A DNA stretch of 63,673 nt, counting the filler, from Aduncisulcus paluster (lineage: Eukaryota), in assembly GCA_024181965.1 (NCBI GenBank). It is 8 parts of 8 records of this genome, joined end to end, with 100 filler letters (N's around TTAATTAATTAA, not from the genome) between each part and the next. Parts side by side here need not be neighbours in the genome. Positions count along the whole stretch, not along the records: positions 44,830 to 49,299 come from BQXS01000040.1; 7 more parts are not named here. The stretch is one strand, 5' to 3'. This document shows positions 1 to 63,673 of this stretch, one piece after another. The first letter of the stretch is position 1; the number at the start of each line of letters is the position of its first letter. The position numbers and the translations under genes were made by a program. The notes below the pieces were generated by a model. It saw nothing but the letters and a program-made list of their open reading frames with translations, did no database searches and was not told the origin of the DNA.

Positions 1-43
1 AGCTTATTCCATACCAGCAACAGCAGCAGACATCATTTATATA

Positions 44-560
44 TCACATCATGTCTTCTTCTGAAACCAAATTCCTCCCCATCCCAGGAATTGAAATGGT
101 GGCTCCATCAAGCATTGGAGATACATGAAGGGCACACGCGAGACGAGAAGTATCAGTGGGTTTGGGAACAAAATCAAGAGTATCCTGTTCATCTTCAGAG
201 GCTGGTGCAAGGGCATCGAAATGACCCTTATCAAGAACAATATGACATGTTCCACACGCCATGTTACCTTCACAAGCACTCACAATGGGAATGCCCGCAC
301 GTTTGATGGCGGACATGACAGATTCATTGTCACGACCAGAAACAGAATGGGAAGAACCATCAGAAGCGATCACATTAAATGTACTACATATGAATAAAAA
401 TAAAAGATATTTTTTGTTAGAACGAACCATTGATGTTAATATTGGACAGGAAGAAACAAACTACAAAATTAAGGCTATATGTATAGAGTTGAAAAAGATA
501 TACATACGAAAATAGTCTAAAACCGATAGAATGGATGAATTTAGCACTCGTTGATAACAT
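44..560 (-). CDS. fdx: [2Fe-2S] ferredoxin (adrenodoxin type) with MRO-targeting presequence; exons 560..508 and 383..44
   Basis: Motifs CEGNMACGTCH and SRLAC. A GTATGT...TAG intron at 507..384 joins MLSTSAKFIHSIGFRLFS in frame to TFNVIASDG, giving 130 aa. The ORF-track start at 430 lies inside the intron. Confidence 0.92.
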
Positions 561-796
561 TTACCTTGTGATAAGTGAACAAATGATAATTTATTCTCAA
601 TCCTATTTAAAACCTAAAAAATAATCTATTGGAGGTGTGATATCGAAATACAATCTACTCATAACAATTCCAATGATAAAATACTTGATAAAATAATTAC
701 CAGCGAAGATCAGAAAAACACTGGAAGACTTCCAGTGGAAGTCACACACTGAAAACCAGACCTAGGGTGAAATAATTCGGAAATAATCCAAGAAAA

Positions 797-1759
797 TTAA
801 TTCAGTAGATAAGGTAAGATCTGCTCCTCGAAGAATTCCTTCCCACAATCACGAATGTAGTCAGTGTGGTAAAACCCAGAATCTACAAATTCCAACTTAC
901 CAGCTTCATATAATTCCCTCAATCCAAGGTTCTCCCATGCATCTGTCTCATTGGCATTAACATATTCATCGAGGGTACCCTCCTTAAAATATCCATACCA
1001 TGTGCTTTGATAGGGGGAAATAATTCCATCATTTGGAGATCCAAACATCTTGTAATAATTCAAAGACATTCTGTTCTGTTTGTTAAGGGCAAAGTCTGGA
1101 TGTGATATCTCATTGTTCAGGATGGGCAAGAAAAGAGAGAGTTGTCTATAAACGTCAAGATGCATGGGATCACGCCAATATCCGGAAGGGTTAACGAGTA
1201 ATTGAATAATGTCAGGAGTATAAATAATGGAACCTCCAACTCTTGCAATATCATTTGTCTCTAAACCCATAAATTGAAACTTGGAATCATCACCGAAGAA
1301 TCCAGCCGCAGGAGCAGCAAGTGACATGTAATTGTACACGGTTGGGAATGAATCGAGATCGTAATCTGGGAGTTGTTCTTTGGCAAAACTGCTGTTGTAC
1401 ATGCCAAGATAATACAAACAGAACATATTCCCTTGAGAATGACAAATCAGATTGAAACTGCCAAATTCAGAGATAACTTCATCGGTTCCAACTATTTCAA
1501 TGAAATCAAGAGCCCATTTCGTAATGTCTCCAAATATGGAATCAAAGACACCATCACCCAATTCAACGTTGAGAACATAGGTATCAGGAGAAGCCTCCTT
1601 GATCCAAGACTGGACGTTATCCATGTTAGCACTACTATTGTGAATTCCATGCATCAAAACAGTAGGTCTCAATGTAGAACATGAAACAACACAAAAATAC
1701 ATTAAAAAAATCAAAGAAAAAATTAAAGCATGAGATATGTCTTTAATAAAATGCATCAA
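797..1759 (-). CDS. Palmitoyl-protein thioesterase (PPT1/PPT2 family), copy A
   Basis: Signal peptide-like N-terminus, P-x-VLMHGI, nucleophile motif ICHSQG, DGIISPYQSTWYGY and a C-terminal His (FYHTD). Confidence 0.88.
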   Translation of the reverse strand: MMHFIKDISHALIFSLIFLMYFCVVSCSTLRPTVLMHGIHNSSANMDNVQSWIKEASPDTYVLNVELGDGVFDSIFGDITKWALDFIEIVGTDEVISEFGSFNLICHSQGNMFCLYYLGMYNSSFAKEQLPDYDLDSFPTVYNYMSLAAPAAGFFGDDSKFQFMGLETNDIARVGGSIIYTPDIIQLLVNPSGYWRDPMHLDVYRQLSLFLPILNNEISHPDFALNKQNRMSLNYYKMFGSPNDGIISPYQSTWYGYFKEGTLDEYVNANETDAWENLGLRELYEAGKLEFVDSGFYHTDYIRDCGKEFFEEQILPYLLN

Positions 1760-1984
1760 TACAAAAAATATTTCTTAATTCCAACCAAAACCGACTTTTG
1801 AAGATAACTCATGTAGGAAAGTATATATTGTTAATATTTTATAATAATGGGGTATTAAATTCATCTAAAATAATATATATGATGATTATAGGAGTATATG
1901 ATCAACTTACTCCAAAAAAATATCCGCCTTCTGTTTTGGATTAAATAGAGATATAAACAAATTAATTTTTATAAATTATTTACA

Positions 1985-4900
1985 ATGGATGAAATTCATG
2001 AAGATATGATTGGAGTTATACCCTCTTTAACGATTTCAAGAGAGTCTCTCCCTCTAGATCCTTCTCTCGCCTCTGATGAATTAATATTGGACAAGGATAT
2101 TGAAGAAAATTCGTTAAATATATTGCTTAAAGAAGAAAAGTACGATGATATTCCCGATAAAACGGAGATAATATCCTATTTCCAAATCTTCTACGAAAAA
2201 CATAGTGAATTCATTGATCTTCTTAATAATCCCTCATATTCTTGCGAAAAACCCTTAAAAAAGATCTTAAAACATGATTTGATAGTGAATACTGATTCAT
2301 ATGAGAATTACCTCATATCATCTTTTTTCCCAAAAAATATTGGTAAATTGACTCCTATTGGCAAAAAAATTATTGAATTACGAAGTGTACCTACATCTTC
2401 TGTTCTTATTTTAAAGCAATATATTCATGTTTATCTCAGATCTGTTGAATTATGTAATCATGCTCTATCAAAACATTCTAAGCTTTCTGTCNNNNNNNNN
2501 NNNNNNNNNNNAAAAACCCTTAAAAAAGATCTTAAAACATGATTTGATAGTGAATACTGATTCATATGAGAATTACCTCATATCATCTTTTTTCCCAAAA
2601 AATATTGGTAAATTGACTCCTATTGGCAAAAAAATTATTGAATTACGAAGTGTACCTACATCTTCTGTTCTTATTTTAAAGCAATATATTCATGTTTATC
2701 TCAGATCTGTTGAATTATGTAATCATGCTCTATCAAAACATTCTAAGCTTTCTGTCTTGGAATTATACCACATAAAAACCATATTATCGACTTTGGATTG
2801 TTTATTTGCCTCTTGTATACTCCCTTGCATTGTTGATGGTGAATGTGAAGATCCCGCTCTTGTTCAATTCCGCCAAACTTTATTTTCATCTTTTATTTCA
2901 TCAATTCTTTCAAATCAATTAAATTCTCTACTAATTCGTATAATTTCTATGACCATTGATACCGAAGGAAGCCGTCCACTCTCATTTGATGTTGAATTCA
3001 GTGCAATTGTAGTTTCCCTCGACCAAATAATTCAAAATCTAATTTTAGCTTCAAAACTGATTGACGTATCATCCTTTTCTATCATAATGAACTCTATTTT
3101 TAATCTTGATGAATTTATTTTGAAATATTATGAACCCCAATCTGACATCTCTATATTAATTTCCTGTCTTATCAATAGGGCTATTAAGCTAATAATCATT
3201 CCAAAACATCCATTATCGGTCCCCAAAACAGCTTTAAAACATCTGTTTATATCTCCTCAAATGTTTCTCAGTGTTGTGAATTCTATGCGCGTTCCCAACA
3301 AAATGAGCATCAAAAATGTTGATACATCCGCGATAATCACTCTTCCAATCTCTCTTGAGATGTATCTTGACTTTGTTACCTCTCTATTGCCGGAAGGGGA
3401 AGTTCTCAGTGACGAATATCTTCATTGTATGTTTCATGAGTGTAAGCAGGCATTTGAAGTCCTCAAAGGTCAAAATATTTCAAAATCACGAGGAATAAGC
3501 ATCATTTCCAGTGTTTTCTCTTCCTCTTCCTCTTCCTCTTCTTCCCTCTCCTTCTTTCCAATGTGTTGTCATATTTTTTCCGGTATTCATGGACATATTG
3601 ACTCTTCCATCAGCAAGCAACAAGACACGTATGCTCTCCTCAAATCTAATGGATTGTATGTGTTTTCACGCACCATTGAAACTGAAATGAAGAAATGGAA
3701 TGAGAAATGTTCAGTTATTGTCAAACGAACACATTTGACCCGGGCGCTGCTATTATTTGAAGTACTGTATAATGCAGCAGAGAGTATGTGGAGAGAAAAT
3801 GAATCTATTGTTGGAGAAAAAGAATTGTGCTCTCCTTACTCTGTCATTTTGTATGACATGCAACATGTCGTTGAATCATGTGCCTTGTGTATCACCGCCA
3901 GTATTACGATGGAGACCGAAGAAGAGGAGAGAATGATGAAAATTCCAATTAAGTTTGTCTCCTTTCTGATAGAATTGCTCTCATCTCCAAGAGATCTTCC
4001 GATTCAGTTGATTTTATCCACTTTATTTACAACTTTACGGACCATTTTCCACCATTCTAAATCATTATCATCTCTTGTGGCTTGTTTTGCTCGTGGATTA
4101 GCTGATAATGAATCAACCATTTTGGAAGAGGTTGTTAAGGTTGATGAAGATACCGATACAATGCTATTTATGGATTATTCTATTCTATTATTAGATATTT
4201 CCTCAGTGTGTGGATGGAAGAGTGAGGTTGGATTTGAGAATCAATATGACACGTGTCATGTTTCTTCCACTACAATCGATCTTCTCTTGCATTTTATTGC
4301 CCAAGTTCTCCAATCCATTCCTTCTATATATGTTGACTATATGATTACTACCTGTTCCCATTCCATGTGTTATCTCGTCTATCATTCCTCATTGCAGAAA
4401 CGTGGCTTCGTGTCAACGATCTGTGAGTTTGTTTCTGGGGACATTCTCCTCGATTCGCATGATATCCTTGACCGGTTGCTTGAGCTACTGTTCAAACGTA
4501 ATGATTGGATTTCTGAGGACTCGTTATACTCCATTGCCTATCTATTAATGGTGTCAAAGCCTCAGGAAGTATGGATGAAACAATTGAATGGCTTTGTTGA
4601 AAATTTACAAGGAGATGCTATCAGACTGATTGAACTAGGTCTGTTCGAACAGCTATTTAGTATCATCGATACTCGTGTCCTGGATGTACCCGATTACTCT
4701 TCTCTTGATAATCGCCCCCTTGTGGATATATTTGTGTCTTCAAGCATTGAACCTGTTGTTTTGTCTGAAACTTTGCAGCAATACGTACCGGATACATTCC
4801 CACCTCTCTTGTGCACCACTCTGAGTCGGTTAATTCAGAATATTTTGGAGTCTAATAATATCAATGAGAATTCCATGAAGTATGTTTGTTCTTTTATTGA

Positions 4901-7900
4901 AGTATTTGCAAAGATACTCCATGTTTGTGGTGCAGATTATATTCATTATTGTTCGGGATTGCTTGTAAGTGCCATCACAAAAATAATGAAATGGATCTCG
5001 AGTACTGTTGAAGCTAAACCAGGAGGAGAAGAAGAAGGAAGAGATGGAGAGGAAGAACTTTGTTCTGATGAAGAATCAATTCGGTTTCTTGAGGAATATG
5101 GGTATAAATTATTAGGTCAATCTGTGAATGTATGTTGTATGTTAATGATCAAATCATCACCAATATCCTTGATTTCCATTCAAAAGGTTATTCAACCCCA
5201 TGTGAATATTCATATACTTCGTTCTTATCTCTTGTGTCATTTCAATGCATATTTTAGACTCAAATCTGACGCTTTCCATGGTGAATCATCTTTTCCTCAG
5301 TCGTATCATGATATTTCATTCGCTCAGATAGTATCTCGACTTCTTCTCAAAGTTCCAAAAATAGTATTTCGTGATTCATCATATGACTATGTTGTAAAAG
5401 ATATTTTCTACCTTTCATTTTTGGGTTTGTTTGCATTTGAATATTCTGATGCTATTGTTGATGATTTGAGATCTTTGGCAACTGATTTAGGGACCAATAT
5501 TGCTAATTATGGAGATCTTAATATTCTCAACCTATTTTTAGATTTTATTGATAAATATTGTAACGTCAGTGAAATGATACGTTATGATTTGGATGATATT
5601 TCGACCTTTGTCAGTGAATTGGTCATTAAAACTGAAGATTTAACTAGAATTACAGCCTCTTCATGTTCTAAACTTCCTGAAACATTTCCTATCTTCATTG
5701 GTTCTGCATTTTCTGATCCAATAATATATGGATGTATTGCTATCTTGAATATGGATTATATTTGTGAATCTTTCTCAGCATTTTGTGCTATTTCTGAACG
5801 ATTAACCAAATATATCGCTCTCCACCAGTGCATAATGATGGTGGAATCGTCAGCATCAAAAATGGAATCTAAAAATAGATCTCATAGTATTTCTGAGGAC
5901 CATTTCAGCCCAGACTTATTCTTTATTGACCATAATGTTCATCTTGAACTTGCTCAGATCAGTAATTTTGTGTGGAATCAATACCTTAAGAAACATGATC
6001 ACCCCTTCGATTCTTCTTTATCTTCTTCTTTATCAATGGGATCTCTCTCTTTCCTCTCTTCTTTATTATTAAAAGATAAGTATTTCCAGCTTTCTTGCGT
6101 TCTTTCTCCTTCTTATCTTGCGGGTCTATTGCAGAAACATGCTGAAGTATGGTCAAAATGCTCAGAATTCGGTTACGTTGATGTTTCCTTCTTTTCTCTA
6201 TTGCTATCTCTCCTTTCTAAAAATAGAATACCAACGGTATCGGTTTTGAATTCAGTTCTTCTTCCTATATTCAAAGAAATCGTTCTATATTTAAGTTCAC
6301 TTGAGAAACATTCTAAATATGATGAAAAGAGTATATTCGAACATCTTGGCATACCATTGATGACTATAAATAGATTTGAGAAAGAATTCTCAGACGGCAC
6401 TTCAGATGACCAAGACGAAGTCGACGGGGAAAAGCAAGAGCTACAACTTCGGTGTGTTGGGCAAAAAAGAGGTTTTATTTCTAAACGTCTTGAGAGAGAA
6501 CAAGGAACAAAAGATAATGAAGAAGAGGAAGATGAAGAAGAAGATGAAAAGGGGACAGATGAACGTTTGGACATTCCTTCCTCTCTTCCTCAGTCTTTCC
6601 CTCCATCTCTCTTTCCTATCGTTTGTCATGTTATAAACATGTACCTTTTCTTAACAAATGAGGACGATTCTGTGGAGGTTATAGAAGAGTTTATGGGTAT
6701 TCTCACACCGGATATAGCTCCTTTCCTTATTACTCACACGCTTCAATGGCTTCTTCCTTCTTCTCTTCTTTCAAAGAACAGGGTTGAATCTCTCGAAATT
6801 CTTGCTTCAACTCCAGCATCATCTCGACTGAACAAGGAAGACGACGTCTCTGACATCGATTCGTCATTCTGTTCCGAATCCTCGTCCGAATATGAATATG
6901 TCGATGAGGAGGAAGAGGAAGAGGAAGAGGAGAAAGAAGAGGTCTCAGAGCTGGGGAAAGAAGCAGAAGAAAAAGAAGAAGAAGGAGAGATAGCGGAGAG
7001 TAGGGAAAAGGAGAGTGAAATACGAGATATTTTAAAATTAATATCTCGTATTTCTGCGAAAGATATCATTATAACCAATGAGTCTTGTGATGTTTTGAAA
7101 CAATTCCAATCACTTTTCTCATCATTATCTTCAATAGATCCTCTTATCCTTGTTAAGAATATAGTCTTTTGTCTTTGCTCTTTTTGTTCTAAAGCTTTTA
7201 TCCCGTTCATTTCAAGATTGTTGCTCCAATTGATTGAATTTGAGTCATTCTTGACTATTCAAAGGAAAACAGGAAAGATATCACACGGGGAAATGAGTGA
7301 ATTGGTCTCCAATAATATTATTGGAGAAAGAGATGAAGGGGAAGAGAAGGAGTCTGAATATCCTCTTATGAATGAAATCTTCCTTGATTTATCCTGTCAC
7401 GTTTCTTCACTTTCTTCATGTTCTTCAATGCTTCTCTCTTGTGTTGTGTTCTTTGTTGAATCTTGCCTTGTGTCCAATGGTATTATAAATGTATTTCACA
7501 GATCGCTACCAATAATCATTGCAAATCTCGAAATCTACATTGCTTCTGCTTCCAACTATACGGCACTTGGGATATCAGAATTGCCTGAAAAGGAGCATTC
7601 TTTATCAAAATGTGGTGAGAAAGTTGGAATGATCTATAAATATCTTCCCATTGAGAATGAACATCAAGCTCTTGATGAATTTAAGAGACTTTGTCGATAT
7701 ATATCATCTTGCTGTGATTATATTATTAAACACACCCCAACAACGATTTTATCAAGTCACTCTACATCCATCATTATGCTCAAGAAAAGCGCGAGTTCAT
7801 CTTCAAAATCCCCCTTGGAAAGAAAGAAGATTGCCGGTTCAAAAGCTCGGGTATCTAAGAATTCGATGGTTGAACGGGTGCTTCGGCCTTCAAAAACTCT

Positions 7901-10032
7901 TCCTTTCCTCTACAAAGTGCTTCATTTGAGCCAGTATTCGCTTGACAACACTCCATTCCAGGGAGTGCTCAACGATCTGTGTTCTTTGGGCGAGATTATG
8001 TGCAGTGAAGTGTGTCAATTGGTCCTGCGTCTATTGCACAGCTTTGTCGATAAGCTCCCTCTGTTTAAACATGAAGGTACAGATAAAAAAGATATGAGAT
8101 ATGTTGGGAAAGAGTTGACTCTTGACCATAACAGCGAATTGTTTATTAATAATATTACTAGATTATTATCTGTCTTCTTGAACGATTCGTCTCATGTTGG
8201 GAAAGTTATTCGGATTTTTCGGGGAGATTTATTGAATGTAATTATTAAAATACCGATCACTTCGATTTCTTTCCTGTTTTCCTTTGGATTCTTATCGAAT
8301 ATTATCACCATTGCTCGGCAGATTGGAGGTAAGAATTGCCAAACATTGCTTTCACATGTTGTTGGAATCATCTCCGAACACTCCAATCTTGTTATAGAAT
8401 CTGGATCAATCGGTGAAAGTCAGTCCAAATCCAAGGATTCTGATGATTGTCACTCTCATTCGAAATCCGTGTTGTCCCCACAATCTTTCNNNNNNNNNNN
8501 NNNNNNNNNGAGGTAAGAATTGCCAAACATTGCTTTCACATGTTGTTGGAATCATCTCCGAACACTCCAATCTTGTTATAGAATCTGGATCAATCGGTGA
8601 AAGTCAGTCCAAATCCAAGGATTCTGATGATTGTCACTCTCATTCGAAATCCGTGTTGTCCCCACAATCTTTCTCAGCTCAATTCTTCTCGCTTTTGTTC
8701 CTCTTATTCGAGACAGTAAGTGAAATGTTCTCCCATCCGTCTATCGGTACAACTGATGGGGTAGTTGTCTGGCATTTGTCCAAATCTGTTCAAATGTATA
8801 ACGATATCAACCTGTACGTGGCTTTTTTGAATGCTCTTTCCTGTGCTAGACCTTATCAACCTGAATCATTCGATTCTTTATCCTCGACTTCAATCAAAAG
8901 CAGGTCAAAGAAATCAGTGTCGGCTTCTACAGTATCTGAGTCGGATAAACGGGATATTTCACAGTCTTTTACGACTTTCCTGCTTGTAATTGAGCTTATT
9001 CATGGGATTGAATCGACCAAGAAGAAAGAGGCTGAGGCGAAACAGAGAGAGGCTGCCCTCGCCGCTGCACAGGCTCAAGCAGAAGTAGTTTCTGATACCA
9101 TTCCAGGTCAGACTCAAGCCGTCACTTCTTCGGCAGTACAGAGCAGTCAATCAATAACGACTGGAGGAACTGCCCCTGTATTAGCTACTTCTGTGACTCC
9201 ACCGGTTGACAAAGAAGCTTTGAAATCTATTGTTGACTCCCACACTGGAATCATTGAAGCTATAGGTCGTATGATCGGATTGATGGAACAGTATTGTCAT
9301 GGCCTTGATGCTATTGAGAAAGGTGAGATTAAGCGTTTATTCCAGGAGAGGATATCCACTCAATATCTCCACATTATTCCAAAGAATGTCAACGCTGAAC
9401 CCAAAGAAGGTGAGATTTCACTATATCCGACTTACTTAGCACACACGACTGCTGTATTCCGATGCGTTAGTGCCGTTATGAAGTGTGGTTGTAACTGCCA
9501 AGATATGTGTCTTTTAGTGGTAAATGTCATGACGTTTGGAATGTACCCTAATCTATTGCCACCAGCTTCATTCCCAAATATCAGTGCTATATCCATGTTC
9601 GTCAATGCATTGTGTGAGTCGGCAAGAGTTGTTCTGGAATATTGTGAAGCTGGAACTTGGGAACAACTCTGGCAATCGTTAAAATATCAAAAATCAATAG
9701 GAATGAATCCAGGGGATATATACATTGATTTTGGAAAGATGTTTATTATTCCATTACATAGTTTCACAAATGACCTTCTTAAAAAAAGGTTGATTGATCA
9801 TTGTTATTACTCTTTTTTGTCATTGTGTGTTCATATTGTTGAAAAAATGAAGAAAACCCCTTCGCTTGCTCGTGCAAAGTACTCGAAATCCCTCATCAAG
9901 GAGCTGAAAAGAGTGGTGAAAGACGATGAAAGTTACATTGTGAAAAATGAAAACATTCGAGCTGTAATTAAGGAAAATTTTGATCAACTATCTGCAATGG
10001 TCTTTAACGACACTGATTGTTGTATCGTATGA
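1985..10032 (+). CDS. Giant (~2530 aa) helical/HEAT-like hypothetical protein ending in CCIV
   Basis: Three ORF-track segments are separated by 20-N gaps with duplicated flanks (265 and 184 nt offsets). Removing the duplications gives one 7599-nt frame. No family recognised. Confidence 0.8.
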
Positions 10033-10214
10033 AAAGATTTCGAAAAATAAATTTAATAGAGAAACAAAAATAAAAATAATAAATAAAAAGCGGGATAAAT
10101 ATGAATAATGTTATCATTTTAAATAAAAATTGAATAAATTCAGTTGCCAACACCCCACATCGAACGATATTAATAGTGGGACATTTTCTTGGAAATAAAC
10201 TTAGATTTGGAATA

Positions 10215-10775
10215 TTACTTAGCCTTTTTTAAAGTTTTTTCCTCAAATTCGCCTCGAACAAAGCGAATTCCGTGAAGCCAAGCATACCCAACCCCATAAA
10301 GAGTATCTTTAATCCAATTCTCCTGGACATAAATCTCACATTCCACGACATTCTTGAGATGAACTGGGAGTGAATACCATTCAAGAGAATGAGTTGGACG
10401 AGAGAATTGATAGCGTTTGGTGTGAGAGGAGCCATCGGCACAAGTTAGAATAAGAGACATCAAGGGAGGTCCATCATATTGTCCGACACAAACGTGGACC
10501 TCAAGAAGTGATTCTGAAGCAGAAAAGGGAAGGCGCATACGTGTAAAGCGAATCCATCCTGTCCCTGATAAAAAGGTGTCACGGATCTGAACGGTTTTAT
10601 CATGGTGTTCGGAGCTAGGATCTCGACTTTCATCAATTCCACATGCGAGAGATGAATCAATCACAATCGATTTAGCATCTTTGAGGGATATAGGAGGTTC
10701 AAGACCTGAAGGTTCCTTTCCAGGAGGGTAAATACAAGGATTGCATCCCGGCTTAAGAAAAATTGGTAAAATCAT
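10215..10775 (-). CDS. Hypothetical protein of a lineage-expanded family, probable beta-sandwich (galactose-binding-like) domain
   Basis: Intact 186-aa ORF with a beta-strand-rich C-terminal half (EWYSLPVHLKNVVECEIYVQENW...LHGIRFVR). Its N-terminus resembles the gene at 40652..41062. Confidence 0.65.
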   Translation of the reverse strand: MILPIFLKPGCNPCIYPPGKEPSGLEPPISLKDAKSIVIDSSLACGIDESRDPSSEHHDKTVQIRDTFLSGTGWIRFTRMRLPFSASESLLEVHVCVGQYDGPPLMSLILTCADGSSHTKRYQFSRPTHSLEWYSLPVHLKNVVECEIYVQENWIKDTLYGVGYAWLHGIRFVRGEFEEKTLKKAK

Positions 10776-11011
10776 AGGAAAATTTCGAAGAATTTAAAAA
10801 CAAAAAATCAAATTCAGTCGATATATTCAACGAAAAAACACAAAACAAAGCTCTTATAGCCTAGCAAATTATTACCCGATTCAAATCATCATATATATTA
10901 TTTTAGATGAATTTAATACCCCATTATTATAAAATATTAACAATATATACTTTCCTACATGAGTTATCTTCAAAAGTCGGTTTTGGTGGGATTTAAGAAA
11001 TATTTTTTGTA

Positions 11012-11974
11012 TTGATGCGTTTTATTAAAGACATATCCCATGCTTTAACTTTTTCTTTCATTTTTTTAATGTATTTTTGTGTCGTATTATGTTCTACACC
11101 GAGGCCATCAGTATTAATGCATGGAATTCATGACACCAGTGCTGATATGGTTAAAATGCAATCTTGGATCAAGGAGGCTTCTCCTGATACCTATGTCCTC
11201 AATGTTGAATTGGGTGATGGTGTCTTTGATTCCATATTTGGAGACATTACGAAATGGGCTCTTGATTTCATTGAAATAGTTGGAACCGATGAAGTTATCT
11301 CTGAATTTGGCAGTTTCAATCTGATTTGTCATTCTCAAGGGAATATGTTCTGTTTGTATTATCTTGGCATGTACAACAGCAGTTTTGCCAAAGAACAACT
11401 CCCAGATTACGATCTCGATTCATTCCCAACCGTGTACAATTACATGTCACTTGCTGCTCCTGCGGCTGGATACTTTGGCGATAACTCCATGTTTCAATTT
11501 ATGGGTTTAGAGACAAATGATGTTGCCAGGCTTGCTGGGTCCTTATTTTATACTCCCAGCATTCTTCAATTACTCGTTAACCCTTCCGGATATTGGCGTG
11601 ATCCCATGCATCTTGACGTTTATAGACAACTTTCTCTTTTCTTGCCCATCCTCAACAATGAGATATCACATCCAGACTTTGCCCTTAACAAACAGAACAG
11701 AATGTCTTTGAATTATTACAAGATGTTTGGATCTCCAAATGATGGAGTTATTTCCCCCTATCAAAGTACTTGGTATGGATATTTTAAGGAGGGTACACTC
11801 GAAGAATTTGTAACCGCAGAGGAGACAGATACTTGGGAGAATGTTGGATTAAAAGATTTGGATGAAGCCGGGAAGTTAGAGTTTGTAGATTCTGGGTTTT
11901 ACCACACTGACTATCTAAATGATTGTGGAAAAGCTTTCTTTGAGGGGCAGATCTTACCGTATTTGTTAAATTAA
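11012..11974 (+). CDS. Palmitoyl-protein thioesterase, copy B
   Basis: 320-aa paralog of 797..1759 with the same catalytic motifs. Confidence 0.88.
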   Translation: MMRFIKDISHALTFSFIFLMYFCVVLCSTPRPSVLMHGIHDTSADMVKMQSWIKEASPDTYVLNVELGDGVFDSIFGDITKWALDFIEIVGTDEVISEFGSFNLICHSQGNMFCLYYLGMYNSSFAKEQLPDYDLDSFPTVYNYMSLAAPAAGYFGDNSMFQFMGLETNDVARLAGSLFYTPSILQLLVNPSGYWRDPMHLDVYRQLSLFLPILNNEISHPDFALNKQNRMSLNYYKMFGSPNDGVISPYQSTWYGYFKEGTLEEFVTAEETDTWENVGLKDLDEAGKLEFVDSGFYHTDYLNDCGKAFFEGQILPYLLN

Positions 11975-11986
11975 TTGTTTGTAATT

Positions 11987-12140
11987 TAGTATAGTACAGT
12001 ATAGTACCGTGTTTATTGCGGGCTCATCGTTTTTTGCTTACTAAGCATTCTATCCGATAGAATTGAGTGAGTCACTCTGAGTGACTCAATCTTCGTCTTG
12101 TTGATCTTCTATGTTTTTTTGTTCATTAGCTTCCATTTTA
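11987..12140 (-). mobile_element. Putative short 3'-end retroposon remnant with (TACTR)4 tail
   Basis: Minus-strand AATAAACAC followed by four TACTR pentamers, the same signature as at 60097..60141. Present in only one arm of the inverted repeat. Confidence 0.4.
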
Positions 12141-12248
12141 ATTGTTACGAGTAGATTGTATTTCGATATCACACCTCCAATAGATTATTTTTTAGGTTTT
12201 AAATGGGATTGAGAATAAATTATCATTTGTTCACTTATCACAAGGTAA

Positions 12249-12765
12249 ATGTTATCAACGAGTGCTAAATTCATCCATTCTATCGGTTTTAGACTATTTT
12301 CGTATGTATATCTTTTTCAACTCTATACATATAGCCTTAATTTTGTAGTTTGTTTCTTCCTGTCCAATATTAACATCAATGGTTCGTTCTAACAAAAAAT
12401 ATCTTTTATTTTTATTCATATGTAGTACATTTAATGTGATCGCTTCTGATGGTTCTTCCCATTCTGTTTCTGGTCGTGACAATGAATCTGTCATGTCCGC
12501 CATCAAACGTGCGGGCATTCCCATTGTGAGTGCTTGTGAAGGTAACATGGCGTGTGGAACATGTCATATTGTTCTTGATAAGGGTCATTTCGATGCCCTT
12601 GCACCAGCCTCTGAAGATGAACAGGATACTCTTGATTTTGTTCCCAAACCCACTGATACTTCTCGTCTCGCGTGTGCCCTTCATGTATCTCCAATGCTTG
12701 ATGGAGCCACCATTTCAATTCCTGGGATGGGGAGGAATTTGGTTTCAGAAGAAGACATGATGTGA
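12249..12765 (+). CDS. fdx: [2Fe-2S] ferredoxin with MRO presequence; exons 12249..12301 and 12426..12765
   Basis: Same protein as 44..560; 124-nt GTATGT...TAG intron at 12302..12425. Confidence 0.92.
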
Positions 12766-12841
12766 TATATAAATGATGTCTGCTGCTGTTGCTGGTATGG
12801 AATAAGCTAAGACGGATAGAAATGGATGTATAAATTGCAGA

Positions 12842-12941
12842 NNNNNNNNNNNNNNNNNNNNNNNNNNNNNNNNNNNNNNNNNNNNTTAATTAATTAANNN
12901 NNNNNNNNNNNNNNNNNNNNNNNNNNNNNNNNNNNNNNNNN
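12842..12941. other. Artificial contig linker (N44-TTAATTAATTAA-N44); same at 18998..19097, 35536..35635, 41990..42089, 44730..44829, 49300..49399, 60644..60743
   Basis: Identical 100-nt spacers with an all-frame stop cassette. Genes are truncated at these edges. Confidence 0.98.
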
Positions 12942-13910
12942 GAATCTGCATGTGTGTGTGCGACAGGATTCTACCTTGATACAGCCATTAGCACCTGTGC
13001 TGCTGCCGATGATGGAGTCTGTGACACATGTGGTGGAGAAAGAGGTGAATGTGTTTACTCGATTGATCTTTCAACAACTGTGTGTGAATGTTTCGATGGA
13101 TGGTTTGGGGATGAATGTTCAAGTCAATGTCCGACCGATTCTAACGGTAATGTTTGTAGCAGCAATGGAACTTGTAACTATGCCTTTAGTATGTGTTCTT
13201 GTTCCAATGACACATTCTTTGGGTCTGCATGTCAATTGGAATGTGTCGCTGAGGTCGATTGTTCTGGAAATGGAACGTGTAAATTCACAACAGAAAATGG
13301 TTTAGAATTAGTGACATGTCAGTGCAATGATGGGTTTGGAGGAGATTCATGTGAAAATGTTATCTCATCCTCAATGGAGACTTGGGTTCTCGTTTTGATC
13401 ATTTGTGGTAGTGTTGCAGTTGTTTGTGTTGTAGTTGTAATAATTGTGAAGTGTTCATGTTCTTCTAAATCTTCAAAGAAAAAGAGTGCTCATAAGAGAA
13501 AGAATGTGTCTGGTCAAAATAGCCGTGATCTCCCTGAGATGCAAATGGTTAGTAATCCCATGTTTAGGAAATCAAAGATCCATGTTCATTCTGAAATGCA
13601 AATGGTTAGAAATCCAATGCTCAGAAAATCAACTATTCCTCCCCATCTACCAGTATTTATTTCCCCTATACCTCAACCCCATCCAGTCATTGAAACTCGA
13701 CAACTAATTCATTCGCAACCAATTGATGTATTTATTCATCCCATGGGATCTGGGGATATGATTGTTTCAGACCCATCAATGCCACCAATCCCAATGCCAC
13801 CAGGACTCGTTGGATCTACTCCTATTCCTGGACATCATGATACAACACATGTCCAAGAGTATGATCATATGGAGCCTATCATGAGCGGTGAGATCGACGA
13901 ATTGGTTTAA
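12942..13910 (+). CDS. EGF-like repeat type I membrane protein, 5' partial
   Basis: CxCxxGWxGxxC repeats, hydrophobic TM segment (WVLVLIICGSVAVVCVVVVIIV), basic stop-transfer stretch, and a Pro-rich tail with a duplicated EMQMVxNPM motif. Confidence 0.85.
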   Translation, partial: ESACVCATGFYLDTAISTCAAADDGVCDTCGGERGECVYSIDLSTTVCECFDGWFGDECSSQCPTDSNGNVCSSNGTCNYAFSMCSCSNDTFFGSACQLECVAEVDCSGNGTCKFTTENGLELVTCQCNDGFGGDSCENVISSSMETWVLVLIICGSVAVVCVVVVIIVKCSCSSKSSKKKSAHKRKNVSGQNSRDLPEMQMVSNPMFRKSKIHVHSEMQMVRNPMLRKSTIPPHLPVFISPIPQPHPVIETRQLIHSQPIDVFIHPMGSGDMIVSDPSMPPIPMPPGLVGSTPIPGHHDTTHVQEYDHMEPIMSGEIDELV

Positions 13911-14242
13911 TTATATCCGAAATTTCTCATTTTCCCTATATCTTGATGACATAACAAGATTGATAATTATTCATTAAAGTTTAATGGTTAAAAAATAAAT
14001 ATTATCTCTTGAAAAGCCAAAATTAAAATGGATGCCAATTTGGCATTGCACTTGTGGATACACAAGAATTCAAGTGTAAATGATCTGATAATTGTGCAAG
14101 AAAGATAACTTATCCCTAGATTTATAGCAGAAATGCCATCATGACACACGTGATGTGTCAAAATAAAATGTTCATCATGAACAGGCATGATGCCGTTGGA
14201 AACTAGTGGTTAAGTCCAAAATTCATTTTATTGGAAAAGAGA

Positions 14243-14697
14243 TTATTTAATGGCAACTAATTCAACGTCGAAGATCAAAGTAGCATTAGGGGGGATGATT
14301 CCACCAGCACCACGAGCTCCATAACCGAAGTCAGGATCAATGGTCAAAGTAGCCTTTTCTCCAACACACATGGTGAGCAAACCTTCATCCCAACCTCTGA
14401 TAACTTGGCCCTTACCAACTTGGAATTCAAGAGGCTTGCCACGCTTGCGGGAAGAGTCGAACATCTTTCCATTAGTAAGCTTTCCTATAGAGCATAAAAC
14501 CGACAAAATAATTCAGGAAATAAATAAAATGACGAATATAAATATAAATATATAAAATTAATAGTTCATAATTGTTATTAAAACCAAAAAAGGAAAACTT
14601 GCGCCAACATACCCTCGTAGTGAACAGCGATAGTATCACCGCGCTTAGGTTTTTTTGTTCTATCACCGACAGTGGTTGTAACTTTTTTGTAACCCAT
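14243..14697 (-). CDS. FKBP1: FKBP-type peptidyl-prolyl isomerase (FKBP12); exons 14697..14613 and 14484..14243
   Basis: Spliced 108 aa: MGYKKVTT...[16 protein letters not shown]...VIRGWDEG...[13 protein letters not shown]. 128-nt GTATGT...TAG intron. Confidence 0.95.
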
Positions 14698-15258
14698 GTG
14701 ACAAAAATAAATAATTAAAGCGGGCAATGTAGGGTTTTGCTTTTCTTCTCAATTTATAAGAAAATGATTGTATTTTCGTACAGAGCCATTTTCAATTAAT
14801 TTTATTTGTGCAAAAAATAGTTTATTTATTGGGGTTTCGAGTACAGATCATCAATTTCAATTTTGAAAAAAATAATGAGCCAGAATCATTTTGTAAATTG
14901 AACAATGTGGAATTATTAAATCTTAAATGATATTATTTCATCCGATTCTCTTTCAAAAAAGGGAAATTATGACTTTGGCTCTCTCTTCACGGTTGATAAT
15001 ATGAATGGCAATATTTTGAAGAGAATCCTCATTTCAGATTGTATTTAATTTGTCATTGAATTAATTCTTGATGAATCCATTCTAGATGTTGAAATAGCAT
15101 TATGCTATGCATAACATCCATCTGAGAGAGATATGGGTATGTATCGCATTGTTATTATGATGAAATTAATCATATAAGTAAGTTTTCATCTTGGTATGGT
15201 GATTATATTATTGCCTTTAAGCCGAAGGTAGAAATGTCGTGATATTGACATCACACAA

Positions 15259-16337
15259 ATGTTTCAATCTTTTATTTTACCAGGAAAAGAACATGTATGT
15301 TATCCAAGTTTTATTTCGCTTATTTTTTATATAAATATATCATTTTTCTCAATGTTATCAGCATGTACGAATTGAATGATTCAATTCTTCTTTCCACATT
15401 TTCATTAGCCTGTCAAATTTGATGAAGAAATAGCATATACAGAAACTTCTAAAGATATCCCACCAGTTGATGGCCTTGTTCAACCAGCTCCTGGCCGTTT
15501 ACATCGTCTTCATGGTACTACAACCCTTGGATTTGTGTTTCAGCATGGTGTGTTAATAGCTGTCGATTCTCGGTCAACCATGGGTCAATATATTTCTTCC
15601 CAAACCGTCAAAAAAGTTATTGAGATCACTCCACGGTTATTGGGTACAATGGCTGGTGGTGCAGCTGATTGTGACTACTGGGAGCGTCGTTTAGCTCGTC
15701 GTGTTCGGTTGAGGGAGCTTGAAAGCAAGGAAGAAGTGACAGTTGCTGCCGCAAGTCGTATGCTTGCCAATATGCTTTATTACTACAAAGGAATGGGCCT
15801 CAGTGTGGGGACTATGGTTGCCGGATTTGATGCCAGTGGTCCTCATTTGTACTATGTCGACAACGATGGAGTCAGATACCATAACGATAGATTCTCTGTG
15901 GGAAGTGGATCAACGTATGCCTATGCAATCCTCGATCNNNNNNNNNNNNNNNNNNNNGTCGTATGCTTGCCAATATGCTTTATTACTACAAAGGAATGGG
16001 CCTCAGTGTGGGGACTATGGTTGCCGGATTTGATGCCAGTGGTCCTCATTTGTACTATGTCGACAACGATGGAGTCAGATACCATAACGATAGATTCTCT
16101 GTGGGAAGTGGATCAACGTATGCCTATGCAATCCTCGATCAAGAATATAGATATGATCTCTCTGTGGAAGAGGCTGTTACTCTTGGAAGGAGAGCTATTT
16201 ATCATGCTACTCATAGAGACGCAATGAGTGGAGGTTTCATTAATGTTTATCTTATGACAGAAGATGGTTGGCAACGCTATCCCACCAAAGATTGTTATGT
16301 TGAACATTACGGAGAAGAGGAACCTTTCTTAGAATAA
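15259..16337 (+). CDS. PSMB5: 20S proteasome subunit beta 5; exon 1 15259..15294, intron 15295..15408
   Basis: Propeptide ends in HG|TTTLGF (catalytic Thr at 15517). Motifs [16 protein letters not shown] and HRDAMSGG. An internal 20-N gap with duplicated flanks lies at 15938..15957. Confidence 0.95.
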
Positions 16338-16563
16338 TTTATATAACATGAATAAAAGTATTTTAAGCTAAACATCTTGAAGATGCACCAAAAGTGATTT
16401 CCACCTTTTTTTGAAGTCTTTTTTTATATTAAAAATTTAATAATAACCAATTTTAACATAAATTTACTTATTTTCAGGACCATTTAACAATTGAATGAAT
16501 TTAAAAACGAATATATCTTCTTTTGGTTGATTCAGAAGATAGTATAATTCTTTCATACTATAA

Positions 16564-18997
16564 ATGTCTAGTACATTTGATTATCATCAAAGATATTCGA
16601 CTGATATCCTTAGTGCAGCTCCGGTTCGAGCTCAAGGTGGATTTCAACGCCCACTCCCCGAATTTGGCAATAATCATCAGCAAAAGCAAGAAAAAATTCG
16701 TCAAATAGGTTTAAGTGAAGATATTCTCGATATATTTGTTAAGGAATGTAAAAATAAGCAGGTTATTGGAGATTTGTGTGCAATTGACAATGAAAAGGCA
16801 AAAGAAATGTTAAATGAAATTGAATTAAATATAAAAGCGATAAAAGATATAATTATTTCCTTCGATATAACTCCTCCTTATATTTTCCACCCAATAGTAG
16901 CCAAATCTTATGGAGCTCTTCTATTATGGAGTAGTGAGAAATATTTCCAAATAATGATGAAATGCCAGGTTATTGGCACTGTTACGCACACTTTCGTGAG
17001 ACTTATGATTGAAACGCGAGCCGTTGTTCCCGCGAGTATGTTTTTGTCGTTGTATCAACGTTGTAAGCAATTGGGGCTTGGAGAACGCCGGAAAACTATT
17101 GTACGCCTCATTAAAAGCAATTGTCCTGTCGTGGATTCGTATGACGGGTGTCCTGGCTATTGGAGTCCTAATGGAGACGAAGAATCTGATTTCCTTACTA
17201 ATGGTTCAGTTCAATATAGTGTAGGATCGTCTATTCCTGTCGAGAAACATCATCCGCACGTCATATCAACGTCTTCTCCAAATTCTACATCTTTTACAAC
17301 CCCAATGATGCCCCTTAATGGTGAAGCTCAAGAGGTAGAGAGAGAGGAGGTAGAGAAAGAAAAGGAAGAGAAAGAAGAAGATAGGATAGAAAAGGTAGAG
17401 AGAGAGGAGGAAGAGAGAGAAAAGGATGAGATAGAGGATTCAGATATTATTGATCAGAATATATCTCCTATGGATGATAGGTCAGCTTCTTCGTTCAGGC
17501 GTGGAAAGATGAGAGAGTGGATGAAACAATCATGGAAAAGAAGAGAACTTGATATTTTATTTGAGGATGATGATCTCTCTGAGAAGTTGGAAGAGGTTGG
17601 AAAAGAACTAGAAAAACGAAACATGAGGAAAAAGAAGAAAGAAGAAGAGGAGGCAAGAGAAAGGAGAAAGAGAGAGATGGAACAGTCAATGTCAATAGAA
17701 AAAGAGAAAGAGAAAGAAAAAGAGGGAGAGAAAGAAAGAGAAAGGGAAGAGACTGATGAAACTGCTGAAGAAATATTATATCTTGGCGATTCAGATGCTA
17801 TACACTCTGATTCAGATGCTATCCACTCTCAGTCTCAGTCTAAGAATCCTCAAATGTCTTCTCATATGTCTCCTCATATGTCTTCTCAATTCAGTGAAAT
17901 AGATAGAAAGAAAGGTCTCGTTCATTCTTCTTCTTCTTCTTCTTCTTCTTCTTCTTCTTCTTCTATTCGGCCATGCAAATCTCAGCCTCTTTTGAAAGAG
18001 AAGGAAGAGAGAGAGGAAGAGAGAGAGGAAGAGAGAGAGGAAAGTGAAGAGAAGGCTGTGTTAATGATTGATGATAATACACACGAAGATATAAAAGCGA
18101 AGGATAATAATGTCTCTGAAAGCCACAAAGATACGTCTGATAGCACTCATAATCTGGATATTTCTCCTCTTGACATTGATGCTCCAAGTTCTGTATCGGA
18201 CACAGACATTCATTCACCGTTTAAACTGAAGGAAAAGGAAGAAGGAGAGAAGCAAGAGGGAGAGAAGGAAGAGGATGTAAAAGAACAAGAAGAAGAGAAG
18301 AAAGTAGAAGAGAAGCAAGAAAAAACAGAAAAAGGAAAGAAGAGAATAGAGAATGAGCAAGGAAAAGAAGAAGAGAAAGAGAAAGAAGAAGAAGAGAAAG
18401 AAGAAGAAGAGAGAAGAAGAAGAGGAAGGAGATAGTACAATAGATAAGGATGAACGGGAGAAAAGAGGAGGAAAAGGGAGTATTCATGGAAAGCGTCGTA
18501 GCTCAGGAACTGTTGATATAGGTCACAATCATAACAGTCCACTGAACCATCACACAGGATCATCCAAACGTCGTTCTTCAGGTTCCAAACGTCGTTCTTC
18601 AGGTTCCAAACGTCGTTCTTCAGGTAGTAGTACGAAATGGATATTATTCCCTCCCAAAAGAGGATTGACTATTAAAGATCTTGTGTCCAAACCCATTGAA
18701 TCTCAACAATATGAGTCCTTTGCTTCAGAACCCGTACGAATTGGATGTTCATGTATTTATGGTCGGAAAGATATTCAAGTCAACGTACAGGATGAGTATT
18801 ATGAAGACATTGACGTTGATGATGAGGAAGAGAAGGAAGGAGAGGGGGAAATTAAGAATAAGAAGACGACCAAAAAGAAGAAGAAAGTCAAGAGGAATGT
18901 TGTGAAGAAAGGGGAAGGTTATCCATATCCCATGATTGATTCCAAGACATTATCTATTCTTTACAAGAGTCAAAATGCACCTGAAATGTCACAATAT
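16564..18997 (+). CDS. Hypothetical protein with long E/K/S-rich low-complexity region; frameshifted near 18410, 3' partial
   Basis: ORFs 16564..18435 and 18353..contig end overlap in a GA-only tract. A (SKRRSSG)3 repeat lies at ~18562..18625. Confidence 0.65.
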
Positions 18998-19097
18998 NNN
19001 NNNNNNNNNNNNNNNNNNNNNNNNNNNNNNNNNNNNNNNNNTTAATTAATTAANNNNNNNNNNNNNNNNNNNNNNNNNNNNNNNNNNNNNNNNNNNN

Positions 19098-19737
19098 CGT
19101 ACACACTTTGAAAGATGAACAGCAAGAACTTGGAGTTGGAAAGTTTGATTTCGATTGGCGTGAACACCATGAACTTGAGAATCCTGAATGGGTTCATGAT
19201 GCTGTCCCAGAAGAATATCAAGGACATAATGTTGCTGATTGGATCGATCCAGAGATTGAGAAGAAATTGGCTGCCCTTGAGGAGGAAGAGGACAGAATGA
19301 TTGCCGAATTCAAGGCAAAATGGGATGGCGGAAAGGCATACGCTTCACTGAAGGAATGGGAGAAGAAGTACAAGCGTGTGAAGAAGGCGCCTGAATTCAC
19401 TTCTACAAAGGTTCCCGCAAAAGCTATCAAACGTCGGCTCCGTGCTGACACTGAATATACTGCCCTCGATACTGTTGCTGGAGAGGATGTTGACGTTAGG
19501 AAGACTCTGAAACAGAGCTCTAAAATTAGACAATTGAGAAAGAGACAAACCGGTAGAATGTTAGAAACTGGTGTGAAGACTGCCTCTGAACTTAAGAGAA
19601 TTGAGAAAAGAGACAAAAGAGAAAATCGTTCGAGATTGAGAGAAGGTCAACAAGGTGTCACCGATAAGATTATTGTTGATCCAAAACCAAAGCATTTATT
19701 CAGCGGAAAGATGGGCTTCAAACGCGATTGGATTTAA
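19098..19737 (+). CDS. NOG1: Nucleolar GTP-binding protein 1, C-terminal part (5' partial)
   Basis: NOGCT-like segment W..D.VPE...GHNVADWIDPEIEKKLAALEEEE and C-terminal KPKHLFSGKMG. Confidence 0.9.
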
Positions 19738-19955
19738 TCCCACATGAAATTTGATTCCTTTTAAATTTTCTCAACTTCTATGAAGTCCTTCTCGGTTCGA
19801 GAATCTCTTATTACAATCTCTGATTATCATTTCTATAAATTTCTTCCCAAGTCTAATTCTTGCCGATAGAAATGAGAAATATTTCAATATCGTCAAGATA
19901 GCGCTATTGAATTTTATAAAATAAAAGCCTTTTAAATCGATCTATATCCTCTTGA

Positions 19956-20492
19956 TCATTTCTTCAACCACCGTCCAACTTCTGGATATTTATCTTTCAT
20001 ATCAAGATAGAGCCAAACCATACGATCAACAAACCAAGTTTTAAATATAATAATTATAATATTTCCAACAAAAAGACTCCAAAAATGAAACTTCCAGAGT
20101 CCGAACACAAAAAAAGGCAGACCAAGGGAAGTTAATAATTGCAATATACGACAGATTTTTTTGTGATGTTGAGGAATATTCAATTTGTTTTGAAGGTAAA
20201 TCCGTTCACCAAATGTGCACATGGATGCCCAGTTGTCAGTTGTAGTAGGAATAGGAAATATTCTTGGATTCAACCAAATCCATAATATGGTAATAATAAT
20301 TGGAATAACCGAATAAATTCCAATCCATTTTCGTGACCATGTAGAGATAGAAAGAAGAGGTAATGCTGTAAAGCGTGAATAGACGCTAAGAGGATTTGAA
20401 TGTCGTAACCAAACATTTTCATCCATACTCATCGAATTTTCACATAATTTCATAACAGAAGAAGCGGAGTTTGATTTTGGTGTTGGGGTCAT
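19956..20492 (-). CDS. DUF6653-like membrane protein, prokaryote-like
   Basis: Motifs W.RHSNP.SVYSRF, W.WLNP..FP.P and WAS..TFGER, several TM segments, intronless. Family assignment is from recall. Confidence 0.7.
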   Translation of the reverse strand: MTPTPKSNSASSVMKLCENSMSMDENVWLRHSNPLSVYSRFTALPLLSISTWSRKWIGIYSVIPIIITILWIWLNPRIFPIPTTTDNWASMCTFGERIYLQNKLNIPQHHKKICRILQLLTSLGLPFFVFGLWKFHFWSLFVGNIIIIIFKTWFVDRMVWLYLDMKDKYPEVGRWLKK

Positions 20493-20609
20493 TTACAGAG
20501 AAATATCACCCATGAAAAGATTTCATTGACAGAGTCTGAGATACAAATGAAATCCGAAATATCCCACTTTAATTCTCTTTAACAGTAGCATCCATAATGT
20601 TTTTATAAT

Positions 20610-21503
20610 TTATTCTCCCGTGTTTGTTTGTAAATAATACAACAATCGTTTGGCAAATAGTTCAGTCAATCTACAAGATTCAAGATCACACGAATCAAAT
20701 GCTTCAACATATTCATGATGCAAAGAAGAAGCCGAAGATGTTGAATCAAGGGCTAACAATCGGAAAAATCTCTTATTTTTTGTCGGATGGGCACAGGCGG
20801 CAATTGAAGCCAAGGGATCCAGAGCGAAAGAAGATCTTTCCAATACATTTCTGATGCGTTCTCTAGCCTCCGATCTAATAATTAATCCTTTTGCGGTGAA
20901 TTCATGGGTTGTTGGGGAGCCAGAAAAAAGCGAGACTTGTTTGACAATTCCCATCTTAAGTAATCTGTGTAAACACTTCTTACGAAGAAAATGAGTATCT
21001 GCAACAAATGTTGAAAATGAGGATTTTTTCGTTAAAAATTCAAATATTTCATCAAGAGAAGGATGGGAATCAGTTAGAGTAAAATGCTTCGTGACAAATT
21101 TGTTAATTTTCTGCAAAACATAAATATCGACGGAATCTTCTGATATCTTATGTACATCTGCAATACAAAATACAGGAAGGGATAGAATTTCTGAATCAGA
21201 AAGAGTAGTAGTATCAACTGGAGTTGAAAAGCTCAACATCCCGTTATAAAACAAAGATCCAACTATTACAGCTCGTAATCCAGCTCTCTCCTCAAATTCA
21301 TGTTCTTGAGATTGCGTTATTGTCCTTCCTGCATCAATGGGATGCCGAGTCAGCAAGAAAAATAGATCAGAACTCGGAAGAGATGTGGATGAACTTGTAA
21401 GCGATAAACGGGAGGAAGATGAGGGAAAGGAAATTGTAGGCATCTTATCAACAGTTGTACGTCCAAAATCTTTAATTTTATCGACAAATCGACTCATAGA
21501 CAT
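20610..21503 (-). CDS. GOLPH3/Vps74 (GPP34)-like Golgi protein
   Basis: GLRAVIVGSLFYNGML resembles GOLPH3 GLRGCMLIELALRGRL. LLKMGIV...TTHEFT resembles LVEKGVL...TTHPLT. Confidence 0.6.
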   Translation of the reverse strand: MSMSRFVDKIKDFGRTTVDKMPTISFPSSSSRLSLTSSSTSLPSSDLFFLLTRHPIDAGRTITQSQEHEFEERAGLRAVIVGSLFYNGMLSFSTPVDTTTLSDSEILSLPVFCIADVHKISEDSVDIYVLQKINKFVTKHFTLTDSHPSLDEIFEFLTKKSSFSTFVADTHFLRKKCLHRLLKMGIVKQVSLFSGSPTTHEFTAKGLIIRSEARERIRNVLERSSFALDPLASIAACAHPTKNKRFFRLLALDSTSSASSLHHEYVEAFDSCDLESCRLTELFAKRLLYYLQTNTGE

Positions 21504-22395
21504 AATATAATCAGGAATTTTCTATAAAGAAGGATCAGAAATATATTAAATATAAAAGGGATACGTATATAGATGATTGTATAGAATGTTCAAAAGCTAA
21601 CCATCATGGAATAAAAAAAAATTAGCAGAATGATGGATCTTGGGTTAGTAGTAGACCAAAGACAAAAAAAATTGGGGAAGAAATATCACATGAAACTCAA
21701 TAAAACTCAATACCACAGTTTATACCTTAGGATATTATTACATGNNNNNNNNNNNNNNNNNNNNTTCTATAAAGAAGGATCAGAAATATATTAAATATAA
21801 AAGGGATACGTATATAGATGATTGTATAGAATGTTCAAAAGCTAACCATCATGGAATAAAAAAAAATTAGCAGAATGATGGATCTTGGGTTAGTAGTAGA
21901 CCAAAGACAAAAAAAATTGGGGAAGAAATATCACATGAAACTCAATAAAACTCAATACCACAGTTTATACCTTAGGATATTATTACATGGAGCCAAAATC
22001 AATAAATTAATTCAATCAATCACATTTCAAGTTGAAATCAGTGATTTTTCATCAATTAAGACAATTTTTTATTTTTTTAAACCATATTTTATTTCAATTC
22101 CTTTTTTAAAGAACCCGGAGACTTGTGTTCGATAGATCCTAACTAAAACTCAGAAATATTGTCATTTCATTACCAAGATAATAAAACAACAAGAGTTTGT
22201 CCAGATTTATAAAAACGCAACGTTTCACCGCATAACCCCAACACCTCTTCCTTCTTTCAGGAAGTCTTCAAACTCTATGGATGAGATCACTCGAATCTGT
22301 TGACTCATCACAAATATTATTATTATAATTCTTATTATTGTTATATTCTGATCTTGACTTCAACAATCAACATCATAGTATGCTTAATACTATTC

Positions 22396-22878
22396 CTAAT
22401 AAACATCATGACTGGTTGATGAGCCATTCCTTTTGTTTCTAATAGCGCCACTACCGCTCCTCCTAAGCGTTAAAGAAGGAGGAATCAATCTTCCGCTAGC
22501 CCTACGCATACGTTCTGTGTGAGGACGTATCCGGGCGGACATTGTGGAGGAGGAGAAGGATCCACGAATAGAAGAAGAAGAATGGGACGAGACAGGAGAG
22601 ACAACGCCCTCTTTGTGCGACATTGAGGCCCTCAGCGTGGTTCCACTCATGCCATCTCCATTGCCACTCGCATAAGAGGGGATTACGGGCGTAGATTGAG
22701 TTAACTGCCTTGATATTCTCCTCCGAGCACGCAAAGCAGCCTTGGATATTTGTTCTTTATCACTTAACAAGGAAGAAGAGGAAGAAGAGAGAGAACTTGG
22801 GGCAGAAGAATTTGCTTCTTGAGCTGAACTGGGTCCATTTGAACTATCTTTAGTACTTCTTCTTCTTACCGCCTCCAC
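22396..22878 (-). CDS. Ser/Arg-rich ORF continuing the kinesin tail in the +1 frame
   Basis: 160-codon open frame overlapping the kinesin stop, with coding-like composition and no ATG at its start. Confidence 0.45.
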   Translation of the reverse strand: MEAVRRRSTKDSSNGPSSAQEANSSAPSSLSSSSSSLLSDKEQISKAALRARRRISRQLTQSTPVIPSYASGNGDGMSGTTLRASMSHKEGVVSPVSSHSSSSIRGSFSSSTMSARIRPHTERMRRASGRLIPPSLTLRRSGSGAIRNKRNGSSTSHDVY

Positions 22879-25800
22879 GAATGCCCATTACCTGAGGCTG
22901 AGAAACCTTTCCTCCCCCACGAATCTCCTTCGGGGTGAGTTGAAGATGAGCGATCGCACGATGCTGTTGGGAAATAATCTTCATCTGACGACTCAGTCTA
23001 TCTTCAAGTTCTTTCAATTTAGAGTCATAATCCATGGCTGCACGCTTTTCATTCGTACTAAGACGCTCAATATCACTCTCCAACCGTTTCATACGATCAT
23101 CACGGCCTTGTAACTTCCTCTCAAGCACGTTGACTTCGAATCTCAACCGTCCATTCTCACTACATACCTCTTGGTAAGTGCCAGATATCCGTTCGAGATC
23201 TTGTTGAAGACATCTCATCCGGATTAGCACGCTCTTGGAACCTTTCTGTTGAACCATAGCCTCATTAACTTCCTTTTGACGTTCCAATTCCATCTTTACA
23301 CTCACAACACGACCAACTTGGATCTGCAAATCACGCACAAGGTCTTGCTTTGTCCGTTCATACTTCTGATGCTCTTCCTCGGTGGCTCTTCTCTCACGTC
23401 TCAACTCTTCCTCAAGCTTTCTGAGTCTTTCTCTCATCTCCTGCANNNNNNNNNNNNNNNNNNNNTCTTTACACTCACAACACGACCAACTTGGATCTGC
23501 AAATCACGCACAAGGTCTTGCTTTGTCCGTTCATACTTCTGATGCTCTTCCTCGGTGGCTCTTCTCTCACGTCTCAACTCTTCCTCAAGCTTTCTGAGTC
23601 TTTCTCTCATCTCCTGCAGAGAAGCTTGCTGTTCATCATGATGATTGATAATGATTGTCTCTCGTTCAGTCACGCGCTCAACGGATGTCTTTGCCGTACT
23701 CTGTGTGAGTTGCATGGTTTGCTGAATGTCTTCCAGCTTATCCCGGAGCTCCTTATTTTCCTTGATCATGGCAGAAATATCAACGCTGGGGGAAGGAGAA
23801 AAATCAGAGGTTGTTCCAGGAAGGGAATCACGCCGACAGGCAGCATCAGAGGTCGCAGATGATGGAGAGTCAACGGAGATACCATCTTGTTGCTGCTGTT
23901 TTTCAAGTTTATCTAGCTCTATCCGACCAGCTTCACTCATATTACCCTTTCTGTTCTTCTCTTTTTCTCTACGAAGTGAACTCCTCAGTTCATCAATGGT
24001 GAATTCACTCTTTTCTACGCTTCTTTGACAAGACTCAGCCACCCTTCGATATTGTTCTTTTTCCTTGACAAGCATGTCTTCTTTCCTCTCCCTTTCGTTC
24101 AAAAGCTCAATATAACTCTGCATCTGCTTCTCAAGCTCTTCAATGGTGTCGAGAAGTTGCTGCGAATAATCCTTGCTATCATTTAACTTGAGTTCAGTCG
24201 CCTGTTTGTCGGCTTCAAGCTTGTTAATTCTCTCGAGGAGATCAAGGTTAGCAGAGGTCAGTGCTTCGGTGCATGACGAACTCTTCTCATCCTCAGAAGA
24301 GGAAGCAGAGGAAGCACCCTCAAGGATATCATCACGGGCACTAGAAGCAGGAATTTCAAGATCAACGGGATCACCAGGCTCTGCGGAGGGGCCATTAGAT
24401 GTCGCCGCGGATGATGAATCAGTGGTTACAGTTGTTTGTTCTGAACCACCAATCTCTGAAGGTGAAAGGTTTTCGCTTGGTTCAGAGTGAAGAGAAGGAG
24501 TTGCAAGCGTGGAAGAGGGATCCTGTGAAGCTTTCCCAGCATCACCAGCCTTTGTTTCCCCTTCAATATCTTTATCTGGTTCCTTCTCTTGCCCATCAAC
24601 TTCTGTAGGAGACGAAGCTCCCTTATCTGCATCTATCGGAGGCTTATCAGGGTCTTTCTCCTCTTCAATCTCATCCTCTTCCTTTTCACCCTCATCTTCC
24701 TCATCCATAACGACCTTTCCTCCGTCTGCCATGACACTCAAAAGAGCTTCTTCGGGGCTTAATCCACTCTCAAGGGCTTTGATATATTTCTTCAACTGCG
24801 CAATCTCCTTCTTGGCATCGGCTAGCATGACTTTCAACTCAGCAACGCTCAGTTCCTGATTGACTTTAGCTTTGTTTTTGATTTGTTTGGCACGCTCTCC
24901 AAACCTCAGGGTACTCACCGTCTCTTCACAGTTGTAGCTTGAACATGAACAACAGATAATGAGTGTAGTCTTCGCATTTCCACCGAGTGACTCTTGTAGA
25001 ACCCTAGTTAACTTACTGTCTCGATATGGAATATGTTTCTTCTTACGATCTGTGAGTGCATTAATAACCTGTCCAAGTACAGTCAGTGATAGATTGATGG
25101 TCTTAGCTTCATCAAGAGTACTTCCAGTGGCATGTGTTTTGGAGATCTTTTCACTTCCAGCAAGATCGACAAGATACAGCTTTCCTGATTTTGTACTTCC
25201 TTCCTGGTTCTTTTGACCAATAGTTAAGATAAACAGAGAGTGCGAACGAGACGAGGCAGCATTCATACGAGTGCATGCAGTAGCACGGGATAAATTACCT
25301 TCTTCCATAACCTGGAATGTCTCTTCTTGGGAAGAAACATATTTTTCAGTCACTCCTTCGATATAAACACCAGCTCGACGAGATTCACGAACTGGGAGAT
25401 TAACAGAAGAGGGATTAAGCAAATCGCGGATCTTTTCACAATATATTTCAACATATGATAATTTCACAGTGAAAACAATTGACGGATCAGCTTGTTCAAT
25501 GTATTCAAATATTTCGTCAATAATTCTTGGAATAACTCCTTTATCAGTCGATGAACGAAGAGAGGGACCTTCCATTGTATGAGTCTTTGAAATAAAGAAA
25601 ATATCAGAAAAAAATGATAATTGGTGTTAATAACAAATCTTAGTCAAAAAATTAATCGATAACAACTTATTATGACGATAAACATACTTTACCAGCTCCA
25701 GTTTGACCATAAGCAAATATTGTTCCATTATATCCATCCATAACATCTTTAATTACGGGTTTAGCTGCATAGGAATACACCTCACCTTGAGGTGTAGTCA

Positions 25801-26144
25801 TATTGAACATTCTATCCATTACAAACTTCCTCGTACCATGTTCGGACTAAAATCAATCACAAAAAAAACAAAAAACCCAAATATCAGAAATCAAATCATT
25901 GATATTATATACGAAAGAAGTATTATTACATACCTGTACCCGAACAGTATTTTTATCATCAAAATTAACACAAATTTTTCCACCACATTCTTTTTCTACC
26001 CTATTTTGTGGCCTAAACAAACATTATAATGATTATTAAAAGAATTAGGGACGAATCGAAAAAATCATTTCAGAAAAAATATGATCATGAAATAAAAAGT
26101 ACATACCTGAAACGACAGACAACCCTGACATTTCCACCAGCCAT
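22850..26144 (-). CDS. Kinesin-1 (conventional heavy chain); exons 26144..26107, 26012..25934, 25846..25688, 25584..22850
   Basis: Spliced N-terminus MAGGNVRVVCRFRP, P-loop GQTGAGKT, SSRSH, LVDLAGSE, HIPYRDSKLT, coiled coil, and IAK-like tail IRGGG x2. Three GTATGT introns and one 20-N gap with duplication. Confidence 0.92.
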
Positions 26145-26417
26145 TTTATGGATGTATACTCCCTTTTGACAGAAAATCAGAGTGCAAGACCCGGAAAGAA
26201 GTATGGAGGAATGATCAAGAAGTAAACAAATGTAAACTTCATGTTTTCATTTTGAAATAGAATTTTTTAAATTATTTTATTTATGATTTTACGTGATTTC
26301 GATTATACCATCAACATGACTCGGAGAAATTCTATCTCTTGTAGGAAGAGGACAAAACTCAATTCAATGTGAAATATTTTTAAAACACATTATAATATAA
26401 TAATTATATTACTTTAT

Positions 26418-28640
26418 TCAAGAAAACAATCTATTCACAACAAAAGCAACATTTCCTCCACAATTCACCAATATATCAAGAACATCGTCAGTTACTTGAA
26501 TTCCCATATTTTCGAGTTCAGTTATTTCTTTCGAATATTTAGTCCGAGCATCTTCCCGTGACATAATGGATCCCTGACTAGGAGGAGGAGGGATTGTTGG
26601 ACCTCTAGTGGATGATGTTGAAGAAGCTGAAGAACTTGGAGGAGGTTGAGATGATGGAGGAACACCAGTCGAAAAGGGAGCAGCCGACCCTGATGGGGGC
26701 TGCCTTGTTTGAGCGGGTTGGAATAGTGCAGCAAATGGGTTGGGCTGAGCAGCAGATCTTGTGCCACCCATAGAGGGAGCAGTTCCAGAGCCAGTTGCTG
26801 GAGGAGGAGTACCGAACATCTGGGACATCATTGGGGCAGCTGCAGTCATCTGTTGGACCATTCGTCTTCTTTGTTCAGGGGTCATTCCACGAGTAAGAGG
26901 ATTCATGGCCATCATGCTTTCCATCATATCAGGATTACTCATCATGCTTTCCATCATGGAACGCATTTGAGGATTGGCCATCATTTGACGCACCATCCCC
27001 ATCTGATCAGCAAGGGAACCACCACCAAGTCCTCCAAGTCCTCCAAGTCCACCCAATCCACCGAGACCTCCTAATCCTGGGGCACCAGCTCCACCAGCTC
27101 CACCAAGACCACCGAGCATGCTAGCAAGAGGGTTACTACCACCGAAAGGAGCACTTCCTGTCGGTCTTGACGAACCTGAAGAAGGAGCAGTAGTTTTCTT
27201 GGCCTGACTCTGAGCAGCTTTTTTCCACACGTTAGTGGAGGTTCTTGGAAGAGTTGATGGACACTCAGGAAATGAGAATGGGTAAACAATTGAACGAGAA
27301 TATGAAAGGGGAGCAGCAGATGTCCCATAGACATCCTCTTCATCATCCTCTTCCTCCTCTTTGTCAATTGAAGCAGCAGGAGATGAATGGGCAGCCTCTC
27401 TTGGCCTTCTATCAGCACCGGAGGCACCTTGTTGCCTTGTGCGAACAAAATCATCACTATCACTATCATCCTGATCATGACTGATGGTGAGATCACGTTG
27501 CATACGCTGAAGAAGTTCAAAACCACCTGGAATATTTTCAGCCGCAAGCATAGAATGATCAGCACGACGGACCATATCCGCCATCAACTCAGGATTCCTC
27601 ATCATCTCGGCCATCTGGGCAAGTGCATCGGGATCTCTAAGAGTAGCAGCAAGTTCAGGTGATTGTTGGGCAAGTTGCTGAACATATGGGTTTGCTTGCA
27701 TCATTTGACCAAGGGTTTCTGGATTGAGCAACTGATCACCAAGAGGACCAGAAAGCATTGATTGCATCATTTCTTGCATTCCACCTAAACCACCGGAGGC
27801 ACCTTGTTGCCTTGTGCGAACAAAATCATCACTATCACTATCATCCTGATCATGACTGATGGTGAGATCACGTTGCATACGCTGAAGAAGTTCAAAACCA
27901 CCTGGAATATTTTCAGCCGCAAGCATAGAATGATCAGCACGACGGACCATATCCGCCATCAACTCAGGATTCCTCATCATCTCGGCCATCTGGGCAAGTG
28001 CATCGGGATCTCTAAGAGTAGCAGCAAGTTCAGGTGATTGTTGGGCAAGTTGCTGAACATATGGGTTTGCTTGCATCATTTGACCAAGGGTTTCTGGATT
28101 GAGCAACTGATCACCAAGAGGACCAGAAAGCATTGATTGCATCATTTCTTGCATTCCACCTAAACCACCAGAGGCACCAGGAGCACCAGGAGCACCACCA
28201 AACATGGCTGCAAAGGGATTTGGAGCTTGAGGTGGCTGAGAAGGAGGAGGAACTGTCGTTGAAGGGGGAGTTGGTCTAGGAGCAGTTTCAGCAGTGCGCC
28301 TTGAAACAACACAATGAATCTTTGACATTTCTGCTAAAGATGCTATATTATTCCATAATCAATGAAAATAAAAGAAAAAAGAGATAATATGATGAGGATT
28401 TAAAATTAGACACAAATAGTTTCCAACAAGACAAAAAGGAATCAATATGAACATACGAATTTCTTCTAAAGTTTGGGAATCACGAAGGATTGCCCCTGAG
28501 AAGACGAGTTTCTGCTTAGAACTGGCATATCCCTTTTCCGCTTCTATTTTCCGTTTCAGTTCTTCGATTGTGGTTGAAAAAGAAGGTACTTCAACCTTGA
28601 AAGTTTCTCCACCAACTATACAAATTGTTAGTGTTACCAT
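26418..28640 (-). CDS. Ubiquilin/Dsk2 (UBL-STI1-UBA); exon 1 28640..28457, intron 28456..28334
   Basis: UBL (QKLVFSGAILRDSQTL), M/NP-rich STI1 repeats and a C-terminal UBA-like domain (ELENMGI...GGNV). An upstream in-frame ATG at 28784 is a possible alternative start. Confidence 0.88.
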
Positions 28641-29831
28641 TGGATCAAGACAGCGTTTGTTCGCATTTCGTGATTCAAAGTGGATCCAAGTCTCGATGTC
28701 AGGAAAATGGATTGGCCCACTCACGTCCAAAACATGTGATTTTTCTGCATTCCATCCTTTTTGATCATATTTATTTTGAGACATCGCTGATGAAGATCCT
28801 TTATCGGAATCAATTTGGATTTTGATCTTTCCTCGGCATGCCGTCCATTCGATTATTCATACGATTCCCACTAGCTCTTATGAGCATCCATGGAAACATT
28901 TGAATGTAATCTCATTGATATTGCTGTCGTTTGACCACTCATATCCTCTCTGTGATTCATTCTCCATTGTTCATGTCGACCATCGAAGGTTTGAGTTGAT
29001 GTGAATATCTGATTTCTTTGCGGGGATTTATTGAGTGTGTTTTTTCTATTTGTATTAAAACAGTCCAATGAATCGTTGGATGATTGATTTTTGAGAGTTT
29101 GTTATTGAATTCTCATCATGATGACGGGTAATAGAAACCACATAGGAATGTTCACTGATAATTGTTATGTTATATTATGAGATGAGCCAGATAAGTCCGT
29201 TTATTTTTAACTTCAACCTTGAAAGTTTCTCCACCAACTATACAAATTGTTAGTGTTACCATTGGATCAAGACAGCGTTTGTTCGCATTTCGTGATTCAA
29301 AGTGGATCCAAGTCTCGATGTCAGGAAAATGGATTGGCCCACTCACGTCCAAAACATGTGATTTTTCTGCATTCCATCCTTTTTGATCATATTTATTTTG
29401 AGACATCGCTGATGAAGATCCTTTATCGGAATCAATTTGGATTTTGATCTTTCCTCGGCATGCCGTCCATTCGATTATTCATACGATTCCCACTAGCTCT
29501 TATGAGCATCCATGGAAACATTTGAATGTAATCTCATTGATATTGCTGTCGTTTGACCACTCATATCCTCTCTGTGATTCATTCTCCATTGTTCATGTCG
29601 ACCATCGAAGGTTTGAGTTGATGTGAATATCTGATTTCTTTGCGGGGATTTATTGAGTGTGTTTTTTCTATTTGTATTAAAACAGTCCAATGAATCGTTG
29701 GATGATTGATTTTTGAGAGTTTGTTATTGAATTCTCATCATGATGACGGGTAATAGAAACCACATAGGAATGTTCACTGATAATTGTTATGTTATATTAT
29801 GAGATGAGCCAGATAAGTCCGTTTATTTTTA
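28588..29831. repeat. Exact 622-nt tandem duplication (probably assembly artefact)
   Basis: 28588..29209 is repeated at 29210..29831, duplicating the ubiquilin 5' region. Confidence 0.9.
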
Positions 29832-30130
29832 TTTTTTTATGTTGAATTCGGGCTAAACTTCTGAAACTCGTCTTAAAACATTTATCAACTCAGTATGAGC
29901 CTCCCATTTTGATACCCGTTTTAAGCAATACACTTTGTTGAGTGGTCAGAATGAGTTTTTTGCGACACAACTTGTGTGAATTGAATTCAAGGAAAAAATA
30001 ATAAAGTTGAGAATGACAATTTCTTATTTGCTTCACTTTCTTCTATTAGCTTCTAATTTGTGACGACACCTCGAGGTTTTGAAGTTGAAAACGGTTCTTT
30101 TGTCAAATCTAGTTATAAAAAATCTATTTT

Positions 30131-33100
30131 ATGGAAATATTTGAATTAAAACTTAGCGCACCTCTTGCTCTACAAAGTTTTTTTGGTTCAAAATCGAAAA
30201 ACTTTCCAATCAAGAAACTAAATGATGATTATTCGAGGTTTATCTGGAGAAATATTCATATTGAACATTTTCATTCGCAATTACATTGCAAATGTGAAGT
30301 AATATGTGAAAATTATGATGATATTGGAGGTGTGTCAGCCATTTATGATTGTGTACTTTCTTCTAATATTGTCAATCTTTTTGGTTTGTTTTGTGTTAAA
30401 TCACGCAGATATATTAGTTTTGAGTATGGAATGAAGCAATATTCTCTGAAAGATGGTAAAGTGTCAGCTATTGATGATACAATTTTATCATGCTCACCAG
30501 CTTATTCTCCATCCATTGAAATCAGTGCAATATTACAAGATGGAAGGTGTTTAATTGCACTTCGAAATGGCGTTTATACTATTCCTTTCCCATCATTATC
30601 CCAAATTCCAGCATTTCCCCATGAACCTTCAATGGAGGCTGATGCGCTTCAACAAGTGGAAATGGAAATTCAAAAGAAGAAATATGAGCTAATACAATCT
30701 TGGCATGATCCATTTTGCGTTTGTGAACTTGTAAGTTATGGATTATTGCGGGTTGCCGATTCTTCGTTTTTCAAATGTGGTGTTGATGTTTTTGCCGGCA
30801 ACAATCATATTTACGCTCTCCCATGTGGTTGTAATAGAGCCGTAAAGCTTGAACTTTCCGATAATGGTCGTCCCATATCTTTGGCTCGAAACTGTTCCCT
30901 GGCCCTCACTTTAATCGATGGTGTTGATTCCATGAATGATGATGCACAATGTCTCAAGGTGTATATTGCCTCCCAATCATCATTATTTTCTTTCTATCTT
31001 CCATCAATTAAAACTCTTAAAGCAGCAATCCTCTCCGCTTCTTCTTCCCAATTACCAGAATCTCCTTTCGAACTTTCTCAGCCATCTATTTCCGGCATTC
31101 CATGTTTTCATTCAAGAGTATTTGAAGAAGTTCGGGTATATTCGTGTCCCATCCCACATTGTGTTTTTCTGGAAGGAAAAGTTTCAGGATGTCAATCTTC
31201 ACAGTATTCCCGAAATTTTGAGGATACTATTGATCAAAATATCGACATTTTCTCACGTATCCATTGTATTGAAAAAAGAAAAGAAGAGATTGACAAAACT
31301 ATTTCCAATGCTAAAAACGAGATCATTGTGCATATATTGAAAGATACTCTTTCTTCATCCTTCTTCGAAAAAGAAAAAGCAGTTTCAAAGGTTGGTGATC
31401 TCAAACATATTCATCAGTCTAAAACATTATTTGATGATCACATTGATTGTGTCTCCCTTCTTCCAATTCAAGCAAATATCATTGATGCTTCCTTCATATT
31501 TCACTCACCAAAATCAAAAACTTCAGATCTTTGTCACAAAAAAGATGAAATGAAACATAAGGAAGAGGAGGAAGAAGAAGAATCTGAATTATGTTGTTTA
31601 TTATTATACCGAAAGAATTTTGAGCTCACCAAAGCTCATAAATTGATATTTCCTGCAGATTTATCTTCTTTATCTCCCTTTATCCAACTATCTGACTGTG
31701 TTGATTATGATTATCTTGCCCGTATTACTCATATGGAACAATGGGAATGTGACGATTTTGGCGATGAACACGCTGGATTCTTGCCATTGGATGATCATTC
31801 AATGAGTCGAATTCTTTCATGTTTTTCAATGGGATGTTCCAAAGCTCTGAAAAAAATATTCTACCCCTGTGAAACACCTGAAAAGTATTTGATTAAATTT
31901 GGTATTGTAAAAGCTGAATCAGATAAAGAGCCTCAATTCAGAAAGGAAAAAGAACTTAAAGATGAAGATAAATCCGAATTAGCTGCTATCCCAGGTGGAT
32001 TTGGCCTTGGAGGCCCTGTTGGCTTTCCATCCGTATTTGGATTTGGGGGCACTGGTTTGGGTCTTGGAGGTGGTAGCTTTTTTGGTAAATCCTCAAAGTC
32101 CATTCATGTTCCCGAGGCCTTTCGAACAAAAGATTTTATTGAATTGACTTGGGAGGAGCTTTGGAAATTTATAGGTGCTCCCCTTGTGTTTGGAAGTTCA
32201 AAATATCCCAATTTATTTGCTTCACTTGGCACTATGTGTGGATATGATATTGATCGTATTTGTGGAGAACCAATTATTGGAATTCACTCAAAAATGATAT
32301 CATCTGGTTGTTCGATATCCAATTGCGATGCAAGTTGGATTGGTATTCCAACATTTGCATGTAAACCTGGGACTTTATCAGCGGTACTTCTAGATTCATC
32401 ATCTGTGAATAGCTTCTCAGAATATCAAACAACGTTTCAATGGTCTCCTCAGGCTACGAAATGTATTTATCCAGAAGGAATTATAATAGGAGAGGATTTA
32501 GATACTTTGGGTTTAAAAATAGAAGACAAACGGTCTGTTTTGGTTGTGAACCCAGAATCAACTTCTAGTTCCTTCGGTCCTTCTGAAATGAAAATTGATA
32601 ATGTTAGACCTGGTGCATGGAAACTTCAACTCTTGTATAATGAATCTGATGGATCTCTTCAAACGTGTCAGCTCTCTCATTCATCCACCATTGATTCTGC
32701 TTTTGCACTGGAAACGAGACTATCCTGTTCTGAATGTACACGAGAAAATAGCAGGAATCCTCCTGATTCAATAACGCCAAGCACAACTTCTCAGGATTGG
32801 AAGTTTGTAGGAACAGCCTCTGTTGGTCAAAATGTCGGCTTCTTTGTTCAATCATGTTATCATGATCTTGATAAACTTGTTCAAATTATCCGCGATCCAA
32901 ATCCAGATGCTCTTTCTGGCCAGGGATTATCCCAGCTTGTGTTTGACAAATCACCAAGAGACTTTACTCATGCTTCAATATCTGGATCAATCCACCTTGA
33001 CAGAGTTTCTTATCTACCCGGTGGATGTATCCTTCAAAGTGACGCCAAGCACAACTTCTCAGGATTGGAAGTTTGTAGGAACAGCCTCTGTTGGTCAAAA

Positions 33101-34249
33101 TGTCGGCTTCTTTGTTCAATCATGTTATCATGATCTTGATAAACTTGTTCAAATTATCCGCGATCCAAATCCAGATGCTCTTTCTGGCCAGGGATTATCC
33201 CAGCTTGTGTTTGACAAATCACCAAGAGACTTTACTCATGCTTCAATATCTGGATCAATCCACCTTGACAGAGTTTCTTATCTACCCGGTGGATGTATCC
33301 TGTCTATTTGAGGATGAGCCNNNNNNNNNNNNNNNNNNNNGATGGATCTCTTCAAACGTGTCAGCTCTCTCATTCATCCACCATTGATTCTGCTTTTGCA
33401 CTGGAAACGAGACTATCCTGTTCTGAATGTACACGAGAAAATAGCAGGAATCCTCCTGATTCAATAACGCCAAGCACAACTTCTCAGGATTGGAAGTTTG
33501 TAGGAACAGCCTCTGTTGGTCAAAATGTCGGCTTCTTTGTTCAATCATGTTATCATGATCTTGATAAACTTGTTCAAATTATCCGCGATCCAAATCCAGA
33601 TGCTCTTTCTGGCCAGGGATTATCCCAGCTTGTGTTTGACAAATCACCAAGAGACTTTACTCATGCTTCAATATCTGGATCAATCCACCTTGACAGAGTT
33701 TCTTATCTACCCGGTGGATGTATCCTTCAAANNNNNNNNNNNNNNNNNNNNGATGGATCTCTTCAAACGTGTCAGCTCTCTCATTCATCCACCATTGATT
33801 CTGCTTTTGCACTGGAAACGAGACTATCCTGTTCTGAATGTACACGAGAAAATAGCAGGAATCCTCCTGATTCAATAACGCCAAGCACAACTTCTCAGGA
33901 TTGGAAGTTTGTAGGAACAGCCTCTGTTGGTCAAAATGTCGGCTTCTTTGTTCAATCATGTTATCATGATCTTGATAAACTTGTTCAAATTATCCGCGAT
34001 CCAAATCCAGATGCTCTTTCTGGCCAGGGATTATCCCAGCTTGTGTTTGACAAATCACCAAGAGACTTTACTCATGCTTCAATATCTGGATCAATCCACC
34101 TTGACAGAGTTTCTTATCTACCCGGTGGATGTATCCTTCAAAGTGGTCTATTTGAGGATGAGCCACAAAGATCAAGAGCTTATCCATTGTTCATCCAAAT
34201 TTCACCCGGAACAGAAGATATTGTCTGCATCAGAATCCAAGATTATTGA
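30131..34249 (+). CDS. Large hypothetical protein; C-terminal region repeated about four times across gaps
   Basis: 1000-aa ORF. The segment ~32650..33040 recurs at 33042, 33341 and 33752 with 20-N gaps. The true end is probably ...IVCIRIQDY at 34249. Confidence 0.7.
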
Positions 34250-34652
34250 AAGAAAACTTCAAAACCTGTTTACTTGATCAAGTTGATCGATTCAATCATC
34301 ATCATAACAAATTACAATGCAATAATGCTTAAACAATTTTGATTGAATGTAAAATTTCAAATTCGACATCTACGATCATTTTTTTCATTGAAAAATTTTC
34401 AATGATATTTGTAAACGGAATTAACCTCTCAGCCTGACTCAGGTACCTTACGAGGAGTTCATACTGTGCAAAAACAGTAATATCGCTTATAGAATAATAA
34501 ACACGATGATTAATTTTTTTAAGTTAAAAATTTCAACATAAAAGATAATCTGCGATAACCTCAAAGAAAAATTCTTATATAAATGGATCAAATCCACTTT
34601 CAAACCACCGAACATAAAATAAATAAATTATATTTGATAAGAGTTTCATACT

Positions 34653-35535
34653 CTAAAATCTTCCAGAGAAGAAAACTTCAAATACTTCATCAGGGTCAGC
34701 TGATGGATCTGGAATATATTTCATTGGGACTATCTGATACACTACTTCTCGGCAAATGGGACAAGTGCTCTCAGCTCCAGGAATATCAAACAACCATTTC
34801 TTCAGACATTCCATACAAGCACATGCATGTCCACATGGAGAGCACATACAATCGACAGCGTGATCGAGGCAGATAACACAAGATCCAGTTTGTCTCTTAA
34901 AATCTTCCTCAAGAGCAGCATCTTGTTCCTCTTTCAACAATCTCTCAACCTCAGGGTAGTGAAGATTAAGGTGAGATGGGAAATCAGCCAAGTCACTTGG
35001 ACAAATGACAGATTTCTTTGAAATGTGACTGAAATGAGCAATCATGTGGTTTACACTATCAAATTCACGCTCTTTCTGGTCACAGGTCTCACACGGGCAA
35101 GTCTTAATACCCTTGGTAAATCTTTCAGCAAGAAAATCGATAAACGCGCGCTTCTTGTGACTTCTAACGATTTGTTCATGCCCAGCATGACACTGATCTT
35201 GGAAGAAAGGAACAAATTTTTTCAACACAGGGTTCCAATCCGCTGAATATTTCCTCACATGGTCCATCAAAGCACCACGACATTTGAATTCTTTTCCACA
35301 CCATCCACATTTCTTCCCTCCTACAAACCCGGGATATCCTTGATGCTTTTCATAAAGTTTCTGCATTGATTCCTCTCTCTGCTTTTCTCCAGAATCAGTG
35401 ATTTGCACGAATGACTTATCCTTAATCTTATCAAGGGTCTTGATGTTTCTCTCAATGAATTGCAATATAATTTCATCATCGTGTGTGGCCACAACACCAG
35501 CATTGATCTTGTTGACAAGATCAAGAACTTGCACG
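34653..35535 (-). CDS. C2H2-zinc finger / C3HC4 RING protein, 5' partial
   Basis: RING motif CVIC...CSPCGHACACMEC...CPICR. C2H2-like fingers CGWCGKEF...H and CETC...H..H. Confidence 0.85.
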
Positions 35536-35886
35536 NNNNNNNNNNNNNNNNNNNNNNNNNNNNNNNNNNNNNNNNNNNNTTAATTAATTAANNNNNNNNN
35601 NNNNNNNNNNNNNNNNNNNNNNNNNNNNNNNNNNNTCCCTATAAATGGACCTCTCTCATCTATAAATATATCTATTGAGAAACTTGAGAATAATTACCAT
35701 GATGAACTGAGTTTTGATTGTGAGTTCTTTTGTGCTAAAGATCCCACTGATTCTTCTTCTTCTTCTTCTTCTTCTTCTTCTTCTCATTCTGTTGAATATA
35801 ATATTAGAAAACATTCGCCTGAACTGATTTCTATCAAGGCCCAACTGTGGAAATTCCTCTCTTCTTCTTCAAATATTCCCTGTTCA

Positions 35887-38800
35887 GTGTCACTATGTAT
35901 ATTTTTAGACATTGAGAAACTTGAATCTGTTGTTGACCATTTTCCGACTGAATCTGACCTTCAACTCACCATCAAAGAACTTTCTGAGATTTTATCTGTC
36001 TATTTTGATGAGACCATCGAAGGAGAACTTAAATCTCACGGCTGTTCTGAAGAAGAAGCTAAAGTTAATTTATCTAAAATCACACGATCTATGATGTTCC
36101 TCTATGAATTAAATATGACCAATGCACAGTCAAAACCCTTGCGTAAAGTATCTCATCCTGCTTCCTCTCCTCCTTCATTGTGTTTGGTTAAATTCCCACA
36201 GTTCACCCATCTTTGTAATGACGATAAAGATCTGATAATTATGTCTTCCGTTCCTCCAAGATCAAAATGGCCTTCAACATTATCAGACAACGATGTTTTA
36301 ACCCAACTTATGGATCTGAATGATAATGCAAAGGAAAAGATTATGCAAATTGTTGAAAATAGAAAGAAAGAAGATGGAGAAGAAAGAAAAGGAAAGAAAG
36401 AAATGGAAGAGGAAGAGAAGGAAGAGGAAGAGAAGGAAAAGGAAGAGAAGGAAAAGGAAGAAGAAGAGGAAAAGGAAGAAGAAGAGGAAGATCAGCAAGA
36501 TCATCATCAAGAATTGGATCTTGCATCTCAACTCCAATCGATATCCCCAATGTTGTCACGTTCTTCTTCTTCATTTCGATATGATTCTTCTGTGACTCCT
36601 AAATCAGGAATTCTCAGAAAAAGCACAATTGGAGTTGTAGCACCAACATCTGTCAATATGACTCCCTCCTCCAGTAGTACTCAATCAAGATCAAAGCAAG
36701 TAACGTTCAGTTCCAATTTGGTTGTTCCTCACACTCCTCAACCAATCCCTTCAGTTCCAACTATTACTTTTACTTCTTCTTCTTCACATCATATCTCTTC
36801 TCCTCCAAGTTATGTTCCTCCTATTCCAAAACAGTATTCGTTCTCGCATGTCCTTGAGATCCAGACTGCAATAAGGGATTTTAATGAAGAGATTATGAGC
36901 AACAAAGCTATTATTATTCATTCACAGAATCACTTGGAGGATAATACGACAGAGAACCACACACAACAATACAAGAATATGATTATTGAGCAATTTAAGA
37001 GTTTATCCAATTCTATTTTCATATTTTCATCGTTGCATTCTTCAAAGCTCAACAAGAAATCAAATTCCCTTGCTGAGCTTCGAAGAAACCTTCAGCATTT
37101 CCAAGATGATATAATTATTCCCCTTATAATGAATGGCTATGCAATCGATTTAATGGAAAACATCGAGTTCTTCTTTCTCAACGCTTCTAATTTTAAACGC
37201 TACCTCGGTATTTCCAATGTTGTGTGGTTCATTGCATTAGCTTGTCCCCGAGTTATTTTCTCGTCGAATATAATGAATCCCTATGATATCATGGATAAAG
37301 CCTTTGATCTCAGAGCAGAAGGACAGCTTGTCAACGATTGGAAGGATGTTTTCGCCACTCTGTCGTGTCTCACGACTTGTTGTAGACATTATTACAATTG
37401 TGTTAATCTTAGTCTCTTGGAAAGACAGTCTGTTCCACTGGGTCGGGATAAATTGGTTGTGGAAGCCCAAACTAACCTTAATCACGGCTCAAAAATTATA
37501 TTACAAGTGTTCCCGATTGTAACATACACCATTCAGCATTTGCTTATGTCAGAGATTAAACTAAAGACTAAGAGAAAGAATTCTCTTCTTATCAAAGACC
37601 AAAGTCAAGAAAAAAAGAGAGAGAGAGAAGCAGAGAGAGATCTCCAAGGGAAAAGAAGACATTCATTATACGCCCAGTTGTATCCATTAGCAAAGAAAAA
37701 GAGAAGGAATGAACTGCAAGAAAAAGAGGAGGAAGAGAAAGAGAAAGAAAGAAGGAGAAAAGAAGAANNNNNNNNNNNNNNNNNNNNTAAATTGGTTGTG
37801 GAAGCCCAAACTAACCTTAATCACGGCTCAAAAATTATATTACAAGTGTTCCCGATTGTAACATACACCATTCAGCATTTGCTTATGTCAGAGATTAAAC
37901 TAAAGACTAAGAGAAAGAATTCTCTTCTTATCAAAGACCAAAGTCAAGAAAAAAAGAGAGAGAGAGAAGCAGAGAGAGATCTCCAAGGGAAAAGAAGACA
38001 TTCATTATACGCCCAGTTGTATCCATTAGCAAAGAAAAAGAGAAGGAATGAACTGCAAGAAAAAGAGGAGGAAGAGAAAGAGAAAGAAAGAAGGAGAAGA
38101 AGAAGAAGAAGAAGAAGAGAAAGAGAAAGAGAAAGAGAAAGACCATCAAGAGTTACATTATCACCATGTTTGTTCTAAGAATAGAACCCAGGTGAGAAAG
38201 TACTTAAAAAAGATTGTTGAGAATCTTTTACATACAATCCCATTCCTAGGAAGTGTATTCCAATCCCGTATGACCCAAGCTATCACATATTTTGGTGTCT
38301 TAAACTCTGGTACAATTATTTCTGCTATTTACAATTTATTAAACACTCTGAACATTGTTGTTTCCTATTGTTGTGTTTCCGAGCATCTTGATTCAACAAA
38401 GGAAAAAGATTCTTTGAAGATTATGATTCTTGGATCTCTTGACAAGCTTCATATAGTTCAGAAATGCCTAGAAAGGATTAAAACGAATAGTTTGGAAGAA
38501 ATAGTAGCCACTGGAAAGCCCCAAAGAAAAGACCAGATAGAAAAAACTGTCGGTTTGATAACCAACCCTGCCCCTCTCTTACAATGTCCTATGCTATCTG
38601 TTCCTGATGCTGCTAAAAAAATTGGACAGATACAATGTTCTGTGTTAAATATAAAATCTATATCACATTTAGTTAACCTCTCATCTCCTGTGTCGAAATC
38701 TGACAAAGAATTTGTTGGAAAAGTTGTGACAAAAACATGCGAATATTTGGACGAGAATTCTCAAAACGATTCCAAAACATTCGATATTCTTGAGTTTATA

Positions 38801-40475
38801 ACCTTTATTGAAAGTTTTGTGTCTTCTCAAACGGTGTTATGCCTAGGACTTAATAGTACTTCTCCAAATGTTTTTTCTGGATATGTTATGAAAGCACTTC
38901 GAAGGTTTATAAATATGAGTAAGGGTATTGTTTCAGTGTTGGTATCCACAATGGCGAATCACTCTTCCATCGAAAGGAGTATGATAACGGTGCCTACTTC
39001 TCCTGGAGGCATTGATGATAAGAAGAGGAAACCAAACAGCAAAATTATACCAATGTTTAACAAATTCTTGAGTATTCCATCAATTTCTTCAATAATTCAT
39101 GAAATTGAATGTTGGAAATTGGTATCATTTCGGTGTGGAAGAATTTGTAGAACAATTGAGAGTATTTGGGAACATTTCCATTCTTTTCCCAAACTCATGA
39201 AAGATTCCAGTGCCTTACCCGAAATTAACTCGACATTTTCATTCCAACTTTCATATGCTGACCTCGGACATATATTAGAGTTTGCACCCACATGCACCCT
39301 TGAAGAACTGTTTAAAATGTTTGAGACTGGCGTATTCACTTTGCAACAGCAACGGTTATCTGCGAATCACGATAAACATCCTAAGTTGGGTGCCAAATCT
39401 TCCACTTCTTCTGAAGCCAATGATTTCATCTCCTTTATATTTGATAACCTTGAGAGAACTATTAAGTTATCTTTTAGTTCATCATCCAAAAAATCTCTTG
39501 TCAACATTCCAATAGATTTCCAACCTACCTTCAAACGTTGTCAAATATTATTGAAACTTATAACTCAATCCCTATTCCAGGATCCTGAGAGCTCTGGAGT
39601 GAAATATTCAGAAATGTGGAAACATAAATTTGTGAAAAAGTCTATTCTTATTCTCAATTCTATTTTTATCAAGTCTGATAACACTGTGTTTGCTTCACGG
39701 AAGAATAAGGATGAAAATCCATCAATTTTCAAAGCATCAATGGCCAAATATTCGACATTTATTAATTCTGTATTCATTCCATCAACCTCTCAAGTCTTTC
39801 TCCATGTTTTTTCTCCTTCTTTGCCATTATCTCAACAGGAAGACCTTAATTTCATTGGCTCAATGATATTTGTCGTCTTGCTGTCGAAATGTGCCAATAT
39901 TCTATTAAGAACAATGACTGAAAGAGGAATGAGGTTGCATGAAATTGAAAAGCTGAGGAAATCTCCAATCAAAGAGCTTGAAATTGAATGCAAAAGATTT
40001 TTGGGAGTTGAGGGATGTGTAAAAATCGAAGAGTTAATCAGAATGAAATCATTAAAACCTCCTGAAAATCCTATTTATAGATTCTGTATTCATTCCATCA
40101 ACCTCTCAAGTCTTTCTCCATGTTTTTTCTCCTTCTTTGCCATTATCTCAACAGGAAGACCTTAATTTCATTGGCTCAATGATATTTGTCGTCTTGCTGT
40201 CGAAATGTGCCAATATTCTATTAAGAACAATGACTGAAAGAGGAATGAGGTTGCATGAAATTGAAAAGCTGAGGAAATCTCCAATCAAAGAGCTTGAAAT
40301 TGAATGCAAAAGATTTTTGGGAGTTGAGGGATGTGTAAAAATCGAAGAGTTAATCAGAATGAAATCATTAAAACCTCCTGAAAATCCTATTTATAGATTC
40401 TGTGAGAAAGTATTTTCTATATGTCTTCGATTGGAGCAACTCAAACAATTAAGACACCCCATTTTATCAAAATAG
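35887..40475 (+). CDS. Large hypothetical protein split by a gap duplication, a frameshift near 38090 and a 316-nt duplication
   Basis: ORFs 35887..38178, 38048..40165 and 40137..40475 are collinear pieces. Start uncertain; no family recognised. Confidence 0.65.
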
Positions 40476-40651
40476 ATGCCACCTGATCGTCTCATGTTCA
40501 GGACCTTCTCTGCCAATTCTCAGTTTCATGATCTTTGGGAATGTTAGTTGATGGAAATTCACCCAAGCAAGCACGATATAATGAAGTAAACCCTTGAAAT
40601 GTTCAGTGTCGAGTTCTTTCAGATTTGAGATTGAGGTGATTTCATCATCCA

Positions 40652-40970
40652 TTAGACACTGATGGCTTTAATCATACGATCAATGTCAGCAAAAACGGAG
40701 AAAAGCGTTGAGATGGCTCCGGAACGAATACAGCCTTCTCCATTCAATATTTTCTGAGATTCAGAGGCCATATCGAATCCATCGAATCCATCACCTCGCC
40801 TACCTCCTGTTGTATTGATTCCCTTGGTGGTTCTGATGTCTGGACTGACAATAGTGGGGTCATCTCGAGGAATTGGGATAGATGCAAGTTCTCCCTCATT
40901 AATGAACTCTGGGACAATGATTTCAATCTAATACAGTGGAAATTATCAAAAGCAGAAATGAGGTCAGTAC

Positions 40971-41004
<34 letters not shown>

Positions 41005-41062
41005 TCATAAGCTATAAGAAGGAAATATGGACACATACGTCTGGTTCTGAAGGTGAACTCAT
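40652..41062 (-). CDS. Short (99 aa) spliced gene or pseudogene related to 10215..10775; exons 41062..41039 and 40927..40652
   Basis: A GTATGT...TAG intron containing an (AAT)n microsatellite gives MSSPSEPDIEIIVPEFINEGELASIPIPRDDPTIVSPD... Absent from the ORF track. Confidence 0.6.
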
Positions 41063-42089
41063 TGTAGCGTGACAAAAGGGATGGGGAATATTAATAGCTA
41101 ATCTACAAATTATTTTTTTAAAAAAAGATCACACAGAAAACATGGAAAACCCGACAAACAATAAAGAAACAGAAGAAATTGATGAATCGACGAATCGACC
41201 AAAACAACCAAAATAACCAAAATAAATAAGGTTGATGGGGACGAAAATGGGGAAAGAAATGGTGGAAAATATATGGTAAGATAATGTTCAAAGATATGAT
41301 AATACAAGAAACGTCGCGGCGACCCATATTGCCAATGACTCGGCCGTTTTGATGTTCTCAAGGGTGAATACGACAGAGGATCGGTCAAATGGCCGGGATA
41401 TAATTGACATACAATAAAATAAACGGTCTTTGTGTGTCCAGGAAAGAACGAAAGGAGACAAAATCGAAAAACAAAAATGGTCGATCCATTTCATTTCATT
41501 TTGGACCCATTCCCGACCTCCCATGTCCGAATGTTTTATGCTACTAACCATAACTATGTAAAATGATTGCCTTGATTGTGTTTTCCAAGAAGAGATTTCT
41601 CGATATTAGTATATAACCTTCCAGAACTTCCGATAGTCGCTACAACTTCCATTACTCCCGAGGTTGTCAACATGATGTCCATATATCCATTTATTATGAT
41701 TTGTATAAACGTGATTAGTTGCCGATTTTATCATTCTCTTAAAGACTTTGTCTCTGTAGAAAATGGAATCCGATTCGAAATTCGAATCTTCAAAACATGG
41801 TTGTTTGGGGATCTAAATGCCACATTATCTGGGTTAGTAATGATGGTCAAATCGATTTCAAGAAGTGGATTGCCGACGAGACATGGATAAGTATCTCTAC
41901 TGTTGATGCAAGTATCACCGAGTTTTTACCCCTTGAAACCGTCGTATACATTCATTATTCATCCATTTTTATGTATTTGAAATGAAATANNNNNNNNNNN
42001 NNNNNNNNNNNNNNNNNNNNNNNNNNNNNNNNNTTAATTAATTAANNNNNNNNNNNNNNNNNNNNNNNNNNNNNNNNNNNNNNNNNNNN

Positions 42090-44524
42090 CTTCCATCAAG
42101 AAAATGATTGACTCTTTCTTGCCTTCAATGATCCGAGTTGAAGCTATTCTGAGAGTTGAACGAGAAGAAATGAAAGAAATGGAAGAAGAAGAAGAAGAAG
42201 CTGAAACTGCTGAATCTAGAGTGAATTCCATCACAAAGACATTGTTCAGGATTCTCAGTATCTCGACAGATATTGTTGTATCTCAATGTATTGCCATTTT
42301 CCCCCAAATCTCCACTCTCCTCTCCAACATGTTTATTCTTGGTTTATCTGAGAAACTTGAGGATTCTTTTGCTGAGGATATCCTCGAAACATGTAGGAAT
42401 GTTGCATTTGCCAAAGATGATCCCACCAAGAACTCCCTTTTATCCATTCTTCTCCCCCATATCTTGCCATGGATGAAGAAGTATCCTGATAAGAAGTTCT
42501 TTTTCTTGTGGATGAATATCTTGAAGAACATCACAAATGATAAGGATAACATCGGTTCTGCTAAAGATCGTTCCTCACAACTTTGGTTTGTCTTCCACCC
42601 TGTCTTGGATATTATCAAGGACACTGCTTCCAAAGGTATTGCATTTGATGATGAATGTGTCATTTCATGTTTGTGTTTCTTTTGCAATTTGAGTTGTATT
42701 CCTTCCCAAGCCATTGAAGTTCATGATTGCATTAAAGATGGTCTTCTTGATAGCTGGTTTGAGATAGTGAAGAAGAAAAGTGAAGGAGAGGACACTGATA
42801 TCTGGGGAGTCAAATACTGGTCCAAACTCATTTCCATGCTTTCCACTGTGCCATCTCTTGTTCCTCAACTATCTGCTAAATATGATGCCAAGATGGAATG
42901 GTGTAAGAAGAATGGAGGATGGAGTGGAGATTATGCAAAATATCTTGATAACTGTCATCAATCTCCGAAGAAATGGTCTGAATTAGTTGAAGCTATTAAG
43001 AAATGTTCTGATTCAAAATCAAAATCCAAACTCTACTACAAACATCGAGAAGATATCCTTTCTGTCTTCCTTGCATCCCAATCAAAGAGTGAGATTGAAG
43101 AGCAGAAAAGAGAGATTGTTCTTTGTGTTGAGTGTTTAAGATGGTTTGTTAGATATGCTATTGCTGGAAGGAGTTATATCTATCTCCCAATATCCGATCT
43201 CAACAATCTCATTGACACTTTCATTGATCATCTTTCAAGAGTGGAGGAAATATTGGAAGAAGCTGTTGATGAAGAGTTTTGTAGCATTTGTGTTTCTTAT
43301 TCTTTCAAAGTTGAATATAAAAGAGATTTTTTCCTTCCCAAGATCCTTTCCACTTTCCATCGAATTCTTGAGAGAGGAAGCAAGAAGAAGTTGTCTCATA
43401 ATATCGTTCTAAATTTATTACAAACTCTCAGAAGCATCTCTATTTCTCCCTCTACTTCCACTCGATCCTTTATACTCACTCTCATCAAACCATATGTCAA
43501 AGATTGGTTGAGGTTGTACAATGATAGTGAGTGTTATGGACAATGGATGTTTATTTTATCACGTATCACCCTCTTAAGTGATAATACTTCCCCCGACACC
43601 TCCCTTTGTTCTGAAGCTTGGCCTCTTTTCCACCCTGTTCTTGATGTTGTTAAGAGAGAGTTTGTTGGGGACAAGATTATTGAGTATAGCCATGATAGAG
43701 TTTTATTATTCTTCTCCAACCTATGTTGTGATCCTTCACATGCCATTGTAATCTATGATAATGTTAAGCATCTTCTTGATGGTTGGTTTAAAGTTATCAA
43801 GAGGAAAGAATGTACAACGGGAATTATATACTGGTCCAAACTCATTTACATGCTTTCCACTGTACCATCTCTTGTTCTTCAACTATATCCTAAATATGAT
43901 ACCGACATGATATGGTGTAGAGAACACGAAAAGAGTTATTATTCAACTCACTCTTATAACCAATACCTTTCCAACATTTGCTCCTTCATATCTTCTTCAT
44001 ATCTCTCTTCAACCATTTTACATTCTGTTCCAATGGTTTCATTTATTCCTTCTATTGAGACATCTTTATGTCCGAAGAAAGATGGATATTCATATGCCTC
44101 CCATGTATGTTCTGTTATGAATCTGCTTAAAACTCCCAATCCTTCTCAATCTCAAAAAGACAAAATCTCTTGCTATCACGATATTATCACTGGAAAAGAA
44201 ATTCAAATACAAATCCAACATGTTCTTAAACGTGATAGATCAAGTTCTCAGCATCTCTTCACGTATTCTTCTCTTATCCAATACACTCTTCCCCAACACA
44301 TGCTTGTAAAGATACCACTTGATGATGAGAGATCCTTGAGACAATCTGTGTATGATCTGATTGAACGCACAGGTGGAGGTGTTGAAGTGATGTTTGAACA
44401 GGGATCATTATGTTGTTCGTTTGAAGAATACGATCAAGAAGCATGGAGGAAAAGAATGAAAAAGGTCAAACAGAAAAGAGGAAGAGGACAATCAAAAGAA
44501 GGAAAACATTGTCAAATTGTCTAA
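42090..44524 (+). CDS. ARM-like helical repeat protein with internal duplication and C-terminal CaaX (CQIV), 5' partial
   Basis: Two copies of W..FHPVLD..K...FF.NL...PS.AI...YWSKLI.MLSTVPSLV, followed by a polybasic tail and CQIV. Confidence 0.8.
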
Positions 44525-44829
44525 AGTTTAAACTAATGGGATAATCTTGTTGGAGCGGAGAGAGAGATCATACAATCAAAAAATGAATGATGAATAATGG
44601 TCTTCTTTAAAATAGAGATTGCTCAATAACGTTGAGTAAGTTTATTCTTGAATACAATGCATCATTAAACCCGGGTTTAACGGCAACTCAAATTGTATCT
44701 CTCCCAAAAGAAGCAAGAGTTTCCAAGAGNNNNNNNNNNNNNNNNNNNNNNNNNNNNNNNNNNNNNNNNNNNNTTAATTAATTAANNNNNNNNNNNNNNN
44801 NNNNNNNNNNNNNNNNNNNNNNNNNNNNN

Positions 44830-46949
44830 TTCTGAGCACATTGACGGATGCTGTCGGTGCTCTGAAGATGGATCTTGAGTCTGACACTTCACGCTGGAAT
44901 GGAACGTCTGAATCGTACTGTGTTGGTCTGTGCTCGTTGCGTTCCTTGGAGATCAGTGGGAGTGATGATTCCATTGGTTCCGATCTGTCATCATTCACTT
45001 CTTTGCTGAACAACATTGCCATGTGCAGTGGTCAGTGTGTCAACAGTTATGATGATGGAACGAAAGTGTATCCATTGTCATCCACTCTGACACATCTTGA
45101 TCTCTCCTCCAATGCTATCTCTGACCCTACCATCGTTTCACTCCAACCTGGTCTCTCTGGTGCGACACATCTGACTCTGAGTGACAACTCCATCTCTGAC
45201 CTTGCTCTGTTGCAACAAGTCGTTGATGATTCCAATTCCACAATCGCATATGTTGATGTGAGTGACAATAGACTTGATTGTGGGTCGACTGTGTCTGAGT
45301 GTTTGAATGCACTCGCTGATATCTGTGAGCGGGATATATCTGGATCAGGTGATGGAAATGATGGCGTTGAAGTTGTGTTTGGGGATGTGGATGGTTCTGA
45401 CCCATCCGGACTTGTTTCCCAGGATACGACGTCTGCATGTGGATCTGACTCTTCTTCTTCTTCTTCTTCATCATCATCATCATCGTGCTCATATCTGGAA
45501 GATCATCGTGTGTGTGGAGTTGACTACTCTGTGGATGATGTGGATGTCACAGAGTTGATATGCATCTGTGGGTCAGGATACTATGAAGACATATCCTCTG
45601 GTGAATGTGTTTCTTCTTCTTCTTCTTCTTCTTCTGAATGTTCCAACTGTGGTGGTGAGCGTGGTACATGTGTGTATGATGCTGACTCTGACTCTGACTC
45701 TAGTGATGAATCCTCCCCACTATTCTGTGAGTGTTCAGATGGATGGTATGGAAACGATTGTTCATCCCTTTGTCCTGTTTCTGATGATCTTGGTTTGTGC
45801 AGTGGATCTTCTCGTGGAACATGTGATGCTGCCACCCATACATGTGTGTGTGAGTCTGGGTATTATGGCTCAGCATGCCAACTGAGTTGTTCCGATGACG
45901 ATTCTTGTGAGGGGAATGGAACATGTTCTGTTGGATCCTTCCTTGATCCGTCTTCTTCTGATCCTTCTTCTGTGTCTTCTGAAGCTATTGTATGTGAATG
46001 TTCCTCAGGATGGTATGGATCGTCATGTTTCTCAACAATACCCACCGATGTATTTGTGTCTTCTGACGGAGAGGCTGAGGACTATCCTTGTGGTAGGGAT
46101 TATTCTTATTCCGATAGTTCTGATCCCACAACCGCAAGCTATTCTGCATATGCGAATGAATCATCATCCACATGTGAATGTGCTCCACATGGTCTTGCTC
46201 TGAGTTCGTCTTCTGGGACATGCATTGATCCTGCAACACACCCTGACTATCGTGATATTCCTGGAAATGATACAGCATGCTCTGAATGTGGCACCTCTGC
46301 TTCGAGCCATGGTGTTTGTGAGTTGAATGAGGAGACCATGGTTGCTTCGTGTTCATGCGAACATGGTTGGAAAGATTCGTATTGTGATGCGAATATTTGC
46401 CCAATTTCTTCGGATGGAGTTTTGTGTGGTGGACATGGTGAGTGTGACACGGCAACAGGTGAATGTGAATGTGTTGTGGACACAAGTGATGAAGATGACA
46501 CGAATCCACAATACATTTGGTATGGAGATGCTTGTACCCATGAATGTCCATCTCACCCTTCAAGTGACGTTCTTTGTTCCAGTCTTGGTGTGTGCAACCC
46601 TCTCACTCACTCGTGTCTGTGTGCATGGGGATTCAGTGGAGATGCATGTCAGTGGAACATGTGTGCCATTGGATATGGTGAGTATGGACATGACTCCGAA
46701 TGTTTCGACCATGGTTCGTGTGTTGCTGGTGATTCCTCCAAGAATGAGCCTCCATTCTACTGTTCATGTAAGGTAGGTTGGGGTGGAATGTTCTGTGAAC
46801 GTGACATTTGTTTGTGTGACCCTGAGTCTTCCTATGGATGTGCCACGATCAGTGATGGGTCCAGAGCTTGTAAATGCAAGGAAGGATGGTACGGAAGAGC
46901 TTGTGAGAGGAGATATTCGGGTTCACAGAGGCCATATAGTTTCTTTTAA
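44830..46949 (+). CDS. LRR plus EGF-like (tenascin-like) cysteine-rich surface protein, 5' partial
   Basis: LRRs LTHLDLSSNAISD and HLTLSDNSISD, followed by many CxCxxGWYGxxC repeats. Confidence 0.85.
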
Positions 46950-47135
46950 TTTATTATTTATTTTATTTGTTGAAAAGTTTTGTTATTATCATTTGTTCGT
47001 GTAAATTTGTTGTTTCTTTTTTATGTTTTTTCTAGAACTCTATTTCTTACGTGATAGATCATTATGTTTCTTATCGTATGGATAATTTTCTTCAATTATT
47101 TTTTTGCTATTTTTAAAATCTTGTTTCATTTGATA

Positions 47136-47759
47136 TTTTTTGGAATATTGTTTTTATTGCTCCCAAGACTTGGAATTTCGTATATTATTGATATTTTGTT
47201 CAAACACAGTTTGTTGTGATTTTTTAATTAACTAATTATTTCTTATTTTGACTTATTCTTGATTATCTGAATCTCGAGACTAATTCTTTTCCATGTTTAA
47301 ATTAAAATGTAATGTTATTTTCCGGAATTTACGTATTTTTATTCCCGTTTGGAAAAGGTCCTATTAATATTTATATTTTTATTCTTAAATCATTTCAATA
47401 TTCAAATTTTTTAGATCTTGTGATTTGAATTTTTGTAAAATTGGATTTTTTTTGGAATATTGTTTTTATTGCTCCCAAGACTTGGAATTTCGTATATTAT
47501 TGATATTTTGTTCAAACACAGTTTGTTGTGATTTTTTAATTAACTAATTATTTCTTATTTTGACTTATTCTTGATTATCTGAATCTCGAGACTAATTCTT
47601 TTCCATGTTTAAATTAAAATGTAATGTTATTTTCCGGAATTTACGTATTTTTATTCCCGTTTGGAAAAGGTCCTATTAATATTTATATTTTTATTCTTAA
47701 ATCATTTCAATATTCAAATTTTTTAGATCTTGTGATTTGAATTTTTGTAAAATTGGATT
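47136..47759. repeat. Exact 312-nt tandem duplication of AT-rich DNA
   Basis: 47136..47447 is repeated at 47448..47759, with the junction in a T run. Confidence 0.9.
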
Positions 47760-47808
47760 TTTTTTATTTACTTTCCTCAGATTATTGGATTATTTCCATG
47801 GTCATCAT

Positions 47809-48208
47809 AATTGATTCAATTTATTAAATTGAATTCAACGTTTTCAAAACAGGTTATTTTCCACCTATGTGGATTCCACATTCTTTCTGTTCTCACTCTC
47901 ACTGAGAACACTCAGTAAACTTTCTGATATGTTGACAAGTCAATAATTGACTGGCGACACCAATTACACTTGTTATTAACAAGATAGCTTTTCATATCAT
48001 TGCCAGTGGCAATTTGCCAGAATCTAAGATTCAGAATATTGTTATTTGGTCCCGGGAGAATTAAAACCTGAGCAGCTCATTGCTAATTTGGGCTCATCAG
48101 AATCTGGAATAGAGAGTAGCAAAGAGGAAAAATGTTGTACCTTGAAGGATGTAGTGAAGCAGAAACAAAATTTGATCCCAAGTGGAAAAATATCGATAGA
48201 GATCTATC
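47809..48208. repeat. Chain of overlapping short perfect palindromes
   Basis: More than a dozen inverted repeats, mostly with a 1-nt centre (listed in findings). Confidence 0.9.
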
Positions 48209-48848
48209 TTATCATCGCCGAGTTCGCTGTAGGATTGTAAAAATGCCAATTCGATACCGGCAACTGAAAATTTACTTGTCATGTGAGATGGAGTACGAAA
48301 AACAACCATAATCACGACCATTTAAATAAATTTCAAACAGTAATAACATATATGACGTGAAAGGAACAAAAATATTTCAAACATTTCTATTTTTAGAATT
48401 TCTATTTTTAGAATTCCATTATTCAAAATGCTTTAAAAATGATAAAACTCGGTAGAAAAAACGGTAAATTGAAGGACTTATGAAAAATAAAATGTTAAGA
48501 TGTTTTTCTTTTAGAGATTTCTCCAACATAATCTGTCATTTTCTTCCCCTTTCTTCATTTTTAAAGCTGTTTATATTTCATTTTTATCTTTGGAATGCTT
48601 CTTGAATATCTTCTTACCATCACAATCAAGAAAAGCGAAGAGAAGAGAAGGTGAACCGAAATCCTTCGCACATCGAATTAAACTCCGATATCGAATATAA
48701 TGAGAAATATAGAAAAACATTTAATGATGAAGAAAGGATATCAAACAAATGGAAATTACAGAAAATGAATTCTCCGATGTCAGTTCTGACTGACACTGAG
48801 ATTCATATGACTCACAGAATCATTCAACAACGTTCAACTCTTTATGGG

Positions 48849-49274
48849 TTATAATTTACGAACGAGAGAATATATTTGTTGAAGTTTAGTGCTTGCCTTC
48901 ACCACAATATCGTCACAAAGCACACACAATCTCCTTCGACATCTTGTTATCGCCACATTAACCCTGTTATCATTTGATGCCATTCCCACATTTCCTGTAC
49001 CGACATACACGACCCCATCAACACTCTTCCCTTGAACAGAGTCCACTGTGTGCACAGATAGAGGAAAATGATCACGCAAAGAAGAGTCAAGAACATCGTC
49101 AGAGTCGTCAGATAGTTGTTGGATAATATTACGGAGGAAAATAACATGCCTTCGAAGAGGAACAACAATAATAACACTCGCACAGGATTCAAGCATCCTT
49201 ATTCCAAATTGAAGTGCCAACACAAGCATGGAATGTTGATGGAACACACTAGAACATGGATGTTTTGATTTCAT
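48849..49274 (-). pseudogene. C-terminal fragment of a UPF1/DNA2-like SF1 helicase (AAA_12 domain)
   Basis: Motif V-like VHTVDSVQG and motif VI-like NRVNVAITRCR. The N-terminal helicase domain is absent and the ORF abuts a 27-nt repeat at the contig end. Confidence 0.7.
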
Positions 49275-49399
49275 TTACTTTCCTCAGATTATTGGATTAN
49301 NNNNNNNNNNNNNNNNNNNNNNNNNNNNNNNNNNNNNNNNNNNTTAATTAATTAANNNNNNNNNNNNNNNNNNNNNNNNNNNNNNNNNNNNNNNNNNNN

Positions 49400-49714
49400 A
49401 TGAAATTCAGGAATAACATCAATTCGAAGCTTATCCTTCTTGCTAAATAATTTTATCGCAAAGTAATCCCCATCAACAGAGAGACCCATGACAGCCCCAT
49501 AAGCACCTTTACCATACTTCATATGATCTGGAAGACGAGCTTTATCAATGAGATCTTGAGCCATTCCAAGGGTTTCAACAAGTAATTTAGAAGGATCAAA
49601 CAACTTATGTGACTTGGTCAATCGCTTAACTTTCCTTGCATACATTTCACTATTATATTTAATTGAACTATAAGAAACATCTTTAGGTTCACTTTTTTTT
49701 TCTTTTTCAGGCAT
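49400..49714 (-). CDS. Protein kinase N-lobe, 3' partial
   Basis: Gly-rich loop YGKGAYGAV and FAIKLF. Confidence 0.75.
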
Positions 49715-49919
49715 ATTGTGTCAAAATACTTTGCAGAAAACGGCTTTGATTACAATTACAATTCTACACAGCATATTGAGATTTCAAACCTGACAAAATT
49801 AATATTATCGGAATTTAGTATTTATTTATGATTATTATTATCCTGGAGAATGTGGTGAGTAACTATTGGATCCTCACATTTCAATTTATGGAGAAATTAT
49901 TTTCAAAATATTATCAAAA

Positions 49920-52900
49920 TTAGTCAATATGCTCAAATACAGCCATAACAAAGTCTTTATAGACACCAAATAACAATCCATCAGCTTGTTGATCGAGAAC
50001 TCCCATACACGAGTGAAATAGACCCATAACATCCATTATAGCCATTTTAAGTTCAACATCAACCTCTCCAAGCCCAGAGATTCCATCGATATTCACAAGG
50101 AGTCCAGAGCAGGCCATCATGAAAGCGAATAGCATTACTGCATGACCAGTCTGTTCATCTACGAGATTATCAATGCTTTTCTTCTCAGGAACATCACTTA
50201 ATGCCTTTGAAACGGCCAGACGTTGGCTCAGTTGGTCGTTAATCTTCGATAATAGGTTCTGGACAAACATTTTCCCCTCAAGCGGCAATATTGATGGTTT
50301 CAGTGAGGAAATGGCACCATCGTAGACAAATACATTTACAATGATTGTGGCCAATGGAATTAGAGGATCCAACTTGACGAGAACCTTCGATGACGATGCT
50401 GTTTTCTTACTCTTTCTATCTTTCTTCCCATCAGAGTCAACAATTTTCAACAACCCGTATTGAGAACTAGACAATGATCGAGATACAAGAGATCCAAGGC
50501 AGTATTTAGACTCTGGGAGACTGATATCAGCTAGTGGCTCCAGGAGCTTCATCACAGCCAATAATTTGATATTCTTGGTCGTCAAATCGGCAGATAACTC
50601 ACATGCCCACGCATGAGCAATATCCAAAACTCTCCTTCCACTCTCAAGGAAACGATGCATCAAATTGTCAGGAGAATACGAACACACGGGGACAATCGAC
50701 TCAATCTGTGAATGGAAACCTTTAAATAGACCTTGAGAAAGAAGACCTGTTCGACTTGTGGATGATACTGACGAGCTCTTACCAGAAAAGCTAACATCAC
50801 TTGCATCAACGATGGATGAATCAGCAGCTAAAAATAGAGAAGATCCATGAGAAGACACCTTATTCAAGTTCATCTCAGCACCGGAGCTAAAAATAGCTTC
50901 ACTACTGTGATGGTAGTGCTGTTTTTGTCGATAGAAACGAGATTTGACAGGAAGAATTATTTCAGGAAAAGCCCTTGTAGCATTTCTTAGACATTTCATT
51001 CCATCATCAGCTGTATCTCCAAAGAAAGAAACAACTTCACCGAGTACACTCATCACACTCGTCTGTAGCTTCTTAACAATCACCATAGATTCCTTTCCAA
51101 GACTCAAGCGTGGGTCTTTCTTATCCTTCCTTCTTACAAGGGCACGTTTGATTCGTTTTTCTTCAAGTTCACGAACTTTGACGAGTTTTTTGGTTTCTGA
51201 AATGATATCGACAATACCGTCCAAGGAAGACAGCGTGAAGCAAGTCGAAGCTGAGAATACAATCAGTGGCTGCATCCAGAATCTATTTATAGAAATCGGT
51301 ATGATACTCGATAATAAAGGATAACTTTCGTATATTGCGGATGATGTTAGAGAATGTTGTGTGATTGTGGGAGACAAAGATTGGATAGATTCAGATTGTG
51401 TCGGGAATGGAATTGAGGAGAGGAAAGAACCAAGGGAGGCGATGACTCCACAGATGGATGAGGCTTTCTCCTTGAACCGACCAAGCTTCTCCTCAAGCCG
51501 TCCAAGTCTCTTTGATTCTTTCTCTTTTTCAGCGATAATATCGTCCAATGAATTTGGCATTAAGGGAGGCAAAGGAGCTGAGGAAGATACCGATTGAAGT
51601 TCTTTCAGTGGGTGCAACTCGTCCAAGGTATTGATATTCTTGGTCAACCGTGTGAGTTCATTTGATATGCTATCCGTAAGGTTGTGGATATGCTCAACCC
51701 AAGCTTCCCAAAGATCAGAAGGGTACTTACAGGCATGGACAAAGGAATCACACACACAAGAAATAGAGAACAGCAGTTCTTTCTTGACGCAGAGTCCATC
51801 TTTGACACGCTTAACAACTTTCTTGCTGGTCCCCCTTTGTTTCTTTTGAACCTTTTCCATGATAGACACACCACCAACATAGGTTACAAGCCCTTTAATG
51901 CATTGGGAAAGGGTGTCAAGGAAGGAATTAAATGAAGGAGCAGGAGTTAACTTGAAAGGAAGGGAAGAAAGAGCACTCTCAACGGGATTCTTATCCAAGA
52001 AGTCATCACCTCCAGACCTTGATGGTGTTGAACGTGATTGTTGCTTCCCTCTTCTCTCAACAGAAGTGAGAATAGCAATATCTTCACCGTCCTCAAACCC
52101 ATTCTCAGTTCCTATTCCGGCATTCTCATTTCCTATTCCGGCAATCTCAGAGGAAAGGTTGGCAGGCGTGATGTGGACAAGAGCACATGAGATGGCCGAG
52201 CATAGCCTTATACATTCACTCTGAAGGACGATAAAGGAGAGATCTGTGTTATTGACACCATATAGAGAGAGAGCAACCTCAGAAGGAAGGAAATCGGGGT
52301 GCATTCCAACCAAATCAGTGAGTTTTGAAGGGAATTTAAACACAGAAAACCCAAGATAATACAACAAGGATAGTACATGTGTTAAAACAGACTGCAAAGA
52401 AATAATATCATCTTCAGAAGGTATCATTGCACTGCGTCCGTCCCTATTCATTGCACCAGCTTTATCTGGCCCTTGCTCAGAATCACTCTCTTGTTCAAGT
52501 TCAGATTCATGTTCAAGAGAAGAAGAAGAACGTTCCTGCATTTTGTCTTCAATGATAGCAACACAAACATGCTCACAAATCTGGAATAGAATAGATAAAG
52601 GAGGAAGAGAGGAGGAAAGGGAGTCCCCAGACTTGTAAAATCTAACATATTCCTCAAATATGGGTATGAGTTCTAAAAATAGATCAATGGCTCCATAATT
52701 AGAACATAGAGAAACAAATGAATTAGATATTCTGAAAGATAATGGATTTGAATGGGTAGAGTAAGTTCTAGTAAGGAGAGAAACCAATGATTCATCTTCT
52801 TCCTCAATCTTTTCATCCCCACTTTCCTCAACAACCGCTTCTTGAGGAACAATAGATTCATGATCTTCTTCTTCTTCTTCTATCTTCTCTTCCTTCTCTT

Positions 52901-55900
52901 CTTGCATTTCTTCTCCCTTCTCTTCTTCCTCTTCTCTCTCTTCCTCTTCTCTCTCTTCCTCTTCTTCCTCATTCTCTTCCTCTTCTCTCTCTTCCTCTTC
53001 CTCTTCTTCCTCATTCTCAATTAAAACCTCCCTTTCTTGTTCTTCTTCCTCTTCTTTCTCAACAATAACAGTGGCTTGTTCGAGCATCATGAGACCTTGA
53101 GTAACTTGTTTCTCACACTCACACTGATGAGCTAAATATAGAATGGTATCGGTGTCGACTCTTCCATACAATTGGACAATATCATCAACAGTGAGAAGAT
53201 CAAGGATAATTTCCTCCTCTTGCTCTTCTTGAACACTCTTAAGGGAACGAAGCAACCGTACAAGGATTACAACAAGAGATGAAACATGCTTTCTTACAAG
53301 ATGATATATATATGAATCCTGAGGGAGAAGAATGTCAGGAATAGATGAAGCCTCCACCTGACTGGGTGATTGTTTCTTCTTTTCACCAGATCCCTCTTCC
53401 TCCTCTTCCTCTTCCTCTTCCTCTTCCTCTTCCTCTTCCTCCTCTTTCCTGGATCGTGTTCTTCTCTTCCCATAGGAGACATCCTTTCCATCTCTATCCT
53501 CATCCTCTGAAGCCTGACTACTCCCCTCAATAATCTCTTCTTCAGTGGTTCTGAATGTGGCTCTATTACCATCCCCTATGTTCGTATCTATTCTGGTTTG
53601 CTTCTTCTTCTTTCCTTCTTCTCTCAATAAGCCCATTATACGTTCCGTGTGGACAAGAGCATCATATAGAGACATGGAATAAGTAATGTTTGTTAGCACA
53701 TTGATGCAAGCAACATGGTTTGTTTCGAGCAAAGAAAGGAGCCGAAGGAAGGAGAGCGAGGAGAGTGAGTGAGTTCTACTTACTCCATCATCAACATCAT
53801 AATGATCACGACCATCTCCCTGATGATGTTCTCCATGCGTATACTTAGAGAACGCACTTCTTCTGAGTTCCCTGACAAGTCTTTTCCTCTCTCTTTCCTT
53901 CTCTTGAGCATCACCAATGTCCTGCACCTCAATGCCCATGGCTCTGACACCCTCAAGACCACAAAGACAAATAGACACACAGATGGCAGCTATCTCCCCA
54001 ATCTCTCCTTCTTCACAGCAACTGTCAAGGAGAACACGCAGAGGGACAAACTCAACTGAACGACGAATATGGCGATGGGAAAGAAGAGAATCTCCCTCTT
54101 CCTCTTCTTCTTCTGCTTCTACTGCTTGTTTGGTTCCTTTCTTGGTCTTTCTCCCTCTCTTTCTTCCTTTCTTCTTGCCATCCTTCTTCTTCTTCTTCTT
54201 CTTCTTGTTTTTTAATCTTTTGAGCCTCTTTCAAAATGTCATCAGGAGTTATTTGCTGTAACACTGTCTGACAGAACCCTGCAAGAACGACATCAATGGC
54301 CACTCTCCTGACACTGTGGGCTCTGTCCATCAGAGCATCACTGAGGACTCTGTGGCTATATTTAGAAATCAGAATCCGATTTATACTTGGAGAATGAACA
54401 AGGGTCTTGACACCAAGGAGAGCAGACCGACGCACTTTAACGGAAGCATTATCGTAACATAATTTGTCACATATGGCACTGAGTGCTGCATATGAGAGTG
54501 ATGCGAGAGCTGGGATAGAAAATAGGAGATCGCCATATGATGACAAAAACAAAGAAATGGAAATGGCAGCCTCAGACCTAACATTTTCATTGATATCGGT
54601 ATGGAACGAAAGCAACTGAGTCAGTTGGGAAGAGAATGATTCCCGGATCAATCTCATTTCTTCTTTTTGTTGTTCTTCTTTCTCTTTCTTTGATAGTTTC
54701 TTAGCACTCAAACCGGATAAATCCTTTTGTTGTTTTTGTTTGGATTTAACCAAGCCAATCGATTCCAAAACACCAAATAGCCCACTCCTTCTTTTCCTTT
54801 GTTTGTTTTTGTTTCCACTCCCTGTATCATCCATTAAATATATATTGTCAAACTCTTGTGCAGTAGTCATCATGGAAACATCATCAAACATTATCCCACC
54901 CATAACCGTCTGATGGAGTTGTCGTTTCCCCTTTGAAGGGAGCACAGGGAACATAACACCACAAATCCGACACACCTGACTTCTCACGGTGGGATTAGGA
55001 ACAGCAGAAAGGGATAAGAGTTGTGGAAGAGCTTCTTGAAAGAGGAGCCCTCCGAATGATGGATTATTACCACCGCTCCACCTTCCTTTCACATCCTCAT
55101 CGATGAATGTAGCATTGAGAATGGACAGAGCACGCTTGCGATGCACGTGAGTTGGCAGAGAAGTTGCATACGAGATGAGCAAAGAAAGAATGTGAGATGG
55201 AAGAGAATTGCACGATGATACAATCATACTGGATGGAGTGTCGGTAAGGACAAGTATTTCCTTGGGGAGGAAAGAAGAAAAGAAAGCCTGAGAAAAAGAA
55301 GGCCAAGGTGACGAACTCTGTCGTATGGTTGAAGATTTTATCGCAGTACGCATCTCTATAGCAAGATCTTTGGCCCATGAAAGTGTTTTCTCCTCATTAA
55401 GACAGGTTTCTAAGAGGCTAATAGCATAGTGAGGGGAGAGTTCACCGGTGACAGCTGCGCATATACAAGTACGAATGCACTGTTCAGATAACACGGAAGA
55501 ACACGTAAGAATTCGAGAAAGGAAGGTTAACCCAGTTGAATTAGAGAAAAATGGAGCAGAGAAGAAAAAGGACGCTACACATTTGCTAACACTCCAAATT
55601 GTTGTTGATCCGTGCTTTTGGGAGTATATTTCATCATCTTCATCACCGCACAGTCGACGTTTAAGGTCAATTTTATCCATGACTTCTGGAGGACTCAATA
55701 AAAAGCATTGCACGAGATATTCAGAAAAGAACTCACATAACTGCTTAAAATCATCCATTCCGGCCCTAGAATGTGTCAAAAGTGACGCAGATTGTAATGA
55801 TCTGAGCATAACATGGGCCAGGGAATACGATAAGGAAGAGAGGGCACGGTGATTGAACATCAGGATATGGGGATATGTTTCATGAGCATTTGAGGACAAA

Positions 55901-56550
55901 AAGGGGAGAAGAAATCTCATACAATCTATAAATAACTGAGAAATAGACCGAGAATACAACTCAGAGTCAGAATCAACGAAAAAGGAAGCATCTTCTTCTT
56001 CAAACTCTTCTTCATGTTTTGTTTTTGATTTCGAGGATTTACGCCCACGTTTCTTTTTCTTTGATGTTCTCGATTTCCTCGAAATTGTCTCAGTCTCCTT
56101 AAATACTTCAATCATTGATTTGACAAGTAAATTTGGATTGTGGGCCACAATACAAGCTGATGCAATTCGAAAGAAGAAAGGTAAGACATGTGTCACTAAT
56201 TTTAAGAGATCTTCAAGCGCTTTGTTGGAAAAAATTGAGAATTTTGGAATAGAAACCACTGATAATTCCGACTCCAGAGTCTTCTCTTCGAAGAGCAATT
56301 TTGTCAAATTCAAAAGGATGTATAATTTGTTATAAATATCTGAGTACAATTCAAGGGCTTCATCCATCGATTGGAAATCATTGCTAAGAACTTCTTTTTC
56401 CAGATCTTCCATCTTAGGTAAAAGTAATACAAGTTCATGAAGGGTACGAGAAACTTGAATTTTAGATGCAGACTGGAAAACTTCTTCCATTTCAGAAATA
56501 CATGGAGTTTCAAGGATGTCTCTCTTTAGAATTGAAATAGTATGGTTCAT
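49920..56550 (-). CDS. NCAPG2: Condensin II HEAT subunit CAP-G2-like, frameshifted near 54190
   Basis: The HEAT series NPTVRSQ...FP, DINENVRSEA, KLCYDNASVKVRRSA and ALMDRAHSVRRVAIDVVL parallels CAP-G2 (NSEVRSNA...FP, DPYPMVRS, ELAFDTSSADVRCS, LHDNSEKVRVAFVDML). ORFs 54052..56550 and 49920..53978 overlap in a (GAA)n tract. Confidence 0.7.
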
Positions 56551-56829
56551 GTTGATAATTCAATGAATATTCAAAAATATTATATATTAATAACCAAATT
56601 TTGATAAAAATAATCTTGCAAAAAATTTGGAATACGTTGTTTTGATCCAAATAATCATCGAGTTTTATCCTAGATCACAGTAGACAATTTATTCAAATGC
56701 CATTCCACAAAAACCAATTTATATTGAATATTATGCATATTGCAATTTACTTATATAGACTATTATGTGATTCTACTTGTGTAGGATCGATATTCAACTA
56801 GCTAGAATAGATCAATATTTCATAGCTAA

Positions 56830-57557
56830 TTATTGCTGTGGGCATTGTTGAGATGGAGCTCCCGGTGTTTTTTTATCGCTAGTTGCTTCCTTTTCAGCCT
56901 TTTGCATCAAAAACATTTGTTCCCGCTCTCTGCGAATGATAGAAACTGACTTCTTATACCGTATCTTAAGTGTATTTCCGACATAATTCCATTTTAAAAG
57001 TGATTCATCCAAAGATTTTTCACCTACCCAGGCAATATCAGAGAGATTAATTTTTTTATAGTATTTGCGGTTTGTAGTTTTTACAACAATAAATTTCCCC
57101 TCAACACTCACATCATATGTTTTAGATGGGTAGATTAGTGGTGAAATATGCCATTCAAAAGCATCTGCAAGATCATGACGAACACAAATTGGAGTATATG
57201 ACTTGGCACGAATCCCTATCGAAGGAACAGATATTTTGGAGGATCTCGGTTTAAGTTCTGGAACAGAATCTTCAGATCCAACTTCATAATTCCATTCAGA
57301 ATAATCTCCAATGAAAGATTGGTGTCGAACACGGCGAACTATAATTAAAAATAAATAAATTATGATTCCTCAGATAAACAGTATCGTTTATAATAAAAAT
57401 ATGCATTAATTGGAACCAACATCTACATACCAATCAGGATACCATCAGATTGTCGCAGTATTTCTTCAACTTCAGTCCCATTATCATAAACTGTTTTAAT
57501 AAATTTTTTATCTCCCCGAATAGCAACTGTCTTGTTTCCACCTGGGACAAGCCCCAT
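56830..57557 (-). CDS. DPCD: DPCD protein; exons 57557..57431 and 57338..56830
   Basis: Spliced 211 aa with YDNGTEVEE, EWNYEVG and VVKTTNRKYYKKI. 92-nt GTATGT intron. Confidence 0.85.
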
Positions 57558-57620
57558 ACTTATTAGCCAAAACGTTTGTTGACATTTTCTTGCCAATAAG
57601 GAATGCAATAAGCAAATAAC

Positions 57621-59933
57621 ATGGATTGGACAATATCAAGCAAAGAAAAGGTTAATGAACTCTTTTTATTTTGGTTGTCCACCGAAGAAGCTCAAGCCCA
57701 TATTAAGGAATGTATTTCCACGATAAAACACGGAACTCCAAAGGATTTAAAAGCCAAAGTCCTTAGTATTTTATCACCAAGTATTCAACCACCTTTATTT
57801 TCTCCCGTTAGGTCGGCGAAATTGAAGTCTCCCAGAAGAGACGATATCCCATCCTCTCCAACATTACATGGAGCAGAAATTGAGCCCGAAGATAACAGTT
57901 CAGTTGTATTATCTATTTCAAAATATAACAAAGATAATGAAGGAGTGGGAATTCAAGATTTACTTGCTATGAGTTTGGCTCGCCGTAAAAGCCCCATTGA
58001 AACTTCCATTGAGTTTTCTTTTATTGATGGAGTTTTTGATAATGTCGATTCATCCCATATTTCTGGTGAAATGACTATATCACGGCAAGATCTTGGTAGA
58101 ATTTTAAAACGGCATATGCAGACCCACCCAGAGGCTTCCCTCATATCTCTTAAGGATATCCTTGTTCCCCGCTTTAAACCACCGACATTACATCTCGAAT
58201 TAACGGAACCTCCTCTCTGTGACCTCTCTGGGCAAGTTTTCCGGAAAAGGAAAGGTCGCTATTCCGCTGCCAATTCAGAGTTTGACCATGCAATTCTTTT
58301 GAAAGAGTGTGGTGTGAACCAGCCTCAAATCCGCCATCCAGGGATTGTAGAAGAACAGACGATATGTCGGGATGTTCGTGATTCTATGCCTATTTTCTCT
58401 GATCTTTTGATCCGCAGTGTGTGTGGGTTGCCACGATTCCTCGCTGCCCCCTTGTTTAAATTTATTAAGCGTCAATATGATGGGGAAGAGGCTGTTTATT
58501 CGACAGTTGACAACCCTCCCATTAGCTCAAGCTCAAAGCCCTCCACGGTGGGTTCCATCTCTCGAAACACATTCCTTGAGTTCTATCATGACCATATTGA
58601 AGGCCGTGATGGCCATGAGCGTTTGTTTAGGTGCCTGTTACTCACTTCTTCCACTGATGTGTACTCACACCGCTCTCTGAAGGTCGAACGTGCTGTCATC
58701 CATGAAATACTTTTAAAACGCCAGAAACAAGACCGAAGAGCATACAAGGAACACAATGGAAAAGAAGAAGAAGATGATCCTTCCCTTGACCCAACAAAGA
58801 GCGAAGAAGAGGAAGACGAAATTTATGTGAGTGAATCTGCAGTTACAAATGAACTCATAAGACGCCATATCAGTAACATACCACCTTTAACGACGCCCTC
58901 ATCGGTATCTTATAAGTCCTCTTTCCAAGGTTGTCTCCAGAGCAACCAGGAGGTAGGTTTCTCACGCTATTTCCTTCTCCCTGAAGATTTCAAGCCAATG
59001 TTCAAAGAAATTCTGCAACATCCTGGTCTCACGTTCCTTAAAGATTCCCCTGAGTTCCAGACTAAGTATCTTGAAACTGTCATGGTTCGTATTCTTCACG
59101 ATCATTGCTGCCTTGACTCTGATGCGATCTCCCTCCGCCAAGTTCGCTGTGGAGACCTTTTAGACACGCTTAGACTCCTCGATTGTGAGGAAGATGTGAA
59201 TAGGGTTCTCAAATATTTCAGTTATGAGCATTTCTATGTTATTTATTGTCAATTCTGGCAGCTCGACAAGGATCACGACATGAAACTTACAAAGAAGGAT
59301 TTGTGTGAGTATCAGTCTTTCAAGATTAGCAAGTTAGTCGTCGACTTGATCTTCAAGGAAATCCCAAGGAAACTGAAAGGTTGTCCTTCGCCGCAAACCG
59401 ATAGTTCTTCTTCGGCTAAAGACGAAGAAAGACCGTCTGCAACCGATGAGAAGATTATGGGATATGAGGATTTTGTCTTTTTCCTGCTTTGTGAGGAAGA
59501 TAAGGATACATGGACCAGTCTGAGATATTTCTTCCGTATTCTTGATCTTGACGGCGATGGATATTTTGATCTAACTTCCGATTTTAATTTTTTCTACCAA
59601 TCTGTTCAAGAACGTATAGAAGATTTTGCTGATCCAATCCGCTTTGACGATGTCCGGAGCCAACTGTCAGATATGATGTTCCCCTACGGGCAAGCAAGGA
59701 CAAAGGTTACAATTCAAGATATCCAAAAATCTCGGATGGCGTCTCTATTTATGAATTTCTTGACCAATGGTGAGAAATTCTTATCCAGCGACCATGAGGA
59801 TCCATATTTAAAACATTACGATTCCCATGCAATCGAAAGAACAGGGTGGGATAGATTTGCAAGGCTTAAATACGACGATTTGGCCAATAATGATGAATCC
59901 GGGGGATACGTTGATGATGGCGATGAGTATTAA
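57621..59933 (+). CDS. PP2A regulatory subunit B'' (PR72/PR130 family, EF-hand)
   Basis: HPGLTFLKDSPEFQTKY, FSYEHFYVIYCQFWQLDKDHD, YFFRILDLDGDG and WDRFA. Confidence 0.92.
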   Translation: MDWTISSKEKVNELFLFWLSTEEAQAHIKECISTIKHGTPKDLKAKVLSILSPSIQPPLFSPVRSAKLKSPRRDDIPSSPTLHGAEIEPEDNSSVVLSISKYNKDNEGVGIQDLLAMSLARRKSPIETSIEFSFIDGVFDNVDSSHISGEMTISRQDLGRILKRHMQTHPEASLISLKDILVPRFKPPTLHLELTEPPLCDLSGQVFRKRKGRYSAANSEFDHAILLKECGVNQPQIRHPGIVEEQTICRDVRDSMPIFSDLLIRSVCGLPRFLAAPLFKFIKRQYDGEEAVYSTVDNPPISSSSKPSTVGSISRNTFLEFYHDHIEGRDGHERLFRCLLLTSSTDVYSHRSLKVERAVIHEILLKRQKQDRRAYKEHNGKEEEDDPSLDPTKSEEEEDEIYVSESAVTNELIRRHISNIPPLTTPSSVSYKSSFQGCLQSNQEVGFSRYFLLPEDFKPMFKEILQHPGLTFLKDSPEFQTKYLETVMVRILHDHCCLDSDAISLRQVRCGDLLDTLRLLDCEEDVNRVLKYFSYEHFYVIYCQFWQLDKDHDMKLTKKDLCEYQSFKISKLVVDLIFKEIPRKLKGCPSPQTDSSSSAKDEERPSATDEKIMGYEDFVFFLLCEEDKDTWTSLRYFFRILDLDGDGYFDLTSDFNFFYQSVQERIEDFADPIRFDDVRSQLSDMMFPYGQARTKVTIQDIQKSRMASLFMNFLTNGEKFLSSDHEDPYLKHYDSHAIERTGWDRFARLKYDDLANNDESGGYVDDGDEY

Positions 59934-60096
59934 TGTCAATATTAATTAATATAATTATAAATATTTATTTCTAGATAAACTCTACAAATGATCAAGAATA
60001 AAATGTGGTAATTTGAGCTGAAGGAAAAGCGTTGATTGATTGTTAATCAATATTATTGCTTATTTCTATAGTTTTCTATATTATGTATATACTATA

Positions 60097-60643
60097 TAGT
60101 ACAGTACAGTACAGTATCTCTATAAAAATGATGTGTTTATTTATAGGACGTAACAGGTTCTCGCTAAATTTTTAAACACTAGGATTTTACGATAAATTGT
60201 TTCAGTAAAATTGGGTTTAATTTGCGAGATTTTTGGGTGTTTTTTGGCTGAAAGAACTAAAAGCTTAGGTGACTACCCTTGCTCTTTGGTTCTTTCTTTT
60301 GGATTAAATTCCAGCTGTAAGACGATACACAAGTCGCTTCTCTTATACACAGGCCTCTTCCAAGCCCACATAGAAGGGTAGATGCCCATCTACGTGATCT
60401 CTCTTCTCTGGTTCGGCCAGGTACCATGAAATCGGTTCCATTCCTCCGTACATGCTCAATAAACTCCCAAGCTTTCTCTCCAATGGCTCCAATTGTTGTC
60501 AAGGCGAAGGGTATCAAAAGATAGGGTTGGTGCTTTTTAGCACAGCCTGTGTCAACAATATTGGCAAAAGGGTCTTGAGCGTAGCTCGTTTCTGAACTAT
60601 CGTCCTGCTTCTCAGTACCGGAAGCAGATTGAGGGCTTGAGGG
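60097..60643 (-). mobile_element. 3' end of a probable RLE-type (CRE-like) non-LTR retrotransposon
   Basis: Frame is open from the contig edge 60643 to the stop at 60257, with KK....LIPFALTTIGAIG..A..F resembling the RLE C-terminus. It is followed by a 3' UTR stem (60159..60229), AATAAA and a (TACTR)4 tail. Confidence 0.55.
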
Positions 60644-60743
60644 NNNNNNNNNNNNNNNNNNNNNNNNNNNNNNNNNNNNNNNNNNNNTTAATTAATTAAN
60701 NNNNNNNNNNNNNNNNNNNNNNNNNNNNNNNNNNNNNNNNNNN

Positions 60744-61351
60744 AATCTCGCCGATTCCCTCATATCCTGCATTGAGTCTCCTTCTTCTTCATACCCATCG
60801 GGAGCATCAAGGGGTGGTATACCATCTGATGCGGTCATGCGTCTATAACTTAGCTCTTTAGAAGTCTGCTCAAGCACACTCTTCATCTCACGGCGCCTAT
60901 TTTCAAGATTCTTACTTGATAACTTGCTTTTTACAGGGAGAATCTCAAGGATATGAGAGAAAACAACAGCCAAGATCAAACATATCAGGCCACCTCCTCC
61001 AATACTGATATAGAGAGGTAAGTTCGGATCTGCAGTATTATATAACGAGGCAAATATTGCGTAAAGCACGATTGTAGAAATTACATAATCAATTGCAAGA
61101 GTACTCTTTTCGATGAAATGAACAAGCACAAATGCACCAAGTATGAAAGCTCCACATAAGGAAATCGATGGCAATACATTGTATAGGGAAAAAGTGCCCC
61201 AATATATCGACCTATCACCGAAAGTAAACAAGGAATCAATGAAAAAGGGAGTTCGAAAAATAGTTGATAATATCGCTAATATGATGATCCATGCAAATAG
61301 GATGAACAAAATAAATAATAATAAGCTAAAAATTAACCTTGGAAGGCTCAA
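60744..61351 (-). CDS. SYS1-like Golgi multi-pass membrane protein; both ends uncertain
   Basis: Four TM segments. PRLIFS and IEKSTLAIDY resemble the Sys1 pattern P.LI..Q and V.R.K...DF. Confidence 0.5.
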
Positions 61352-61921
61352 TTTCGTAATTTTATGAGAATTTTTTGATAATTGGATATGCTCATGAATA
61401 CACGCAAAAAAGATATATAAAATAAGGAATCCTAAAAATTAAAGAATATTTACAATTATAATATTATCATATGATTAGAAAATCCGATGAGATGGAACAA
61501 AACATGAAAAAAAAGTGTAATCTCAAATACATACCACCAGTAATTGAAAGAATAATTACTTGCATTCGAATAATTCCCTAAAGAAGATATATCCAAATAA
61601 ATGTTCTTCAAAATACCCAAGTTCCAGACGAAATTTTTCAAAAACAGAAATATCTACATACTTACATCAATTTCGTATAAGATATTAACGTCAAGTTAAA
61701 ATAATGTTGAAACTCATTCAGTAAATACAGATAATTTAATATGGCACCAAGTAGTTTTGAAAACTAAGTTTTCCCGTGGAATCGATAAGATTAGTGGGGG
61801 GATAAATAATAAAATTAAATTGAAATTGGAGTCTCATCCAAGGAATAATGAGAATCATCGGTGATAACTGGTCCCACAGCACCTCAAGGGAAACTTCAAT
61901 GTTTGTGTAAAATTAACCAAA

Positions 61922-62630
61922 ATGTCAACTCAGAAGGCCTTAGTATGTCTATTCTTTTTGGAATTAAATTCTTCTTCTTCATCAATTTGTTGAAATACCC
62001 CACTCTGATCTTATATTTATTCTTTTCTGTCAAAATCTGCTATTTGTGTTCCTTCGGTAGAAATGTGTTGCTGTTGGAGATGGTGCTGTTGGAAAAACTT
62101 GCATGCTTTTTGTCTATTGTTCTAATGTTTTCCCAGATGTGTACATTCCTACAGTTTTCGATACCCATAAAACTACTGTACTTTATCATGAAGAATCCAT
62201 CAATCTTAGTCTATGGGATACTGCTGGACAGGATACCTACCAGAGATTTAGGCCAATTACATATACTGACACTGATGTCTTCCTTGTTTGTTTCAGTGTT
62301 GTCAGACCTGAGTCTTTCAAGAACATTACTGAAAAATGGATTCCTGAGGTGAGACACACTCGTCCTGATGCTGCTATTGTTCTTGTTGGAACAAAATCAG
62401 ATCTTAGAGAAGACCCTACCACTTTGGAAGAATTGAAAGAGAAAGGCGAGGTTCCTATCTCTGAAGAAATGGCTAAAAAGCTTGCTAAATCCGTTAAAGC
62501 AGCTGGTTATATTGAATGCTCTGCTAAAGAGAGTAAGAATATTCGTGAAGTGTTTGATTTTGCTGTTGATGCAGCTCTCAATCCTAAACATAAGAAGTCT
62601 TCTGGTAGTGGAGGTTGCTTGATTCTGTAA
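61922..62630 (+). CDS. Rho-family (Rac-like) GTPase; exons 61922..61942 and 62061..62630
   Basis: Spliced MSTQKALKCVAVGDGAVGKTC, YIPTVFD, LWDTAGQ, TKSD, ECSAK and CaaL tail CLIL. Confidence 0.93.
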
Positions 62631-62860
62631 AATACACCCCTTTGTTTCTATTTATTTCCCTGATATAATTCCGTTCATGGATCCTCCTCATCACCAACTG
62701 TTATCCAGTCTCAAAGTTTCTGGTTAACTTGATCAATTCCCAACAAATAAATATTATAAATCAGTTTTTTACCAATGGGATTACGAATTATCACCAATTA
62801 ATGATCATATGAATGAGTCATTAAACTTGAAAACCAAAATCATCTTTTCCTCGTGTTGGA

Positions 62861-63603
62861 ATGTATAGATCATCCCAATATAGTCAAGATGAAATAATAT
62901 CGTATGTAAACTTTTCTTATTTTCTCTTTTATACTCGCTTATACCCTTATAATCCATAATAATTGATATTTTTTGCCCTAGACGTGCAATTGAACGTGAA
63001 AATGACACTTCAATATCAATATTCCCAGATAAAACCCCATCCCCCGAACCAGAAAAAAAATATAAACGCGTGAAAGTGAAAAAAGGAAAGAGAAGGACAA
63101 GTGGCGTTTCCATGCTCTCAGCTGATGAAAAACAGAAAAAATTATCATCAATTAGTTTTTTAGAAGGTGCACATACTGCAGAAATGGATAAAGAAGGTTA
63201 TTCATTAACTCCTGGTGATATTCAATCAACCAAACAGAAAGATATTTCTCGCTTGCGTTTTTTGCAAGGAGAAGGAGAATCGATGGCTGCGTATCTCGCA
63301 CAAGGAAAGCGTATTCCTCGTCGAGGAGAGGTTAATTGGGATGCTGATAGGATTAAAGCTCTTGAAAAAGTTGGTTACGAGATGAGTGGTAGTCGTCATG
63401 TAAATGTGTCTCGTGTCAGAGCCTTTAAGGAGGGTCAGTTGATGGATGCAAGAGCTAAACAGATTGCTAGACAAGAATCCATCACTGAAATTGCTTTGAA
63501 AGAGAAACAAGCCATGGATGACTTGAAACAACTCGCCATGAAACAGAAGAAAGCAATCGATATTAAATCGAGAAAAAAGAGGGTTCTTGGATTTAAGGGT
63601 TAG
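62861..63603 (+). CDS. NKAP-like splicing factor; exons 62861..62901 and 62982..63603
   Basis: C-terminal NKAP domain GEGESMAAYLAQGKRIPRRGE and GYEMSGSRH. 80-nt GTATGT intron restores the N-terminus. Confidence 0.88.
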
Positions 63604-63673
63604 GATATACTTTACAATTTGATAATATTCATTATTTTTGAACAATTTATCCTATATTTCGCGGTTTTCATTG

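Follow-up and report, generated by a model that had tools for sequence, protein, structure and literature searches.

The palindromes described here lie at positions 47809-48208 of a 63,673-nt stretch of DNA (the window), which is made of eight short contigs of the protist Aduncisulcus paluster joined together and is not a single molecule. The joints between contigs are 100-nt linkers (44 N, a 12-nt six-frame stop and 44 N), and some 20-N gaps are present as well. The A. paluster genome was assembled with MaSuRCA from short reads alone, at very high coverage, into a draft of 25,863 contigs whose N50 is 4.6 kb (PMC9933649). Long ORFs are obtained in the window with the standard genetic code, and introns beginning with GTATGT were seen by eye in a Rho/Rac-like gene and in an FKBP-like gene. 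The palindrome cluster belongs to the contig piece 44830-49299, which carries the following features:

Ending at 46949: cysteine-rich EGF/LRR gene
47091-47765: 312-bp tandem repeat, about 2.2 copies, 95-97% identity
47809-48208: stretch with the palindrome cluster
48257-48703: high-copy repeat stretch adjoining the cluster, on which many diverged contigs (at least 90% alike) pile up
48849-49274, minus strand: truncated helicase-fragment ORF (Pfam AAA_12, E = 7.7e-12)

No ORF of at least 130 codons is found in the cluster stretch, and its ORFs of 64-74 aa gave no Pfam match. A tRNA scan returned 0 genes, and nowhere in the window did an Rfam model reach its gathering score. When 47600-48400 was scanned, the single sub-threshold Rfam match was snoRNA-like, at 48194-48259, and we put it down to chance (E = 0.38; 19.6 bits against a gathering score of 50). 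When 46950-49299 was compared with the window by BLAST, no matches came up besides the 312-bp tandem repeat and a 31-nt repeat. Since many diverged contigs pile up on 48257-48703, with a summed depth of 5e4-1.6e5 against 1323 beside it, this stretch is a member of a high-copy repeat family. Its edges show no terminal inverted repeat with an 8-bp duplication; a 12-nt inverted repeat located near them (48249-48260 / 48685-48696) was considered as a pair of element ends and rejected because the 8-bp flanks do not match. Longer relatives of the helicase-fragment ORF were searched for and none was found.

We compared the locus with an independent assembly of DNA reads (Logan, run X1), which reproduces it with 0 differences: the contig (1176 nt, depth 1323) covers 46921-47135 and 47448-48408. 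The Logan contig of a second run, X2, also shows 0 differences over 46920-47135 and 47448-47958, and stops at 47958 where X1 continues. One 312-bp repeat unit is collapsed in the contigs of both runs, and 48704-49299 has no Logan cover in either, a gap that proves nothing. X1 and X2 come from one sample and one study, X2 being only guessed to be an RNA library, and X1 is possibly the data behind the window assembly, which makes the check independent of the assembler and not of the sample. Since the Logan contigs agree at 0 differences, the palindromes were not invented by the assembler.

Palindromes of the cluster

A first-pass annotation, made from the sequence alone, had listed 15 palindromes in 47809-48208. 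All 15 begin exactly where they had been placed, with reverse-complementary arms in each. They are written here as arm-spacer-arm, and negative numbers denote arm positions:

47809-47834: overlapping n-1-n pair, 6-1-6 at 47809-47821 and 10-1-10 at 47814-47834, centres 47815 and 47824, 9 nt apart
47867-47881: 7-1-7 palindrome, fits T at -6 and A at -1
47888-47916: complex element, 8-7-8 inverted repeat containing a 5-1-5 (centre 47902) and overlapped by a 6-4-6
47938-47952: 7-1-7 palindrome
47969-47983: 7-1-7 palindrome, fits T at -6 and A at -1
47999-48019: double unit, 7-1-7 and 6-1-6, centres 48006 and 48013, exactly 7 nt apart
48020-48032: 6-1-6 palindrome abutting the double unit 47999-48019
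48050-48208: rest of the first list, 4-0-4 at 48050, 5-1-5 at 48069 and 6-2-6 at 48195, chance-frequency classes not counted in the feature

Only some of the listed palindromes go beyond chance, namely the n-1-n palindromes with arms of at least 6 nt; those with 5-nt arms or with spacers of 0, 2, 4 or 7 nt occur about as often as in dinucleotide-preserving shuffles (items 47840, 47932, 48050, 48069, 48195, 47901 and 47888). Eight n-1-n palindromes with arms of at least 6 nt lie within 47809-48032 (arms 6, 10, 7, 7, 7, 7, 6 and 6). The five arms of at least 7 nt reported in about 200 nt were indeed found, in about 220 nt, for which about 0.04 would be expected by arithmetic from the value of about 2.4 (arms of at least 7 nt) per 13.4 kb in the non-coding shuffles described below. 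In the pair at 47809-47834 the 6-nt arm core is repeated directly with an 18-nt period. The double unit at 47999-48019 contains an 8-nt direct repeat with a 14-nt period and an inverted copy between, and both its palindromes have T at -6 and A at -1. By eye, the complex element at 47888-47916 looks like an 8-1-8 in which 6 nt of one arm have been duplicated in tandem, and as it stands it falls outside the enriched class. The arms had also been said to share no sequence, which is correct between separate palindromes and incorrect for overlapping neighbours, as these have a common arm by construction. The neighbouring tandem repeat (47091-47765) contains no n-1-n palindrome with an arm of at least 6 nt.

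Excess of single-base-centred palindromes in non-coding DNA

All maximal perfect inverted repeats with spacers of 0-8 nt were listed and compared with block-wise dinucleotide-preserving shuffles. Over the whole window we counted 25 palindromes with a 1-nt centre and arms of at least 7 nt against 7.9 ± 2.8 in 60 shuffles (maximum 13), and every spacer other than 1 was at or under expectation. We then separated non-coding DNA, defined as lying outside ORFs of at least 130 codons (13,444 nt in 28 segments), from coding DNA (49,344 nt), using 100 shuffles. The non-coding part contains 40 n-1-n palindromes with arms of at least 6 nt (8.1 ± 2.9 expected), 22 with arms of at least 7 nt (2.4 ± 1.6) and 9 with arms of at least 8 nt (0.70), and each of these counts was reached in 0 of 100 shuffles. 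For spacers 0 and 2-8, no significant excess was detected in non-coding DNA: the largest count is that of spacer 3 with arms of at least 6 nt (10 vs 5.6, reached in 6 of 100 shuffles), and spacer 0 gives 9 vs 7.4 for the same arms. Coding DNA shows no excess of n-1-n palindromes with arms of at least 6 nt (11 vs 18.3). The excess over shuffled controls that the first-pass annotation anticipated is therefore present in the window, in non-coding DNA only, and so is the peak at a 1-nt spacer, the sole spacer with a significant excess. The idea of an event specific to this locus is not supported: 7 of the 8 contigs carry the same signal, which makes it a trait of this genome's non-coding DNA.

The excess begins at an arm length of 5-6 nt and extends to 10 nt. 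For exact arm lengths of 6, 7 and 8 nt the observed and expected numbers are 18 vs 5.4, 13 vs 1.7 and 3 vs 0.47; for 9 and 10 nt they are 3 vs 0.16 and 3 vs 0.05, and no arm of at least 11 nt occurs. Past the first mismatch no residual complementarity is left (1.56 matches in the next 6 pairs vs 1.71), so decayed long palindromes were rejected in favour of discrete units, 13-21 bp in length. Copies with a single internal mismatch are in only mild excess and are outnumbered by perfect ones, and the single mismatches show no G:T bias. For the analyses of offset and composition we used the 37 centres left after discarding a T7A7 run and one exact duplicate lying across a gap. The centre base is G or C in 19 of the 37 (background 0.307, p = 0.007), and the arms are unrelated in sequence across the 37 sites. 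The n-1-n palindromes of this protist are real and spread through its non-coding DNA.

Double units with a constant distance of 7 nt

Six of the 15 close pairs of centres are exactly 7 nt apart, and every other distance up to 25 nt occurs once each. When we looked at an offset of 7 nt on either side of the 37 centres, a second odd palindrome with an arm of at least 3 nt was present at 20 of the 74 positions, 12 of them with an arm of at least 6 nt; at all other offsets from 2 to 20, such a partner (arm of at least 3 nt) occurs at 0-5 of 74 positions, the value for offset 4, which would equal a 5-bp duplication, being 4 of 74. A direct repeat of the 6-nt arm core with a 14-nt period is found at six loci on 4 of the 8 joined contigs (719, 12065, 26389, 34381, 47999 and 61752), and the 7-nt distance stays constant while the arms of the first palindrome measure 9, 6, 6, 7, 7 and 7 nt. 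About 25 of the 37 palindromes are single, with no second copy. No locus has three full centres; faint third centres (arms of 2-3 nt) appear in 3-4 of the six double units when the listed sequences are read. Outside the cluster, the main palindromes of the window are:

719-743: double unit on another contig, 9-1-9 and 8-1-8, centres 728 and 735; 62-69 nt downstream of the stop of a minus-strand palmitoyl-thioesterase gene
12035-12088: four abutting or overlapping n-1-n palindromes (arms 6, 8, 6 and 10), including a double unit with centres 12071 and 12078 (locus 12065); downstream of the paralogous thioesterase gene
13972-14183: three 7-1-7 palindromes (13972, 14032 and 14169) and one 7-5-7; between the stop of a plus-strand gene (13910) and the 3' end of a minus-strand gene that was assigned as FKBP-like by eye and not by a Pfam match
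26389-26411: double unit, 6-1-6 and 9-1-9, centres 26395 and 26402; AT-rich, 16-23 nt from a stop codon
34381-34405: double unit, 7-1-7 and 10-1-10, centres 34388 and 34395; convergent genes on either side
61752-61773: double unit, 7-1-7 and 7-1-7, centres 61759 and 61766; in a divergent intergenic region upstream of the Rho/Rac-like GTPase gene, about 165 nt before its ATG

Many palindromes lie 16-270 nt past stop codons or between convergent genes, and some are in 5' or divergent regions (15369, 29965/29977 and 61752/61759).

The two thioesterase genes offer a comparison of paralogues. The first contig ends in an inverted duplication, and the proteins of the two genes share 89% identity, including long blocks without a difference; the distal, ferredoxin-containing flank of about 660 nt is common to both copies with one difference. 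Between the thioesterase stop and this shared flank, about 100-180 nt cannot be aligned between the copies: the palindromes at 12035-12088 differ in sequence from the copy at the other end of the contig, one copy having a double unit and the other, which is longer, four abutting palindromes. In this only paralogous pair of the window, the palindromes differ between copies and no element is present in either. Since non-alignable DNA with its own palindromes lies beside near-identical flanks, the palindromes were gained or replaced after the recent duplication, as a mutational origin predicts.

A possible origin as transposon excision footprints

When two centres are 7 nt apart, an 8-nt direct repeat with a 14-nt period and an inverted copy between must result. 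The 7-nt offset hence implies an 8-bp direct repeat, like a target-site duplication, and 8 bp is the length of the target-site duplication of hAT transposons (PMC10368747). One of them, Hermes, integrates across 8 bp with a preference for 5'-nTnnnnAn-3' (PMC10368747, PMC2803484). We examined the composition of the arms, with chance rates derived from 2371 palindromes found in shuffles. T is present at -6 in 22 of the 37 palindromes (0.405 in chance palindromes, p = 0.015), A at -1 in 21 of 37 (0.399, p = 0.028), and both together in 12 of 37 (0.165, p = 0.013), positions -5 to -2 being at background composition. T at the sixth position is also found in the small sets with other spacers (spacer 0, 9/13; spacer 3, 6/10), and when the double units are read by eye, only 2 of their 6 inferred 8-mers have both T and A where the consensus places them. 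A Hermes-like extension of the consensus to GTnnnnAC was rejected (G at -7 in just 2 of 19). The target consensus thus gives modest support to a hAT footprint.

Because of the single-base centre, the fixed 7-nt offset and the T and A at the positions of nTnnnnAn, we lean towards reading the n-1-n palindromes as excision footprints of a hAT-type cut-and-paste transposon, or of another transposase making an 8-bp stagger and hairpins on the flanks. According to this model, integration would duplicate an 8-bp target ABCDEFGH. At excision, each flank would be sealed as a hairpin whose tip is the one unpaired base adjoining the element. Nicking of the hairpin 6-10 nt from the tip would leave the flank with an inverted copy of itself (long P-nucleotides) around a single base, and the ends would be joined by microhomology. 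If the P-extensions of both flanks annealed across the duplicated target, the product would be ABCDEFG-h'-g'f'e'd'c'b'-a'-BCDEFGH, i.e. two n-1-n palindromes with centres 7 nt apart, a double unit. T at -6 and A at -1 of the arm would also be expected from this model. Each scar would add about 14 nt, be tolerated outside coding sequence only and accumulate there; in this reading, 47809-48032 would be a local hotspot composed largely of scars. The hairpin-opening repair proposed in the first-pass annotation, and its hint at hAT-type transposases, agree with this best explanation.

Long P tracts are formed in mice devoid of DNA-PKcs, and likewise when Artemis is missing. The arms observed here would fit an organism devoid of Ku/DNA-PKcs-dependent hairpin opening, as we infer A. 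paluster to be. The first-pass annotation had also invoked the reduced replication and repair machinery of Carpediemonas, a link that finds no support here; the pertinent published point is rather that metamonads are described as being without Ku70-Ku80 and DNA-PKcs, some of them having alternative end joining (PMC8516963, a study whose main text does not include Aduncisulcus).

We searched the window for the element itself. Scanning it for terminal inverted repeats accompanied by an 8-bp duplication yielded no convincing transposon (4 weak candidates vs 0-1 per shuffle in 10 shuffles). Pfam detected no transposase domain in any ORF scanned within the 64-kb window, and eight unexplained ORFs gave no transposase-like domain at E <= 5. 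The density of the putative scars is about one per 400 nt of non-coding DNA and most are still perfect, so the footprint reading requires a very high and recent activity. In addition, arms longer than 7 nt in the double units and the weak third centres exceed the prediction of the simplest model.

Alternative explanations

An endogenous hairpin-forming break-and-repair process could take the place of a selfish element: a domesticated hAT-like nuclease, or a replication-linked turnaround of the strand with a fixed 7-8-nt step, would in a eukaryote without classical end joining continuously write intergenic DNA at about 14 nt of palindrome per event. We regard this variant as rather unlikely, though worth keeping in mind. 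About as doubtful is a repair or replication process independent of any transposon, in which snap-back or template switching at breaks or stalled forks, for instance by a Pol-theta-like alternative end-joining polymerase and possibly iterated, writes the palindromes. Restriction to non-coding DNA, perfect inverted copies of adjacent sequence, X-X'-X chains, the weak partial third centres in 3-4 of the six double units and the failure to find a transposon in the window speak for it, and alternative end joining is reported for some metamonads (PMC8516963). It does not explain, however, why the loop is exactly one base while spacers 0, 2 and 3 are not enriched, why T and A recur at fixed arm positions, or why the centres keep a distance of 7 nt at every arm length. 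The mechanism first suggested for this locus, iterated synthesis by snap-back or template switching, is not supported on the last point, since turning at the end of each new copy would make the distance vary with arm length; iteration should also sometimes give three full centres, and none is seen at any locus.

That the palindromes are products of mutation at the DNA level, and neither binding sites nor RNA structure, had been proposed from the start and is upheld: the 1-nt centre alone is enriched, spacers 3-5 show no excess, the arms are unrelated and no Rfam family matches. Elements selected for their structure, namely RNA hairpins or DNA cruciforms that in a compact genome would help to form the 3' ends of transcripts or to terminate them, perhaps bidirectionally where genes converge, are in our opinion improbable. 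Their position would suit such a role, many being 16-270 nt downstream of stops or between convergent genes, 3' flanks in yeast are enriched in short-spacer inverted repeats (PMC2908449), and the preponderance of perfect palindromes over those with one internal mismatch is what selective maintenance predicts. Yet a hairpin needs a loop of at least 3 nt and no pairing up to the centre, whereas spacers 3-5 are without significant excess; the members of an overlapping pair cannot fold simultaneously, single mismatches have no G:T bias, the paralogous copies carry unrelated palindromes, and several lie in 5' or divergent regions (15369, 29965/29977, 61752/61759). Moreover, in a survey of 118,019 genomes the commonest spacer was 0 among eukaryotes and 4 among bacteria, not 1 (PMC13155455). 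A structured RNA family was rejected in view of the 0 Rfam matches at gathering score and the lack of excess at loop-like spacers. Binding sites of dimeric DNA-binding proteins are very improbable: odd-centred dyad symmetry is common for dimeric factors and there is a weak positional pattern TnnnnA-n-TnnnnA, but the arms are unrelated over 37 sites and range from 6 to 10 nt, and the density and overlap are above anything expected for such sites. We give least credence of all to the idea that library preparation or assembly created the palindromes. Built from short reads only, in 25,863 contigs and at very high coverage, the draft (PMC9933649) invites the suspicion; against it, the Logan contig of X1 has the same letters over 46921-48408 at depth 1323 and that of X2 agrees over 46920-47958, fold-back chimeras would give long inverted arms and not arms of 6-10 nt flanked by unique DNA, and the coding DNA of the same contigs has no excess. 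This explanation is already largely refuted.

Significance and comparison with known systems

If the palindromes are excision footprints, as we are inclined to think, A. paluster would preserve, thousands of times over, a natural record of the opening and joining of hairpin-capped breaks in a eukaryote lacking Ku/DNA-PKcs, taking about one scar per 400 nt of non-coding DNA genome-wide, a scaling from the density in the window and not a measurement. Such scars would form a large in vivo data set on hairpin opening and alternative end joining, and transposon excision, besides insertion, could then be a major writer of intergenic sequence. The signature (odd palindromes, offset-7 partner and TnnnnA arms) needs no reference element or comparison genome and could reveal past hAT activity in any genome. 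As a caution for annotation, dense dyad symmetry in the intergenic DNA of protists should not be called terminators or binding sites without this check. Footprints of this form are textbook knowledge at single loci. In the literature searched, no account of odd palindromes being in excess across a genome came to light, and nothing on palindromes in Aduncisulcus.

RAG nicks exactly at the border and gives even palindromes with no central base, and Transib duplications are of 5 bp. The palindromes of A. paluster differ from RAG/Transib footprints in that spacer 0 is not enriched (9 vs 7.4) and the offset implies 8 bp; with spacer 0 at expectation and an offset-4 partner at just 4 of 74 positions, a footprint of the RAG/Transib type was rejected. 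They nevertheless resemble the P-nucleotides of V(D)J coding joints made by the same chemistry, where a flank hairpin is opened off-centre and leaves palindromic additions (PMC5499845). Mutations by template switching, or quasipalindrome mutations, are described as creating perfect hairpins in one step (10.1101/2023.04.19.537475, PMC10766183) and are similar in that one event gives a perfect inverted copy of adjacent DNA; unlike what is seen here, such models predict no fixed 1-nt centre, no 8-bp direct repeat and no target consensus. With the short-spacer inverted repeats of yeast, the palindromes share an intergenic location, a bias for 3' flanks, a higher perfection than random and the lack of excess in coding DNA, whereas the yeast repeats, in the description given of them, have no sharp spacer-1 peak beyond randomised genomes and follow no 7-nt partner rule (PMC2908449).

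The closest likeness is to the footprints of hAT elements. The transposases of hAT, Transib and MULE elements and RAG form hairpins on the flanking DNA, which host enzymes open (PMC5499845). Footprints of Ds, a hAT element, are reported to include palindromic insertions of P-nucleotides, one centre per flank, each having in its middle the complement of the base that lay next to the transposon; arms reach 20 nt in Ac/Ds footprints in S. cerevisiae and at most 3 nt in Candida (PMC5873905). The arms of A. paluster, at 6-10 nt, are much longer than those of typical plant or Candida hAT footprints, S. cerevisiae alone being described with arms of up to 20 nt. Two further differences are that the putative scars are known here independently of any element or comparison of empty and occupied sites, and that they seem to account for a considerable part of the intergenic DNA (about one per 400 nt), of which we found no report for hAT footprints. 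In form, the resemblance to hAT footprints (Ac/Ds, Hermes, Ascot-type) extends to the inverted duplication of the flank around the one base next to the putative former element, the two centres per event with the 8-bp target duplication kept on both sides and, less securely, an nTnnnnAn preference and the proposed joining by microhomology.

Surroundings of the palindrome cluster

The cluster of palindromes with a single central base (47809-48032) lies on the piece 44830-49299, on which we observed the following features.

44830-46949: cysteine-rich EGF/LRR gene
47091-47765: AT-rich tandem repeat of 312 bp, ~2.2 copies
47762-47792 and 49269-49299: 31-nt direct repeat, 97% identical
48849-49274, minus strand: ORF of 141 aa, AAA_12 (E 7.7e-12)

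One unit of the 312-bp tandem repeat is collapsed in the Logan contigs of both sequencing runs of the sample, so that its true copy number is uncertain. The contig terminates with the second copy of the 31-nt direct repeat. Read on the plus strand, this repeat carries a pyrimidine tract with CAG at its end, resembling a 3' splice site, and is followed by a short open frame running to a stop at 47808-47810, exactly where the palindrome cluster begins.

Directly adjoining the cluster is the stretch 48257-48703, on which very many diverged contigs (at least 90% alike) from both runs are stacked; this places it in a repeat family of high copy number. No Pfam match and no clear element ends were found for it. 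This stretch could be a candidate remnant of the mobile element responsible for the palindromes, for which a hAT-like transposon has been proposed.

As regards the genes of this piece, the ORF at 48849-49274 is immediately preceded by a stop and encodes just the C-terminal portion of an SF1 helicase; it is either a fragment of a gene or the last exon of one, and is without cover in either run. The EGF/LRR gene is one member of a very large family, and hundreds of diverged contigs were found on it, with a summed depth of up to ~3e5 and many variant positions.

Inverted repeats and introns in genes

Two inverted repeats, of unusual length for the coding DNA of this window, were observed in one open frame, and two genes with introns were recognized by eye.

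7017-7054: 15-8-15 inverted repeat, inside the 2033-codon open frame 2415-8516
7306-7327: 11-0-11 palindrome, inside the same frame
14243-14699, minus strand: FKBP-like gene, intron starting GTATGT
61923-62630, plus strand: Rho/Rac-like GTPase gene, intron starting GTATGT

In the Rho/Rac-like GTPase gene, exon 1 comprises seven codons and the intron is ~118 nt long. Palindromes with one central base and arms of at least 6 nt are absent from both introns.

Make-up of the window and duplications

Eight separate contigs are chained in the window. The linkers between them, each 100 nt long and made of a 12-nt six-frame stop with 44 N on either side, lie at 12842-12941, 18998-19097, 35536-35635, 41990-42089, 44730-44829, 49300-49399 and 60644-60743, and for this reason neighbouring pieces need not be adjacent in the genome. 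Besides the linkers there are eight gaps of 20 N. Two of them, 33321-33340 and 33732-33751, are followed by identical sequence and preceded by similar sequence, which suggests either a repeat of ~411 nt within the gene 33269-34249 or a scaffolding duplication.

The first contig carries an inverted duplication at its ends (1-2000 and 10900-12841), with a ferredoxin ORF in each copy of the shared flank.

44-460, minus strand: 2Fe-2S ferredoxin ORF
12349-12765, plus strand: 2Fe-2S ferredoxin ORF

Over the ~660 nt of this flank only one position differs between the two copies. The two palmitoyl-thioesterase genes of the same contig are 89% identical and share long identical blocks, which look like the product of gene conversion.
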